A stretch of 64,000 nucleotides of DNA from Alphaproteobacteria bacterium (GTDB lineage Bacteria > Pseudomonadota > Alphaproteobacteria > UBA828). Of the stretch, positions 1-64,000 are shown piece after piece. The notes beneath the pieces are model-generated. The model searched no databases. It was not told where the DNA came from and was given only the letters and a program-made list of their open reading frames with translations. How positions within the stretch are numbered: position 1 is the stretch's first letter; each line of letters begins with the position of its first letter. The DNA lies in contig CBDEFM010000002.1 in the NCBI GenBank assembly GCA_965237415.1, forward strand, positions 1,792,001-1,856,000, read 5' to 3'. The position numbers were made by a program, and so were the translations under genes.

Positions 1-86
1 ACGAGCGCGGCCTCGGCAACGTCTGCCACATGATCGGCGGTATCGCCGCGTGGCGCGAGGCCGGCGGCACGATCGAAGAGTATTGA
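1..86 (+). CDS. 3' end of a rhodanese-like domain protein (partial, starts before window)
   Basis: Frame from nt 3 reads ERGLGNVCHMIGGIAAWREAGGTIEEY*, matching the rhodanese C-terminal GGxxAWxxAG motif. Confidence 0.6.
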   Translation, partial: ERGLGNVCHMIGGIAAWREAGGTIEEY

Positions 87-440
87 TCCCGCCCCCAGCC
101 ACGGCCATGGCCGACGCTTGCTCCCGACCGTCACTCCGTGTTTCAGTCCGGCCGGACCAAGCCCGGAGTTCTCACCAATGTCACGGCCTGCGTCGCACCC
201 AGACGTTCGATCCGCCAGGAGTGAGCCGAAAAGCGTAGCGGTGTCTACGGTTGAGGTCCACGACGCCGCGGGCGGGCGTCTGGGCGCGACCCGAAGGGCG
301 GCGCTGTCCGGCCGACAGTGTGCGTCACGCCGCTTGCCCGATGTCCCGCATCGCGCTGCACGCCGTTCCTGCCCTGTCGGCCGGACAGCGCCGCGCAGAC
401 CATGACATTGGTGAGAATTCCGGGCTAAGGAGAGGGCGGT

Positions 441-1553
441 ATGAAGCTCGGCATGTTCATGATGCCGGTGAACGATCACCGGCGGGACACCCACACGGTG
501 CTCAAGGAGGACGTGGAGATCGCGGTCGCCTGCGACCGCTTCGGCTTCGACGAGTTCTGGATCGGCGAGCACTACACGACCCTCAGCGAGCCGGTCACCT
601 GCCCCTTCATGTTCCTCTCCAATCTGATCGCGCGGACGACACGCATGAAGCTCGGCACCGGCGTGGTCAACCTGCCCCAGCGCCACCCGGTTCAGACCGC
701 CGCCCACGCGGCGCTGCTGGATCACCTCAGCGACGGGCGGCTGATCCTGGGCGTGAGCCCCGGCGGCCTGGTCAGCGACTTCGAGATGTTCGGCGTGACC
801 GACCTCCAGGTCCGCCGCGAGATGGCCGGCGAAGCGATCGAGACCGTGCTCAAGCTCTGGTCTACCGATCCGCCCTACGACATCAGGGGCAAGTACTGGA
901 CCCTCAGGCTCGAGGACTATCACTGGCCCGACCTCGGCGTCGGCGCCATGATCAAGCCCTATCAGAAGCCGCACCCGCCGCTGGTCGCGTCGGCCATGAG
1001 CCCGGATTCCGGCGGTGTAAGCAGCGCTGCCGCGCGCGGCTGGGGCGTGATCTCGGCCAACTTCGTGCCGGTCTCGACCATCAAGAACCACTGGCAGGGC
1101 TTCTCGGACGGCTGCACGCGGAGCGGCCGCGAGCCCCGGCCGGCGGACTGGCGCGTCGCCCGCTCGATTTTCGTCGCGGACGACGACGCCTGGGCCAAGG
1201 CCTACGTTCGCGATCCCGAAGGGCCGCTCGCCCACTACTACGGCTATCTGGTGACCCTCGTCAGGCGGGCCGCCTTCCACGCGATCATGAAGAGCGGGCC
1301 GGAGATGGCGGACGAGGACGTGACCCCGGCTTACGCCTGCGACGCCTTCTCCATCGCCGGCGATCCGGACTCGGTGGCGGAGCAAATTCTCGCGCTGCGC
1401 GAGGAGGTGGGGCCCTTCGGCACCGTCCTCATGACGGCGACCGACTGCCTGAACGAGACCCACAAGGCGCACCAGTTGAACTCCATGCGGCTCATGGCCG
1501 ATGAGGTCATGCCCAGGCTCAGGCGCGCGCTCGGCGACCGCGCGGCGGCCTGA
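441..1553 (+). CDS. LLM-class flavin-dependent oxidoreductase (luciferase-like monooxygenase)
   Basis: MKLGMFMMP, GFDEFWIGEHYT, LGTGVVNLP, LDHLSDGRLILGV motifs; RBS AGGAG upstream. Confidence 0.9.
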   Translation: MKLGMFMMPVNDHRRDTHTVLKEDVEIAVACDRFGFDEFWIGEHYTTLSEPVTCPFMFLSNLIARTTRMKLGTGVVNLPQRHPVQTAAHAALLDHLSDGRLILGVSPGGLVSDFEMFGVTDLQVRREMAGEAIETVLKLWSTDPPYDIRGKYWTLRLEDYHWPDLGVGAMIKPYQKPHPPLVASAMSPDSGGVSSAAARGWGVISANFVPVSTIKNHWQGFSDGCTRSGREPRPADWRVARSIFVADDDAWAKAYVRDPEGPLAHYYGYLVTLVRRAAFHAIMKSGPEMADEDVTPAYACDAFSIAGDPDSVAEQILALREEVGPFGTVLMTATDCLNETHKAHQLNSMRLMADEVMPRLRRALGDRAAA

Positions 1554-1619
1554 CCGCGCCTGAGGATCGGAACGCGGGCACGACCGGCGGCGGCCGATCC
1601 GCTGACGCCAACGAAACCG

Positions 1620-2285
1620 ATGCGGACGCGGGTCAAGATCTGCTGCATCTCCAGCGTGGCGGAGGCCCGCACCGCCGTCGCCGCCGGGGCCGATGCCATC
1701 GGGCTGGTGTCGGCGATGCCGAGCGGGCCGGGGGTGATCGATGAAGACCTGATCGCAGAGATCGCCGCCGCGGCGCCACCGGCCATCGGCACCTTCCTGC
1801 TCACGTCGGGGGTGGAGCCCGCGTCGATCATCGCTCAGCAGCACCGCTGCGGCGTCAACGCCATCCAACTCTGCGACGCGCTCGATGCGAACGCCTATCC
1901 GGTGCTGAGGGAGGCGCTGCCCGGCATTGCGCTGATCCAGGCGATCCACGTGCGAGGCGAAGGCGCGGTGGCGGAGGCGGTTGGGCTGGCTCCCATGATC
2001 GACGGGCTGCTGCTCGATTCCGGAAACCCGACGGGCACGGTGAAGGAGCTGGGCGGCACCGGGCGCGTCCACAACTGGGCCCTGAGCCGGCGCATCGTGG
2101 TGGACGCCCCCTGCCCGGTGTTCCTCGCCGGCGGCCTCAACCCCGGCAACGTGGCCGACGCGATCCACCAAGTGCGCCCCTACGGCGTCGATCTCTGCAC
2201 CGGCGTGCGCACGGACGATGCGCTCGATCCCGCCAAGCTCGGCGCCTTCATGGGCGCGGTCGCCGGCGCGGACGCGCGGCTCTGA
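1620..2285 (+). CDS. trpF: Phosphoribosylanthranilate isomerase
   Basis: RVKICCI, GADAIGLV, LLLDS, GGTG, LAGGLNPGNV, PYGVD motifs. Confidence 0.85.
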   Translation: MRTRVKICCISSVAEARTAVAAGADAIGLVSAMPSGPGVIDEDLIAEIAAAAPPAIGTFLLTSGVEPASIIAQQHRCGVNAIQLCDALDANAYPVLREALPGIALIQAIHVRGEGAVAEAVGLAPMIDGLLLDSGNPTGTVKELGGTGRVHNWALSRRIVVDAPCPVFLAGGLNPGNVADAIHQVRPYGVDLCTGVRTDDALDPAKLGAFMGAVAGADARL

Positions 2286-2373
2286 CTCCCAAGATCGCGC
2301 GAGAGCGCGTATTGATAGATCAACATCCACATGAATGTCGGCCGCCCAAGCGGCCGCTAGAGGAAGAGACACC

Positions 2374-2904
<531 letters not shown>

Positions 2905-2986
2905 GGCTCGGAGACAGACATTCAAGAGCGCCTCGGCTAAGCTTGATGCAACCGGGTGGCGCACCCAAACCCAAGGGGGACTCTTC

Positions 2987-3970
2987 ATGAAACGATTCAT
3001 CGTCGCCGCGCTTGCGGCGATCGGGATTGCCGTGGCCGGCACGGCCCAGGCAGAGGACTTCATGCCGGCCGTCGTCTTCGACATGGGCGGCAAGTTCGAC
3101 AAATCGTTCAACGAGGCCGCGTTCAACGGCGCCGAGAAGTTCAAGGCGGACACCGGCATCCAGTACCGCGATTTCGAGGTCACCAACCCGTCCATGCGCG
3201 AGCAGGCGCTCCGCAACATGGCCAGGCGCGGCGCCCAGGTGGTGGTGGCGATGGGCTTTGCCCAGGCGGCGGCCGTCGAGACGGTGGCCCAGGAGTTCCC
3301 CGAGACCAAGTTCACCCTGATCGACATGGTGGTGGACCTGCCGAACGTGCAGTCCGTGGTCTTCAAGGAGCACGAGGGCTCGTTCCTGGTCGGCATGGCG
3401 GCCGCGCTGGCGTCCCAGACCGGCAAGGTCGGCTTCGTCGGCGGGATGGACATTCCGCTCATCCGCAAGTTCGCGCTCGGCTACGTGGAGGGCGCGAAGT
3501 ACGTCAATCCGGACATCGAGATCTTCCAGAACATGACCGGCACGACGCCCTCCGCCTGGAACGACCCGACCAAGGGCGGCGAGCTCGCCCGCAGCCAGTT
3601 CGACCGGGGCGCGGACGTGGTCTATGCCGCCGCCGGCGGCACCGGCATCGGCGTCTACCAGGCCGCGAAGGACGCCGGCAAGCTCGCCATCGGGGTGGAC
3701 AGCAACCAGAACTACATCCACCCCGGCACGATGCTGACCTCGATGATCAAGCGCGTGGACGTGGCGGTCTACGAGTCCTTCAAGGCCGCCCAGGAGGGTA
3801 CCTGGCAAGGCGGCATCCAGATCCTCGGCCTGGAGGAGGACGGGGTCGGCTGGGCCCTCGACGAGCACAACCGCAGCCTCATCTCGGCCGAGATAGAAGC
3901 CGCGGTCGAGCAGGCGCGCATGGACATCATCGCCGGCAACATCGCGGTGACCGACTACATGGCGCAGTAG
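2987..3970 (+). CDS. BMP-family ABC transporter substrate-binding protein (nucleoside type)
   Basis: Signal peptide; GGKFDKSFNE, FKEHEGSFLVG, AIGVDSNQN motifs. Confidence 0.9.
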   Translation: MKRFIVAALAAIGIAVAGTAQAEDFMPAVVFDMGGKFDKSFNEAAFNGAEKFKADTGIQYRDFEVTNPSMREQALRNMARRGAQVVVAMGFAQAAAVETVAQEFPETKFTLIDMVVDLPNVQSVVFKEHEGSFLVGMAAALASQTGKVGFVGGMDIPLIRKFALGYVEGAKYVNPDIEIFQNMTGTTPSAWNDPTKGGELARSQFDRGADVVYAAAGGTGIGVYQAAKDAGKLAIGVDSNQNYIHPGTMLTSMIKRVDVAVYESFKAAQEGTWQGGIQILGLEEDGVGWALDEHNRSLISAEIEAAVEQARMDIIAGNIAVTDYMAQ

Positions 3971-4012
3971 CGCGCGCCGCCGGCGCCCGCCGGCCACCGA
4001 GGCGTAAGCCCC

Positions 4013-5614
4013 GTGGCGGGGGAGGAACACCGGGGGGCCGCCGAAGAGCGTGGCCCCTCGGGCGGGCTCGGTGCGCCCGCGCTGGAGGTCGTCGGCGTCC
4101 AAAAGTGGTTCGGCTCGGTGCACGCCAACGACGATGTGTCGGTCGCCGTCGCCCCCGGCACGATCCACGGCATCGTCGGCGAGAACGGCGCCGGCAAGTC
4201 GACCCTGATGAGCATCGTCTACGGCTACTACCAGGCCGACGGCGGCGAGATCAGGGTGGGCGGCACGCCGGTCGCGATCAAGGGGCCGGAGGACGCCATC
4301 GGCCACGGCATCGGCATGGTCCACCAGCACTTCATGCTCGTGGATACCTTCACCGTGCTGGAAAACGTGGTGCTCGGCGTGGAGCAGGGTTACCTGCTGC
4401 GGTCCACCCTGAGGGAGGCCCGGCAGGAGCTCGAGCGGATTGAGCGCGAGTACGGGCTCGACGTCGACCCCGACGCCATCGTGGGCTCGCTGCCCGTCGG
4501 CCTGCAGCAGCGGGTGGAGATTCTGAAGGCACTCTACCGCGGCGCCGACATCCTGATCCTCGACGAGCCCACGGGCGTGCTCACGCCGCAGGAGGTCGAC
4601 GACCTCTTCCGCATCCTGCGGGCGCTCAGGGACCAGGGCCGGACCATCATCCTCATCACCCACAAGCTGCGCGAGATCATGGCGCTGACCGACCGCGTCA
4701 CCGTGATGCGCGCCGGCCGCGTGGTCGATCATGTGGCGACGGCCGAGACCGACCGCGCGCGGCTCGCCGCGATGATGGTGGGCCGCAGCGTATTGCTCCG
4801 CGTGAACAAGGAAGAGGCTGCGCCGGGCGAGGCCCTGCTGCAGGTGGAGAACCTCGCGGTGCGCGATCGCGGCGGCGTGCCTCGCGTCCACGACGTGAGC
4901 TTCACCGTCCACGCCGGCGAGATCGTCGGCATTGCCGGTGTCGCCGGCAACGGTCAATCGGAGCTGCTGGAGGCGCTTGCCGGCACGCTCGCCCGCGAGC
5001 GGGGCACCATCGCCATCGGGGGCGCGCCTGCGCCCGCCGGCGGCCGCGCCGAGGCGGCGCGCGCCATGCGCCGCCGCGGCCTCGGCCACGTGCCCGAGGA
5101 CCGCCAGCGCATGGGCCTTGTCACCGCCTTCGACGCCTCGGAGAGCGGCATCCTCGGCTACCACCGCGAGCAACGCTACAACCGCGGTGCGCTGATGAGC
5201 CGCGGCGCGGTGGTCGACGCCGTCGGGCGCACGATGGGGGACTTCGACGTGCGCCCGCCGCTCCCCCAGCTGCGCACGGCCAATTTCTCCGGCGGCAACC
5301 AACAGAAGATCGTGGTCGGCCGCGAGATGGGCCGCAGCCCGGACGTGCTGCTGGTCGGCCAGCCGACCCGCGGCGTCGATATCGGCGCCATCGAGTTCAT
5401 CCACCGCAAGCTCGTGGCGATGCGGGATGCGGGCAAGGCGATCCTGCTCGTTTCGGTCGAGCTCGACGAGATCATGTCGCTTTCCGACCGCATCCTGGTG
5501 ATGTTCGGCGGCAGGGTCGTCGGCGAGGTTACGCAGGCGGAGGCGGACGAGCGCACGCTCGGGCTGCTGATGGCCGGCGGGCGCCCGGAAGGCATGGAGG
5601 CCGCCGGGGCGTGA
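4013..5614 (+). CDS. ABC transporter ATP-binding protein, two ABC domains (nucleoside/CUT2 type)
   Basis: GENGAGKST, ILILDEPT, SGGNQQK, QPTRGVDIGA. Confidence 0.9.
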   Translation: MAGEEHRGAAEERGPSGGLGAPALEVVGVQKWFGSVHANDDVSVAVAPGTIHGIVGENGAGKSTLMSIVYGYYQADGGEIRVGGTPVAIKGPEDAIGHGIGMVHQHFMLVDTFTVLENVVLGVEQGYLLRSTLREARQELERIEREYGLDVDPDAIVGSLPVGLQQRVEILKALYRGADILILDEPTGVLTPQEVDDLFRILRALRDQGRTIILITHKLREIMALTDRVTVMRAGRVVDHVATAETDRARLAAMMVGRSVLLRVNKEEAAPGEALLQVENLAVRDRGGVPRVHDVSFTVHAGEIVGIAGVAGNGQSELLEALAGTLARERGTIAIGGAPAPAGGRAEAARAMRRRGLGHVPEDRQRMGLVTAFDASESGILGYHREQRYNRGALMSRGAVVDAVGRTMGDFDVRPPLPQLRTANFSGGNQQKIVVGREMGRSPDVLLVGQPTRGVDIGAIEFIHRKLVAMRDAGKAILLVSVELDEIMSLSDRILVMFGGRVVGEVTQAEADERTLGLLMAGGRPEGMEAAGA

Positions 5615-6726
5615 AAGGCTTCGGCGGGCCGACCCAGGCGCCGGCCTGGGTCACCCACGGCCTGGTCCCGCTCATCAACCTCGGGCTCGCGCTCCTCATC
5701 GCCGGCATCATCATCGCGCTCATCGGCGAGAATCCGCTCGAGGCGCTGAGGCTCCTCGTCCTCGGCGCCGTGGGTTACCCGGAGGCGATCGGCTACACGC
5801 TCTACTACACCACCAACTTCGTCTTTACCGGGCTCGCCGTCGCCATCGCCTTCCACTGCGGCCTCTTCAACATCGGCGGCGAGGGCCAGGCCTATCTGGG
5901 CGGCCTCGGCGCGGGTCTGATCGGGCTCTATCTGGGCCATTGGCCGGCGCCCGTGGTCATTCCGCTTGCGATCGCCTGCGCCATGGCCTTCGGCGCCTTC
6001 TGGGCCTTCATCCCCGGCTGGCTGCAGGCGAAGCGCGGCAGCCACATTGTCATCACGACGATCATGTTCAACTTCCTGGCCGCGGCGCTGATGACCTATC
6101 TGCTGGTCGAGATCTTCATCAAACCGGGGCAGCAGGCCGCCGAGAGCCGCAAATTCGAGACAGGCGCCTGGCTCCCCTTCGTCCACGATATCTTCGCGGC
6201 CTACGGTGGGAATATCGGCCGCTCGTCTCTCAACCTGAGCATCGTCGTCGCCGCGGTCTGCCTCGTGCTCTTCTGGTTCTTCGTCTGGCGCACGCGCTGG
6301 GGCTACGAGATCCGTGCCGTCGGGCACAACGAGTCGGCGGCGGTCTACGGCGGTATTTCGCCGGCGCGCTCGATCATGCTGGCGATGGCGATTTCTGGCG
6401 GGCTCGCGGGTCTGGTGGGCGTGAACGAGATCATCGGCGTCCATCACCGGCTGCTGCTCGAGTTCACGGCGGGCTACGGCTTCGTCGGCATCGCGGTGGC
6501 GCTGATGGGCCGCAACCACCCGGTGGGTATCCTGCTCGCGGCGCTGCTCTTCGGCGTGCTCTATCAGGGCGGCTCCGAGGTCGCCTTCGACATGCCCAAC
6601 GTGACCCGCGACATGGTGGTCGTCCTTCAAGGCCTGGTGATCCTCTTCTCCGGCGCGCTGGAGCACATGTTTCGCGGCCGGATCGAGCGCCTCTTCACGC
6701 GCCGCGCGCAGGCGGTGGCGGCGTAG
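5611..6726 (+). CDS. ABC transporter permease (nucleoside type)
   Basis: GLFNIGGEGQ, GYEIRAVG, GIAVALMGRNHP; start overlaps the ATPase stop (GTGA). Confidence 0.9.
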   Translation: MKGFGGPTQAPAWVTHGLVPLINLGLALLIAGIIIALIGENPLEALRLLVLGAVGYPEAIGYTLYYTTNFVFTGLAVAIAFHCGLFNIGGEGQAYLGGLGAGLIGLYLGHWPAPVVIPLAIACAMAFGAFWAFIPGWLQAKRGSHIVITTIMFNFLAAALMTYLLVEIFIKPGQQAAESRKFETGAWLPFVHDIFAAYGGNIGRSSLNLSIVVAAVCLVLFWFFVWRTRWGYEIRAVGHNESAAVYGGISPARSIMLAMAISGGLAGLVGVNEIIGVHHRLLLEFTAGYGFVGIAVALMGRNHPVGILLAALLFGVLYQGGSEVAFDMPNVTRDMVVVLQGLVILFSGALEHMFRGRIERLFTRRAQAVAA

Positions 6727-6728
6727 CC

Positions 6729-7700
6729 ATGGAAGGGGTGACGTGGTTCGTCCTGGTGATCGACGCGACGCTCCGCGTGTCGACGCCGCTCATCCTCGCC
6801 GCCTTCGCCGGCATGTTTGCCGAGCGCTCGGGCGTGGTCGATATCGGCCTCGAAGGCAAGATGCTGGGCGGAGCCTTCGCCGCGGCGGCAGCGGCGTTCG
6901 CCACCGGCTCAGCCTGGATCGGCCTGCTCGCCGGCATCGGGGCCTCGGTCGCGCTCGCGATGGTCCATGCCTTCGCCTGCGTCACTCACCGGGGCGATCA
7001 GGTGGTCTCGGGCATGGCGCTCAACATCCTGGTGGCGGGGCTCGGGCCAGTGCTGTCGCTCGCCTGGTTCGGCCAGGGCGGGCATACGCCGATGGTGGCG
7101 GATGCCGCGCGCTTCCGCCCAATTCACTTCCCCTTCGCCGACCGGTTGAGCGACGTGCCGTTCCTCGCCCAGATCTATTCGGAAATCGCCAGCGGCCACA
7201 ATCTGATCGTCTATATCGCGCTCGGCATGGTCCCGCTCGCGGCGTGGTTCATCTACAAGACCCGCTTCGGGCTGAGGCTCCGCGCAGTCGGCGAGGCGCC
7301 GGAGGCTGTGGACACCGCCGGCATCTCGGTCGCCGGCATGCGCTACCGGGCGATGATCGTCTGCGGCATCCTGTGCGGTATCGCCGGCACGTCGCTCTCG
7401 ATCGCCCAGAACGCGCTCTTCGTGCGCGATATGAGCGCGGGCATGGGCTATCTCGCGCTCGCTGCGCTCATCTTCGGCAAATGGCGCCCGGTGCCGACCC
7501 TCTTCGCCTGCTTCCTCTTCGCCTTCGCCGACGCCGTGCAGGCGAGGCTGCAGGGCGTCGATGTCCCAGGCGTCGGCGTCATCCCGGTGCAGGCGATCCA
7601 GGCGCTCCCCTACCTGCTGACCGTGCTGCTGCTCGCGGGCTTCGTCGGCAAGGCGGTCCCGCCCAAGGCGAGCGGCGTTCCCTACGTGAAGGAGCGTTAG
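6729..7700 (+). CDS. ABC transporter permease (nucleoside type)
   Basis: ERSGVVDIGLEGKML, GLRLRAVGE, ALAALIFGKW; ATG at 6729. Confidence 0.9.
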   Translation: MEGVTWFVLVIDATLRVSTPLILAAFAGMFAERSGVVDIGLEGKMLGGAFAAAAAAFATGSAWIGLLAGIGASVALAMVHAFACVTHRGDQVVSGMALNILVAGLGPVLSLAWFGQGGHTPMVADAARFRPIHFPFADRLSDVPFLAQIYSEIASGHNLIVYIALGMVPLAAWFIYKTRFGLRLRAVGEAPEAVDTAGISVAGMRYRAMIVCGILCGIAGTSLSIAQNALFVRDMSAGMGYLALAALIFGKWRPVPTLFACFLFAFADAVQARLQGVDVPGVGVIPVQAIQALPYLLTVLLLAGFVGKAVPPKASGVPYVKER

Positions 7701-7755
7701 CCCGGATATCTCGCCGGGCTCACGGACTGCATCGGGCGGGCGAAGCATCAAATTA

Positions 7756-7794
7756 AGGCGGGATTCGGCGGGATTAAGTGGGATTAAGTGGGAT
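7756..7794. repeat. 10-bp-period tandem array (GGGATTCGGC GGGATTAAGT GGGATTAAGT GGGAT), copy 1
   Basis: 39 bp identical to 45468-45506; contains G3N7G3N7G3N7G3 at 7760-7792. Confidence 0.9.
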
Positions 7795-8014
7795 AAGTGG
7801 TATTCCGCGGGGACAACCGCCCGCCGTCCTCCATGACCACGGCGGGGACTGCGGGCGGCCGCATTCCCTGCCTTCGCCTGCCGCCGCCCCGTTCGCTCTT
7901 GCGCTGTATGGCACGGCAATTGCGCCGGCGGCACGCAGACCGCGGCCGCGGTGAGACATCCGGGCCGCACGATGAGACGGGCGCGCGTCTGCCTGGTCGC
8001 GGCGGAGGAGGAGC

Positions 8015-8060
8015 CCCCCGCCTCACCCTGGCCCGCTCCACTCCGCAGGGCAGAAGGGAG
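8015..8060. repeat. Degenerate REP-like palindromic repeat (CCTCACCC...GGAG type)
   Basis: Similar to the palindrome at 45130-45176. Confidence 0.55.
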
Positions 8061-8813
8061 GGTCGGTCGGCCAGAGTCGGCCTTCCACCTCCCGCCGTCT
8101 CAGCTCAGCATCCCGCGCCCCGTGCGCGTCCCACGCGTCCTGTGCACCGTCGCCGGCAGGCGACTCGGACGTGGGGTCCGGCGGGGTGACGTGGGAGTCA
8201 GCGGGAGAGGCGGCGGCCCACCCGAATGCCGCCGGCGGCGGGTCTGTGCCCCCAGGGAAGAGGTGCCCCTCCATGGCCCGGCGGACGGTCTCGACCCGTT
8301 CGGCATGCGTCATAGTGGCCGCGCGCGCGGCCGGCCCGGCGTGCGCGGCGGCGGCATCGGCCTTCGCCTGCTCGCGCTCGACGCGGAGCCTGTCGGCGGC
8401 TTCGATGCGGTAGAGCCCGAGCGCGAGGCGGGCGAGGTCCTCCGTCGATACCGGTTCCGCGCGCTTGCCGAGCTCGGCCATCGTAACCAGAGCCAGCGTT
8501 CGCAGGGTCTCGATCGCGATGAGGGCGCTAAGCCCCTCGGCGCGGGGGTCGCGCGTGCGCTCCCATTCCTCGGCAAAGCGATCGGTCTCGCGCTGCAGGC
8601 AGATCAGGCCGTCCATGCGCTCGGCCCAGCGGCCCTCGGCGGGTCGCGCACGCGCGCAGTGTCGATGACGGTCCAAAAGTGCGCCTATTCGCTGCATTCA
8701 GCACGTGAGTGCGGTGACGATGTAGCAGCTTGTTTGGCGGGTGGAAGCGTGCCTCGTCGGAGCTGTGGATAGGCGGCTTGTCGCAGCGACCGCCCTCGTC
8801 TATGGACGCCCCC

Positions 8814-9070
8814 GGTAATGCAAGCTTTTCTTTGAACGGCACGGTGCATGCGGTCAGGTGCTGTCGTCTATCCGGCCTGTTGATGCGGCATTTCGATCGC
8901 CGCTGGCCCGTATGGAGATACGCGAACCGGGTCCAAAATCGAGTCTGCGAGCTTGAACGCTCTCAGGACGGTGCTGGTTTTCCCGATCCGGTCTCATTGA
9001 CCGTATGCCCTCCTTACCTGTCCTCCGACCTGCCCACATCCCCGACGGCTTCCCGCGATTGTCCGCCCTG
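8814..9070 (-). ncRNA. Putative IS110 bridge/seek RNA (ends approximate)
   Basis: Non-coding 3' region holds segments matching both halves of the reconstructed target (8965-8972, 8939-8947) and of the donor junction (8912-8918, 8864-8871). Confidence 0.7.
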
Positions 9071-10096
9071 TCAGGCGGTTGCGGGAACCCGATAGATCTC
9101 CTTCTTCGCCGTCACCGCCCAGGCGACGCGCGCCATTTTGTTGGCCAGCGCAACCGCGACGAGCATCTTCGGCTTGCGCGCCAGCATTTCGGCCAGCCAA
9201 GGATCCCTCGTCTCGCCACCACGGCGCTCCGCCGCTTGGATTACAGACATGGCACCCGTGATCAAGAGCCGCCTGAGATCGCGCTGGCCCATCTTCGATA
9301 CCTTGCCAAGCCTTGGCTTGCCGCCAGTCGTATGCTGTCGCGGCACGAGGCCTAGCCAGGCGGCGAAGTCGCGCCCGCGCCTGAAGCTCTCCATCGGTGG
9401 GGCGAAAGCCTGTACTGCCATGGCCGTGATCGGCCCGATGCCCGGGATCGTCATGAGCCGTGCCGCCTCTTCGTCCTGGCGTGCGCAAACGCGGAGCTCC
9501 TTCTCCAAATCGTAGATCTTCGCATCGAGGTCTGAGACCTGACCGAGCAGTAGGTCACCCAGCTCGCGAACCGGCTCCGGTAGCCCCGAGCTCGGATCCA
9601 TGAGTGCCGCCTCCAGCCGCTTGACATGAGCTGGCCCCTGTGGAGCGATGACGCCGAACTCCGCCAGGTGACCCCGTAGCGCGTTAATCGTCTGCGTGCG
9701 CTGGCGCACCAGGAGGTCGCGTGTGCGGAACAGCATCCCTCGAGCCTGCTGCTCTTCCGTCTTCACGGCCACCAAGCTCATGGTGGGGCGCTGCGCGGCC
9801 TCGCAAGTCGCCTCCGCGTCCCTCGCGTCATTTTTCTGCCGTTTGACGAATGGCTTGACATATATCGGTGGGATTAGCTTGACCTCGTGTCCGAGCATCT
9901 CGGTCTCTCTACCCCAATAGTGAGCGCTCGCGCAGGCCTCCATCGCCACCACGCAGGGCGGTTGCGAGGCGAGGAAGTCGAGTAGCTTGCCCCGGCTCAG
10001 CTTCTTGCGGAACACAACGGACCCGTCTGCCCGCGCACCATGCAACTGAAAGCTGTGCTTCGCCAGATCGATCCCGATGATGCTAGCCTGATCCAT
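9071..10096 (-). CDS. IS110-family recombinase/transposase
   Basis: IGIDLAK (DEDD RuvC-like), MEAC, KNDARDAEA, IPGIGPITA, WLGLVPRQHTTGGK; ATG at 10096 with GGAGG upstream. Confidence 0.95.
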   Translation of the reverse strand: MDQASIIGIDLAKHSFQLHGARADGSVVFRKKLSRGKLLDFLASQPPCVVAMEACASAHYWGRETEMLGHEVKLIPPIYVKPFVKRQKNDARDAEATCEAAQRPTMSLVAVKTEEQQARGMLFRTRDLLVRQRTQTINALRGHLAEFGVIAPQGPAHVKRLEAALMDPSSGLPEPVRELGDLLLGQVSDLDAKIYDLEKELRVCARQDEEAARLMTIPGIGPITAMAVQAFAPPMESFRRGRDFAAWLGLVPRQHTTGGKPRLGKVSKMGQRDLRRLLITGAMSVIQAAERRGGETRDPWLAEMLARKPKMLVAVALANKMARVAWAVTAKKEIYRVPATA

Positions 10097-10441
10097 GGAG
10101 GCCTCCTCCCTCAGGTGGTTCGACACCACCACCTTGGCACGATTCGCTGCCGTCGGGAGGGGGCGTCCACTCCCTCGAGTCTGGCAAGGCAAGCCGGCTA
10201 TCCACAGCGGGCAGGCGTCGCGATTCCGGTGGCGGCGGGCGAACTGGCGGCAGCCCCTCGGACCTGAACAGCAAGATCGGTAGGGCTACACTCGGGCCGC
10301 TGAGAACGATGCGGCGCCGGCCACGTCTGCTTGGTGGCAAGAGCCGGCGCCGCACCCCCCGAGCCATGCTCGGCACGGCCCAGATGCACAGTATCGTGCG
10401 GGTTTTGGCGGGGGTCGAGCCCGTTCTCATCGACCGCCGCG

Positions 10442-10888
10442 ATGAGGAACTTCGGCCGCCTGTTCAACTGCGCCCACTGCGATCGGCAGGTGGTTCTCTG
10501 CCCGCGCTGCGACCACGGCAACATGTACTGCTCAGCGGACTGCCGCGAGACGGCGCGCAGGCAGGCGCAGCGTCTTTGCGGGCAGCGCTATCAGGACAGC
10601 CTCCAGGGTCGTCGCAAGCACGCGCAGCGGCAGCAGCGCTATCGCGATCGGCACCGGCGTCGGGTGCCGGAGAATGAGGTCTGCGCGCAGAAAGTGACGC
10701 ATCACCCTTTGACCCGCGGGCACCGTCGTCCTGTTGTGCCACAGACGCCGATGACGCGTCGCGGGACACAACCCTTTGGGCACGGGCGGCCTGCCAGGGT
10801 CTTCCGCTGCCATCGCTGCGGCCGGTTCTGCGCGCAGTTTGTCCATCCGGGCCTGCGCCCGGTCCGGCATCCGGCACGAGAAGGGTGA
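10442..10888 (+). CDS. IS21 passenger ORF, Cys-rich putative Zn-binding, Arg-rich protein
   Basis: CAHC, CPRC, YCSADC and terminal CHRCGRFC; stop 1 nt before the istA start. Confidence 0.65.
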   Translation: MRNFGRLFNCAHCDRQVVLCPRCDHGNMYCSADCRETARRQAQRLCGQRYQDSLQGRRKHAQRQQRYRDRHRRRVPENEVCAQKVTHHPLTRGHRRPVVPQTPMTRRGTQPFGHGRPARVFRCHRCGRFCAQFVHPGLRPVRHPAREG

Positions 10889-10889
10889 G

Positions 10890-12395
10890 ATGACCATCGA
10901 CAAGAAGACGCGCGCGGAGATCCTGCGCCTCCATTACGCCGAGAAGTGGAAGATCGGCACGATCGCAAACCAACTCGGCGTCCATCACATCACGGTCCGC
11001 CGCGTTCTGGCCGACGACGGGGTGCCTCGGCATATGAGGCGGCACCGGCGCTCGAAGCTCGATCCCTTCATGCCCTTCATCCGCCAGACACTGGCTCACT
11101 ATCCGAAGCTGACCGCCAGCCGGCTCTACGAGATGGCGTGCGAGCGCGGCTACCAGGGGAGCCAGAGCCACTTCCGCAACATGATCGCCCCCGAGCGGCC
11201 GAAGCCTGTGGCCGAGGCCTATCTGCGTCTCAAGACCCTTCCCGGCGAGCAGGCCCAGGTCGATTGGGGACACTTCGGCAAAGTGAAGCTCGGTCGCGCG
11301 GAGCGCCCGCTGATGGGCTTCGTGATGGTTCTGAGCTTCTCGCGACGCATCTTCCTGCGCTTCTACCTCAACGCCGCGATGAGCAACTTCCTGCGTGGCC
11401 ATATCGACGCCTTCGAGGCGTGGCAGGGCGTGCCCCGCGAGCTCTGGTACGACAACCTGAAGAGCGTCGTGCTGGAGCGCCGCGGCGACGCCATCCGCTT
11501 CAATCCCCAGTTCCTCGACTTCGCCGGCCACTACCGTTTCCTGGCACAGCCCGTCGCGATCGCGCGCGGCAATGAGAAGGGGCGCGTGGAACGGGCGATA
11601 CGCTACGCTCGCGACAGCTTCTTCGCCGCTCGCTCATGGCGCGATATCGACGACCTCAACGCCCAGGCCCAGGCCTGGTGCGATGGCATCGCCGCCGAGC
11701 GGCCCTGGCCCGAAGACCACTCCATCAGCGTGCGCGAGGCCTTCGAGCGGGAACGCAGCTCTCTCATTGCGCTGCCCGGCGATCGCTTCCCCGCCGACGA
11801 ACGGGTCGAGGCCTCCATCGGCAAGACCCCTTACGTCAGATTCGACCTCAACGACTACAGCGTGCCGCACACCCATGTGAGCCGCACTCTCGTCGTCCTC
11901 GCGACCCTCGACGAGGTGCGCATCCTCGACGGCGCGGACGTCATCGCCACCCATCCACGCAGCTTCGACAAGGCAGAGCGTGTCGAAAACCCCGACCACA
12001 TCGCCGGCCTGGTCAGGCACAAGCGTCATGCCCGGCGCCTTCGCGGGCAGGATCGGCTGGTCCAGGCCGCGCCCAACAGCGAGCGCCTGCTCACCGACGC
12101 CGCCAAGCGCGGCAGCAATCTCGGCACCATCGTCGCCGCCCTACTGCGCCTCCTCGACGGGTACGGCGCCGCCGAGCTCGAGGCGGGCATCGACGAGGCC
12201 CTGAAGCGCGGCGTCCCCCATCCGAACGCCGTGCGCCTGAGCCTGGCCCGGCGGCGCGAACTGCGAGACGAGCCCCCGCCCATCCCCGTCGACCTGCCCA
12301 AGCATCCACGCCTGCGCGATATCGCGGTGCGCGACCACGATCTCGGCGGATACGACGGACTGGCCGGTGGGCCCGAAGAGGACAGCGAAGAATGA
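10890..12395 (+). CDS. istA: IS21 transposase
   Basis: N-terminal [32 protein letters not shown]. Confidence 0.95.
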
Positions 12396-13201
12396 CCGAC
12401 ACCCTCAAGGACCGTGCCCGCGCGCTGCGCCTGTACGGCCTCATCGCCCACTGGGACGACATCGGCGAGTGCAGCTGGCTGCCCACCCTCATCGCCTGGG
12501 AAGAGGAAGAACGGCGAAGCCGCAGCCTCAAGCGGCGCCTCAGCGAGGCCCGCATTGGACACTTCAAGCCCCTCGTCGACTTCGATTGGGACTGGCCCCG
12601 CCGCTGCGACCCAATGGTCATCGAGGACCTCATGAGCCTCGAGTTCCTGCGCGAGGCCGCCAACGTCGTCCTCGTCGGCCCAAACGGGGTGGGCAAGTCC
12701 ACCATCGCCGCCAACCTCGCCCACCGCGCCATCATCGAGGGGCACACCGTGCGCTTCACAACTGCAGGAAACATGCTCGGTGAGCTCGCCGCCCTCGATA
12801 GCGACAGCCTGCTCCAGCGCAAGCTCCGATTCTACGCCCGCCAACAGCTGCTGGTGATCGACGAGGTCGGCTACCTCTCCTATAGCAATCGCCATGCCGA
12901 TCTGCTGTTCAATATCGTCTCCAGCCGCAGCCAGCAGCGCTCCACCATAATCACCACAAACCGGCCCTTCGCCGAGTGGAGCGAAGCCTTCCCCAACGCC
13001 GCCTGCGTCGTCGCCCTCGTCGACCGCCTCATCCACAACGCCGAGATCATCGCCATCGACGGCGATTCCTATCGCCGAAAGGAGGCCGAGGAACGCCAGA
13101 AGAAGCGCAGCGCAGAGCGCCGCCGCCGCCGGGGCGCAGCAGGCCGTCGGCGAGCCGGAAAGGCCGACGCCCTGGACCGCGAGCCGCCGTCGGCGGCGTA
13201 G
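12392..13201 (+). CDS. istB: IS21 helper ATPase
   Basis: Walker A GPNGVGKS, LLVIDEVGYL, TTNRPFAEW, DRLIH, GDSYR; ATGA overlap with istA. Confidence 0.95.
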   Translation: MTDTLKDRARALRLYGLIAHWDDIGECSWLPTLIAWEEEERRSRSLKRRLSEARIGHFKPLVDFDWDWPRRCDPMVIEDLMSLEFLREAANVVLVGPNGVGKSTIAANLAHRAIIEGHTVRFTTAGNMLGELAALDSDSLLQRKLRFYARQQLLVIDEVGYLSYSNRHADLLFNIVSSRSQQRSTIITTNRPFAEWSEAFPNAACVVALVDRLIHNAEIIAIDGDSYRRKEAEERQKKRSAERRRRRGAAGRRRAGKADALDREPPSAA

Positions 13202-13744
13202 TCATAGATCGTCTCTCGCCATGGTACGGGCGGGTGCAGGCCGAGACCCTGAGAGCCTATCCCCTCGAAGGCGTCGCGCGATCCCTCGGCTACCGCCGCG
13301 ACCCCGATGTCGATGACGCACCCTGGAGGCACCTCGGATTGATCGTCAGCATCAACCGCCGACCACGTCCAACTCCAGAAATGCAGCAAATACGCGCATT
13401 CCTAAGCCGTCGCTAACACGCGCAGCGTCGTGCGCGCGGGATCAAAGGCGAACGGTCGCCGCCCCGCGCACGGACGCGCGCCACGATCTCGTCCATGGTG
13501 GAGCCGTCCTCGATGGCTGCGGTCACGGCGTCCTGGATTGCGGCCGGCAGCGGCTCGTCCGATGAGCAGTCCCCGCCCATCGCACCTGCCGTGCCCGGCG
13601 TGCTCTCGCACTGCATGACGCGATCCTGGCGCGCGCGCCGAGCACCGTGCACCGCACCATGGTCCGTCGCCCGCGCCCGCAGGGTCGCGGGCGCGGTATC
13701 AGGGTCCCGTGCGACGCCGACCATGACCGCGAGAAAATTCCGGG

Positions 13745-14800
13745 CTAGAGGCGGAGGCGTTCTCGCGTGAGATGGATGAGGCGGGCGAGGCCGTGCGGCT
13801 CGACGATCAGGATCACGATGATGAAGCCGCCGAAGATAATGACCTCGAGATGCTTGGCGAGGTCGACGGGAAAGTCGATGCCGAGCATCGTGTTCAGGTT
13901 GGTGAGGAAGATCGGCACGACGGTGATGAAGGCCGCGCCGATGATGGAGCCCGCGATCGAGCCGAGGCCGCCGACGATGACCATGAAGAGCACGAGGAAG
14001 GAGAGGTTGACGTCGAAGGCGAGCGTCTCGGCGCTGCCCAGATAGAGGAAGACGAAGAGCGAGCCCGCGACGCCGCAGAGATAGGAGCTCACGGCGAAGG
14101 CGAGAAGCTTGGTGCGGAGCAGCGGGATACCCACGATCTCGGCGGCCACGTCCATGTCGCGCACCGCCATCCAGGCGCGGCCGAAGCGGCTGCGCATCAG
14201 GTTGCGGGCGAAGAAGACGAAGACCGCGACGAAGACCAGCGCCACCAGATAGCGCACCTCGGCGGCCGCCTCCGGCCCGGTGATCATGACGCCCGCGAAT
14301 TTGCGCGGCGGTGCCGTGATCGTGCCGGACGGGTTGTCGTTGTAGAACCAGGGCACCCGGTTGAAGAGCCAGATCAGGAAGAACTGCGCCGCGAGCGTCG
14401 CCACCGCCAGATAGAAGCCCTTGATGCGCAGGCTCGGCAGGCCGAACAGGATGCCGACGCCGGCGGCGAAGAAGCCCGAGATGAAGAAGATGGCGATGAT
14501 GTCGACCCCGGGCCACGCGGTCGTCATCTTGTAGGTGGCGTAGGCGCCGACCGCCATGAAGCCGCCGGTGCCGAGCGAGAGCTGGCCTGCGAAGCCGGTG
14601 AGCAGATTGAGCCCGAGCGCCGCGAGCGCGAATATCAGGAAGGGGATCAGGATCGCCTGCAGCCAGTACTCGTTCGCGAGCGTCGGCACCGCGAAGAGGG
14701 CGAGCAGCGTGATCACGGTCACGAAGACGGTATCGATCGAGCGCGAGCGGGTCGCGAAGAGGGCGTTGCAGAGGTCGGTGAAATAGGCGCGCACGGTCAC
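13745..14800 (-). CDS. Branched-chain amino acid-type ABC permease (LivM-like)
   Basis: LNLLTGFAGQLSLG, LRIKGFYLAVATLA, GRAWMAVRD; GTG start overlaps the upstream stop. Confidence 0.88.
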   Translation of the reverse strand: MTVRAYFTDLCNALFATRSRSIDTVFVTVITLLALFAVPTLANEYWLQAILIPFLIFALAALGLNLLTGFAGQLSLGTGGFMAVGAYATYKMTTAWPGVDIIAIFFISGFFAAGVGILFGLPSLRIKGFYLAVATLAAQFFLIWLFNRVPWFYNDNPSGTITAPPRKFAGVMITGPEAAAEVRYLVALVFVAVFVFFARNLMRSRFGRAWMAVRDMDVAAEIVGIPLLRTKLLAFAVSSYLCGVAGSLFVFLYLGSAETLAFDVNLSFLVLFMVIVGGLGSIAGSIIGAAFITVVPIFLTNLNTMLGIDFPVDLAKHLEVIIFGGFIIVILIVEPHGLARLIHLTRERLRL

Positions 14801-15735
14801 ACCCGCTCGATGATCTTTTCGCCGAACAGGCCCTGGGGCCGGAACATGAGAACCAGCATCGCCAGCATGTAGGCGAACCAGTTCTCGATCGCGCCGCCGA
14901 TCACCGGGCCCCAATAGACCTCGGCGACCTTCTCTCCGAGGCCGATGATGAGCCCGCCGACGATGGCGCCGGGAACGGAGGTCAGCCCGCCCAGGATGAG
15001 CACGGGCAGCGCCTTCAGCGCGATCAGCGACAGGCTGAACTGCACGCCGCTCTTCGCCCCCCACATGATGCCGGCGACCATGCCGACGATCCCGGCCACC
15101 GACCAGACGATGATCCAGATGGTCCTGAGCGAGATCCCGAGGGAGAGCGCCGCCTGCGGATCGTCGGCCACCGCCCTGAGCGCCCGCCCCATGGGCGTGT
15201 GCTGGAAGATCAGCGCCAACACTGCCACCAGCACTGCCGCCACCAGGGCGGCGATGAGGTCGAATTCGTTGAGCAGCATGCCGCCCACATCGACAGGAGA
15301 GGACGGGATGCCGAGGTCGAGCGCCTTGACATTCGAGCCCCAGGCCCATTCGCCGACGCCTTCGAGCAGGAAGCTCAGCCCGATGGTCGCCATGAAGAGC
15401 GTGATCGGCGGCTGATTGATCAACGGGCGCAGCATCCCGCGCTCGATCGCGAAGGCGAGCCCGATCATGACGATTGCCGTCACCGGCAACGCGGCCCAGA
15501 CCGGCAGGCCGTGCTCCATCACCCCGACCAGGGTCAGCGCGGCGAACAGAACCATCGCACCCTGGGCGAAGTTGAATACCTGAGAAGCCTTGAAAATGAG
15601 CACGAAGCCGAGTGCCACCAGCGAGTACATTACGCCGGTGAGCAAGCCGGAAATCGCGACCTCGCCGAGGAACACCGGGAACTCGATCATGTCGAGGAAG
15701 GGCGCGACGAAGAAGTCCCAAAGGAACTCCATCAC
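14797..15735 (-). CDS. Branched-chain amino acid-type ABC permease (LivH-like)
   Basis: YSLVALGFVLIFKASQVFNFAQG, GRALRAVADD, RPQGLFG. Confidence 0.9.
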   Translation of the reverse strand: MMEFLWDFFVAPFLDMIEFPVFLGEVAISGLLTGVMYSLVALGFVLIFKASQVFNFAQGAMVLFAALTLVGVMEHGLPVWAALPVTAIVMIGLAFAIERGMLRPLINQPPITLFMATIGLSFLLEGVGEWAWGSNVKALDLGIPSSPVDVGGMLLNEFDLIAALVAAVLVAVLALIFQHTPMGRALRAVADDPQAALSLGISLRTIWIIVWSVAGIVGMVAGIMWGAKSGVQFSLSLIALKALPVLILGGLTSVPGAIVGGLIIGLGEKVAEVYWGPVIGGAIENWFAYMLAMLVLMFRPQGLFGEKIIERV

Positions 15736-16547
15736 GCGTCATCCTCGGTTGCGACGCCCAGATAGGCGTCGATCACCGCCTGATCGTTACGCACTTCCTC
15801 CGGCGTCCCGTCCGCGATCTTGCGGCCGTAGTCGAGCACGATGATGTGATCGGAGAGCTCCATGACCACGCTCATGTCGTGCTCGATCAGAGCCATGGTC
15901 GTGCCGAACCGGGCCTTGGTCTCGAGGATGAAGCGGCTCATCTCGGCTTTCTCGCCCCTGTTCATCCCGGCCATGGGCTCGTCGAGCAGGAGCAGGTCGG
16001 GCTCGGCCGCGAGCGCACGGGCGAGCTCCACGCGCTTCTGCAGGCCGTAAGGGAGGCGGCCCACCGGCGTGTTGCGGATGTGCTCGATCTCGAGGAAGCT
16101 GATGACCTCATCGGCAGCGGCGCGGTGGCGTGATTCCTCCGCCCGCGAGGGCCCCGCCGGCAGCAGGCAGAAGACGAAATTGCTGCGCATCTTGAGGTTG
16201 CGGCCGGCCATGACATTGTCGAGCGTGCTCATGCCCCTGAACAGCGCGACGTTCTGAAAGGTGCGGGCCATGCCCTCCAGGGCGGCAACGCGCGGGTGCA
16301 TCTTGCGGCGCACGCGCCCCTTGAAGGTGATCGTGCCCTCGCTCGGCTGGTAGGCGCCGTTGAGCACGTTGAGCATGGAGGTCTTGCCGGCGCCGTTGGG
16401 CCCGATGATGGCGCAGATCTCGCCGGCGTAGATGGTGAACTCGATGCCGGCCAGCGCCTGGACGCCGCCGAAGCGGAGCGCGATGTCCTGGACGCTCAAT
16501 AACGGCGTGCCGGGAGCGGGGCGGCCGTTTTCCGTCTCACCCGGCAT
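15732..16547 (-). CDS. ABC ATP-binding protein (LivG-like)
   Basis: GPNGAGKT, ARTFQN, LPYGLQKRVELARAL, LLLDEP. Confidence 0.9.
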   Translation of the reverse strand: MPGETENGRPAPGTPLLSVQDIALRFGGVQALAGIEFTIYAGEICAIIGPNGAGKTSMLNVLNGAYQPSEGTITFKGRVRRKMHPRVAALEGMARTFQNVALFRGMSTLDNVMAGRNLKMRSNFVFCLLPAGPSRAEESRHRAAADEVISFLEIEHIRNTPVGRLPYGLQKRVELARALAAEPDLLLLDEPMAGMNRGEKAEMSRFILETKARFGTTMALIEHDMSVVMELSDHIIVLDYGRKIADGTPEEVRNDQAVIDAYLGVATEDDA

Positions 16548-17373
16548 GGTCGCCTTCGCTCGCGTCTGCGGCCGTGGCTTGTGACAAGCCGAGATAGTGC
16601 TCTCTCACCGCCGGGTTGCCGCGGAGCTCCGCCGCCGTGCCCTCCAGGACGACCTGGCCGCTGTCCAGGATATAGCCGTAACCGGCCACGCCGAGGGCCA
16701 TGTTGGCGTTCTGCTCGGCAAGCAGGAACGTAACCCCCTCCTCCTTGTTGAGCTGGCGGACCTCCGCGAAGATCCGGGCGAGCACCTGCGGCGCCAGGCC
16801 CATGGACGGCTCGTCCAGGAGGACCATGGTCGGCCGCGACATCAGCGCCCGGCCGATGGCGAGCATCTGCTGCTCCCCGCCCGAGATGAAGCCCGCGAGG
16901 ATGCGCCGCCGCTCGGCGAGCAGGGGGAAGTGTGCGTAGACCCGCTCGAGGTCGGCGCGTACCGCAGCCTTGCCGTCCTTCCTGGTATAGGAACCGGTCA
17001 GCAGGTTTTCGTGAACCGTGAGGTGGGGGAAGCAGCGCCTCCCCTCCATGACCTGGATGATGCCGCGGCGCACGAGGTCGCCCGGCGCGAGCCGGTCGAT
17101 GCGCTCGCCCCGGAAGTGGATCTCGCCCCCGGTGATGTCGCCGCGTTCGACGCGCAGCAGGTTGGAGATCGCCTTGAGCGTGGTGGTCTTGCCGGCGCCG
17201 TTGGGCCCCAGAAGGGCGACGATCGCGCCTTCGGGAACGGCGATGCTGACGCCGCGCAGGACCGAGATCACATGGTCGTAGACGACCTCGACCGAGTCGA
17301 GCCGCAGCAGAGCCTCGGGGGCGGCGGTCGTCTCGCCGCCGCCCCCGGCTGCATCCCCGGTTGGAACGCTCAC
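16537..17373 (-). CDS. ABC ATP-binding protein (LivF-like)
   Basis: GPNGAGKTT, SGGEQQMLAIGRAL, LDEPSMGLAP, EQNA; start inferred at GTG overlapping the SBP stop. Confidence 0.88.
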   Translation of the reverse strand: MSVPTGDAAGGGGETTAAPEALLRLDSVEVVYDHVISVLRGVSIAVPEGAIVALLGPNGAGKTTTLKAISNLLRVERGDITGGEIHFRGERIDRLAPGDLVRRGIIQVMEGRRCFPHLTVHENLLTGSYTRKDGKAAVRADLERVYAHFPLLAERRRILAGFISGGEQQMLAIGRALMSRPTMVLLDEPSMGLAPQVLARIFAEVRQLNKEEGVTFLLAEQNANMALGVAGYGYILDSGQVVLEGTAAELRGNPAVREHYLGLSQATAADASEGDHAG

Positions 17374-18734
17374 ATTTCCTGCGAGCAGTCGCGCGGAGTG
17401 ATGTTGTTCTCCGCCGCGTACTTGGCGGCGTCCGCCTCGATCATCGGCCGCACGACTTCGCGCATGGGCTCGATCCAGTCGCTGACGATGTTCCAGGCCG
17501 AGCCGTCCCACTGCTGGATGAGTACGGGGCCGTTGCCCTCATGGTCCTCGCAGGTGATCTTCACCGGCGGGGTGAAGCCGGCAAGCCCGATCTCCGCCAA
17601 CCGCTCTTCCGTCAGGTCGAGGTTCTCCAAACCCCAGCGCACCTCGGCCCCGGTCATCGGCCGGTCGCCGTACTTGCCCATGGCGGTGCGGATGGCCTCG
17701 ACCGTGTAGAGGGCGTTGAGGAGTCCGCGGTTGTAGAGGACCTCGCCGAAATTCCTCGCCGCCGCCGCCGCCGCATCGCCGCCGTAGATGATTTGCAGGA
17801 TATGGTCATGAAGCGGGAAGCCGGCGCCCGGCGAGTGGAACCCGCCGCCGCGATAGCCGATGGCGTCGTCGCCGGCCGGCACGACGTCGGATTCGCTCGC
17901 CGACCACCAGACACCGATCAGTCGTTCCATGGGATAGGCGATCGCCGCGGCCTCCTTGATCGCAACCTGGTTCATCACGCCCCAGCCCCACAGGAACGTC
18001 CAGTCGGGCTTGATCTTGCGGATCTGCAGCCAGGTCGCCCGCTGCTCCTGCCCCGGGTGGTCGACCGGGAGCAGCTCCAGGGTATAGCCGAACTTCTCAG
18101 CCAGCACCTGGAGGGTCGGGATCGGCTCCTTGCCGTAGGGGCTGTTGTGGTAGATGAGGGCGATCGTCTTGCCCGCCAGTTGGTCCATGCCCCCCTCCTC
18201 GGCGCCGACGAACTTGACGAAGGCCGAGGCCTGGCTCCAGTAGGTGGTGGGGAAGGTGAAGGTCCACGGGAAGACGCGCCCGTCGGATGCCGCGGTCTGC
18301 CCGTAACCCATGGAGTGCACCGGAATCTGGTCCACCGGCGCCCTCGGGTTGAGCTGGTAGGTCACGCCGGTGGAGAAGGGCATGATCAGCGACGCCCCTG
18401 TCGACCCTTTGTTCTTAAGGCGCTCGTAGCACTCGACACCGGCCTTGGTGTCGTAGCGGTACTCGCACTCCTCGAAGGTGACCTTGACGCCGTTGATGCC
18501 GCCGTCGCGTTCGTTGACCAGCGTGTAGTAGTCCACAAAGCCGTTTGCTGCCGGGATGCCGTTAGGCGCATACGGCCCAGTCCGGTAAACGAGCAAGGGA
18601 ATGAACTGCTCGTCGGCCGCCTGAACCTCACCGCCCGTGAGGGTCATCGTGGCCGCCACCGAAAGACCGCCGGCGACCACCGCCGCGGCCAGAGCACCGC
18701 TCACACTGCGGCGCAAGACGTTCCTGAATTCCAT
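17370..18734 (-). CDS. ABC substrate-binding protein (LivJ-like, HAAT family)
   Basis: Signal peptide; YRTGPYA, GGINGVK, SPYGKEPI; ATG at 18734 with GGAGG upstream. Confidence 0.88.
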   Translation of the reverse strand: MEFRNVLRRSVSGALAAAVVAGGLSVAATMTLTGGEVQAADEQFIPLLVYRTGPYAPNGIPAANGFVDYYTLVNERDGGINGVKVTFEECEYRYDTKAGVECYERLKNKGSTGASLIMPFSTGVTYQLNPRAPVDQIPVHSMGYGQTAASDGRVFPWTFTFPTTYWSQASAFVKFVGAEEGGMDQLAGKTIALIYHNSPYGKEPIPTLQVLAEKFGYTLELLPVDHPGQEQRATWLQIRKIKPDWTFLWGWGVMNQVAIKEAAAIAYPMERLIGVWWSASESDVVPAGDDAIGYRGGGFHSPGAGFPLHDHILQIIYGGDAAAAAARNFGEVLYNRGLLNALYTVEAIRTAMGKYGDRPMTGAEVRWGLENLDLTEERLAEIGLAGFTPPVKITCEDHEGNGPVLIQQWDGSAWNIVSDWIEPMREVVRPMIEADAAKYAAENNITPRDCSQEM

Positions 18735-19082
18735 GTCCTTACCTCCCGCGTCAGGACCAGGCGCGCCTGGAGGGCACGCCGCTCGTTCCGTATACAACCG
18801 TAGCACGGAGAAACGCCTGCTGCCACGCTGTCGGCCATGCCTCAGTCGACCTTATCGTCACTGTATGTAGCAAATAATTCGTCTGTACTCACGGCAAGGA
18901 CAGCGCCGCCGTTATCGAGGAAGGCGGCAACGGCCCCACTCCATGCAACGCCTCTCCTGCGCGTCTCGATTTTCGTCGACGTCGACGGTCATCGGTAGTC
19001 GGCCGCAGGGCAGCCGGCCACCCTCATGACCGAACGATGCATGGACCCTTCGGGCAACGAGGCATGGACCGCTCACGACAAC

Positions 19083-19110
19083 GGGGCGCGCGCCTTTCGG
19101 CCCGCGCCCC
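19083..19110. terminator. GC-rich hairpin downstream of ibpA
   Basis: GGGGCGCG...CGCGCCCC stem. Confidence 0.4.
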
Positions 19111-19156
19111 GCTCTCTTAAACTTGAGCCGCGAGGCGGTCTCGCGGCCTCGGCCCG

Positions 19157-19609
19157 TCAGGCCGCCTTCTGGTTGAGCCGCTTCTGATCGCCGGTTTCGA
19201 TGGCGATCTTGCGCGCCTTCAGCGCCTCGGGAAGCTCGCGCACCAGGTCGATGTGGAGCATCCCCTTGTCGAGCGCCGCGCCCGTGACCTGGATGTGATC
19301 GGCAAGGTTGAAGCGCCGCTCGAAGGTGCGGGCGGCGATCCCCCGATGGAGATAGCTCTCGTTCGCGCCGTTCTCCTTGGCGAGCTTGCCCGCCACGGTG
19401 AGCAGGTTCTCCTTCACCTCGATCGCGATCTCGTCCTCGCCGAAGCCGGCGACGGCGAGGGTCACGCGGTAGGCGTTCTCACCCATCTTCTGGATGTTGT
19501 AGGGCGGATAGGTAGGGGCCGTCTCGCTCGGCATCTGCTCGAGCATCCGGGCCATCCGGTCGAAACCGACTGTGGTGCTGAAGAGCGGGGAAAGATCGAA
19601 TGCACGCAT
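19157..19609 (-). CDS. ibpA: Small heat-shock protein Hsp20
   Basis: FDLSPLF, TVGFDR, YPPYNI, YLHRGIAARTFERRF. Confidence 0.92.
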   Translation of the reverse strand: MRAFDLSPLFSTTVGFDRMARMLEQMPSETAPTYPPYNIQKMGENAYRVTLAVAGFGEDEIAIEVKENLLTVAGKLAKENGANESYLHRGIAARTFERRFNLADHIQVTGAALDKGMLHIDLVRELPEALKARKIAIETGDQKRLNQKAA

Positions 19610-19614
19610 GGTGT

Positions 19615-19635
19615 GACTCCTTTCTCAAGCAAGTC
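19615..19635 (-). promoter_or_regulatory. ROSE-like RNA thermometer hairpin
   Basis: mRNA GAC-UUGCU-UGAGAA-AGGA-GUC: the U(U/C)GCU motif pairs with the SD sequence. Confidence 0.65.
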
Positions 19636-19718
19636 CATCTGTGGTCCGCCGTTCCGGCCGGACCGGTTCCAAACCCTGCCGGGGGCCCATCCTGCGGCAC
19701 CCCCCTCGGGCATCCGTG

Positions 19719-19747
19719 ACGTGGCGATGCCGGAACCTGATTTCAAG
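19719..19747 (-). promoter_or_regulatory. Putative RpoH (sigma32) promoter of ibpA
   Basis: CTTGAA-N17-CCACGT on the minus strand. Confidence 0.5.
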
Positions 19748-19806
19748 GGCCGGCGGATGAGGGCGGCGCTGGACCTGCGGGCGGTGCTGCGCCACCGTGG
19801 CGCGCC

Positions 19807-20760
19807 ATGACGCAACCCACGGCCCCGCGCGGCGTCTCCACGCCCGGCATCTCGACGCCCGGCGTCCACGCCGCGGTGTTCGTCGCCATGTTCCTCATCT
19901 CGTTCAGCTATCCGGTGGGCGAGGCCATCGCCAACGAGCTGGACACCGGCGTGCTGCTGTTCCTGCGCTTCGTGCTGGCCATGGCGATCTTCGGGCCGCT
20001 GGTCGCCTGGCGCCACGGCCTCTCCTGGCCGGGCTGGCGGGCGCTCGCCGGCTATGCGGCGATCAGCGCGTCGCTGGTCGCGTTCTTCTGGTGCATGTTC
20101 TACGGCCTGCGCACCACCAGCGCGCTCAACACCGGCGCCATCTCGACCCTGATACCCGGACTCACGGCCATCGGCGGCGCAATCCTCGTCGGCGAGCGAC
20201 TGGGCTGGCACCGCCTCGCGGCCCTCGGCATCGGCCTGGTCGGTGCGCTCTGGGTGGTGTTTCGCGGCGATTGGGACCGCTTCACAGCCCTCGATCTCAA
20301 CGAGGGCGACCTGATCGTCTTCGCGGGCTGCATCGCGATGGGCTTTTACAGCCCGCTCGTCAAGCGCTTCCACAGAGGCGAGCCGGTGATGGTCATGACC
20401 TTCTGGGTGGTGGCCATCAACGCGGTGTGGTTCCTCGTGCTCGCCAACAGCGCGCTATGGACCATGGAATGGGGCGATGTCCCGCCCTTCGCCTATGGCG
20501 GAATTGCCAGTATCGCGGTCCTCTCGACCGTCATTTCCTTCTTCCTGATACAATGGACCACCATCAGGCTCGGCCCGACCCGCGTCCAGTCCTACAGCTA
20601 CCTTCTGCCGGCCTTCGTGCTCGCGATCGACTGGGCCTTCGGAAAAGGCCTGCCGTCCGCGCTCACAATCCCCGGCATCCTGATCGTGCTGGCCGCGAGT
20701 CTGGTGATTCAGCGCGGCGAGGTCTTCGCGGGCCGCTCAGCGGACGGCGCGCGCTCCTGA
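19807..20760 (+). CDS. DMT/EamA family transporter
   Basis: About 10 hydrophobic helices, two EamA-like repeats, LVGERL, LGPTR. Confidence 0.85.
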   Translation: MTQPTAPRGVSTPGISTPGVHAAVFVAMFLISFSYPVGEAIANELDTGVLLFLRFVLAMAIFGPLVAWRHGLSWPGWRALAGYAAISASLVAFFWCMFYGLRTTSALNTGAISTLIPGLTAIGGAILVGERLGWHRLAALGIGLVGALWVVFRGDWDRFTALDLNEGDLIVFAGCIAMGFYSPLVKRFHRGEPVMVMTFWVVAINAVWFLVLANSALWTMEWGDVPPFAYGGIASIAVLSTVISFFLIQWTTIRLGPTRVQSYSYLLPAFVLAIDWAFGKGLPSALTIPGILIVLAASLVIQRGEVFAGRSADGARS

Positions 20761-20769
20761 CTCCGCCGA

Positions 20770-21987
20770 TCAGCCGCGCTCGATGCTGAAGAGGCCGGCC
20801 GTTACGGCGAGGCCGATCGCTGGGCAAATCAGCATGCACCACCACGCGGCCTCCCAGCCGCCGAAGCCGCCGACCACCACTGCCATGAGCGGCGGCCCCA
20901 CCAGCATGCCGATGGCAGCCCCCTGGGCCATGAAGCCGTTGGCCATGGCCACGAGGTCGGGCTTGGGCGCATGCACCGCCGCGCCGGCGTACGCCGCCGC
21001 AGGCAGGATGCCGCTGCCGGTGCTGAAAATGATCGCGAGTGGGATCTTGGCACCGTCCGGCACAAAGCCCGCGAGGATCAACATGCCCGTCACGGCCATG
21101 ATGACGTTCGCCGCCCCCACCAGGGCGTAGCGCGGCACACCCTTTTGCATCAGCCAGCCGCCGATCAGGTTGCCGGTGGCGTTCATGCCCACCACGAGCG
21201 CCGAGAAGAGCGCGGCCCCGATGGGCCCGCGGCCCTGCGTTTCGATCAGGAAGGTCGGCAGCCACGCGGCGACCGCGAACCACTGGATGGTGAACAGTAG
21301 GAACGCCCCGCCATAGAGCCACAGCGCGCCAACCGGCAGCGTCGCCCGCGCGCCGGCCCAATCGAACCCCGCGTGCGCGTCGCGGCTTGGTTGCTCGGGC
21401 CAGCGCCGTCGCGTCGTGCCGACCGCCGCAAACACCGCCGCAATCAGCGCTGCCCCGGCGCAGAGCCACCAGAGGCTGCGCCAGCCCAAAGGCTCGGCGA
21501 GGAAGGGCGCCACCACCATGGCGAGCGCCATCCCCGCCGGCATGTAGGCGCTCCAGATTCCCAGTGCGAGGTTCCGGTCCTCGGGTCGCGTGGCATCGAG
21601 GGTGATCTTCGGCGCCGAGGCCGTGATGGCGGCGAAGCTGATACCTTCGAAGACGCGCACCGCGAGCAGCATGCCGGCGCCGGTCGCGAACGCGCCGGCG
21701 ATACCGCTCAGGACGAGAACGAGAGCGCCGGTGAGCAGGAGCGCGCGGGCGCCGACGCGCCCCCCGGCCAACCCAGTCAAAACACCGAAGGCTGCCCCGT
21801 AAGCGAAGAAGATGGAGGCGAGCCAGCCGGCGGTCACCTTGTCGAGCCCGAACTCGTCGGAGACAAGCCCGATGGTCGGCGGCACCTTGCCGACGGCGTA
21901 GCCGACGACGACGCCCGCCATGATGGCAACCGCGACGACGCTCCACCGGGTCCGCGTCACGTGGGCGCCTGCCTCGATTTCGTCCAC
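20770..21987 (-). CDS. MFS transporter (CynX/NimT-like); start uncertain
   Basis: 12 TM pattern, GKVPPTI, RVFEGISF, ALGIWSAYMPAG. Confidence 0.8.
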   Translation of the reverse strand: MDEIEAGAHVTRTRWSVVAVAIMAGVVVGYAVGKVPPTIGLVSDEFGLDKVTAGWLASIFFAYGAAFGVLTGLAGGRVGARALLLTGALVLVLSGIAGAFATGAGMLLAVRVFEGISFAAITASAPKITLDATRPEDRNLALGIWSAYMPAGMALAMVVAPFLAEPLGWRSLWWLCAGAALIAAVFAAVGTTRRRWPEQPSRDAHAGFDWAGARATLPVGALWLYGGAFLLFTIQWFAVAAWLPTFLIETQGRGPIGAALFSALVVGMNATGNLIGGWLMQKGVPRYALVGAANVIMAVTGMLILAGFVPDGAKIPLAIIFSTGSGILPAAAYAGAAVHAPKPDLVAMANGFMAQGAAIGMLVGPPLMAVVVGGFGGWEAAWWCMLICPAIGLAVTAGLFSIERG

Positions 21988-22006
21988 GCCTGCCAAGCGG
22001 TCTAGC

Positions 22007-22414
22007 CTAGCGCCAGGGGCCGCAGGCGGAGAGCGCCTGCGTGTCCTCGTAAGCGTCCCAGACGGCGATCTTGCCGCCCTGCACGGTGAAGACCCAGCAC
22101 CACTTCGCGCGGTAGTGCTTGCCGCTGATCTTGGAGGACCCCGCCTCTTCGCCGTTGACGGAGACGGTGTCGCCCTCTGCGACCCAGGTCTTGATGACAT
22201 GCTCGTGCATGGCGAGCGCCGCCGGCATGACCCGGAAGTAGTCCTCGATGGCGGCCTTGCCCTGCCACCGGCCCGCCCAGGGGAGATCGTCGCCGCCCGG
22301 CATGTCGATCGCCGCGTCGTCGGTGAACATGGCCACAATGGTGGCAGCGTCGCCGCCCGCGAGCTGGTCGAGGAACCCCTTGACGACGTCTCGTGCAGAC
22401 ATGGGCGTAGACAT
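22007..22414 (-). CDS. SnoaL-like/NTF2 family protein
   Basis: ARDVVKGF, PWAGRWQGKAAIEDYF, AEGDTV, FTVQGGKI, YEDT. Confidence 0.8.
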   Translation of the reverse strand: MSTPMSARDVVKGFLDQLAGGDAATIVAMFTDDAAIDMPGGDDLPWAGRWQGKAAIEDYFRVMPAALAMHEHVIKTWVAEGDTVSVNGEEAGSSKISGKHYRAKWCWVFTVQGGKIAVWDAYEDTQALSACGPWR

Positions 22415-22669
22415 GGGCGTTGCTCCATCGGCGCGGAAACGGAGGACCGCGCACGCGGACACCAATCGGTCTATCTCATAGCACCTTGGGGGGGTCGATG
22501 GCGATGCACCGTGCCCACCCCGTCGCGTCGAATGCACGGTCGCTCGACGCGGGCATGGCCTTGCCTCCGAACGGCGGCTGCGTGGAGGATGTCGGACGCG
22601 ACGATCATCTAAGGAGGCATAGCAATCGGCGTAGCGGCACCGCCATCGCCGCCGACGCTCGGCCCGACG

Positions 22670-23839
22670 ATGAAACCGCAACGTCCCCATCACCCGGCGG
22701 TTCTGGCCGTTGCGGGCCTGCTTTCGCTGGCGGTCGGCATCGGGATCGGACGCTTCGCCTATACGCCGATCCTGCCCTACATGATCGCCGGTCTCGAGCT
22801 CGACCGATCGCAAGCGGGCCTGATCGCGTCCGCCAACTACCTCGGTTACTTCGTGGGCGCCCTGGCCGCGGCCTGGCGGGCCGTGCCCGGCGACCCTCGC
22901 TTCTGGCTGCTGGGCGCGCTGGCGCTGAGCGGGCTCAGCACCGGCGCCATGGCGCTCACGACGAGCCTGGGTGCTTTCCTGCTCCTGCGCTTCGTCGGCG
23001 GCGCCGCCGGCGCGCTGGTGATGGTGCTCGCGTCTTCCCTGGTGATGGACCGGCTCGCCGCCGCCGGTCGAGATGGATGGGCGGCGGTGATGTATGCGGG
23101 GGTCGGGAGCGGCATCGCGATCTCGTCCCTGGCGGTCCCGGCGGCAGCATCCGGAGACAGCGACTGGCAAAGCCCGTGGTTCTTCTGCGGCGCACTCTGC
23201 CTTGCGCTTTCGATCCCGGTCGCGGTGCTGTTGCCGAGACCGCAAGGTCCGGCGACGGCGGCGGCGCGTACCGAGACCCACAAGAGGAGAGCCGGCCTGC
23301 TCCGCTTGATCCTCGCCTACGGGCTGGTTGGCTTCGGCTACGTCATCACCGCCACCTTCGTCGCCGACATGGTGCGCGCCGATCCCGTGCTGCAACCGGC
23401 GGAGCACCTGGTCTGGCTCTGCGTCGGCCTGACGGCGGCGCCCTCCGTGGCGCTCTGGGGCTGGGCCGGGCGGCGCTGGGGCAATGCGCGCGCCTTCGCG
23501 ATCGGCTGCCTGATCGAGGCGGCGGGCGTGGCGCTCAGCGTGCTGGGCGGCGGCATTTGGCCGATCATGCTTGCGGCCGGGCTGCTCGGCGGGACCTTCG
23601 TGGGGTTGACCGCGATCGGCCTCATCGAGATCCGCCACTTGTCGGCCGGCGACCCGCGCCGCAATCTGGCTCTGATGACCGCGGCCTGGGGGCTGGGCCA
23701 GATGGTGGGGCCGACGCTCGCCGGCGTGATCTTCGATTCGCTCGGCAGCTACCTGGTACCGTCGTTGCTGGCCGCAGCCGCGCTCGTTGTTGCCGCTGCG
23801 CTCGCCGCGAGCGTGACGGGGCGCAAAAGCGCCGCGTGA
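22670..23839 (+). CDS. YbfB/YjiJ-family MFS transporter
   Basis: GIGRFAYTPILP, ASANYLGY, GFGYVITATF, GQMVGP. Confidence 0.85.
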   Translation: MKPQRPHHPAVLAVAGLLSLAVGIGIGRFAYTPILPYMIAGLELDRSQAGLIASANYLGYFVGALAAAWRAVPGDPRFWLLGALALSGLSTGAMALTTSLGAFLLLRFVGGAAGALVMVLASSLVMDRLAAAGRDGWAAVMYAGVGSGIAISSLAVPAAASGDSDWQSPWFFCGALCLALSIPVAVLLPRPQGPATAAARTETHKRRAGLLRLILAYGLVGFGYVITATFVADMVRADPVLQPAEHLVWLCVGLTAAPSVALWGWAGRRWGNARAFAIGCLIEAAGVALSVLGGGIWPIMLAAGLLGGTFVGLTAIGLIEIRHLSAGDPRRNLALMTAAWGLGQMVGPTLAGVIFDSLGSYLVPSLLAAAALVVAAALAASVTGRKSAA

Positions 23840-23975
23840 CCGCTCTGCCGTCGGGCCAAAACGACTGGACGGATCGTCGAATTGCTGGCTTGCTTGACGC
23901 TGGTGCGCCCGACGCCCGGCAAGGAGCGAAGGGCGGCCTCGACGGCGTTCGATACCGACGAGAAGGACAAACCCC

Positions 23976-25304
23976 GTGGCCCTTAGCGACGCGCGTGGCG
24001 TGCCGACATCGGCAACCAATCCCAAGAGCCTGGAGATTCTGGAGACGGCGATACGCCAGTTCCAGAGTTATCGGGGCGACGCCGTCGAGACCATCGACCG
24101 GGCGCTGGCCGACGACCCGGACTTCGTCGCCGGCCACATTTTCCGGACCGAGCTGCACACCATGCTGTGGGAGAAGAGCGTGCTGCCCGAGGTCGAGGCA
24201 GGCCTCGGCCGCCTCAAGGCCCTCGCGGGCAAGGCCACGGAGCGCGAACGGGCCCACATTGCGGCAATCGCGGCCTGGGCCGCGGGCGACTGGGAAGGGA
24301 TGTCGGCACGGCTCGACCGGGTCGTCGCCGACGAGCCGCGCGATGTGGTGGCCCTCCAGGTCGGCCATCTCTCCGACTTCTTCCAGGGCGACCGGAACAA
24401 TCTGCGCGGCCGCGTCGCCCGCGCGCTCCCGGCCTACAGTCGGGAGGACCCGGGATACGGCTTCCTGCTCGGCATGGCCGCCTTCGGCCTGGAGGAATGC
24501 GGCGACTACGGCGCGGCGGAGGAAAGCGGCCGGCAGGCGCTCGCACTGGAGCCGGACGACTGCTGGGCGCAGCATGCGCTCTGCCACGTGATGGAGATGC
24601 AGGCACGGCAGGACGAAGGCATCGCCTTCATGGAAGGGCGTCAGGCTCACTGGGCGCAGGACGACAATACATTCGCCTTCCACAACTGGTGGCACGTCTC
24701 GCTCTTCAATCTCGACAACGACCGCTACGACCGGGTGCTCGAGATTTACGACACGGCGCTCCGGCCCGAGCCCTCGGAGGTCCAGCTCGAGATGCTCGAT
24801 GCCGCCGCGCTGCTCTGGCGCCTCCACCTGCGCGGGGTCGATACGGGCGACCGCTTCGCTAAGCTGGCCGCGACCTACGAGGCGATTGCGGAGCACGCCT
24901 TCTACGCCTTCAACGACATGCACGCGATGATGGCCTACGTCGCGGCCGGGCGCGACAACGCAGCGCAAGCATTGGAAGGCGCGGCGGTAGCGGAGGCGGA
25001 GGGCACGGGCACCAACGCCCGCATGACCCGCGACGTGGGCCTCCCAATCGTGCGCGCGATCCGCGCCTTCGGCGCCGGGCGCTATGGCGAGACGGTAGAC
25101 CTGCTGATGCCCGTGCGCTACCGCGCCCAAATCTTCGGCGGCAGCCACGCCCAGCGCGACATCGTCCACCGCACACTGATCGAGGCCGCGCTTCGCGATG
25201 GCCAGCACGGCCTCGCGCAGGCGCTCGCGAACGAGCGCATTGCATTGAAACCCGATTGCCCCTTCAGCCGTTCGCTCAGGGAGCGGGCCAAAACGATGCA
25301 GTAG
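23976..25304 (+). CDS. Tetratricopeptide repeat protein 38 (TTC38)-like protein
   Basis: GMAAFGLEE, WAQHALCHVMEM, HNWWH, DAAALLWRL, GGSHAQRD. Confidence 0.85.
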   Translation: MALSDARGVPTSATNPKSLEILETAIRQFQSYRGDAVETIDRALADDPDFVAGHIFRTELHTMLWEKSVLPEVEAGLGRLKALAGKATERERAHIAAIAAWAAGDWEGMSARLDRVVADEPRDVVALQVGHLSDFFQGDRNNLRGRVARALPAYSREDPGYGFLLGMAAFGLEECGDYGAAEESGRQALALEPDDCWAQHALCHVMEMQARQDEGIAFMEGRQAHWAQDDNTFAFHNWWHVSLFNLDNDRYDRVLEIYDTALRPEPSEVQLEMLDAAALLWRLHLRGVDTGDRFAKLAATYEAIAEHAFYAFNDMHAMMAYVAAGRDNAAQALEGAAVAEAEGTGTNARMTRDVGLPIVRAIRAFGAGRYGETVDLLMPVRYRAQIFGGSHAQRDIVHRTLIEAALRDGQHGLAQALANERIALKPDCPFSRSLRERAKTMQ

Positions 25305-25326
25305 GAGAACGCGGGCGGCGCGCCGG

Positions 25327-26052
25327 TCAATCCGGCCGGCCGCTCCGCCCGTGGGTGTAACGCCAGGCGTAGGCGCCGAGCGCCATGCCGATGAGCGGGC
25401 CGGCGACGTAGATCCAGTAGTGCGTGAAGTCGCCCATGGCGACATAAGGACCCAAGGCACGCGCGGGGTTCATCGCGGCGCCTGCGACCGGGCCCATCAG
25501 CATCACCTCGATGCCCACCACCGCACCCACCGCCACGCCCGCAAAGGGGCCGTGCGCGCGTTTGTCGAGGCCGACGCCGGCCACCACCCACATCAGCAGG
25601 AACGACACGAAGAGCTCGATCGGGAACGCCGTCAGCGGCGTGATGCCGACGGCCGCGTTGGGCAGATTGGCCCCCATCGCGCCGAAATCGCCGAGCGCCC
25701 AGTAGAGGCACATCCCCGCCAGCACGGAGCCTGCAAGCTGGGCCAGCGCGTAGCCGGGGACGAGGCGCCAGTCGAGATGGCCGATCAGCGCCGCCGCGAA
25801 GGAGAGCGCCGGATTGACGTGGGCGCCCGAGACGTGACCGAAGGCATAGATGACGACCGTGATGATCAGGCCCGAGATCAGGCCGGAGCCGATGGCGCCG
25901 AGGGTGCCGCCCATCTTGGCGTCGACCACCACGGCGCCGGCGGCGAAGAAGACGAGCGAAAAGGTGCCGATGAACTCGCAGCAGTAGCGGCGCAGATCAT
26001 CGGAGCCTGCGGCCGGCAGGAACCGCCGACTCGGCGAGGGCTGTTCCGTCAT
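25327..26052 (-). CDS. MIP/aquaporin family channel
   Basis: EFIGTF, SGAHVNPA, MNPARALGP. Confidence 0.9.
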   Translation of the reverse strand: MTEQPSPSRRFLPAAGSDDLRRYCCEFIGTFSLVFFAAGAVVVDAKMGGTLGAIGSGLISGLIITVVIYAFGHVSGAHVNPALSFAAALIGHLDWRLVPGYALAQLAGSVLAGMCLYWALGDFGAMGANLPNAAVGITPLTAFPIELFVSFLLMWVVAGVGLDKRAHGPFAGVAVGAVVGIEVMLMGPVAGAAMNPARALGPYVAMGDFTHYWIYVAGPLIGMALGAYAWRYTHGRSGRPD

Positions 26053-26130
26053 CCGACGGGAGAATAGCCGGTATTGCAGCCCCGCCAATCGACCGTGCCG
26101 GGGCTGCGACAGTAAACCGGCGCCTGACGC

Positions 26131-28785
<2,655 letters not shown>

Positions 28786-28913
28786 GGGGCGGCCCTGCAC
28801 GGTTACCCGGGCGGCGGTCGGCCCGGCGCTTGGATGCGTGCTACTTAGTGCGCCTCAGGCGGGCTGTCCAGATTGGTGCGCCTCCGCGCCCGCCTGCCCC
28901 GGCCTTGAGCGGC

Positions 28914-29996
<1,083 letters not shown>

Positions 29997-30054
29997 GTTC
30001 GCCTCCTTATTCCACACGGGCCGAACCGATGCAATGCGACCCGAGAAGGCACTT

Positions 30055-30069
30055 GTACCCTATTTGTTC
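30055..30069 (-). promoter_or_regulatory. Alphaproteobacterial LexA (SOS) box
   Basis: GAAC-N7-GTAC on the recA strand, about 60 bp upstream of recA. Confidence 0.8.
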
Positions 30070-30142
30070 TTACCCTGCAACCCCTCATTTCATCGCCGCC
30101 CGCGCGTGGCCGCGCTATGATGGGCACGGCTTCCCGCCGATC

Positions 30143-30219
30143 GGGCCCGTAGTTCAATTGGTTAGAACCCGCCGCTCATAACGGCGTTGTTGCAGGTTCG
30201 AGTCCTGCCGGGCCCACCA
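30143..30219 (+). tRNA. tRNA with CAT anticodon, most likely tRNA-Ile2 (lysidine)
   Basis: 77-nt cloverleaf; GGGCCCG acceptor stem, CGCCG-CTCATAA-CGGCG anticodon arm, GTTCGA T-loop, encoded CCA. Confidence 0.9.
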
Positions 30220-30404
30220 ACTCCCGACCGACGGTGCAAATCGCCGCAAAACCGTCTATGCACCACGGCTGACGAGAGCGGAGAGGAACCGGGCCGCAGG
30301 CCCGGACGGCGCGACCGCGCGTCGCACGGGTACGCGCGCGGGGGCACGCGATGCGAACGGAGTGAACGCCCGGCGACTGAGGGATTGGAATAAGAGGACT
30401 ATCG

Positions 30405-31778
30405 ATGGCTGATTTCGACCTCCTGGTGATCGGCGGCGGCTCGGGCGGCGTGGCCTGCGCCCGCCGGGCGGCAAGCTATGGCGCGCGCGCAGCGGTGATC
30501 GAGAACGACCGCCTCGGCGGCACCTGCGTGCATCGCGGCTGCATCCCCAAGAAGATGCTCGTCTACGCGTCGCACTTCAGCCACGACTTCGAGGACGCGG
30601 CGGGCTATGGCTGGATCGTCGGCGAGCGCTCCTTCGACTGGCCGGCGATGGTGCGGGCCAAAGTCGCCGAGCTCGACCGGCTGGAGGGCATCTACGAGCG
30701 ACTACTGCGCGACGCCGGGGCAACGCAAATCACCGGCACCGGGCGCCTGCTCGATGCCCATACCGTCGCCGTGGGCGACGAGAAGCACCGCGCCGAGACC
30801 ATCGTCATCGCCACCGGCGGCCGGCCGACGATGCCCGACATCCCCGGCATCGAACTCGCCGTGAGCTCGGACGAGATGTTCGACCTGCCGGCCTTCCCCG
30901 AGCGCCTGGTGATCGTGGGCGGCGGCTACATCGCCTGCGAGTTCGCCTGCATCATGCAGGGCCTCGGCGCGCAGGTGACCCAGCTCTACCGCCGCGACCT
31001 GCCGTTGCGCGGCTTCGACTACGATCTGCGCGCGGTGCTCTGCGAAGAGATGCGTAAGGGCGGTGTCGATCTCCGCCTCAACACCAACGCGACCTCGCTA
31101 GCGCGGGAGGGCGACGCCATCGCGGTCGCGACCACGACCGGCGAGACGATCGAGGCGGATCAGGTGCTGTTCGCCACCGGGCGCAAGCCCAATGTCGCCG
31201 GCCTCGGGCTCGAGAACGCGGGCATCGCGACCGCGGAGGGCGCCGCCGTCCCGGTCGATGCCGCGTCCCACACGGGCGTCGCCGGCATTTACGCCGTGGG
31301 CGATGTCACCGACCGCATCAACCTGACGCCGGTGGCGATCCACGAAGGCCGCTGCATCGCCGAAACCCTGTACAACGACAATCCGCAAACGCCCGACCAC
31401 CGCGATATCGCGACGGCGGTCTTCACCACGCCGGAGCTCGGCACGGTGGGGCTCAGCGAGGAGGAGGCGCGGCAGACCTTCCCCGCGGTGGACATCTACA
31501 AGACCCGTTTCCGCCCGCTCAAGCACACGCTGACCGCGCGGGAGGAGACCATCTTCATGAAGCTCGTCGCGGAGCGCGCGTCGGGCCGGGTGGTCGGCTG
31601 CCACATGGTGGGCGACGGCGCGGGCGAAGCCGTGCAGCTATTGGGTGTCGCCGTCAAGGCAGGCGCGACCAAGGCACAGTTCGACGCGACCATGGCGGTG
31701 CACCCGACCGCGGCGGAGGAGTTCGTCACCATGTACGAGCCGGTGCCGGAGACCGCCGCCCAAGCCGCCCAGGCGTGA
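30405..31778 (+). CDS. gor: Glutathione-disulfide reductase
   Basis: GGGSGG, GGTCVHRGCIPKK, GGGYIA, HPTAAEE. Confidence 0.93.
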   Translation: MADFDLLVIGGGSGGVACARRAASYGARAAVIENDRLGGTCVHRGCIPKKMLVYASHFSHDFEDAAGYGWIVGERSFDWPAMVRAKVAELDRLEGIYERLLRDAGATQITGTGRLLDAHTVAVGDEKHRAETIVIATGGRPTMPDIPGIELAVSSDEMFDLPAFPERLVIVGGGYIACEFACIMQGLGAQVTQLYRRDLPLRGFDYDLRAVLCEEMRKGGVDLRLNTNATSLAREGDAIAVATTTGETIEADQVLFATGRKPNVAGLGLENAGIATAEGAAVPVDAASHTGVAGIYAVGDVTDRINLTPVAIHEGRCIAETLYNDNPQTPDHRDIATAVFTTPELGTVGLSEEEARQTFPAVDIYKTRFRPLKHTLTAREETIFMKLVAERASGRVVGCHMVGDGAGEAVQLLGVAVKAGATKAQFDATMAVHPTAAEEFVTMYEPVPETAAQAAQA

Positions 31779-31872
31779 GACCGGCGTCGAACAACTCAGG
31801 AAAATGCTGGCACGGCGGGCGGTTCGGGCGTATAGCACGGCCACAACTACATAAATTCCGCGGGAGAACGAC

Positions 31873-33255
31873 ATGCCCGGCACGTGGAATCCCGGCCGTT
31901 GGCGTGGATTGCCGATCAAGCAGCAGCCGAACTGGCCCGACGCGGTCGCGCTCGCCTCGGCCGAGGAACGCCTCAAGACTTCGCCCCCGCTGGTCTTCGC
32001 CGGCGAGGCGCGCAGGTTGCGGGAGCGTCTGGCGCGGGTCTGCGAGGGCCGCGCCTTCCTGCTGCAGGGCGGCGACTGTGCGGAGAGCTTCGCGGAGTTC
32101 CATACCGACACCGTGCGGGACACTTTTCGCGTCCTCCTGCAGATGGCGGTGGTGCTGACCTACGGCGCCAAGCTGCCGGTCATCAAGGTCGGGCGCCTCG
32201 CGGGCCAGTTCGCCAAGCCCCGCTCGTCGGATACCGAGACCGTGGACGGCAAGACGCTCCCCGCCTACCGCGGCGACATGGTCAACGGCATGGCCTTCGA
32301 CGAGGAGGAGCGGACGCCCGAGCCTCAGCGTCTGCTCCGCGCCTACAGCCAGTCCGCGTCGACGCTCAACCTGCTGCGCGCGCTGGCCCAGGGCGGCTAT
32401 GCCGACCTCCACGCGGTTCACCGCTGGAACCTGGGCTTCGTCACCGAGAGCACCCAGGGCGCACGTTACGAAGCGCTGGCCAATCAGATCGGCGAGACGC
32501 TCGACTTCATGGCGGCCTGTGGGCTTACGGAGGAGACCTCGCCGCAGATCCGAGAGACCGAGTTCTACACCTCCCACGAAGCCCTGCTTCTGGAATACGA
32601 GCAGGCGCTGACCCGTGTCGATTCGACCACGGGCGGGTGTTACGACTGCAGCGCACACTTGCTCTGGATCGGCGACCGTACGCGCCAGGTGGATGGCGCG
32701 CATGTCGACTTCCTGAGCGGCGTCGGCAATCCTCTCGGACTCAAGGCGGGCCCGAGCTTGGAGCCGGACGACCTGCTCTCGCTTATCGACCGGCTCAACC
32801 CGCGCAACGAGCCCGGCAAGCTCACGGTGATCGCGCGCATGGGGCACGAGGCGGTCGAGACCAAGCTCCCGCCCCTCGTGCGGGCCGTTCAGCGCGAGGG
32901 GCGGCACGTGGTCTGGGCCTGCGATCCCATGCACGGCAACACGATCAAGTCGTCCAACGGCTACAAGACCCGCGTCTTCGACCAGGTCCTGGCGGAGGTG
33001 CGCGGCTTCTTCGCGGTGCACCGGGCCGAGGGCACGCACCCCGGCGGCGTCCATTTCGAGATGACCGGCCAGGACGTGACCGAATGCCTGGGCGGCGCGC
33101 AGGCGATTACCGAGGAGGACCTCTCCAACCGCTACCACACCCACTGCGACCCGAGGCTCAACGCCTCGCAAGCGCTGGAGCTCGCCTTCCTCATTGCCGA
33201 GCACCTGAGGGAGGAACGGGCGGCCACCGTGCAGCCGCAGGCGCTGCACGGTTAG
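31873..33255 (+). CDS. Class II 3-deoxy-7-phosphoheptulonate (DAHP) synthase
   Basis: [41 protein letters not shown]. Confidence 0.95.
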
Positions 33256-33273
33256 CCGCAGCGGGGGGTCGCG

Positions 33274-34431
33274 ATGTTGCCCCAGAACGGGCCCTCCGAC
33301 CGGGAGGTCGCCCGCTACACCGACCACTACTTCACGCGCACGCGCAAGGCGATCGGCCGCTTCGGCGACGTCCGGGTTACCTACGCGCTGTTCTTGCGGC
33401 GGCCGGTCTGTTTCGCGCCCCGTCTGATGATCGAGTGGCTGGAATCGGTCGCGGCCGAGCGCGGCACCGAATTCACCATCGATTGCCAGTTCGAGGAAGG
33501 CGAGTGGGTCGGCGCCGGCGAGCCGCTGATCTACCTCTCCGGCTCCTTCCGCCATCTCGTCGATCTCGAGACGCTCTACCTGCAGCGGCTGGGCGCCGTC
33601 TGCGTCGCCGCCTACAACGCCTACGCCATGTCGCGCACTCTCCCCAAGGTCGCATTCCTGGCGATGGACGCGCGCCACTGCGCCGGCCTGGAGATGGCCG
33701 AGATGATGGCCTATGCCGCGAGCGTCGGCTCCGAGGCGGCCAAGCAGGAGTGCGGCGCCGTCGGCTTCATCGGCAACGCGACGGATGCGACCGCCCACTA
33801 CTTCGGCAATCAGCGGGGCTACGGCACGATGCCCCACGCCTTCATCGGCTATGCGGGCTCGACGCTGCGCGCGGCGGAGATGTATCACGAGGTCTTCGAG
33901 GGCGAGCCGATGACCGTGCTCGTCGACTATTACGGGCAGGAAGTCACCGACACGCTCGCGGTTTGCAGGCGTTTCCCCGAGCTTGCCGCACGCGGCGAGC
34001 TGAGCATCCGCCTCGACACCCACGGCAGCCGCTATGTCGAGGGCCTGGACATGGCGGAGTCCTACGCCGTGCTCGAGCACTACAGCCCGAACGCGGTGCG
34101 CGAATACCGCACCGAGGCGGAGCTGCGCTGGTTGAACGGCACGGGCGTGAGCGCGGCGGCGCTGTTCCACCTGCGGGCGGCGCTCGACGATGCAGGCTTC
34201 GAGAAGGTGAAGATCGTCGCAAGCTCCGGCTTCGACCCGGCCAAGTGCAGGGTCATGGCCAGCGTGAGCGCGCCGATCGACGTGATCGGCACGGGCTCGT
34301 TTCTGCCCGAGAATTGGTCGGAGACCTTCGCGACGGCCGATGTGATCGAGTACGATGGCACCTCACGGGTCAAGCTCGGCCGCGAGTTTCTGTTGCGGAA
34401 TGGCGAAGGCGACTCTCCCCGTTCACGATAG
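33274..34431 (+). CDS. Nicotinate phosphoribosyltransferase-like protein (type II PRTase)
   Basis: TDHYF, GTMPHAFI, IRLDT, IVASSGF; directly upstream of nadE. Confidence 0.75.
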   Translation: MLPQNGPSDREVARYTDHYFTRTRKAIGRFGDVRVTYALFLRRPVCFAPRLMIEWLESVAAERGTEFTIDCQFEEGEWVGAGEPLIYLSGSFRHLVDLETLYLQRLGAVCVAAYNAYAMSRTLPKVAFLAMDARHCAGLEMAEMMAYAASVGSEAAKQECGAVGFIGNATDATAHYFGNQRGYGTMPHAFIGYAGSTLRAAEMYHEVFEGEPMTVLVDYYGQEVTDTLAVCRRFPELAARGELSIRLDTHGSRYVEGLDMAESYAVLEHYSPNAVREYRTEAELRWLNGTGVSAAALFHLRAALDDAGFEKVKIVASSGFDPAKCRVMASVSAPIDVIGTGSFLPENWSETFATADVIEYDGTSRVKLGREFLLRNGEGDSPRSR

Positions 34432-34476
34432 GCCACGCTGGAGGCCGCCGGCGCCTCCGTCAATGCTCACCCGACC

Positions 34477-36138
34477 ATGACCGATACCCTCGCCATCGCG
34501 CTCGCCCAGCTCAATCCCACCGTGGGGGATTTGGAGGGCAACAAGGCGCTGATCCTGCGCGCGCGGGCCGAGGCGGCGGCCCAGGGTGCGGACCTCGTGG
34601 TCTGCACCGAGCTCGTCGTGACCGGCTACCCGCCCGAGGACCTCGTGCTCAAGCCGATGTTTCAGGAGCAGACACGGGCGACCGTGGAATCGCTCGCGGA
34701 AGCGACAGCCGATGGCGGGCCGGCGCTTCTGCTCGGCGCCCCCTGGGTCGAGGACGGCAAGCTCTACAATGCCGTTCTCCTGCTCGAAGGCGGCCAGGTC
34801 GCCGCGCAGCGCTACAAGTACGAGCTTCCCAATTACGGGGTCTTCGACGAGGTGCGGGTCTTCGCGCGCGCCGGCCTGCCCGGGCCGATCCCGTTTCGCG
34901 GCGTCCGCCTCGGCGCCATGGTCTGCGAGGATATGTGGTTCCCCGAGGTCGCCGAATGCCTCGCGGAATCGGGTGCCGAGATCATGATCGCGATCAACGG
35001 CTCGCCCTTCGAGAGCGACAAGGGCGACGTCCGTCTCAACTGCGCCGTCACCCGCATCGGCGAGACCGAGCTGCCGCTGATTTACACGAACCAGGTGGGC
35101 GGGCAGGACGAGCTCGTTTTCGACGGTGCCTCTTTCGTCCTCAACGCCGACAACAGCCTCTCCGCCCAGGCGCCGGCCTTCGAAGAATCTCTCGTGCTCA
35201 CCCACTGGTCGCGTGAGCGCGACGGCTGGCACTGCGCGCCGGGCCCGCGCGCCGCGCTGCCAGACGGTCACGCCGCGACCTATCGCGCCATGACTTTGGG
35301 GCTTGCCGACTATGTCGGGAAGAACGGCTTCCCCGGCGTGCTGATCGGGCTTTCCGGCGGCATCGATTCGGCGCTGACGGCCGCCGTCGCGGTCGATGCT
35401 CTGGGCGCGGAGCGGGTCTTCTGCGTCGCCATGCCGTCCCGTTATACCGCGCAATCCTCGCTCGACGACGCGGCGGAATGCGCGCGCCTGCTCGGCGTCC
35501 GCTACGAGGCGGTGGGGATCGAGCCGGCGGTGGATGCGCTGGGCGGAATGCTTTCTCCGCTCTTCGCCGGCCGCGAGGCGGACAAGACCGAGGAGAACAT
35601 CCAGGCGCGGGTGCGCGGCGTCATCCTGATGGCGATCAGCAACAAGCTCGGCCATATGGTGCTCACCACCGGCAACAAGTCGGAGATGTCAGTGGGTTAC
35701 GCCACGCTCTACGGCGACATGTGCGGCGGCTATTCCGTGCTGAAGGACGTTTACAAGACCGACGTGTTCGAGATGGCGCGCTGGCGCAACCGGAACTGGA
35801 TGGAGGGCCTCGAGGGGCCGCAGGGAGCGGTGATGCCCGAGGCGATCATCGACAAGCCGCCGAGCGCGGAGCTGCGCCCCGATCAGACCGATCAGGACAC
35901 GCTCCCCCCCTACGATGTGCTCGACGACGTGCTGCGGGGCCTCGTGGAGGAGGAGCGCTCGACGGCGGAACTCGTCGCCCGCGGCCACGCGGCGGAGACC
36001 GCGGAACGCATCTGGCGGATGCTCGATATCGCCGAATACAAGCGGCGTCAGGCACCGCCCGGCATCAAGCTCACGCTGCGCTCCTTCGGCAAGGACCGCC
36101 GCTACCCGATCACCAACCGCTACCGCGGGGCCGGCTGA
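34477..36138 (+). CDS. nadE: Glutamine-dependent NAD+ synthetase
   Basis: Nitrilase-like domain (GYPPED, CEDMW) plus SGGIDS, ENIQAR, TGNKSE, PSAELR. Confidence 0.95.
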   Translation: MTDTLAIALAQLNPTVGDLEGNKALILRARAEAAAQGADLVVCTELVVTGYPPEDLVLKPMFQEQTRATVESLAEATADGGPALLLGAPWVEDGKLYNAVLLLEGGQVAAQRYKYELPNYGVFDEVRVFARAGLPGPIPFRGVRLGAMVCEDMWFPEVAECLAESGAEIMIAINGSPFESDKGDVRLNCAVTRIGETELPLIYTNQVGGQDELVFDGASFVLNADNSLSAQAPAFEESLVLTHWSRERDGWHCAPGPRAALPDGHAATYRAMTLGLADYVGKNGFPGVLIGLSGGIDSALTAAVAVDALGAERVFCVAMPSRYTAQSSLDDAAECARLLGVRYEAVGIEPAVDALGGMLSPLFAGREADKTEENIQARVRGVILMAISNKLGHMVLTTGNKSEMSVGYATLYGDMCGGYSVLKDVYKTDVFEMARWRNRNWMEGLEGPQGAVMPEAIIDKPPSAELRPDQTDQDTLPPYDVLDDVLRGLVEEERSTAELVARGHAAETAERIWRMLDIAEYKRRQAPPGIKLTLRSFGKDRRYPITNRYRGAG

Positions 36139-36141
36139 GCC

Positions 36142-37524
36142 ATGACGCTCTCGCTCCACAACACGCTCACCCGGCGGCGCGAACCGTTGGAGCCGGTGCG
36201 CCCCGGCCATGTCGGCATGTATGTCTGCGGGCCCACGGTCTACGACCTCGCCCATATCGGCAACGCCCGGCCCATCGTGGTGTTCGACGTGCTCTACCGG
36301 GTGCTGAAGCGGCTCTATCCGCAGGTCACCTACGTCAGGAACATCACGGACATCGACGACAAGATCAACGAGGCCTCGCGCAAGAGCGCCGAGCCGATCG
36401 AGTCGATCACCGCGCGGACCACCAAGGCCTTCCACGAGGATATCGCCGCGCTCGGCGCGCTGCCGCCCGACGCCGAGCCGCGAGCGACGGCGCACGTGTC
36501 CGAGATGATCGCGCTCATCGAGGCGCTGATCGAAGCCGGCAACGCCTATGAGGCGGAGGGACACGTGCTCTTCCACGTGCCGTCGGCGCCCCGCTACGGC
36601 GCGCTTTCCGGCCGCAACCGCGACGAGATGATCGCGGGCGCGCGCGTCGAGGTCGCGCCCTACAAGCGCGATCCGGCCGATTTCGTGCTGTGGAAGCCGA
36701 GCGACGAGACCCTGCCGGGTTGGGAAAGTGCTTGGGGACGCGGCCGGCCCGGCTGGCATATCGAGTGCTCGGCCATGAGCCGCGCCTATCTCGGCGAGAC
36801 GCTGGACATCCACGGCGGCGGCATGGATCTGATCTTCCCCCATCACGAGAACGAGATCGCGCAGAGCGAATGCGCCTGCCCCGGCGCGCCCTTCGCCCGC
36901 CACTGGGTGCACAACGACGTGCTCACCGTGGCGGGCGAGAAGATGTCGAAGTCCCTCGGCAACTTCGTCACCATCCGCGACGCGCTGGCCGAGACGCCGG
37001 GCGAGGTGATCCGCCTGGTCCTGCTGAGCACGCACTACCGGCACCCCTTGGACTGGACCGCCGACGGGCTCGCCCAGGCGCGCGCCAACCTGGACCGCCT
37101 CTACACCGCGCTGCGCAACGCGGGCGTGGAGGATGGGGCGGCCGACGACAGCGCCGACCCGGAGGTCGAGGCCGCGCTCTGCGACGATCTCAACACGCCG
37201 AAGGCGCTCGCCGTCCTCCACAGGCTCGCGGGCGACCTCAACCGGGCCGGCGACGCGTCGACCAAGGCGCGGGCCTGCGCCTCGCTGCGTGGCTCCGGCG
37301 CCCTGCTCGGGCTGTTGCAGGCCGACCCCGAGGCGTGGTTCCGCGGTGCGGGGCAGGAAGGCGGCATGAGCGATGCCGAAATCCAGGCGCTGATCGCAGT
37401 CCGTGCCACCGCGCGAGCCCAACGCGACTTCGCCGAGGCCGACCGCATCCGCGCGGCGATGGCGGCCGAGGGCATCGCCCTCGAAGACACGGCGGAGGGC
37501 ACGCTGTGGCGCCGTGCGCAATGA
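36142..37524 (+). CDS. cysS: Cysteine--tRNA ligase
   Basis: CGPTVY, HIGN, GRPGWHIECSAM, KMSKS. Confidence 0.97.
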   Translation: MTLSLHNTLTRRREPLEPVRPGHVGMYVCGPTVYDLAHIGNARPIVVFDVLYRVLKRLYPQVTYVRNITDIDDKINEASRKSAEPIESITARTTKAFHEDIAALGALPPDAEPRATAHVSEMIALIEALIEAGNAYEAEGHVLFHVPSAPRYGALSGRNRDEMIAGARVEVAPYKRDPADFVLWKPSDETLPGWESAWGRGRPGWHIECSAMSRAYLGETLDIHGGGMDLIFPHHENEIAQSECACPGAPFARHWVHNDVLTVAGEKMSKSLGNFVTIRDALAETPGEVIRLVLLSTHYRHPLDWTADGLAQARANLDRLYTALRNAGVEDGAADDSADPEVEAALCDDLNTPKALAVLHRLAGDLNRAGDASTKARACASLRGSGALLGLLQADPEAWFRGAGQEGGMSDAEIQALIAVRATARAQRDFAEADRIRAAMAAEGIALEDTAEGTLWRRAQ

Positions 37525-37562
37525 ACGGTGTGCGCCGGTCCCGCGCCATAGCAGGCTGAGCC

Positions 37563-38375
37563 GTGGCGGGGACCGACCGGCGCAAGAGCCGCGCAGCGGC
37601 CCATGTCGAAAAGGGAGCGCCGGCGGTCATCCTCGTGCGCACCCAGCTCGGTGAGAACATCGGCGCCGCCGCCCGCGCCATGCTGAATTGCGGCCTTTCC
37701 GACCTGCGCCTTGTCGAGCCCCGCGACGGCTGGCCCAACGTCAAGGCGCTGGGCGCGGCCTCTGGCGCCGATGCGGTGCTGAGCGGCGCGCGCCTCTGCG
37801 CGACCGTGGAAGAGGCGGTGGCCGACCTCAACCTGGTCCACGCCACCACAGCGAGGCCCAGGGAGATGCTGAAGCCGGAGCTTGCACCGCGTGCGGCGGT
37901 CACGGCGCTGCGCGACGCAGGCCGCCGGGGCGCCCGGCTCGGCCTCCTCTTCGGGCCGGAGAAGGCCGGCCTCAAGAACGAGGAGCTGGTGCTGGCCGAC
38001 GCCATCGTCCGCATTCCGCTCAACCCTGCCTTCGCCTCGCTCAATCTGGCGCAGGCGGTCCTCATCATGGCTTACGAATGGCGCCTCGCGAGCGGTCCGC
38101 TGGAGGAAGAGTCGGAGCCGCCACCGCCAACGGGAAGCGCCCGGCCCGCCACCAAGGACGAGATCCTGCACTTCTTCGCGCATCTGGAGGGCGCGCTCGA
38201 TGCGCGCGACTTCTTCCCGACGCCCGAGATGCGGCCCAAGATGGTGCAGAACATGCGGACCATGTTCGAGCGCATCTCGCTCACCCACCAGGACGTACAG
38301 ACGCTGCGCGGCGTCGTGCGCGCGCTCACAGGCGAACCGTCCCGGCGCGGCTGGCCGCCGGGCTCGTCCGATTGA
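37563..38375 (+). CDS. trmJ: TrmJ/LasT family RNA methyltransferase
   Basis: GENIGAAARAMLN, FGPEKAGL, SLNLAQAV. Confidence 0.85.
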   Translation: MAGTDRRKSRAAAHVEKGAPAVILVRTQLGENIGAAARAMLNCGLSDLRLVEPRDGWPNVKALGAASGADAVLSGARLCATVEEAVADLNLVHATTARPREMLKPELAPRAAVTALRDAGRRGARLGLLFGPEKAGLKNEELVLADAIVRIPLNPAFASLNLAQAVLIMAYEWRLASGPLEEESEPPPPTGSARPATKDEILHFFAHLEGALDARDFFPTPEMRPKMVQNMRTMFERISLTHQDVQTLRGVVRALTGEPSRRGWPPGSSD

Positions 38376-38399
38376 CACGGGACCTTCGGCGGCTATAGT
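38372..38399 (+). promoter_or_regulatory. Sigma70-type promoter for rpsD
   Basis: TTGACA-N16-TATAGT. Confidence 0.65.
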
Positions 38400-38456
38400 G
38401 CGCCCGGCTCGCCGCCCCAGGGCGGCGGCGCGCGTCCTCCCACCGGCACGGACACG

Positions 38457-39071
38457 ATGAGCAAACGACAGCAGTCGAAATACAAGATTTGCCGCCGCCT
38501 CGGGGTCAACCTCTGGGGCCGACCCAAGAGTCCGACCAACAGGCGCGACTACGGGCCGGGGCAGCACGGCCAGCGGCGGCGCAAGCCGTCGGATTTCGGG
38601 GTGCAGCTCTCGGCCAAGCAGCGCCTGCGCGGCTACTACGGCAACATCACCGAGAAGCAGTTCCGCCGCTACTACCGCATCGCCGGCGACCGCAAGGGCG
38701 ACACCGGCGAGAACCTGATCGGGCTGCTGGAGCGGCGCCTCGATGCCGTCGTCTACCGGATGAAGTTCGTGCCGACCGTGTTCGCGGCGCGGCAGTTCGT
38801 GAACCACGGCCACATCCTGGTCAACGGCCGCCGGGTGACGATCCCGAGCTATCTGGTGCAGGACGAGGACCGCATCACGGTGCGGGAGCGCTCCAAGCAG
38901 CTGCCGCTGGTGCTGGAGGCGATCGATTCGCCGGAACGCGACGTGCCGGACTATCTGGAGGCCGACCACGACCGGATGGAGGGCCGCTTCATCCGCGCGC
39001 CGAAGGTCGCCGACGTGCCTTACCCGGTGCAGATGGAGCCCAATCTCGTCATCGAGTTCTACTCGCGGTAA
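38457..39071 (+). CDS. rpsD: 30S ribosomal protein S4
   Basis: [33 protein letters not shown]. Confidence 0.97.
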
Positions 39072-39166
39072 GCCTCATCCGTTAGGTCCCCTGCCCTTCC
39101 GATTGACAGGGCGCCCCATCCCGGCTTTTGTCTGCCCTTAGGTTCAGAGGGTCAGGGAGGAGCGAG

Positions 39167-39751
39167 ATGGGCGACGTAACGTTCGAGCACCACCTGCTGA
39201 AGGAAGCCGGCACGAGCCCCAACAACGGGGCGCTGTCGCTCATCGTCTACCGGAGCGTCATGGATGTCGGCGGCGACGAGCCGGAAGCCGCGGTCGAGCG
39301 CCACTTCGACGCCAACGGCTGGGGCGACGGCTTTCGCGGCGACACCTTTCCCTTCCACCACTACCACTCGATCGCGCATGAGGTCGTGGGCTGCGCGCGC
39401 GGCGCGGCGCGGCTCCAGTTCGGCGGGCCCGAGGGGCCGGTGGTCGATGTGCAGGCCGGCGATGCCGTGCTGATCCCCGCCGGGGTGGTCCACTGCCGGC
39501 TCGACGACAAGCCGGGCTACGTCAGCATCGGCGCCTATCCGCCGGGGCAGCAGCCGGATCTTTGCGTGCTGTCGGACCAGGATGCGGCGGTCTCCGACGC
39601 GCGGGACGATACCGAGGGCCTGGAGCTGAAGATCGTCCGCGACGCGGAGATGCCCGCGATCAGGGCCTCCATCGCCAGCGTCCCGCTGCCTGCGACCGAC
39701 CCGCTGGCAGCCGGAAGCGGCCCGGTGGAGAGCCTCTGGCTAGAGCGCTGA
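39167..39751 (+). CDS. Cupin domain protein (YjlB-like)
   Basis: PNN, FHHYHSIAHEV, AGDAVLIPAGVVH, GAYPPG. Confidence 0.8.
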   Translation: MGDVTFEHHLLKEAGTSPNNGALSLIVYRSVMDVGGDEPEAAVERHFDANGWGDGFRGDTFPFHHYHSIAHEVVGCARGAARLQFGGPEGPVVDVQAGDAVLIPAGVVHCRLDDKPGYVSIGAYPPGQQPDLCVLSDQDAAVSDARDDTEGLELKIVRDAEMPAIRASIASVPLPATDPLAAGSGPVESLWLER

Positions 39752-39858
39752 GCGCCGCCGACTGAGTAAACACTCTCGACGCGCAATCGTGAGAGAGAGT
39801 TTCAGTAGGGCTGATGTATCGCCGCTGTTGCTGTGGGCATCGTAAACGCTCGTGGACT

Positions 39859-40829
39859 TTAAAGTCTCAACGGTATACTTGTCACACGGATACGGCTCTC
39901 GGCATCTTTCACTTCAGCCCGTTCAAGTAGAGCTACAAATGCTTCGCATATCGCGTCCGGATACTTGGTTGGCCCAATGATAACTTGGTCCAAAATCTCA
40001 GGAATTTCAAGCCCAGTCAAACCGATTTCGGGCAAGTTCTTCAGGCGAAATTTGCAAATCGGTTGCGGCGTTCCGTTGACTATTTCAATGCTTCTCTCCA
40101 CATTCGGTGACTGCTCCATTGAAGGCATGTAAATTACGCGCCACTCACGCTCTTCGCTGAATCCTGGATGTTTCGTACACAAGACAGAAAATTTGAACGC
40201 GTTAAACATTGCGTCACATACTGTGTCCCGCCCCTGGTCACGAAGAAAATCATAGTGGCACCTGATCCCCCCGACTACCTTCTGCAATTCGAGTTCGAAT
40301 AACTCGTCGTCAAGATATAGTACCGGACTTGAATAAACCCCCGGTGGACCAATATACGCAAGAAACGGCGCATTATTCAGCACTAGTGCGACTCCGGTTG
40401 ACTCACCATAGGCTCTCCACATTGACAGCCGTCCATACTTATCGTCATCATCATCTGTGTGCTCCGACAGACATGCAATGTATGTAGTGTTGTGAAAATA
40501 TGGCATCCAATCATGGAAAAAATTTCTAATTCGGTGGTGATTCCAGGAAACATGCCATCTAGTGCCTCCCTAAACTGTTCTCCTGCCACTCCACCATATG
40601 CCCGATTAAAACAATTAAGTCCTTGCCTTACTTCCATGTAATCGTTCATGCAGGATATCTTCCGCATCCAAACTTGTTGAGTCTCCAATATCTTCATCGC
40701 CGCATCTGCAGTGGTGTAATGAACGAAGCGAGTGTTCTTCTTTTCCGCCGCTTTCAATTTTTCTACCGCAAGAGGATGAAATATATTGAGGAGACGCAAT
40801 TCATCTTCCGAAAGATTGAAATCAGTCAT
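39859..40829 (-). pseudogene. DUF2971-like protein, frameshifted near 40517-40522; low GC
   Basis: 5' ORF (VHYTT, CMNDYME) and 3' ORF (LSMWRAYG, KHPGFSEEREWR, IIGP) join if one T is added to a T6 run. Confidence 0.7.
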
Positions 40830-41121
40830 GAAATTACCTGCCTAATCGAAATGAGTGGTCAACTGATCAGAGTGGCCGCGCTCTGGCTCGGCCTATAAGC
40901 CCAAGCCCCGGCCGCCTACGGTTCAACTGTCCTATACAGTGAGCAGCGTAGTACGGCCAAGTCAAAGCAAGTCTTCGGGCTTCGTCGGCGGGTCGTCGAT
41001 TCGTGGGAACGCGTCGTCCAGCGGCTTCAACCCCGCCAGCACCTCCGTCAACGAGGGCGCCCGCGCGACCGGTTGACCGGACCGGTCAGGCACATGCGTC
41101 TCCCGCGCATCGACAATCACG

Positions 41122-41469
41122 TCAATCGAAGACGCTGAAGTCGAGGGCGAGGCGCTCGCCGAGCCAGAGCGGGTAGTCGCGGTGGTCGGCGAGATCGTTG
41201 CCGGTATTGGGATGGACGAGCACCGGGTGGCCCCGGCGGTTGAGCATGAGCCAGGGTACGAACTCGGCGAAGAGGGCCGGCTCGAAGGCCACCTGGAACG
41301 TGGGCACCGGATGCGGCCCCACGGGCTTGTCGCGCCAGCGCCCGAGGCGCACGGGAAAGCGCGCGATCAGGTCCGTCCTGACCGCCGCGGCGCTCTTCCG
41401 CGTCGCCGGTTCGTAATAGACGTGGGCGTGGTAGCTGGCGATCGCCGCCGGCGGCAGCGATGGGTTCAA
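41122..41469 (-). CDS. DOPA 4,5-dioxygenase family protein
   Basis: [31 protein letters not shown]; TTG start overlaps the grxD stop. Confidence 0.8.
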
Positions 41470-41819
41470 ACGCGAGGCTCGACGCTGACGCCCCTGGTGC
41501 TCAGCAACTCCCCAAGCTCGCCGGTCTCGTACATCTCGCGGACGATGTCGCAACCGCCCACGAACTCGCCCTTGACGTAGAGCTGAGGGATCGTCGGCCA
41601 GTCGCTGAAGTGCTTGATCCCCTGGCGGATCTCCGGGTCCTCGAGCACGTCGAAGCCCTTGAAGCGCACGCCGAGCAGCGAGAGCATCTGCACCACGGTG
41701 GCGGAGAACCCGCACTGCGGGAACACCGGCGTCCCCTTCATGAACAGGACGACGTCGTTCTCGTCGATCACGCCCCGGATGCGGTTCTCGACCGGCGCGC
41801 TGGTCGTGGCCTCCATCAT
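41466..41819 (-). CDS. grxD: Monothiol glutaredoxin Grx4
   Basis: [24 protein letters not shown]. Confidence 0.93.
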
Positions 41820-41847
41820 GCGAAATCCCCTTTCATGTCCGTTCGGT

Positions 41848-42087
41848 TCAGGCGTCCGTAGGGACGCTGGTCTGTAGCGCAAGCGCATGCAGCTGATCGC
41901 CCATGCGCCCGCGCAGCGCGCGATAGACCATCTGATGCTGCTCCACCCGCGACTTGCCCGCGAACGAAGCCGAGACCACACGCGCCGCGTAGTGATCGCC
42001 GTCGCCACGCAGATCGTCGATATGGATCTGGGCGTCGGGGAGCGCCTCGCGAATGAGCTGCTCGATCTCCTGCACGTCCATCGGCAT
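41848..42087 (-). CDS. BolA family protein
   Basis: [24 protein letters not shown]; next to grxD. Confidence 0.9.
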
Positions 42088-42111
42088 CGGCGGCGCTCTC
42101 AGGCGAATTTC

Positions 42112-44381
<2,270 letters not shown>

Positions 44382-44385
<4 letters not shown>

Positions 44386-45071
44386 GAAAGCGCCTCCACC
44401 AGGCGATCGAACATGGCGCGCCCGTCCGCGCCGCCGAGCGCGGGCTCCGCGGCCCGCTCGGGATGCGGCATAAGGCCAAGCACCGTGCGGGCCGGATTGA
44501 GGATGCCGGCGATATCGGCGGCGGAGCCATTGGGGTTGGCGCCGTCGCCCCTCTCGCCGTTGTTGCCCACGTAGCGGAAGGCGACGAGCCCCTCGCCCTC
44601 GAGCCGGGCCAGCGTCTCCGCATCGGCGCAGTAGTTGCCGTCGTGATGGGCGACCGGCATCCGCACCACCTGCCCGACTTGATAGCCGGCGGTAAACGGG
44701 CTCTCGACCTCCTCCACGCACAGGCTGACCCAGCGGCAGACGAAGCGCAGCCCCGCGTTCCGCATCAGCGCGCCCGGCAGCAGCCCGGCCTCCGTCGCCA
44801 CCTGGAAGCCGTTGCAGATTGCCAACAGAGGCACGCCGGCGTTGGCCCGCCTCACGACGTCCGCCATCACCGGCGAGCGCGCCGCCATGGCGCCCGCGCG
44901 CAGGTAATCGCCGTGGGCGAAGCCGCCGGGGAGCACGATCAGGTCGCAGGCCGGCAGCGCCTGCTCGTCGTGCCAGACCATCGCCGGCGCCCGGCCCGCG
45001 CTCGCCTCCAGCGCCACCATCACGTCGCGGTCGCAGTTGGAGCCGGGGAAGACCACGATCACGGCCTTCAT
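44382..45071 (-). CDS. purQ: Phosphoribosylformylglycinamidine synthase subunit PurQ
   Basis: [30 protein letters not shown]. Confidence 0.96.
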
Positions 45072-45129
45072 CGCGCCTCCGCAGCCGGACACGGTGCGTC
45101 CTCTCCGCCGCGCAGGACGGGAGCGAGCG

Positions 45130-45176
45130 CCCCCACCTCACCCCGGCCCTCTCCTCCCCCAGGGGCGGAGAGGGAG
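45130..45176. repeat. REP-like palindrome, with degenerate copies at about 45199-45230 and 45253-45283
   Basis: CCCTCTCC-TCCCC-CA-GGGG-C-GGAGAGGG stem-loop preceded by CCTCACCCCGG. Confidence 0.7.
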
Positions 45177-45307
45177 AGTAGGCTGCGGCCGTCCGCGTCT
45201 CCTCTCCGCCCTCCCGAGGCGAAGAAGGAGCGACGAGCATTTGCGGCGCGGTCCCCCCTCCGCACCTCAGCCGGGGCGAGGAAGCACGGGCGGGTGCAGT
45301 CTGCGTC

Positions 45308-45446
45308 CCCCCTCCGCCTTCCCGGGCCGTCGGGCCCGGACGGCGCGACTGCGCCGCGCGCCGAATGGCGCGTAGGCAAGCGAGCGGAGCTCGCGCCCGC
45401 CGTTGAGGGAAATGAACCAGTCGGGAGGGGGACAGGGGGAGGTGGG
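45308..45446. repeat. 139-bp direct repeat, copy 1
   Basis: 135/139 identical to 45737-45875. Confidence 0.95.
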
Positions 45447-45467
45447 ATGGCGTGGAAACCATTTCTT

Positions 45468-45506
45468 AGGCGGGATTCGGCGGGATTAAGTGGGATTAAG
45501 TGGGAT
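45468..45506. repeat. 10-bp-period GGGATTAAGT array, copy 2
   Basis: Identical to 7756-7794. Confidence 0.9.
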
Positions 45507-45538
45507 TCCGTGGGACGGACGGCCCAGGCGCAGGGTAC

Positions 45539-45696
45539 GACGGCGGCGCCGGATGCCGGGCCGATTGCGGGCAGGAGAGGCTCCACCGACGAGCGCCCGC
45601 TCATCCGCACTGCGGCTGCCGTGCCCCGCTCTCTCTCGCTCTCCATGGCGCGATCCTGACGCGGACGCCCCACCCTGTGCCCCGAACCATTGTCCG
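45539..45696 (-). pseudogene. Truncated paralog of the 5' end and leader of the gp27/DUF3486-like gene
   Basis: 45616-45696 is 63/81 identical (ungapped) to 13586-13666; peptide MSGRSSVEPLLPAI versus MGGDCSSDEPLPAAI. Confidence 0.7.
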
Positions 45697-45736
45697 GGGA
45701 GTCGGATCGGGAGTTGAAGCCGCCGCCGTCTACCTT

Positions 45737-45875
45737 CCCCCTCCGCCTTCCCGGGCCGTCAGGCCCGGACGGCGCGACTGCGCCGCGCGCCGAATGGCGC
45801 GTAGGCAAGCGAGCGGAGCTCGCGCCCGCCGTTGAGGGAAATGAACCAGTCGGCAGGGGGAAAGGGGAAGGTGGG
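45737..45875. repeat. 139-bp direct repeat, copy 2
   Basis: 135/139 identical to 45308-45446. Confidence 0.95.
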
Positions 45876-45903
45876 CCGATGACGGAGAATGACGGGCGCC
45901 GTC

Positions 45904-46146
45904 TCATTCGGCGAGGTCGATGGTGTAGTCCTCGATCACGGTGTTGGCGAGCAGGCGCGCGCACATGGCGTCGAGCTGCGCCCGCGCGGCCGCCGGGTCT
46001 GTCTCGGTAAGATCGAGTTCGAGATACTTGCCCTGGCGCACGCCGTCCACGCCGGCGAAGCCCATGCGCGCGAGCGTGTGCTCGATCGCCTTGCCTTGAG
46101 GGTCGAGAACGCCGGGCTTGAGGGTGATGTGGACTCGGGCTCGCAC
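45904..46146 (-). CDS. purS: Phosphoribosylformylglycinamidine synthase subunit PurS
   Basis: LKPGVLDPQGKAI, VRQGK, LLANTVIEDY. Confidence 0.95.
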   Translation of the reverse strand: MRARVHITLKPGVLDPQGKAIEHTLARMGFAGVDGVRQGKYLELDLTETDPAAARAQLDAMCARLLANTVIEDYTIDLAE

Positions 46147-46152
46147 CCGATC

Positions 46153-46923
46153 TCACGCGCGCTCGTCGTCGTTGCGGTTGCTCGCCTCCTGCGCCACCGC
46201 CTCCCGCATCAGGCCCAGACGACGGGCGACTTCCTGATAGGCCTCGGAGACCCGCCCGAGATCGCGGCGGAAGCGGTCCTTGTCCAGCTTCTCGTCGGTC
46301 TCCAGGTCCCACAGCCGGCAGCTGTCGGGCGAGATCTCGTCGGCGAGCACGATACGCAAGTCCTCACCGTGCCAGAGCCGCCCGAATTCGAGCTTGAAGT
46401 CCACCAGCCTGATGCCGATGCCGTAGAACAGCCCGCTGAGGAAGTCGTTGATGCGGAGCGACATGGAGAGGATGTCGTCGAGCTCCTGCGGGGTCGCCCA
46501 GCCGAAGGCGGTGATGTGCTCCTCCGAAACCAACGGGTCGTCGAGCTCGTCGTTCTTGTAGCAATACTCGACGATCGAGCGCGGGAGCTGTGCGCCTTCC
46601 TTGAGGCCGAGCCGTTCGACCAGCGTGCCGGCGGCGAAATTGCGGATGATCACCTCGACCGGGATGATCTCCAACTCGCGAATCAATTGCTCGCGCATGT
46701 TGAGCCGGCGCATGAAATGAGTGGGCACGCCGATCTCATTGAGTCGCGCCATCAGATGCTCGGAGATACGGTTGTTGAGCACCCCCTTGCCGGTTATCAC
46801 CCCTTGCTTCTTGTTGTTGAAGGCGGTTGCATCGTCCTTGAAATACTGCACCAGGGTACCGGGCTCGGGCCCTTCGTAGAGGACCTTCGCCTTGCCTTCG
46901 TAGATCCGCCTGCGACGGGACAT
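46153..46923 (-). CDS. purC: SAICAR synthetase
   Basis: [38 protein letters not shown]. Confidence 0.96.
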
Positions 46924-47075
46924 GGTCGGCATCCTCGATGTGGGGGGCGTCGCGCCGGGTCGGCGCGCTTTGCGCACCCGTTACCTCGCAAACATAGTCA
47001 TAACAAGGGGCCAGTACAATCGTCTGTCGTCGTCGCTGCGGGCGAGCCGGGCACTACGGCCACGGGCACAGCTTT

Positions 47076-47825
47076 CTAAATGTCAATATTTTCAAATAGA
47101 TGACGATTCGGCGGCCCTGGCGCGAAACGCCAGACCGGGGTGGCGTCAGGCCGGCCCGGGCGCGGTAGCGCGATGAGCGACGCGTTGACCGTGCCGAATC
47201 CGCCCGTCGGCTCGATGCACATGGCGGCCTCCGGATCGCCCCCCGAGTCGCTTGTCCCGCGCGCGAGCAGCGCGGCCCATTCCTCCCAGGCATCCCGCTC
47301 GGGATCCGGCGGGAGTACCGATTCGAATGCCGCAAGATGTGTGCGGATCCGCGCCGAGTTCGCGTCGTTGCGCTCGCGCGCCGTGAACATGGAAAGACCC
47401 TCGGGCAGCGGGTGCAAGACCGGAGACTTGCTTCCATCGTGGCGCAGCCAGAACGCCTCGTCCGAATCGGCAACCACGAGGTTGAAGGGGCGATAGGCCC
47501 CGCCGTCGATATCGGCGAGCGCACAAGCCGAGGCCGCGGCATCGGCATGGTCGAGCGCATCCAGCACCAGCTCGCCCCGCGAGCGCTTGCCCGCCGCAGG
47601 CCCGAGCGCGCCCGTGCGGTTGAGGATGCCGGCCGCCAGACCGTCGTCGTTGACGCCGAGCCAGGTTCCGCCCGCGAGCTCGTCCTGGCCTGCGGTCACC
47701 TGCGCGCGGTCGGGCCAGTGGCGGCCCGGCGGCAGCCAGGGCCGGTCGATCATCTCGTCGCGGTTGGCGGCGATGAGGACCGGACAGTCGTGGCCGGGGC
47801 GTCGCAGGATCACGAGTGTGCACAT
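47076..47825 (-). CDS. NRDE/TANGO2 family protein
   Basis: MCTL, AANRDE, GGTWLG, SRGELV, FGT. Confidence 0.88.
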   Translation of the reverse strand: MCTLVILRRPGHDCPVLIAANRDEMIDRPWLPPGRHWPDRAQVTAGQDELAGGTWLGVNDDGLAAGILNRTGALGPAAGKRSRGELVLDALDHADAAASACALADIDGGAYRPFNLVVADSDEAFWLRHDGSKSPVLHPLPEGLSMFTARERNDANSARIRTHLAAFESVLPPDPERDAWEEWAALLARGTSDSGGDPEAAMCIEPTGGFGTVNASLIALPRPGRPDATPVWRFAPGPPNRHLFENIDI

Positions 47826-47923
47826 GCCGCCTCCCCGCCCGAAGCGCCACGCTCGCCGTGGACCGGCGCGGGCCGCTCTGGCACAATGGGCGCGCGTCCA
47901 ATCATCGGCTGGGAGCCTGGGGC

Positions 47924-48244
47924 ATGAACACGTTTGACGACCGCAAGAACGCCGCCGAGGCGAAGTTTAGGCACGATCAGGAGTTTCAGTTCAAGGTCGT
48001 CGCCCGGCGCAACAAGCTTCTCGGCCTGTGGGCGGCGGAGAAGATGGGGATCGCGGGCGACGATGCCGAGGCCTATGCCAAGCAGGTGGTCATGGCCGAT
48101 TTCGAGGAACCGGGCGACGACGATGTCCTCCGCAAGGTGCGCGGCGACCTGACGCAGAAGGGCATCGAGGCCGACGATCAACTGATCCGCACGCAGATGG
48201 ACCGCCTGCTCGACGAGGCGAAGGGCCAGTTCAGCACCGAGTAG
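47924..48244 (+). CDS. DUF1476 / F1Fo-ATPase inhibitor zeta subunit
   Basis: MNTFDDR, FKVVARRNKLLGLWAA, DFEEPGDDDV. Confidence 0.88.
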   Translation: MNTFDDRKNAAEAKFRHDQEFQFKVVARRNKLLGLWAAEKMGIAGDDAEAYAKQVVMADFEEPGDDDVLRKVRGDLTQKGIEADDQLIRTQMDRLLDEAKGQFSTE

Positions 48245-48290
48245 GCCGCACGCGCCGCGACCTCCACAATCCTCGCATTCAGGACCGCTG

Positions 48291-48815
48291 GTGAGCGGCG
48301 CTACTGCCGGCTGGGGCGTCCACGCCCATCGGGCGCTGCGTGCCGCCGGAGTACGCCAGGTCGCCCACGTGCCGGATGCCGGCCTGTCCGCGCTGCTCAG
48401 GCTGTGCGATGCCGACGAGACCATGCGGACGGTGCTGCTCGCCCATGAGCAGGAAGGCCCGGCGCTGGCCGCCGGCGCCTGGCTCGGCGGCGAGCGCGCG
48501 GCGCTGCTGATGCAATCGAGCGGAGTCGGCAACTGCGTCGCCGCGCTCTCGCTGATCCGCACCTGCCGCTTCCCCTTCCTCGCGCTCGTCACCATGCGGG
48601 GCGAGTGGGGCGAGACCAATCCGTGGCAGCTCCCCATGGGCCAGGGGTCGGCGGCCCACCTCGAACAATGCGGCGTCATCGTCTCCCGTGTGGACGACGA
48701 GGCGCACGCATTCGAGACCATCGCCGCCGCCGCCGCACTCGCCTTCGAGAGCGGGGCCGCAGCCGCGGTCCTCATCGGCCAGCGCGTGATCGGCGCAAAG
48801 AGCTTCGACGGATGA
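48291..48815 (+). CDS. Sulfopyruvate/phosphonopyruvate decarboxylase alpha subunit (ComD-like)
   Basis: VPDAG, AGAWLGG, LMQSSGVGN, MRGEWGE, NPWQ. Confidence 0.8.
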   Translation: MSGATAGWGVHAHRALRAAGVRQVAHVPDAGLSALLRLCDADETMRTVLLAHEQEGPALAAGAWLGGERAALLMQSSGVGNCVAALSLIRTCRFPFLALVTMRGEWGETNPWQLPMGQGSAAHLEQCGVIVSRVDDEAHAFETIAAAAALAFESGAAAAVLIGQRVIGAKSFDG

Positions 48816-49417
48816 CCGGCAAGGAACAGCCCGAGACCAGCCTCGACCGGCGCACGGCTGTGGCGCTGCTGCTCGGCGGACATGACGATGTGCTGGTGGT
48901 CCCGGGCCTCGGCTCCGCGACCTGGGACTGCGCCGCGCTCGGCGACAATCCGCTCCACTTTTCGCTCTGGGGCGCGATGGGCAACGCCTCGATGATCGGG
49001 CTCGGCCTCGCGCTCGCGCAGCCGGCCCGCCGCGTGCTGGTGCTGACGGGCGATGGCGACATGCTGATGGGGCTCGCGAGCCTCGCCACCATCGCGACGC
49101 AGGCGCCCTCTAATCTCGCCCTCGTCGTCCTCGACAACGAGCGCCACGGCGAGACCGGGATGCAACCCACGCATACGGCGCACCGCACCGACCTCGCCGC
49201 CGCCGCTGCCGCCTGCGGCTTCGCCGAGGCGCGGCAGGTCGCGGACGAAGCCGGCCTCCGCGCCGCGCTGCCGCTGGTGCACGACGTACCCGGTCCGACC
49301 TTCCTCACGGTCAAAGTCAAGGCCGAGCCCCTGCCCCGCGTCCTCCCGCCCCGCGACGGCGCCTACCTCAAGGACCGCTTTCGCACCGCACTGCTGGGAG
49401 AGGGCGCCGTCCTCTGA
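48812..49417 (+). CDS. TPP-binding decarboxylase beta subunit (ComE-like)
   Basis: WGAMG, TGDGDMLMG...LDN TPP motif; ATGA overlap with the alpha subunit. Confidence 0.8.
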   Translation: MTGKEQPETSLDRRTAVALLLGGHDDVLVVPGLGSATWDCAALGDNPLHFSLWGAMGNASMIGLGLALAQPARRVLVLTGDGDMLMGLASLATIATQAPSNLALVVLDNERHGETGMQPTHTAHRTDLAAAAAACGFAEARQVADEAGLRAALPLVHDVPGPTFLTVKVKAEPLPRVLPPRDGAYLKDRFRTALLGEGAVL

Positions 49418-49466
49418 CCGCAGTGCCCTCTCGGCCGTCCTGGGGGAGGGCCCACTCCCCCCGGTC

Positions 49467-49495
49467 TTGACCCTCGCCGTGATCGGGGATATGTC
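49467..49495 (+). promoter_or_regulatory. Putative sigma70 promoter upstream of the NYN leader
   Basis: TTGACC-N17-TATGTC. Confidence 0.45.
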
Positions 49496-49507
49496 ATGGG
49501 CAACTCC

Positions 49508-49553
49508 CCCTGGGGTTTCGACCGCAGGGCGCGGGGCCTCCTCGGAGGCCCCG
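49508..49553 (+). other. Two-hairpin structured leader or small RNA upstream of the NYN gene
   Basis: UUCG-capped hairpin at 49508-49529; perfect GC-rich inverted repeat at 49532-49553. Confidence 0.55.
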
Positions 49554-49573
49554 TCTTCAATTTGGAGATTTCG

Positions 49574-50200
49574 GTGCGGACCTACGTCTATGTGGACGGG
49601 TTCAACCTCTACTACGGGGCGCTCAAAGGTTCGCCGTGGAAATGGTTGGACTTGTTAGCTCTTTTTCAGAATGTGCTCCAACCGCATCATCGGATTCTGA
49701 CCCTCAAATTCTTTACGGCGCGCGTGTCGGTAACGCCGAATGATCCGTCTAAACCGCAGAGGCAAGACACTTACCTCCGCGCCTTACAACACTATCGACC
49801 CGAGGTAGAAGTCTATTTTGGCCATTTCCTGAGTCACAACGTCAGATTGCCGCTCGCGGCACCGACCGCCCGACAGCGGACTGCTAAGGTGGTCAAGACC
49901 GAGGAGAAGGCCTCGGACGTAAACCTCGCGGTTCATTTGCTGAACGACAGCTGGCTGAACGCTTACGATTGCGCGATTGTCGTCACCAACGACAGCGACA
50001 TTGCCGAGGCGATGCGCTTGGTCAAGCAACATCACCGCAAACGAATCGGTCTGGCGACGCCGGGAAATCGACATCCGTCGCGTCAACTGACGGCACACGC
50101 CGATTTCTCTGTCCACATTCGCAACAAGGCGGTCCTTCAGCAGTCGCAACTGCCGGACCCAATCCCCGGCACGACCATCCGCAAGCCTGATCTCTGGTAG
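49574..50200 (+). CDS. NYN domain (PIN-fold, LabA/DUF88-like) putative ribonuclease
   Basis: VYVDGFNLYY, EEKASDVNLA, TNDSD acidic motifs; GTG start with GGAG upstream. Confidence 0.88.
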   Translation: MRTYVYVDGFNLYYGALKGSPWKWLDLLALFQNVLQPHHRILTLKFFTARVSVTPNDPSKPQRQDTYLRALQHYRPEVEVYFGHFLSHNVRLPLAAPTARQRTAKVVKTEEKASDVNLAVHLLNDSWLNAYDCAIVVTNDSDIAEAMRLVKQHHRKRIGLATPGNRHPSRQLTAHADFSVHIRNKAVLQQSQLPDPIPGTTIRKPDLW

Positions 50201-50213
50201 CGTCCGCCTGCCC

Positions 50214-51266
50214 CTATCGACGGATTTTCGTGCCGCTGTCGCTGTCGAAGAGCCGCGCCTTGGCGGGATCCAGATTGATGCCGACTGCCGCGTCCATCGT
50301 GGCCTCGAAATCCTTGTCGGCGCGCACCACCACCTGCTCTTCGTTCAGAAGACAGGTCACGATCGTCTCGTTGCCGGTCATCTCCGTCGAATAGATGTGC
50401 GCCCGCAGCATAGCGTCCTCCACCGGCGCAAGCGCGGCGTCTTCGGGCCTGAAGCCGAGGTAGAGAGAACCGCCGGGTGCCGCGCCGGAAAGCGGCACCG
50501 CGCCGTCCTGCACGGTGAACATGCCGTCCTCCACCGTGCCCTCGATGATGTTCATGGCCGGCGCCCCGATGAAGCGGGCCACGAAGAGGTTGGCGGGGTC
50601 GTCGTAGATTTCCTTCGGCGGCGCGACCTGCTGCAGCACCCCTTCGTCCATCACCGCGACCCGATGCGCGAGCGTCATCGCCTCGACCTGGTCATGGGTC
50701 ACGTAAATGGTCGTCACGCCGAGCTCCGACTGCAGGCGCTTGAGCTCCACCCGCATGGCGATGCGGAGCTTGGCGTCGAGGTTGGAGAGCGGCTCGTCCA
50801 TCAGGAAGACCGATGGCGTGCGCACCATGGCGCGGGCCAGCGCCACGCGCTGGCGCTGGCCGCCGGAAAGCTGGCGCGGATAGCGGTGCAGCAGGTCCTC
50901 CAGATGAACCTTTTCCGCGGCCGCGCGCACTGCGCCCTCGAGCTCGGCCGCGGGCGTGCCCCGCAGCTTCAGCGGATAGCCGATGTTCTTGGCGACCGTC
51001 ATGTGCGGATAGAGGGCATAGGACTGAAACACCATCGCGACGTTGCGATATTTCGGCAGCACAGTGGTCACGTCGTGATCGCCGATCTCGATGGTGCCCC
51101 CGCTCACGGTCTCCAGACCCGCCACCATGCGGAGCGCGGTGGTCTTGCCGCACCCGGATTCCCCGAGAAGCACCAACAGCTCGCCGTCCGCGATGTCGAG
51201 GCTCAGGTTCTTGACCACCTCGTTCGAACCGAAGGACTTGCGCACATCGATCATCCGCACGCGCAT
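50214..51266 (-). CDS. Carbohydrate ABC transporter ATP-binding protein (UgpC/MalK-like)
   Basis: GESGCGKTT, VFQSYALYPHM, LSGGQRQR, YVTHDQVEAM. Confidence 0.92.
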   Translation of the reverse strand: MRVRMIDVRKSFGSNEVVKNLSLDIADGELLVLLGESGCGKTTALRMVAGLETVSGGTIEIGDHDVTTVLPKYRNVAMVFQSYALYPHMTVAKNIGYPLKLRGTPAAELEGAVRAAAEKVHLEDLLHRYPRQLSGGQRQRVALARAMVRTPSVFLMDEPLSNLDAKLRIAMRVELKRLQSELGVTTIYVTHDQVEAMTLAHRVAVMDEGVLQQVAPPKEIYDDPANLFVARFIGAPAMNIIEGTVEDGMFTVQDGAVPLSGAAPGGSLYLGFRPEDAALAPVEDAMLRAHIYSTEMTGNETIVTCLLNEEQVVVRADKDFEATMDAAVGINLDPAKARLFDSDSGTKIRR

Positions 51267-51284
51267 CGCCGAATCTCCCGCCCT

Positions 51285-52333
<1,049 letters not shown>

Positions 52334-52337
<4 letters not shown>

Positions 52338-53458
52338 AGCTCGGTCCTGCGGGTCTTCCGGCCCGCGAAGTTGAAGAACGAGAGGCAGGTCACCGTCGCC
52401 ACGAACAGCAGCATGTACCCCACCGCTGCAGAGCCGCCGAGGTCCTGCGTGCGCCAGGCGATGAAGGCATGGAGTGTGAGGGATTCGGTGGCGATTCCGG
52501 GGCCGCCATTGGTGAGCACGTTGGGCAGATCGATGATCTTGAAGGCCTCGATCAGGCGGATCAGGACGATGGTCGCGGCGACCGGCGCGATCGCAGGCCA
52601 CGTGATGTCGCGGAATGATTGCCACCCGCCCGCGCCGTCGATACGCGCGGCTTCGAGTTGATCGCGCGGCTGGTTCTCGATGGCCGCGAGCAGGACGATG
52701 AACATGAACGGCGTCCACTGCCAGGTATCGCCGATGAGCACCACCATGCGCGCCGTCCACGGATCCGACGCCCAGGCGAATTCGCTGAGCCCGAGCCCGG
52801 TCCAGATGTCGGCGAAGGGTCCTTTGTGCATGTCGGCGAGCATGCGGAACATGTAGGCGATGCCGACGGGCGTCACCATGATCGGCAGAAAGAAGACCAC
52901 GCGAAACAGGTTCCGCCCGTAGATATTCTGCGAGCAGAGAACGGCCAGGCCGAGCGCCAGCCCGAATTGAACCGAGACGCCGACGAACACGTAGAAGAGT
53001 GTGACCACGAGCGAGCCGGGAAAGCCGCCGCCCAACGTCAACACCAGAAGAATGGTCAACGCACCGGCGACGAGCGTGGCAACGGATCGCCCGATGACGC
53101 CAACCACAGTCGCGCCAGGCCGAATCAGATAACGAACATAGAAGTAGAGCAGGGGCGCAAAGATCGCGCCTATGACCAACCAGTCAATGGCGCCCAGGGG
53201 ATCGAATGTTCCGAGCAGATGATACTGCTGGGATCCGAAGATCAGCTTCTTGAAGTTGAGCCACTTGACGAACTTGAGCAGAAAACCTTCGGAGGAAAAT
53301 TTCAGCTTGGTCAGAGTGAGATAGGCCGAGATCAATAGCGGAAACAACGAAAACGCCAGCAGCGTGAGCACCGCCGGCAGGATGAACACCTTGCCGGCAT
53401 TGCGGTCGACCCACTCGCCGATGCGGTCGCGACCGTCGCGGGCCTCCAGAAAGGCCAA
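52334..53458 (-). CDS. Carbohydrate ABC transporter permease (MalF-like)
   Basis: WQWTPF, LEAARIDGA, TNGGPG. Confidence 0.88.
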
Positions 53459-53540
53459 TGCCGGAATGCCTTAGTCGAACAAAGCGGCTCCGGCACGCGC
53501 GGTCAGTAGCCTGGGCGCGTGCCGGAGCCTGAAGGGTCGT

Positions 53541-55031
53541 CTAACGGCCGAGCGTCGCGCGATAAGCTGCGCCCTGATCGTCGACGTCGTTTTCTTCGTT
53601 CAGCTCATTCCAGCCGTCTTCGATGGCCTGCATCGCCTGCGCCTTGTCGATCTCACCTGCGAGCAGGCGGGAGATGGAGCTGTCGAGCACCACCTGCTGA
53701 TAGGCCTGGTTCTTCGGGATACGCAGGTCCAGCACCATGTTCGGGCTGTTCAGGCTGGCTTGAATGGCGCCGAGATAGTCATTCGCCGCGGCCTCGCTCA
53801 TTCCCGCCTTCACCCAGACACCGATATCGCTGAACTGCGAGAGACGATAGGGGTTGAAGCCGGTCATGCCGATGGTCACGTCCTCGTTGGACTGCGCCGG
53901 CTGCGACATGTGGGAGAAGAAGGCGTAGGCCGCATCCTTCACCTTGTCGTCCGCTTTGGCGTTGATGGCGCCTGACCAGCCGCCGAAGGCGGCGAAGGGC
54001 GCGCGATTGACCCCGTTGATGGCGTAGGGGCAGATCTCGGCATCGCACGGCACGAGCTTGCCGGTGGCGCGGTCGAGCACCTCCGTCGAGCCGGGCAGCA
54101 TGATCGAGCCCACCTTGTCGATGACCTGGGAGTTCTCCGGATCGATGGCGAGCGTGCCGATATCGCCCCAGTCGATGGTCAGCGCGCAGCGGCCGGAGGT
54201 GAACAGGCTCCGCGTGTCGCCCACGTCGAGGTTGATCTCGTCGGGCGGCCCGTACTGGGTCGTCTCGACGTAAACGTCGAGGGCGGCGGCGAAGGCATCG
54301 TTGTTGACCAGCGGCTCCATGGTGTCGGCATTGAAGAAGATGCCCTGCGACGTCCCCTGCGACTGCAGGAACCCGCTCGCGACCGAGAGGATCATCCAGT
54401 AGGCCTGCGCATTGCGCTTCTTGGAGATGCAGGAGCCGTAGTCCGGCGAGCCGTCGCCGTTCATGTCCTGGCCGTCGAGTGCCTTGGCCGCGGCGATGTA
54501 GTCCTGCCACGTCTCGGGCGCCGCGATGCCGGCCTCGGCGAAGAGGTCGGAGCGGTAGTAGACCATCTGGAAGTCGCCATCGAGCGTGAGCATGTAGGTG
54601 TCGCCCGCGAACTTCTGCGAGAACTCGCGGAAGAACGGCGCGATGTCGTCCTCCTGGAGATTCTCATCCGCCGCGACGCGCGCGCTGAGGTTCTCCATGA
54701 AGCCTGGCACGATGTAGTCGACCGCCCACTGCGGCGCGAACACCGCTGCGTCGATGGAGTTGGTGCCCGATGCCCAGTCCGTCAGCACCTTGCTGTAGAG
54801 GTCCGAGAACGGCACCGTGATGATGTTGATCTGTGCGCCGGTCATGGCGTTGAAGTCCGGTGCGCGGCGCTGCAGCGGCTCGGCGATCTGCGGGCCGGTG
54901 AAGGTCATGATGTTGACCTCCACGCCATCGAACTCGCCGGCCGCCTGTGCCGTTCCGGCGACGAGCGCCAGCGCGGCGACGCCCGCAAGCGGCGCCAGAA
55001 CGGCGTTCTTGCACAGTGTCTTGATGTTCAT
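53541..55031 (-). CDS. Carbohydrate ABC transporter substrate-binding protein
   Basis: Signal peptide; YYRSDLF, PETWQDY; leads the operon. Confidence 0.88.
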   Translation of the reverse strand: MNIKTLCKNAVLAPLAGVAALALVAGTAQAAGEFDGVEVNIMTFTGPQIAEPLQRRAPDFNAMTGAQINIITVPFSDLYSKVLTDWASGTNSIDAAVFAPQWAVDYIVPGFMENLSARVAADENLQEDDIAPFFREFSQKFAGDTYMLTLDGDFQMVYYRSDLFAEAGIAAPETWQDYIAAAKALDGQDMNGDGSPDYGSCISKKRNAQAYWMILSVASGFLQSQGTSQGIFFNADTMEPLVNNDAFAAALDVYVETTQYGPPDEINLDVGDTRSLFTSGRCALTIDWGDIGTLAIDPENSQVIDKVGSIMLPGSTEVLDRATGKLVPCDAEICPYAINGVNRAPFAAFGGWSGAINAKADDKVKDAAYAFFSHMSQPAQSNEDVTIGMTGFNPYRLSQFSDIGVWVKAGMSEAAANDYLGAIQASLNSPNMVLDLRIPKNQAYQQVVLDSSISRLLAGEIDKAQAMQAIEDGWNELNEENDVDDQGAAYRATLGR

Positions 55032-55174
55032 TGGTTACTCCCCAGGTGATGCGACGCTCACGCGTCTGCGCGAAACGGTTCCGGCTCCCTCACAGCGAGC
55101 AGAGTCGGGATGGCGGCATGTACGCACAGCATCGCCATTTGTCCAGCGGGATCGGGCGTCGCGCGGTCTGGCCG

Positions 55175-55344
55175 GCGCGCCAGGCCGCGGTCGGATCCGG
55201 CCTCCGCACCACTCGGCCGCTGGTGCACGCAGTGCCAGGGCCGACCTCCCTCACGGTCAAGGTCAAGGCCGAGCCCCTGCCCCGCGTCCTCCCGCCCCGC
55301 GACGGCGCGTACCTCAAGGACCGCTTTCGCGCGGCGTTGCTGGG
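55175..55344 (+). pseudogene. Duplicated 3' fragment of the ComE-like gene
   Basis: 149/170 identical (ungapped) to 49229-49398. Confidence 0.9.
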
Positions 55345-56622
55345 CACCGACGCCACCCACCGAACTCGACACCGCATCGACCATCTCGGCGAAGAGCCCG
55401 CGCTCGGGACTTTCTCTCCCTCTGCCGGTGCTGTGTTGACTTGCTTTGCTGAGCACCCCACCGTTGCCGCCATGCTTTTCTCGAGTCGCAACGCTGTCGG
55501 GATGCTTCGGGATGTCGCTTCCTAAACGGCTGGCGTTTGCAAAGCTCGCTGGTAACGCGACACGGCTCCAACGGCATGGACTGCTCTGTAGTCACCGACG
55601 TCGAAACGACACTTTCGATTCATGCGTGGCGGCTGGTCTGATGGTATGCCCGAAATTCAACGAAGCGGAGTTCGCAACCATCCATCTGCCGGAGTTGGCG
55701 GATCGCCGCGCTCCCTAGCCACGCCCATTACCGCCGACCGACTCACTCTGCTGAGGAACGCGACACCATGAGACGCCAAATCGGATCCCTTCACTCAATC
55801 GCAATGCTCCTGGTGGTTGGCAGCTTGTCAGGGGTCCTGTCCGCTTGTGGCGGCGGATCCGACGGAGGGCCGCCGTCGTCGTCGCGTCCAGCGATACCCC
55901 AGGATGTTGCCGAGGCGCTCGATGTGGCGATCGACGCGGATCCTGCGTCGACGGCACCGGACTTGCTGGACGCGGAGGGCTCGGGGGCGCCCGCGGATGC
56001 ATCCGCACTCGAGGAAACGGCTGACGCGGTTGGAACCCGAATCGATGGCTGGGACGACAATGTGTACGTGCGAATGAACGAGGCGGATTCGACCGATACG
56101 TTCATAATCTACAGCAACAAGGACGAGCCAACGCCCACGCCGTTTTACATGGTCCACGCGCTCGACAACAGTGATTCCTTGATCCTCGACACCTCTAACG
56201 TCGGATTGGTCAGCGGTGTGGCCGAGTTCCCATCGGCGGTCAATCAGGTGGATGTGCTGTTCATGGCCGACGCCGAGTTTGCGGGCAGGTTCCACGGCGC
56301 GCCGGGCACCTATACGTGCGTCTCGATGTGCAGCCTCTCAACAAATATGAACGGCGCGCTGGCCGAGGTAGGCGGCGTTTGGCGATTCGCACCTGACGAT
56401 AATGAGTTCCTGGTGCCGGTAGAGGACAGCGACTACGTCCATTTCGGCTACTGGATGCATGAATCCGAAGCGAACGGCGACCCCATCATCATGGTCGGCG
56501 CCATTGCCGGCGGCACCGCAGAGTCCGCAATCGGCACCGTTCAAGACCTTGAGATCGTGTCCCGGCGCGTGGTGTAAGAGCGTTGCGCTCTACGCGGCTC
56601 CCGGCGGGTAGGGCCGGGACGT

Positions 56623-57819
56623 TCAGGCTGCCACGGTGGGCAGCGTGATGGGGACACCATCGCGCAGCGGAGCGATGGATTCCAGCGTCATGTATCTCCT
56701 TGAGACGGCCCACTCGTCGTTCTGCTCGAGAAGGATGGCACCGACGAGCCGTGTGATAGCGGCTTCGTTGGGAAAGATACCGACGACGTTGGTGCGGCGC
56801 TTGACCTCGGCATGGAGCCGTTCGATCGGGTTGGTCGAATGCAATTTCTGGCGGTGCTCCCTGGGGAAGCTCATGTAGGCGAGGACGTCGTGCTCGGCTT
56901 CGTCCATGAGAACTGCCAGCTTGGGCACCTTGGGCCTGAGTTGGTCGGCGACCTGGCGCCACTGGGCCTTGGCGCTGTCGGCGTCCTCCTGGGCGAAGGC
57001 GGTGGCGACGAAGGCGGAGACGACGCGCCGGCCCTGCCTGCCGGCATGGGCCAGCAGGTTGCGGGCGAAGTGCACGCGGCAGCGCTGCCATGTGGCGCCG
57101 AGGATCCGGGTCGCGGCGGCCTTCAGGCCCTTGTGGTCGTCGGAGATCACCAGCTTCACGCCGCGCAGCCCGCGCCGGGCCAGCGAGCGCAGGAACTCGG
57201 TCCAAAAGATCTCGGCCTCCGACGCGCCGATCGCCACGCCCAGGACCTCGCGGCGGCCTTGGTCGTTGACGGCCACAGCCACAGTCACCGCGACCGAGAC
57301 GATGCGCCCGGCCTCGCGCACCTTCAAATAAGTCGCATCCAGCCACAGATAGGGCCAGTCGCCCTCCAGCGGTCGATCGAGGAAGCCGTTGACCTTATCG
57401 TCGATCTCGCCGCACAGCCTGGAGACCTGGCTCTTGGAGACGCCCGACATCCCCATCGCCTGAACCAGATCGTCGACCGAGCGGGTCGATACGCCCTGGA
57501 TGTAGGCCTCCTGGATCACCGCAGCCAGCGCCTTCTCGGCCATCCGCCGCGGCTCCAGGAAGCCCGGGAAGTAGCTCCCCTTCCTCAGCTTCGGGATCTT
57601 CAGCTCCACCGTGCCCGCCCGCGTTTCCCAGCGTCGCTCGCGATAGCCGTTGCGATGGGTGATACGATCCGCCGAGCGCTCGCCGTGCCCGGCGCCGGTC
57701 AGGCCCTCGACCTCCAGTGCCATCAGCCGCTCGGCCGTGAAGCCGATCATCTCGCGAAGCAGATCGGCATCGGAGCTCTTCTCCAAAAGCGCGCGCAGGG
57801 TCATCATGTCCTGGGTCAT
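56623..57819 (-). CDS. IS256-family transposase
   Basis: [42 protein letters not shown]. Confidence 0.96.
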
Positions 57820-57887
57820 CGTGGTTCTCCTTCGGGTCAGGTTGGTTCGCTCTAGCCCAACCCTAAACCGGAACCGCGATGGCCTCC

Positions 57888-57955
57888 GCTGTGGATAGCC
57901 GGCTTGCCTACGCCAGACTCTCGGCGGTCGCTACAGCAAGCCGCCTACCCACAGC
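57888..57955. repeat. 68-bp hairpin shared with the IS21 leader (8762-8798 + 10178-10208)
   Basis: GCTGTGGATAGCCGGCTTG...CAAGCCGCCTACCCACAGC; first 22 nt identical to the reverse complement of the IS21 copy. Confidence 0.85.
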
Positions 57956-58529
57956 TAACAGAGGCTCCAACAACTCCTACACCACGTCCTGGGACACGAC
58001 CACCTTGAGGGCCGCGCGAGCTACAGGGGGGCGGCTACAGGTGTCTACGTGACAAGGACATACACGTTGGACGGTGAAGTCGATAGACGGAGAGGCGGCC
58101 AGTTTACCGCCGACGCAATGCTCACTGCCACGTTTGGCGGTGGCAGCGTGCCGACCAACGACCACTACTCGATCATCGGCTCAATCGACAACTTCAGGAG
58201 CAGAAACGGCAGATCCATCGACTCCAGTTGGAGTCTCGACCTGGAGGCAGCGTCGTTCGACAGTCAACAAGGCGGTGATCTCACAGGCACGAACGGCAAC
58301 GTGTTCAGCGGCGCGACCGTGGGCGATCGACGCTTGACGGGCGCCTGGAACGGCCGCTTCTTCGGACCCGTCGTCGTCGACAACGATGACGCGATGCGAG
58401 GCAACCAGTCCACGTTCCCGTCCGGCGTCGCCGGGACTTTCAGCGGCCATTTCACGAACGGTGCCGTCCTCGGCGCCTTCGGCGCGGAGATCGCCGACTG
58501 ACGCAAGCCCGCGCCGGCGGGCGTTCCCC

Positions 58530-59288
58530 TCAGTAACGGCCGACCGTGACGCCGCCGTCGACGATGATGGTCTGGCCGCTCACGTAGCGCGAGCCGTCGG
58601 AGCAGAGGAAGAGGATCACGTCGGCGATGTCGTCGGCCTCGCCGTAACGGCCGAGGGGGATGTAGGTGGCGGCTGCCTCCAGCCCCGCGAGGCCGAGCGA
58701 GTGCACGGTGGAGAGCGCCTGCGCGGTCTTGATGAAGCCCGGCGCCACGCCGTTGACGCGGATGCCGTCGCCGCCGAGATCGCAGGCGAGGCCGCGCACG
58801 AGGCCGACCACCCCCGCCTTGGCCGCGTTGTACTGCACATGATCGTGCCAGCCGTAGCTCGTGCCCATGACCGAGGAGACCGCGACCATCGCGCCCCGCT
58901 TCGCCTCGCGCATCGCCGGCGCAGCGGCGCGAAAGAGGCGGAACACGCCCTTCAGGTCGACATCGAGGGTGTGGTCCCACTTCTCGTCGCTCATCTCCGA
59001 GAACGGCACCTTGTGGGCGATGCCGGCGTTGGCGACGGCGGCGTCGAGCGGGCCGGTGGCGACTTCGGCGGCCTGGACCGCGGAGTCCACATTGGCGCTG
59101 TCGGTCACATCGACATGGCTGAATTCGGCGCTGCCGCCGGCTGCCTCGATGGCCGCGACGGTCTCCTGCCCCTCGTCGTCGAGCACGTCGGTGACGTAGA
59201 CGTGATAGCCGGTCCGGCCGAAGGCCAAGGCCGTGGCCTCGCCGATGCCGATTCCGGCACCCGTGATCATGACTGTCGGCTTACTCAT
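58530..59288 (-). CDS. SDR family oxidoreductase
   Basis: TGAGIGIG, NAG, YNAAK, VNGVAPG. Confidence 0.9.
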   Translation of the reverse strand: MSKPTVMITGAGIGIGEATALAFGRTGYHVYVTDVLDDEGQETVAAIEAAGGSAEFSHVDVTDSANVDSAVQAAEVATGPLDAAVANAGIAHKVPFSEMSDEKWDHTLDVDLKGVFRLFRAAAPAMREAKRGAMVAVSSVMGTSYGWHDHVQYNAAKAGVVGLVRGLACDLGGDGIRVNGVAPGFIKTAQALSTVHSLGLAGLEAAATYIPLGRYGEADDIADVILFLCSDGSRYVSGQTIIVDGGVTVGRY

Positions 59289-59391
59289 GAATAGCTCCCG
59301 TGCCCGCACGATAGGATGTTTGCGGCCCCGTGATAGTTCATATCCCCTGTTCTCTCAACGCGCCGCAAAGCCAGGGCGGCAGCGCCGAGAG

Positions 59392-60411
59392 CTAACCCGG
59401 GATCAGCACGCTCTGGCCGGTGGTGCGCCTTGCTTCGATGTCGCGGTGCGCCTCCGCCGCATCGGCGAGCGCATAGCGCCGGTCGATACGGGCGGCGACC
59501 GCGCCGCTCTCCAGCACCTCGAAGAGCGCCCGCGCCCTGTCCTGGAGCGCGTCCGGCGTGGCGTTCTCCTGGAAGAGGCCGGGGCGCACGACCGCGAGGG
59601 ATTTATCCGCCGCTGAAGAGAGGACATGCTGAGGGACGGCGCCCGACGAGCTGCCGTAAAGCACGAGCGTGCCGCCGGGGCGAAGGCAGGCGACGGAGGC
59701 CTCGGCCGTATCGCGGCCGACCGAATCGTAGACCGCCGCAAGGCCCTCGCCGCCGCTGAGGTCGGCGACGCGGGCAGCGACGTCCTCCCGCCGGTAGTCG
59801 ATCGCGTGGCGGCAGCCGTTGGCCTCGGCGAGCCGGCGCTTCTCGTCATCGCCGACGCAGCCGATGACGGTGGCGCCGCGATGCGCAAGCCACTGGCAGA
59901 GCAGCAGGCCGGTACCGCCTGCGGCGGCATGGACCAGCACGGTGTCGCCCGGCTGCACCTTGCCGCTCTTGTGAACCAGATATTCCGCCGTCATGCCCTT
60001 GAGCATGGTGGCGGCGGCCTGCTCGAAGCCGATGGCGTCGGGCAGCTTGACCACGGCGTCCGCCGCGATGGTGCGCAGCCCCGCATAGGCGCCGGGCGGC
60101 GCGTTCGCGTAGGCGACGCGGTCGCCTTCCTTCAGCCGCGTCACCGCGCCGCCCACGGATTCCACGACGCCCGCGCCCTCGAAGCCGATGACCCAGGGGA
60201 GCCCCGGCGAGGGGACGAGGCCGCGGCGCTGATAGGTATCGAGGAAGTTGAGCCCGACCGCCTTCTGGGCAATCCGCACCTCGGTTGCGCCGGGGTCCGG
60301 CACCCAGATGTCCTCGACGCGGAGCGCCTCCGGCCCGCCGGCCTCGTGCATCCTGACGGCCTGGGTCTTGACCGGCAGCCGGGTCCGGGCGCGGTGCTTC
60401 TGGCCGTACAT
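59392..60411 (-). CDS. NADPH:quinone oxidoreductase (zeta-crystallin family); start uncertain
   Basis: GLNFLD, GFEGAG, HAAAGGTGL, VYDSVG, TTGQSVL. Confidence 0.88.
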   Translation of the reverse strand: MYGQKHRARTRLPVKTQAVRMHEAGGPEALRVEDIWVPDPGATEVRIAQKAVGLNFLDTYQRRGLVPSPGLPWVIGFEGAGVVESVGGAVTRLKEGDRVAYANAPPGAYAGLRTIAADAVVKLPDAIGFEQAAATMLKGMTAEYLVHKSGKVQPGDTVLVHAAAGGTGLLLCQWLAHRGATVIGCVGDDEKRRLAEANGCRHAIDYRREDVAARVADLSGGEGLAAVYDSVGRDTAEASVACLRPGGTLVLYGSSSGAVPQHVLSSAADKSLAVVRPGLFQENATPDALQDRARALFEVLESGAVAARIDRRYALADAAEAHRDIEARRTTGQSVLIPG

Positions 60412-60548
60412 CGTCGTGAAAATGCGGGTGAACTGGCGCTCGCGCGTGTGCACGGCGTCGAGAGGCAGGGCACCGGCCGGAGTCGGGAGGATCGGAGGCT
60501 CAACGGGTGTCGGCGTGTGCATGAAGCGCGGCGCTTGCCCTGGCGGGC

Positions 60549-61001
60549 CTAAGAGGTCTCGGGAAAGCGTTCGCCGCCTTCCGGTGCGAGGCCCGGCAAC
60601 CACGTCTCGTGGACGTGCAGCCATGCCACGCCGCAGGGCGCCGCCGCCTCGCGGCGAAAGAGGGCCGAGGAGAGGCGCGCGGATGTTGCGCCCCGGCGCC
60701 GGTGCCACTCCTCATAGGTGACCAGCGCATGATCGCCCGCCGCCCAGCGCAGGCGAAAATTCTCGATCCAGATCTCGAATTCGTCCGCGTCGGCGGCGAG
60801 TTGCCCGTGCAGGCATTCGAACTCGTCGACCAGCGCATCCCGCGGCGTCACCGTGCCGCGTGGCCCGATGACCTCGACCCCGTCATCCATCGCGTCGGAG
60901 AACCGGGCGAAGGTCTCGCCGGTTCGCGTCACGGCACCGGCCAGCCAATCCCGCAAGAAGGCGTGAAACCCCCGCACCTCCTGCTCGCAGAGCTTTTCCA
61001 T
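60549..61001 (-). CDS. Conserved SnoaL/DUF4440-like protein
   Basis: FHAFLRDWL, TYEEW, WLHVHETWL. Confidence 0.65.
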   Translation of the reverse strand: MEKLCEQEVRGFHAFLRDWLAGAVTRTGETFARFSDAMDDGVEVIGPRGTVTPRDALVDEFECLHGQLAADADEFEIWIENFRLRWAAGDHALVTYEEWHRRRGATSARLSSALFRREAAAPCGVAWLHVHETWLPGLAPEGGERFPETS

Positions 61002-61189
61002 CCTCAGGTCCCCGCTCCCTCCCTCGCCGCTCGTGTCGCCGGCCGCCCGGACAGCCGAAGATCACGATTGTACGCCGCAGATCGGGTAGTGCAGATCGGG
61101 TAGTGTGGTGCAGTGGTTATCGCACGGCAACGGTCCGGCCCAGCCGGCGCCGCGGAGCCGGCAGCGAACGCGCCGAAAGGGGGGCAGCC

Positions 61190-62638
61190 ATGTCAACGTT
61201 GATCAGGGGCGGCACGGTCGTGACCGCGGACGAGCGCTACCCTGCCGATGTCTATTGTGCGGACGGCAAGATCCAGGAGATCGGCACGGCGATCGACGTG
61301 CCCGCCGGCGCGGCCATCGTCGATGCGGGGGAGGCGCTGGTGATGCCGGGGGGGATCGACCCCCACACCCACATGCAACTGCCCTTCATGGACACCGTGA
61401 CCGGCGACAACTTCTACACCGGCCCCGCCGCCGGCCTCTCGGGCGGGACCACCATGATCATCGACTTCGTCATCCCGGCGCCGGATCAGCGGCCGATGGA
61501 CGCCTATCGGGTGTGGCAGCAGCGCGCGGCGAAGGCGCCGTCGGACTATTCCTTCCACGTCGCGATCACCAATTGGAACGACCGGATTCACGAGGACATG
61601 GGGACGCTGACCCGCGATCACGGGGTCAACAGCTTCAAGCACTTCATGGCCTACAAGGGCGAGATCATGCTCGACGCGGAGAAGATGATGCACAGCTTCG
61701 CGCGGGCGCGGGACCTCGGCGCGCTCTGCACCGTCCACTGCGAGGACGGCAATCTCGTCTGGATGATGCAGCAGGAGCTGTTGAAGGCGGGCGTCACCGG
61801 GCCGGAGGGCCACCCGCAGTCGCGCCCGCCGGAGGTCGAAGGCGAGGCCACCAATCGCGCAATCCGCATCGCCCAGCTCCTCAAGGCGCCGATCTATATC
61901 GTCCACGTGACCTGCCGGGAGGCGCTGGAGGCGATCACCCGCGCGCGCCTCGAAGGGCAGCGCGTCTACGGCGAGTGCCTGGCGCAGCACCTGGTGATCG
62001 ACGAGAGCGTCTATTACGACCCCGACCCGGTGTCCGCCCGCGCCTACGTGATGAGCCCGCCGTTCCGGCCCAAGGACCATCAGGAGGCGCTCTGGCGCGG
62101 CCTGCAGTCGGGCAACCTGCAGACCACGGCGACCGATCACTGCGCCTTCTGCAACTCGCAGAAGGACCTCGGCAAGGACGATTTCTCGAAGATCCCGAAC
62201 GGCACCAGCGGCGTCGAGGACCGCATGTCGGTGCTCTGGGACCAGGGCGTCGAGACCGGCCGGCTGACGGCCAACGAGTTCGTCGCCGTCACGTCGGCCA
62301 ACTGCGCGAAGATCTTCAACATCTATCCGCGCAAGGGGGCGATCAAGGTGGGCTCGGACGCCGACATCGTGGTCTGGAACCCCAAGGCCACGCGTACGAT
62401 CTCGGCCGAGACCCACCGCCAGAACAACGATTTCAACATCTACGAGGGCATGACCGTGACCGGCGTCGCGCGCGCCACCGTGAGCCAGGGCCGGCTGGTG
62501 TGGGACGGCGCGGAGCTCCGCGCGAACGAGGGCGACGGCCACTATATCGCGCGGCCGACCTTCCCGGCGGTGTTCGACGCGGTGAACACGCTCCGCGCGC
62601 GCCACCCGTTCCGCGCCGTCGAGCGGCCGGAGGGCTGA
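61190..62638 (+). CDS. hydA: Dihydropyrimidinase (hydantoinase)
   Basis: PGGIDPHTH, GVNSFKHFMAYK, MSPP, TDHC, IPNG. Confidence 0.92.
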   Translation: MSTLIRGGTVVTADERYPADVYCADGKIQEIGTAIDVPAGAAIVDAGEALVMPGGIDPHTHMQLPFMDTVTGDNFYTGPAAGLSGGTTMIIDFVIPAPDQRPMDAYRVWQQRAAKAPSDYSFHVAITNWNDRIHEDMGTLTRDHGVNSFKHFMAYKGEIMLDAEKMMHSFARARDLGALCTVHCEDGNLVWMMQQELLKAGVTGPEGHPQSRPPEVEGEATNRAIRIAQLLKAPIYIVHVTCREALEAITRARLEGQRVYGECLAQHLVIDESVYYDPDPVSARAYVMSPPFRPKDHQEALWRGLQSGNLQTTATDHCAFCNSQKDLGKDDFSKIPNGTSGVEDRMSVLWDQGVETGRLTANEFVAVTSANCAKIFNIYPRKGAIKVGSDADIVVWNPKATRTISAETHRQNNDFNIYEGMTVTGVARATVSQGRLVWDGAELRANEGDGHYIARPTFPAVFDAVNTLRARHPFRAVERPEG

Positions 62639-62651
62639 GAGAGCTTCCGTA

Positions 62652-64000
62652 ATGCCGAGCTTTCCGAACGTGCGGACGCCGAGCGTCGACGAACTCGTCG
62701 CCATCGCCGCCGAATTTGGCATAAGGCTGACGCCGGCTCTGGCGTCGTCCTACCGGGAGCTGATCGCCGAAGGCATCGAGTCCTATACGCGGATCGACGC
62801 ACTGCCCGAGCCGGGCCTGCCGGTCGCCTATCCGCGCACGCCGGGCCACCGCCCGCCGCCGGAGGAGAACCCCTACAACGCCTGGTACTGGCGCTGCGAG
62901 GTAAAGGGCGCACGCCACGGGCTGCTCGCGGGCAAGACCGTCGCGCTGAAGGACAACGTCTGCCTCGCCGGCGTGCCGATGTCGATCGGCGCCTCGGTGC
63001 TGGAAGGCTACGTGCCGGAGGTCGACGCCACGATCGTCACCCGCATCCTCGATGCCGGCGGGACGATCGCCGGCAAGGCCGTGTGCGGCGCCTTCTGCAT
63101 GGAGGGCTCGAGCATCACGGCGTCCACCGGGTTGATCCCCAACCCGCACAAGCCGAGCCACGCCGCCGGCGGCTCGTCGAGCGGCAGCGCCGCGCTGGTC
63201 GCGGCGGGCGCGGTCGATGTTGCCGTGGGCGCCGATCAGGGCGGCTCGCTGCGCATCCCGGCCGCGTGGTGCGGCCTCTACGGCATGAAGCCCACCTTCG
63301 GCCTCGTACCGTACTCGGGCATCGCCTCCATCGAGTTCACCCTCGATCACGCCGGGCCGATGGCCGCCAACCTGGAGGACATGACGCGGCTGCTCCAGGC
63401 GATGGCCGGGCCCGACGGCATCGATCCGCGCCAGCCCGACATCGATCCGCCTGACTACATGGCGGCACTGGAGGGCGGCGTGCGCGGCCTCAGAATCGCC
63501 TGCCTCGCGGAAGGCTTCGAGCGGCCGGAGAGCGAGCCGGTCGTGGACGAGCGGGTGCGGGCGGCGCTAAAGCGCTTCGAGGGGCTCGGCGCCGAGGTCA
63601 GCACCGTCAGCCTCCCGATGCATCGGGACGGCATGCACATCTGGGCCGGGATCGCGCGCGAGGGCGCGGTGCAGAACATGATCAAGGGCGGCGGCGTCGG
63701 GGTGAATCAGCAGGGCTACCAGATCACGTCGCTGCTCGATGCGAGCGCCCGCGCGCTGCACCGCCAGCCGAACGATCTGGCACCGACCGTCACTCTCACC
63801 CTCCTCTTCGGCGAATACATGCAGCGTGCCTATCACGGCCGCTACTACGCCAAGGCGCAGAACCTGCGCCGCACCCTCCGCGCCGCTTACGACGCCGTGC
63901 TGGCGGAGCACGATCTGATCGCGCTCCCCACCACCGCCATGCGGGCACGCCCGCTGCCGGACCCCGATACATGCTCGCCCGCCCAATACGAGCACGACGC
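62652..64000 (+). CDS. Amidase signature family enzyme (partial, runs off window)
   Basis: LKDN, GGSSSGSAA, GADQGGSLRIPAAWCG; no stop seen before the window end. Confidence 0.88.
   Translation, partial: MPSFPNVRTPSVDELVAIAAEFGIRLTPALASSYRELIAEGIESYTRIDALPEPGLPVAYPRTPGHRPPPEENPYNAWYWRCEVKGARHGLLAGKTVALKDNVCLAGVPMSIGASVLEGYVPEVDATIVTRILDAGGTIAGKAVCGAFCMEGSSITASTGLIPNPHKPSHAAGGSSSGSAALVAAGAVDVAVGADQGGSLRIPAAWCGLYGMKPTFGLVPYSGIASIEFTLDHAGPMAANLEDMTRLLQAMAGPDGIDPRQPDIDPPDYMAALEGGVRGLRIACLAEGFERPESEPVVDERVRAALKRFEGLGAEVSTVSLPMHRDGMHIWAGIAREGAVQNMIKGGGVGVNQQGYQITSLLDASARALHRQPNDLAPTVTLTLLFGEYMQRAYHGRYYAKAQNLRRTLRAAYDAVLAEHDLIALPTTAMRARPLPDPDTCSPAQYEHD

Follow-up and report, generated by a model that had tools for sequence, protein, structure and literature searches.

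A gene resembling gp27 of phage Mu, split by a transposable element and followed by an array of short repeats, occupies 7756..13666 of the window (the complete 64,000-nt stretch of DNA that was analysed, from contig CBDEFM010000002.1 of an Alphaproteobacteria bacterium, UBA828). This arrangement raises the question of what kind of element combines a phage-type gene with a repeat array, and of what the array might be for.

An IS21-family element interrupts the gp27-like gene

The window copy of the gp27-like gene is split by an IS21-family element (Table 1). Sequence reading places a 7-bp direct repeat, cgcgcag, on both sides of the insertion (8653-8659 and 13419-13425), and excision of the element with one repeat copy restores a single reading frame from two minus-strand pieces, 13616-13426 (191 nt) and 8659-8026 (634 nt), which together make up 275 codons, the length that the earlier note had given for the restored ORF. 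The interruption is confirmed by an empty-site comparison, in which the gene of the closest genome, G004, proved uninterrupted at exactly the IS21 site, and by contigs of public runs with IS-less joints from 8652 to 13419, with 7 ambiguous letters (two contigs in DNA run X1 and one in RNA-library run X16). The C-terminal piece is 82-86% identical in DNA to four paralogous loci and 88% identical over a fifth, shorter match, and BLASTN identities of the N-terminal piece to paralogs are 79-89%. The gene had also been described as ending inside a REP-like palindrome, which was not borne out: no inverted repeat of at least 10 nt overlaps the stop codon, and imperfect ones come no closer than 7923-8004.

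Table 1. Features of the element and its surroundings in the window
Feature	Position	Strand	Basis
Plain member of the TA-flanked TIR (MITE) family, 265 bp, without array	161..425	.	TIR pairing
TAG stop of left permease-like ORF (TA target), then left TIR GCCCGGATATCTCGCCGGGCTCACGG of MITE family	7698..7725	+	sequence reading
AT-rich stretch (7742-7755), then array GGGATTCGGC, GGGATTAAGT, GGGATTAAGT, GGGATAAGT, GGTATTCCGC (period 10/9)	7742..7808	+	
Degenerate leader-like remnant and right (inverted) TIR	7895..7965	+	paralog alignment; minus-strand TIR at 7965
gp27/PF11985-like gene, C-terminal 211 codons and stop (family A)	8023..8659	-	PF11985 E 2.4e-4, 21.9 bits
IS21-family insertion	8660..13418	+	Pfam: IstB_IS21 3.5e-56, Mu-transpos_C_2/rve
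IS110-family transposase gene nested in IS21 element	9071-10192	-	Transposase_20 and DEDD_Tnp_IS110 (Pfam)
Cys-rich ORF within IS21-family element	10331-10888		
istA and istB inside IS21-family element	10890-12395; 12392-13201		
gp27-like gene, N-terminal 63 codons; ATG at 13616-13614	13426..13616	-	alignment, BLASTN to paralogs
Leader: AGGAT (13627-13623) 7 nt before ATG; ~20 nt spacer; near-palindrome CGGACCATGGTGCGGTGCAC (13666-13647)	13617..13666	-	logo
REP-like hairpin (13667-13700), then inverted TIR-like end ...GACCATGACCGCGAGAAAATTCCGGGC and TA	13667..13747	.	sequence reading
Second locus: AT-rich stretch and array GGGATTCGGC, GGGATTAAGT twice, GGGATTCCGT, GGGACGGACG	45458..45516	+	
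Second locus: leader with ATG (45646-45644), short remnant of gene start, end motif (45677-45697)	45560..45697	-	

The array itself is real, as the 20-mer GGGATTAAGTGGGATTAAGT has five matches in the window at up to three mismatches and none in 100 shuffles. About 215 bp separate its inner end (7808) from the stop codon (8023), close to the 230 bp first estimated. The array cannot be taken simply as the tail of the gene, since it is enclosed by a separate, TA-flanked 266-bp element with inverted-repeat ends (7700-7965; C2:1799700-1799965) that adjoins the gene. A fuzzy TIR match begins at 7700, with TTA just before it. On the opposite side, the TIR-like end near 13747 shares bases with the stop codon of the permease-like ORF to the right; it failed a substitution-only TIR match because of one extra base, and G004 has the same arrangement of hairpin and TIR-like end beside its gene.

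Leader and array recur together across the genome and the genus

The array at 7756-7794 is identical to that at 45468-45506 (39/39 bases), and of the 81 positions of the start region and leader at 13586-13666, 63 agree with the second locus, just as had been claimed. The family is far larger than the two loci then recognized, comprising 67 GGGAT-type array loci and 78 leader matches (nhmmer) genome-wide. Independent occurrence of array and leader, named in the earlier note as evidence against a single element, is not what was found: 67 of the 78 leader matches have an array within 1.5 kb, and an end motif lies downstream within 6.5 kb in 63 of the 67 arrays. About 10 copies retain the gp27-like gene, matching the 10 PF11985 hits in the genome, and about 57 are 140-460-bp remnants with leader and array alone. 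The proposal of conserved ends with variable internal deletion is upheld across 55 copies, whose arrays have a mean pairwise identity of 0.88-0.94 and whose leaders have one of 0.58-0.92, against 0.29-0.45 for the interiors and 0.28 for random DNA.

The second locus lies between purS-like and purQ-like genes, runs in the same direction as both, and has no TIR on either side of its array. An orthologous element occupies the same site in G004, G009, G008, G020, G006, G011 and G017 and is truncated in G013 and G005; the site is empty in G002, G003 and G018, whose sequences were read, and also in G007, G012, G015 and G016, as judged only from alignment gaps of ~3-30 bp. This copy is thus orthologous in at least eight species, and each lineage has its own array type there. 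Since the short copies are in addition only 67-78% alike, the family is, on these comparisons, genus-wide and mostly old.

The position of this copy within an operon, and the orientation of the others, bear on the proposal that the gp27-like protein is a repurposed regulator of transcription or translation, that the array downstream of the gene is an operator, roadblock or terminator (for example, a C-rich Rho-loading tract of the transcript), and that the short copies elsewhere adjust nearby operons. Among 58 short copies, 42 share the direction of the upstream gene and 26 lie between convergent genes, although the gene calls behind these counts are crude (GC3 filter). Read along the gene, the GGGATTAAGT array is rich in C (4 per unit), contains no G and is predicted to be unstructured (z 0.01 and 0.51). 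Other array types, however, lose this skew (3 C/2 G, 3 C/3 G and 2 C/3 G per unit), no Rfam family matches, no structure exceeds that of shuffles, and the protein family assignment suggests packaging, so that we consider a regulatory cassette improbable.

Terminal inverted repeats may account for part of the dispersal

Mobile DNA offers another way to read the dispersed copies. A left TIR of a MITE family lies at a fixed distance of ~69 nt from 33 of the 67 arrays (control, 1/400), a right TIR occurs on only nine copies and both TIRs on six, and one complete 342-bp array-bearing element with both TIRs was read. Genome-wide, this TIR family has 158 matches, 118 of them preceded by TA, a target preference typical of IS630/Tc1-mariner-type elements. 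The 11 IS630-type transposase genes of the genome have different ends where examined, and no autonomous partner of the TIR family was found. The earlier idea of spread with REP clusters needs revision: among mobile DNA, it is chiefly the TA-flanked TIR family with which the copies are linked, and REP-like hairpins, found within or next to 31 of 65 copies, are secondary.

In being small, non-coding and intergenic, with 26-nt TIRs flanked by TA, these copies resemble TA-target MITEs, and their mosaic association with REP-like hairpins recalls REP/BIME-type intergenic repeats. Array and leader might be the cis ends of a non-autonomous MITE-like element that a TA-targeting transposase, or some other mechanism, mobilizes in trans, with the gp27-like gene a decaying passenger and the common leader a result of insertions beside phage-derived genes. 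Copy numbers that vary unevenly among species (57, 53, 31, 17, 10 ... 0) would fit such selfish repeats, as would the spacing of array loci on C2, which is no more even than chance (CV 1.00; random, 0.80-1.19). Yet the ends of a transposon should be the outer TIRs, whereas here the inner array and leader are best conserved; family B copies 92-93% identical to one another show neither a TSD nor an inverted repeat at the array and leader ends; and the short copies are old, at least one of them being orthologous across species as described above. Unlike bacterial MITEs, moreover, this family has a core of array and leader rather than an inverted repeat, and some of its members carry a gp27-like gene. 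With about half of the copies having one TIR and six having both, the MITE association appears to explain dispersal only partly, and we regard selfish repeats as a rather unlikely account of the whole family.

Array type follows the gp27 subfamily

Assignment of the gene to Mu gp27 (PF11985, DUF3486) had been proposed from the window alone, where the C-terminal piece scores below the cut-off of 28 bits (Table 1). It is the intact paralogs that match, both in family A (26.8-40.3 bits, E 5.8e-10 to 7.9e-6) and in family B (83.6-86.1 bits, E 4.6e-24 to 2.8e-23), and they are clear sequence members of PF11985 and of PHROG 426, 'terminase small subunit' (E 4.9e-28). Like Mu gp27, the protein is predicted to combine a helix-turn-helix with a long helical hairpin: an AlphaFold model (pLDDT 86.4) has, besides the helix-turn-helix, one helix of 60 residues, one of 34 and another at the C terminus. 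Foldseek detected no significant match to solved small terminases in the PDB (best E 1.3), and the VIA fold-search rows are generic helical hairpins. In the G013 prophage a gp27 homolog lies directly upstream of TerL, and in nine of 16 viral contigs a 443-531-aa ORF starts just after gp27, seven of these nine ORFs bearing a YPYQ-type motif within the 40 residues inspected. The gene described here is instead an orphan in multiple copies, with no TerL, portal or transposase adjoining any of the 10. Nor does any of them adjoin a phage-like locus; the earlier note had named confinement of all copies to decayed Mu-like prophages as evidence against its reading. PF11985 occurs in 17/20 genus genomes (0-15 copies each) and 1/20 outside, and the three genomes without gp27 have the lowest flank identity to the window (82-88%).

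The 10-bp-period arrays differ with the gp27 subfamily, being of the GGGATTAAGT, GAGAYAAGCC or GGCCCAAAGT type; the GAGAYAAGCC pattern has 48 matches in G020, 36 in G019 and none in G000. GGGAT-type arrays follow genes encoding CSRSAVGRY, GAGAY arrays follow those with CSRAAVGRY, and GGCCCAAAGT/GGCACAAACT arrays those with CSRSAV(V/N)RY, such that each array type has its specific recognition-helix variant. This covariation speaks against selfish repeats and lends support to the suggestion that a DNA-binding protein is paired here with its own site; the pac-like part of that suggestion is one that we infer. No comparable array accompanies any of the 16 phage-contig gp27 genes, and the array is therefore neither a general Mu-like pac feature nor inherited as a known Mu-like pac site. 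Three observations count against a functional pairing: in family A, the window copy included, the array is part of an adjacent short element with TIRs at its ends; this family also carries an insertion in the presumed recognition helix; and paralog dN/dS values of 0.36-0.91 indicate relaxed constraint. The last two would be expected of a passenger on a selfish repeat.

In plasmid segregation systems, StbA and other small proteins of the helix-turn-helix or ribbon-helix-helix type also bind direct-repeat arrays. By analogy, the arrays could be centromere-like or nucleoid-organising sites to which the gp27-like protein binds, unrelated to packaging. One-helical-turn direct repeats do lie beside a small helix-turn-helix protein gene, and StbA of plasmid R388 is the only sequence-level PDB match of the family profile (E 0.012; profile positions 23-67, in the N-terminal part). 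That match is weak and short, however, no partner ATPase or other segregation gene occurs at any copy examined, the arrays occupy ~70 chromosomal places with random spacing and orientation, and the leader held in common with phage structural genes suggests co-regulation with those genes; we thus judge a segregation role to be highly improbable.

The leader also precedes scattered Mu-type head and tail genes

The leader, with its palindrome and ATG, recurs upstream of the portal gene, of the protease and major head protein genes, of a tail cluster and of phrog_1501 with a holin-like gene, and in degenerate form upstream of TerL; the window leader was aligned with those of portal, protease, phrog_1501 and TerL. 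A short ORF opens at the ATG of the leader, and its end overlaps the start of the portal and of the protease gene as TGATG. All 10 other genus genomes examined have the leader upstream of a conserved ~430-aa Mu-type portal. Because leader and coupled short ORF are conserved there in all 10, including genomes that lack a GGGATTAAGT-pattern match, the leader is ancestral at the portal rather than inserted, contrary to expectation for selfish repeats. The two such genomes that were read, G003 and G018, still have gp27 copies, and G003 has diverged GGGAT-core arrays. Portal_Mu is found as a single conserved copy in 18/20 genus genomes and in 0/20 outside; its co-occurrence with gp27 is confounded by phylogeny. 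On these alignments, the leader does not belong to the element alone: it is the conserved upstream region of a scattered Mu-type head and tail gene set.

A candidate small-terminase unit

The reading to which we give roughly even chances is that the family consists of dispersed copies and gene-less remnants of a small-terminase unit, part of a domesticated GTA-like Mu-type module, with the array as the candidate binding site of the unit's own protein. In the gene direction, a full unit comprises the leader (near-palindrome, ~20 nt, AGGA and ATG), the gp27-like gene, with its predicted N-terminal helix-turn-helix and then the long helical hairpin, and the array, in which 4-12 short units follow one another at a 9-10-bp period and an AT-rich stretch forms the end. 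The leader would provide a co-regulated promoter or operator together with the translation start, and the protein might line a single face of the DNA along its array, each helical turn taking up one helix-turn-helix. In the most speculative step, the array-bound protein would recruit the large terminase, and the dispersed arrays would serve as chromosomal pac-like packaging-initiation sites for a GTA-like particle. Because the dispersed copies have their start region in common with the domesticated head and tail genes, the arrays may mark chromosomal grip points of that machinery. Counting against the small-terminase unit are the random spacing of the arrays and the retention of the leader in gene-less copies, which a simple pac model does not require.

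The pac site of P1 contains repeated hexamers. According to PMC9611059, pac phages have the site within or close to terS, inside gene 3 in P22, and in SPP1 several TerS contacts flank the cut. The putative site here would resemble these in its location in or just after a small-terminase gene, its several short contacts and its AT-rich neighbour. It differs in occurring at ~70 chromosomal places, compared with once per phage genome, and in its 9-10-bp units repeated 4-12 times head to tail.

RcGTA and its relatives offer a second comparison. There, as here, phage-derived head, tail and lysis-like genes occupy scattered loci under a common regulatory element, and in this genus they form open frames at several separate loci with a single conserved portal. 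The head genes here are Mu-type; in contrast to RcGTA, the candidate small terminase of this putative system retains the helix-turn-helix, exists in multiple copies, and has dispersed, specific-looking sites as its partners.

Organisation of the window locus

The gp27-like gene of the window locus is carried in two parts separated by an IS21-family element, which is recognised by istA and istB (Pfam), by a 7-bp direct repeat representing the target duplication and by an empty site elsewhere. Arithmetic on the window sequence bears out the proposal of an earlier note that excision of this element restores a frame, here of 275 codons. In the closest genome compared, G004 (flanks 97-99% identical), the gene is uninterrupted at the IS21 site, and the joint lacking the insertion, between positions 8652 and 13419, is present in contigs of public runs. 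The suggestion that the gene ends within a palindrome was not borne out by an inverted-repeat check around the stop codon.

Features of the window locus, with repeats elsewhere in the window
Feature	Position	Strand	Remarks
Plain MITE member	161-425		family length ~265 bp; 26-nt terminal inverted repeats (TIRs) flanked by TA
Permease-like ORF, left flank	TAG stop 7698-7700	+	
Inverted-repeat-bounded element	7700-7965		266 bp; AT-rich stretch and array inside
Window array	7760-7808		inside the 266-bp element
gp27-like gene, 3′ part	8023-8659	-	
IS21-family element	8660-13418		istA, istB, nested IS110-family transposase gene and Cys-rich ORF (Pfam)
Nested IS110-family transposase gene	9071-10192	-	
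Cys-rich ORF	10331-10888		185 aa; immediately upstream of istA; zf-MYND/Ecl1-like matches weak
gp27-like gene, 5′ part	13426-13616	-	
Leader	13617-13666		50 nt; followed by REP-like hairpin
TIR-like end, inverted	beyond REP-like hairpin		abuts stop codon of right permease-like ORF
Permease-like ORF, right flank	end at 13745-13747	-	
~150-bp repeat (…CCGAATGGCGCGTAGGCAAGCGAGCGGAGC…GTTGAGGGAAATGAA…)	45290-45440, 45735-45870		direct copies either side of the purS-purQ spacer element

The permease operons flanking the element lie far apart in G003 (where they occupy different replicons), in G018 and in most other genomes, which places the window element at the site of an old rearrangement. In G004, two inverted IS256-type copies have since broken up the orthologous element, the first lying in its array and the second in the 3′ part of the gene; the halves (loci L012 and L013; C1:5573300-5576400 and 2124200-2127300) are now separated by 3.4 Mb, which fits an inversion mediated by the IS copies.

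Summed contig depth on the window array is ~35-fold that of the flanks in a public DNA run (X1), as expected for a repeat. RNA-library contigs from another run (X15) cover parts of the gene at ~92% identity and a depth of 2-4; because they may derive from paralogs or from DNA carry-over, we do not take them as evidence of expression. Several public runs holding the sequence are labelled as sponge metagenomes, and a wider contig scan returned at least 10 loci among the matches listed, all in MAGs titled "Alphaproteobacteria bacterium".

A dispersed family of arrays and leaders

The first reading of this DNA placed the element at two loci, the second of which proves to lie in the spacer between purS and purQ, and the identities that it reported between them stand (39 of 39 bases for the array and 63 of 81 for the leader). 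The count of two does not: the array pattern, defined as at least three GGGAT units with a 9-10-bp period, occurs at 67 loci in the genome under study (G000), on both replicons and both strands, and ~14 AT-rich bases precede each of them. A model of the leader yields 78 hits, 67 of which have an array within 1.5 kb downstream. Most units measure 137-464 bp, while those carrying the two paralog groups of the gp27-like gene, families A and B, reach ~1.2 kb and ~0.7 kb, respectively.

Compared pairwise, 55 copies reach an identity of 0.88-0.94 across the array and of 0.58-0.92 across the final 50 nt of the leader; the stretches between the two and outside them fall to random level (0.29-0.45, as against 0.28 for random sequence). 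The short copies, which retain array and leader without the gene, are old, with best pairwise matches of 67-78% among them. Array length is variable, as seen from the purS-purQ copy of G009 (L019, C7:514300-514950), which has grown to ~30 units, and from runs of the 9-nt unit GGGATAAGT at C2:1251462 and C2:2810630 in G000.

Several further readings were tried and set aside. Coding constraint on the short copies was rejected, as the distances from the leader ATG to the first TTAATCCC unit divide among the three phases as 20/16/12 (p = 0.37); an ORF from this ATG extends to the end of the array in 33 of 52 short copies, with 8 and 14 for the other frames. An unusual RNA structure in leader and array was likewise rejected (z from -1.43 to +0.51); no known RNA family reached its gathering score in the window, and a search of one gene copy and two short elements, extended to E values of 1, detected none either. 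A Rho-loading tract was rejected because other array types do not share the C/G skew. A centromere-like role is among the rival accounts of the arrays. Even spacing of the arrays was rejected, their distribution being like random (CV 1.00).

The gp27-like gene product, a putative small terminase subunit

Assignment of the gene to PF11985 (Phage_Mu_Gp27, DUF3486; gathering score 28 bits), as the earlier note had proposed, holds for intact paralogs but not for the C-terminal fragment of the window copy taken alone, which at 21.9 bits falls under the cut-off. A profile search of G000 found 10 matches, nine of them exceeding the cut-off, which divide into families A and B, ~48% identical to each other. 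Family A comprises six copies, the window copy included, with a DNA identity of 82-88%; five are intact (235-303 aa), and three of these score 40.3, 35.9 and 26.8 bits. The four family B copies, one of which lies at C2:3851326, score 83.6-86.1 bits, and PHROG 426, "terminase small subunit", also matches them (E 4.9e-28); DNA identity is 92-93% among the three copies scored for it. In family B the reading frame continues into the array (...WNPAESHLIPLNPGESR, the reverse complement of GGGATTAAGT units). In family A the presumed recognition helix carries an insertion, and the array is part of the adjoining short element. The dN/dS ratios among paralogs are 0.36-0.91.

For the family B core, AlphaFold (pLDDT 86.4) predicts a helix-turn-helix, a pair of long helices and one further helix at the C terminus; this predicted order would fit the TerS layout of N-terminal helix-turn-helix, central helical oligomerisation domain and C-terminal tail. 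No significant structural match to solved terminases was found: Foldseek against the PDB listed the solved TerS 6v1i_A at E 3.5, and a wide fold search with VIA returned generic helical hairpins only. The only matches in a BFVD fold search were DUF3486 proteins (E 1.7e-4 and 2.3e-3), and comparing profile and sequence with solved structures was uninformative. None of the 10 copies in G000 has a TerL or portal gene beside it, so that the gene neighbourhood expected of TerS is absent there. A gp27 homolog does stand beside TerL in a prophage of G013, and a TerL-sized ORF (443-531 aa) begins just after gp27 in nine of 16 homologs on phage contigs.

The leader precedes scattered phage-derived genes

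Leaders without an array precede a Mu-type portal gene; the genes for a head-maturation protease and major head protein; a tail cluster encoding major tail, tape-measure-like and minor tail proteins; phrog_1501 with a holin-like gene, beside an S24-type repressor gene; and, in degenerate form, TerL. The aligned leaders have in common CCGGACCATGGTGCGGTGCAC, ~20 nt, CAGGATCGCGCC and then ATG. A short ORF starting at this ATG ends in a TGATG overlap with the start codons of the portal and protease genes, which argues that the leader ATG is used. Leader and short ORF also lie upstream of a conserved portal of ~430 aa in all 10 other genomes fetched. Of 20 other genus members, 18 have Portal_Mu, versus none of 20 genomes outside the genus; for PF11985 the corresponding figures are 17 of 20 (1-15 matches each) and one of 20.

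In G000, the TerL, portal, protease, major head protein, tail and lysis-like genes are spread over five loci. Judged from genes and leader, these are vertically kept, scattered phage structural genes with a common control, a layout that resembles a gene transfer agent. Since the same leader heads both, the gene/array family is tied to the phage-derived structural genes. A regulatory cassette is one rival description of the dispersed copies.

The S24-peptidase (CI/LexA-like) repressor gene (L042 7262-8230; G000:C2:1210261-1211229, minus strand) lies directly upstream of the leader of phrog_1501 and the holin-like gene, and its product may regulate the palindromic leader. A duplication of at least 330 bp, covering leader and protease-gene start, is present at C2:24622 and C2:1133186, with the printed 330-nt stretches identical; the protease and major-head-protein genes follow one copy and the tail cluster follows the other. 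This duplication suggests that the structural cluster was split by rearrangement. Between TerL, at C2:1226.5-1227.9 kb, and portal lies a 450-aa ORF with GGxGxD-type repeats, RTX-like by eye (L010 13075-14427; G000:C2:1228074-1229426).

Protein and array covary across the genus

Within the genus, 10 of the 21 genomes searched, G000 among them, contain the strict GGGATTAAGT-type pattern (57, 53, 31, 17, 10, 3, 3, 2, 1 and 1 matches per genome), versus none of 20 outside. A GAGAYAAGCC pattern is present 48 times in G020, 36 times in G019 and not at all in G000. These array types follow the presumed recognition helix of the adjoining gene: CSRSAVGRY genes are followed by GGGAT-core arrays, CSRAAVGRY genes by GAGAYAAGCC arrays, and CSRSAVVRY or CSRSAVNRY genes by GGCCCAAAGT or GGCACAAACT arrays, with a period near 10 bp in every type. 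Such arrays are absent after the prophage-type gp27 genes of G013, G002 and G031 and at all 16 gp27 homologs on phage contigs; as a feature of viral contigs the array pattern was rejected, with no matches among them.

Eight genomes (G000, G004, G009, G008, G020, G006, G011 and G017) carry an element in the purS-purQ spacer, with position and orientation unchanged. G013 and G005 have a truncated version. The element is absent from G002, G003 and G018, whose sequences were read, as well as from G007, G012, G015 and G016, for which only alignment gaps were used. Past the leader, the junctions of G000, G004, G020 and G006 are alike (AGTCGG...) and those of G011 and G017 close to them (AGTCTGAC...), yet every lineage has its own type of array there. 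Taken together, the covariation, the phasing at one helical turn and the strong conservation of the array in an otherwise decayed element are best explained if the array is what its own gp27-like protein binds. The three matched protein/array pairs, found in close relatives and one to two residues apart in the presumed recognition helix, offer a ready test bed for sequence recognition. Of all parts of phage DNA packaging, small terminases are the one about which least is understood, and their way of reading a specific site is still disputed (PMC9611059).

Known pac sites lie within terS genes or close to them (PMC9611059), and by analogy we infer that the arrays may act as packaging start sites. 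This reading is weakened by the phage homologs that lack arrays, by the random spacing and by the relaxed constraint on the paralogs. In the fullest form of the idea, which we consider unlikely, a Mu-type phage module would have been made into the gene-transfer-agent-like system of the genus, its small terminase recognising a dedicated short-repeat array; the host chromosome would have been seeded with ~60-70 arrays, each with the system's own promoter-leader, and packaging would begin at defined, co-induced sites across both replicons. Protein and arrays would then co-evolve into lineage-specific "packaging codes" (GGGATTAAGT, GAGAYAAGCC and GGCCCAAAGT). If the arrays were packaging start sites, the system would be aimed at defined chromosomal positions rather than packaging at random, and the modelling of gene flow in these uncultured bacteria would change. 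Our literature search listed no publication on multicopy gp27/DUF3486 genes with arrays.

Association with a MITE family and dispersal

A 26-nt motif, GCCCGCATTTCTCACCACGGTCACGG, begins ~69 nt before the array at 33 of the 67 loci (control, 1 of 400), stands inverted after the leader at nine of the 67 and lies on both sides at six. It is the terminal repeat of a separate MITE family. G000 contains 158 fuzzy matches to it, TA preceding 118, and 35 inverted pairs less than 700 bp apart, mostly with TA on both sides; 18 pairs are spaced at 250-300 bp. TIRs at both ends delimit the 266-bp element of the window locus, an arrangement that is not general to array copies, and one complete 342-bp element was read with both TIRs, array and leader. 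Many copies of the MITE family begin exactly at the stop codon of a gene, probably because TA is rare in a genome of 67% G+C.

No autonomous partner with the MITE ends was found in G000, where 11 DDE_3 genes were examined for the repeat nearby; the single match, with three mismatches, lies ~1.1 kb from one copy. The ends of these IS630-type genes, defined for the four 379-aa copies, read TAGTCACCTGGCACTGAAGT..., unlike the GCCCGCATTTCTCACC... of the MITE. No DDE_Tnp_4 gene was found in G000, and a search with PF02914 (Mu-type transposase) was uninformative, as neither G000 nor the control gave a match. A classical target duplication or inverted repeat at the ends of the array-and-leader unit was rejected, none being present in the four family B copies. 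Because the IS630-type ends differ and the family B ends bear neither target duplications nor inverted repeats, dispersal is only partly explained. The rival account of a purely selfish repeat would itself be unusual, its conserved core being a phage regulatory leader and a protein-binding array in a family partly carried by a TA-targeting MITE and located at rearrangement junctions.

The ~150-bp repeat that flanks the purS-purQ element of the window (…CCGAATGGCGCGTAGGCAAGCGAGCGGAGC…) also adjoins family B copies (C2:2013.4 kb and C2:3852.0 kb), and many copies of it are present in most genomes of the genus.

Follow-up and report, generated by a model that had tools for sequence, protein, structure and literature searches.

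The window, a stretch of 64,000 nucleotides of an alphaproteobacterial genome, contains an IS21-family and an IS256-family insertion sequence, and an element of the IS110 family is nested in the former. The IS21-family element occupies 8660-13418 on the forward strand (4,759 bp including the nested element), with boundaries taken from the comparison of its BLAST copies. It carries the istA and istB genes of this family (istA, as listed among the ORFs, at 10776-12395, with 253 bits to NF033546; istB at 12392-13201, PF01695; both on the forward strand). Its termini are TGT...ACA and it is flanked by a short 7-bp duplication, CGCGCAG, at 8653-8659 and 13419-13425. Between istA and the hairpin described below, a conserved cysteine-rich ORF of about 149 aa from its ATG is found (10439-10888, forward strand, from translation). 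The stop-to-stop frame of 189–194 aa around it is open in seven of seven elements of the IS21 lineage, and it has no match in Pfam or NCBIfam and corresponds to no known family. Another seemingly conserved ORF of 122 aa (10309-10677) was dropped, as it is rich in Arg and Pro and varies from 57 to 266 aa in relatives. The IS256-family element (56554-58001, reverse strand, 1,448 bp) was delimited from its domains, copy boundaries and target duplication, and from an empty-site joint present in an RNA-library contig. Members of the IS256 family combine a Mutator-type DDE transposase, terminal inverted repeats and a duplication of 8–9 bp, and all three are present here: the transposase gene lies at 56623-57819 on the reverse strand (PF00872, 4e-122; NF033543), and the 8-bp duplication is ACCTTGAG, at 56546-56553 and 58002-58009.

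The element nested in the IS21 is an IS1111-group (IS110-family) insertion sequence of 1,379 bp (8799-10177, reverse strand), delimited by its BLAST copies and their flanks. Its transposase gene (9071-10096, reverse strand, with an ATG at 10096 preceded by GGAGG) encodes a DEDD (RuvC-like) domain and an IS110-type C-terminal domain (PF01548, 4e-15; PF02371, 5e-23; NF033542, 1e-95, above cut-off). The account of the IS1111 group in PMC11187229 lists a long non-coding region downstream of the transposase gene and subterminal inverted repeats of about 11–13 bp. Here, 272 nt are non-coding downstream (8799-9070, reverse strand) versus 81 nt upstream (10097-10177), and the repeat TGGACGCCCCC at 8803-8813 has its partner GGGGGCGTCCA at 10159-10169. 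From its position and from the guide segments described below, the 3′ non-coding region is presumed to specify a seekRNA / bridge RNA.

This insert divides a hairpin. The arm pattern GCTGTGGATAGSCGGCTTG occurs four times in the window (8762-8780 and 57888-57906 on the forward strand, 10190-10208 and 57937-57955 on the reverse strand). In shuffled sequence its mean occurrence was 0.02, and four were found in 0 of 100 shuffles. The segment 8762-8798 (forward strand) comprises the 5′ arm and the left side of the loop as far as the CTCG core, and 10178-10208 (forward strand) the right part of the loop and the 3′ arm, as seen from the sequence and the arm-pattern count. These two halves of one hairpin are separated by the 1,379 bp of 8799-10177, with CTCG at both junctions (8795-8798 and 10174-10177). 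The uninterrupted form of the site exists naturally in IS21 relatives of other genomes (L035, L146 and L159). An intact copy of 68 nt, recognised by its sequence, fold and covariation, lies in the IS256 element at 57888-57955 with its sense strand on the reverse strand. It is thus reverse-complemented on the forward strand, yet has the same sense relative to its own transposase as the IS21 copy. The 68-nt element is an imperfect palindrome that forms a stem-loop. It starts 102 nt inside the left end of the IS21 and 46 nt inside that of the IS256, 68 nt before the ATG. The preliminary description had reported a split and an intact 68-mer, near the left end and in sense orientation in both elements, with GAG in the IS256 loop where the IS21 loop has CTCG. 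All of this anatomy was found again, down to the coordinates and sequences, the split of the apex being due to the IS110-family insert.

We then asked where the hairpin occurs. In its own genome it was found only in IS elements, as 6 intact and 4 interrupted or half copies, besides two unpaired single arms with 3 mismatches each. A covariance model search of this genome returned the same 6 intact loci. In a scan of public genomes, an IS256-type transposase starts 69–135 nt downstream on the same strand at 88 of 106 loci. The remainder comprises one IS21 element, 8 contig edges and 9 other contexts, six of which are IS256 left ends disrupted by other insertions. Among 49 genomes of the order, 16 have the hairpin. 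In the IS21 lineage (IstA 78–94% identical) it is present in 7 of 7 elements, at precisely 102 nt from the TGT terminus. A small number of copies (L023, L089, L148 and L149) occur in contexts other than IS256 or IS21. Stand-alone copies make up 3 of the 106 loci of the scan and 2–3 of the 21 loci found with the model; there are none in the own genome, and the ORFs adjoining the stand-alone hairpins L148 and L149 have no Pfam or NCBIfam family. L142, L157 and L147 had at first resembled additional IS21-type contexts. L142 proved to be an IS256 copy into which an IS21-like piece is nested, and L157 and L147 were interpreted accordingly because of their likeness to it. Rfam gave no match in 8000-14000, and in 56400-58200 the only match to the hairpin was a chance one to a miRNA model (23.6 bits versus a gathering score of 63). 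In the papers searched, no description of the IS256 leader hairpin was found.

It had been considered that the hairpin might be a generic REP. Like REP/BIME sequences and MITEs, it is a GC-rich imperfect palindrome of 65–70 nt favoured by IS110-family elements. In contrast to them, it is neither extragenic nor present in high copy, and is nearly always found inside an IS at a fixed place and orientation. All its 10 loci in the own genome are inside IS, without the many extragenic copies across the genome that define REP/BIME. The hairpin is less an independent cross-family module, as first proposed, than a leader element of one alphaproteobacterial IS256 clade. Its presence in both IS21 and IS256 elements stands, and fragments of this clade's left end have probably been built into other IS.

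The stem is strongly constrained. Across 38 distinct sequences pairing holds in 97.7% of cells, and the compensatory changes for which a search had been suggested were found, with changes on both sides in 14 of 23 pairs. None of 500 shuffles scored as high, and slid controls were 28–49% paired. In a DNA palindrome, template switching can also produce changes that look compensatory, with no selection involved. The sense RNA of the hairpin folds with −44.1 kcal/mol (z = −5.1), and it folds better than the antisense in 4 of 4 pairs tested. On the sense strand G-T wobbles occur in 11 pair columns and A-C in 3. This asymmetry is equally consistent with a folded sense DNA strand and with RNA. The apical motifs GCAGCGACCG and GAGTCTGGC are retained in both IS families. 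The hairpin is most likely a cis-acting sense-strand structure of the transposase leader, acting as RNA.

Could the hairpin act as DNA instead? The 9-mer CTATCCACA is indeed present in the stem ends as had been described, one mismatch from the DnaA box TTATCCACA. The hairpin could then be a host-factor site whose stem boxes couple transposition to replication, or serve DnaA-dependent single-strand priming in copy-out replication. Priming signals in the form of hairpins whose stem contains a DnaA box are known, and DnaA is used by IS50. A host factor would account for use by unrelated transposases, a folded single DNA strand is compatible with the strand asymmetry, and many variants have a perfect TTATCCACA in the 3′ arm. 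However, the box is not conserved across homologous hairpins. Conservation of the outer stem in the public-genome scan is uninformative, as the scan pattern imposed it; of the 21 loci that the model found free of this requirement, about half have a perfect 9-mer and 6 have one with at least 2 mismatches. Where the outer stem changes, the changes are compensated so that pairing is kept and the box is broken (L146, with CTATCAACA; L158; L148, where the box is gone altogether). The 9-mer is also missing from intact IS256 copies, L160 among them, and IS256 relatives in Sinorhizobium, Mesorhizobium, Pseudorhizobium and Sphingobium have a different, boxless hairpin at the same place. The window copies read CTATCCACA and CTACCCACA, and by simple arithmetic 4.7 Mb should contain about a thousand occurrences of a 9-mer at up to one mismatch. 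The DnaA reading is thus not borne out, and we regard a DNA-level host-factor site as very unlikely.

The arrangement of the IS256 leader gives some indication of what an RNA structure could do. From the left end it consists of the left inverted repeat (GGTCGTGTCCC...GTGGTGTAGGA, 57975-58001, reverse strand), the hairpin, about 70 nt containing an anti-start sequence, a small hairpin and the Shine-Dalgarno site, and then the transposase ATG. In a fold of the whole leader the left inverted repeat pairs with the translation start region. Comparison of flanks showed GGCCATCG just 3′ of the hairpin (57877-57884, reverse strand), and relatives have at this position GGTCATCG, the exact complement of the start-codon sequence CGATGACC. 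The large hairpin itself, of 21 bp, leaves the ribosome site uncovered. Fold-back structures inhibit translation of the IS10 and IS50 transposases, and 5′-terminal stem-loops stabilise mRNAs such as ompA. As in these cases, a leader structure lies just inside the IS end, and as in the IS10/IS50 fold-back the terminal repeat and the sequence after the hairpin are complementary to the start region, which would silence read-in transcripts. In contrast to these cases, the large hairpin does not cover the ribosome site; it may have a role in stability or processing. To our knowledge, how IS limit themselves or time their expression is poorly known outside IS10, IS50 and IS3-type elements. In this respect, an uncatalogued leader element with a strongly covarying structure, found in a widespread IS256 clade of Alphaproteobacteria, is of interest.

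Promoter scans around both hairpins found none, and no terminator-like sites were found in 57700-58100 or 8600-11000. Inspection of the flanks also showed that the hairpin is not an intrinsic terminator, i.e. a GC-rich hairpin followed by a T run. Sequences complementary to the loop inside the IS256 and IS21 elements were only chance 7-mers. Contigs from RNA libraries (Logan, metatranscriptome runs) cover the IS256 element with its hairpin and reach no further than the IS end; such contigs give no 5′ end, strand or level, may reflect DNA carry-over, and ending at an IS end is usual for repeats in assemblies. In circles of IS256-family elements (ISCth4 and IS256), the left repeat carries the −10 half of a junction promoter, as described in PMC7780238, and on that model junction transcripts would start a few nt before the hairpin. 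Unlike in these junction promoters, no −10-like hexamer is recognisable in the GC-rich left repeat here.

The explanation that fits best, and that we hold with moderate confidence, is that a structure-constrained stem-loop of an IS256-clade leader, acting in cis as folded sense strand, was captured by an IS21 lineage and offers at its apex the target of an IS1111-group element. The 68-nt stem-loop would belong to the left-end leader of the alphaproteobacterial IS256 clade and would stand, most likely as RNA, at the 5′ end of transposase transcripts entering from the left end by read-through or from a circle-junction promoter. There it may shape transcript stability or translation, jointly with the pairing between the repeat and the start-codon region. 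In the IS21, 230 nt separate the hairpin from the first ORF, and there is no fixed, short spacing to a start codon; an identical leader function in the two families is thus not evident.

How the hairpin came to be in the IS21 is suggested by its flanks. The IS256 left-end profile aligns to IS21 elements past the hairpin boundary; in the own IS21, the 21 nt that follow the hairpin agree with the IS256 leader at 17 positions, an agreement that fades in the other IS21 copies. A second IS, with 34-bp terminal repeats and 3 copies, has an IS256-like repeat and the hairpin inside, and its 74%-identical relative is without both. The IS21 hairpin therefore looks like a captured IS256 left-end fragment. 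Such a fragment, made up of the inner portion of the repeat, the hairpin and some 20 nt past it, would have been built into the IS21 lineage 102 nt inside the left end, with subsequent decay of the flanks and retention of the hairpin. Alternatively, the hairpin could be a small palindromic unit, mobile or insertional and akin to a REP or MITE, that lands in IS leaders. This would explain why unrelated IS have it and why IS256 relatives have, at the same site, this hairpin, another or none. The cross-family similarity ends close to the stem base, and a few copies lie outside IS256 and IS21, which would also agree. However, stand-alone copies are rare elsewhere besides being absent from the own genome, and the unit has no visible target duplication or terminal repeats of its own. 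The similarity that continues past the stem into the IS256 leader and repeat, in the IS21 and in the IS with 34-bp repeats, fits fragment capture better, and the three types of IS256 hairpin have short motifs in common (GGTA, GTAGCG), as expected from divergence in place. The miniature mobile unit envisaged in the preliminary description thus has little in its favour, and we consider it highly improbable.

Is the hairpin still of use in the elements other than IS256? It could be the neutral scar of an old nested IS256 insertion, kept by template switching and used by the IS110-family element as a mere repeat. Nested insertions are very common in these genomes, the relative of the IS with 34-bp repeats does without the fragment, and the IS21::IS110 composite has spread despite its split hairpin. 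This composite is present in two full copies with different target duplications, which shows that the split hairpin does not stop the IS21 from moving. Within the IS21 lineage, however, the hairpin windows are 0.74–0.80 identical versus 0.56–0.62 in neighbouring non-coding windows, and all 7 stems are fully or almost fully paired, with the unpaired apical motifs kept. As template switching does not conserve unpaired loop sequence, a neutral scar is disfavoured and seems to us unlikely. Another observation is that the own IS21 copy and the co-resident IS256 copy have almost the same stem, down to an odd G-G mismatch, and that the loops differ, each loop going with its IS family. A simple one-time capture does not explain this copy; the shared stem with a family-specific loop could indicate ongoing exchange or a common trans-acting partner. 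The hairpin would then be a portable, selected cis-regulatory module of IS leaders, exchanged between unrelated co-resident families, and RNA-guided IS1111 elements would evolve guides to its conserved apex as a safe harbour. We give this idea a rather small chance. A piece of one IS can apparently persist as a permanent component of another, and caution is needed when inferring function from motifs common to several IS families.

For the IS1111-group element, three putative guide segments were recognised in the 3′ non-coding region, all on the reverse strand. The right-target guide (8939-8947) is identical over 9 nt to the core and right flank (TCGAGTCTG on the forward strand), and the homologous segment fits its own right flank in 10 of 11 aligned relatives, with 9 distinct guide-target pairs. 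Alignment of non-coding regions against flanks gave the left-target guide (8965-8972), complementary to ACCGCCCT with 8 pairs including one G-U. The donor guide (8864-8871) matches the core and the element's own end (TCGTCTAT) and covaries with the terminal 4 nt (TCTA, TCTG or TGTG) in relatives. Together they match the target ACCGCC-CTCG-AGTCTG and the donor end, as expected of IS1111 guides. These matches and their covariation point to the IS21 hairpin as a specific RNA-guided target, in agreement with what had been proposed. The element would recognise the apex in its IS21 version by the guides of its 3′ non-coding RNA and recombine at the CTCG core. The IS256-type loop is without the CTCG core and mismatches both target guides, and its escape from the IS110-family element, also anticipated earlier, is thus plausible. 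The locus is a natural example of IS1111/IS110 targeting in which target, donor and three guide segments can be read and covary across relatives, and the "resistant" variant may be used to probe the rules for recombinase core and guides.

In the own genome the insert is present in three full copies and one partial copy, all in the split-hairpin site. It occupies all IS21 left ends (4 of 4) and none of the hairpins whose loop differs (0 of 6). All copies of the insert may derive from one insertion followed by transposition of the composite, in which case the four occupied ends would not be independent events. In the plasmid collection searched for independent insertions, the best match was 68% identical, the junction pattern was found in 401 genomes of the class only in the own genome, and among 21 genomes of the genus the best relative was 82% identical. 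None of the flanks of 28 relatives of the insert lies in a hairpin. In five other genomes rich in IS110 relatives, 119 of 127 left halves (33-nt pattern, at most 1 mismatch) continue into the right loop (2–5 nt then AGTCTGG, exact-match pattern); 7 of the remaining 8 are rows with 1 mismatch, which are out of reach of an exact pattern. No split copy was found.

What the locus presents is the nesting of mobile elements within one another rather than a system of a new kind. Elements of the IS1111-attC group target integron attC sites. REP palindromes are described as targets of ISPpu9, ISPpu10 and IS621. The terminal repeats of Tn21-family transposons are targets of IS4321 (PMC11187229) and IS5075. 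The insert has in common with these elements, as far as their descriptions go, a DEDD transposase, subterminal repeats and a 3′ non-coding guide-RNA region, one fixed target per element without target duplication, and a target that is repeated, often palindromic, and in or beside other mobile DNA. It differs in its target, a leader hairpin of an IS21-family element entered at the apex, which was not found as a target in the literature searched. It may also differ in its terminal extensions past the subterminal repeats, given as 7 bp and 3 bp for the IS1111 group in the account of PMC11187229. Here they total 12 nt, either as 4 nt (TCTA) and 8 nt (CTCCCTCG) or as another split of the 12 nt, depending on which CTCG is counted.

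The 19-nt arm of the hairpin has four matches in the window, versus a mean of 0.02 in shuffled sequence. An uninterrupted 68-mer lies at 57888–57955, and the segments 8762–8798 and 10178–10208, which are 1,379 bp apart, are the halves of a single 68-nt hairpin, with CTCG present at both junctions. The coordinates and sequences are as the preliminary description had them. On the plus strand the intact copy reads as the reverse complement; with respect to its own transposase, its orientation agrees with that of the split copy, and its sense RNA is predicted to fold at -44.1 kcal/mol (z = -5.1). It belongs to an IS256-family element (56554–58001, minus strand) delimited by genome BLAST and an 8-bp duplication (ACCTTGAG). 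The transposase ORF of this element (56623–57819, minus strand) matches PF00872 at 4e-122 as well as NF033543, with 46 nt between the left end and the hairpin and another 68 nt from the hairpin to the ATG. The split copy begins 102 nt in from the left end of an IS21-family element (8660–13418; istA and istB, TGT...ACA ends, 7-bp duplication CGCGCAG), and is divided by an IS110-family insert (8799–10177) with its transposase on the minus strand. That elements of the IS21 and IS256 families share the hairpin, near the left end and in matching sense, could be read directly at both loci, and we consider the anatomy of hairpin and elements as solid. Between the hairpin and istA lies a conserved Cys-rich ORF, likely 10439–10888, that falls into no known family and has no match in Pfam or NCBIfam. 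With its CxxC...CxxC Cys pairs it is kept in 7/7 IS21-lineage elements compared, and may encode an accessory zinc-finger protein of this lineage. The IS21 element is itself nested in another repeat (8000–8659 and 13419–13700), present in at least five further places in the genome at 82–88% identity; an ORF in this region (8023–8697, minus strand) has a weak, below cut-off match to phage Mu Gp27.

The genome containing the window (4.75 Mb, 66.7% G+C, two contigs designated C1 and C2) has ten hairpin loci when searched with the arm, allowing up to three mismatches. Three are intact hairpins in IS256 elements, three are intact hairpins of a variant form in a third IS, three are split by the IS110-family element and one is a left half that abuts a truncated IS110 copy, these last four all being within left ends of IS21. 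The search also picked up two single arms, unpaired and with three mismatches each. A covariance model trained on 20 hairpins recovered the same six intact loci and no others at E up to 1, with 150 of about 7,900 first-look candidates scored. Since both searches yield IS-borne hairpins alone, the hairpin is not a generic REP of this genome, the alternative for which such a search had been proposed. One further IS256 copy (C2:3045814–3047162, 97.8% identical) stops 14 nt into the 5' arm of the hairpin, where unrelated sequence is joined; its breakpoint is inside the palindrome.

Scanning species-representative public genomes, with a pattern that fixes the outer stem, gave at least 106 hairpin loci with at least 24 distinct sequences, most of those listed coming from MAGs labelled Alphaproteobacteria, plus Azospirillum and Roseomonas. 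An IS256-type transposase starts 69–135 nt downstream on the same strand at 88 of the 106 listed loci. Eight are at a contig or locus edge and not assessable, one (L035) is an IS21 relative with an intact hairpin, and nine have other contexts, six of these being IS256 left ends interrupted by further insertions. At L089:707–1756 the hairpin directly follows the stop codon of another IS110-family transposase gene, and its flanks resemble neither IS256 nor IS21. The covariance model found the hairpin in 16/49 genomes of the order. Of 21 order loci inspected, eight are followed by an IS256 transposase and five (L144, L145, L146, L158 and L159) are IS21 relatives, their IstA being 78–94% identical; the flanks of a sixth, L150, are IS21-like. 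In L142 an IS21-like piece is nested in an IS256 copy, L157 and L147 look alike, and the contexts of L148, L149 and L152 are other or unclear. The hairpin of L148 (1501–2848) is the most diverged, its outer stem being wholly replaced by compensation with the apex retained; a 419-aa ORF that falls into no known family begins 21 nt further downstream, and the flanks do not resemble those of an IS.

The compensatory changes for which a check had been suggested are present. The structure alignment comprises 38 sense sequences out of 42 distinct ones, insertions having excluded L036, L096 and L159, and a decayed 3' arm L152. Standard pairs make up 97.7% of its cells, and 14/23 stem pairs have changed on both sides. 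None of 500 shuffles reached the observed pairing values, and shifting the 3' partner by 1–3 columns leaves 28–49% of cells paired. The outer stem is partly fixed by the scan pattern, which bears on its apparent conservation; the model-derived loci L146, L148 and L158 have compensated changes there too. The sense RNA folds better than the antisense in 4/4 pairs, and the best-folding strand is, as far as prediction goes, the sense strand. G-T wobbles occupy 11 pair columns on the sense strand versus three for A-C, a bias that by binomial estimate is suggestive but not decisive; the related sequences are non-independent. At the apex, the unpaired motifs GCAGCGACCG and GAGTCTGGC are retained in the IS256 and IS21 families alike, which points to a sequence-specific use of the apex. 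A 9-mer at the stem ends had been noted to be one mismatch from a DnaA box, and many hairpin variants carry TTATCCACA. However, compensated stem changes break it: L146 reads CTATCAACA, L158 is altered and L148 is without the box. It is also missing from L160, an IS256 copy with a transposase match over residues 1–398, and from the hairpins of related IS256 elements. The comparison indicates that pairing is kept and the 9-mer sequence is not, and a DNA site for DnaA or another host factor appears quite improbable.

We lean, by a small measure, towards the view that the hairpin acts in cis as a structure of the sense strand in the transposase leader, most likely as RNA, a function that is inferred. 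In most IS256 relatives it immediately follows a 27-nt left repeat (GGTCGTGTCCC...GTGGTGTAGGA); in the IS256 element of the window 19 additional nt separate the two. Next 3' of the hairpin in IS256 leaders is GG.GG(T/C)CATCG, whose GGTCATCG form is exactly complementary to CGATGACC at the start codon, and this segment is followed by a small hairpin and then a Shine-Dalgarno site. In whole-leader folds the left repeat is predicted to pair with the start region. IS10 and IS50 are subject to fold-back inhibition of transcripts entering from outside, to which this predicted pairing would be analogous. As the left repeat carries the -10 half of the circular-intermediate promoter in the IS256 family, according to PMC7780238, transcripts from the circle junction would begin just upstream of the hairpin; no -10-like hexamer is recognisable in the left repeat of the window element. 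At the same position, plasmid-borne relatives in Sinorhizobium, Mesorhizobium and Pseudorhizobium have a hairpin that differs in sequence, a Sphingobium copy has yet another, and a Roseomonas and a Pseudomonas copy have none. Such differences among distant relatives mean that the site holds a fast-evolving, dispensable structured insert. Thirteen rows recorded as RNA contain part of the stretch, and metatranscriptome contigs from four runs of four studies span the IS256 element with its hairpin and stop at 58001; being contigs, they show presence and nothing more. One contig links both IS256 flanks (56544–58004) with three other letters between them, i.e. an empty site, and a close relative without this insertion thus exists in the sample. 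No description of the hairpin was found in Rfam or the literature searched.

The IS256 left-end profile aligns to IS21 elements past the limits of the hairpin. In the IS21 element of the window genome 17/21 nt behind the hairpin equal the IS256 leader, a match that weakens in other IS21 copies, and upstream AGGCGT is common to IS21 and the inner part of the IS256 repeat. The third IS (L107:19–1901, corresponding to C1:651318–653200, plus two copies on C2) measures 1,883 bp and ends in 34-bp terminal inverted repeats; its 555-aa rve-type ORF weakly matches IS21 and IS481 models. An IS256-like repeat with the hairpin is located 110–227 nt inside one end, antisense to this ORF. The sole relative found, in another genome and 74% identical, has the same terminal repeats without the IS256-like segment. 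Because of these flanks and this relative, we read the IS21 and third-IS hairpins as captured IS256 left-end fragments, with a capture that was probably recent in the third IS, and old and maintained in IS21. That the hairpin is instead a small mobile palindrome seems very doubtful to us. The stem of the IS21 copy in the window genome, G-G mismatch included, is nearly identical to that of the co-resident IS256, while its loop is of the type of other IS21 copies, and simple one-time capture leaves this mosaic unexplained. Outside IS256 the hairpin could also be a neutral scar, which we consider unlikely: across the IS21 lineage the stem is still paired in 7/7, and identity is 0.74–0.80 in hairpin windows, 0.56–0.62 in adjacent non-coding sequence and up to 0.83–0.86 in coding sequence.

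The insert in the split hairpin, with 11-nt subterminal inverted repeats and non-coding regions of 81 nt (5') and 272 nt (3'), shares three defining traits of the IS1111 group, which PMC11187229 characterizes by subterminal repeats and non-coding-region layout. Three guide-like segments lie in its 3' region: 9 nt repeat the core together with the right flank, 8 nt repeat the core together with the end of the element itself, and the third can pair with the left flank, one of its pairs being G-U. The target is ACCGCC-CTCG-AGTCTG at the hairpin apex. When the 3' regions of ten relatives (76–81% identical, from this and four other genomes) were aligned with that of the window element, the right-flank guide matched the right flank of its own element in 10/11 elements (nine distinct guide-target pairs), the exception being L059 with an apparently rearranged right flank. 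The donor guide tracks the terminal 4 nt of each element and the left-flank guide the left flank in most. RNA-guided targeting of the apex by the IS110-family element, in line with the target proposed earlier, is well supported. RNA-guided IS1111 elements in palindromes or other mobile elements are already known; the hairpin-apex target and the leader element are both new, yet of known types.

As had been noted, the IS256 loop differs at the insertion core (ACCGCC-GAG-AGTCTG); like a third variant (ATG), it has no CTCG core. In the window genome the insert occupies 4/4 IS21 left ends and 0/6 other hairpins. The four occupied ends may go back to a single insertion followed by composite transposition; two full IS21::IS110 composites have different target duplications. 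In the other genomes searched the insert was not found in a hairpin. In five IS110-rich genomes, 127 left halves were retrieved with a 33-nt pattern allowing up to one mismatch, and none was seen to be split. By exact match 119 continue directly into the right loop part, including 14 IS256 copies with an exact CTCGAG site, and seven of the remaining eight are one-mismatch rows that an exact pattern is unable to match. The absence of the insert from hairpins in the other genomes searched, and of split left halves among those retrieved, indicates that the hairpin is not a general IS110-family hot spot. Two relatives in the window genome (C2:3700935–3702305 and C2:3660209–3661587, 76–78% identical) have unrelated, non-hairpin targets, with guide segments altered to suit them. 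The L059 relative (2496–3900) is located 11 nt 3' of an IS256 hairpin, with the junction at the anti-start sequence GGCCATCG; as the IS256 leader is not resumed on its right flank, the joint is rearranged or off-target. A many-copy IS110 relative in other genomes (L117, L122, L126, L130, L131, L133 and L136) targets a different short repeat (GGGGGTCA / ATTTTGGACGCC...) that recurs beside itself and looks like a REP-like family of those genomes.
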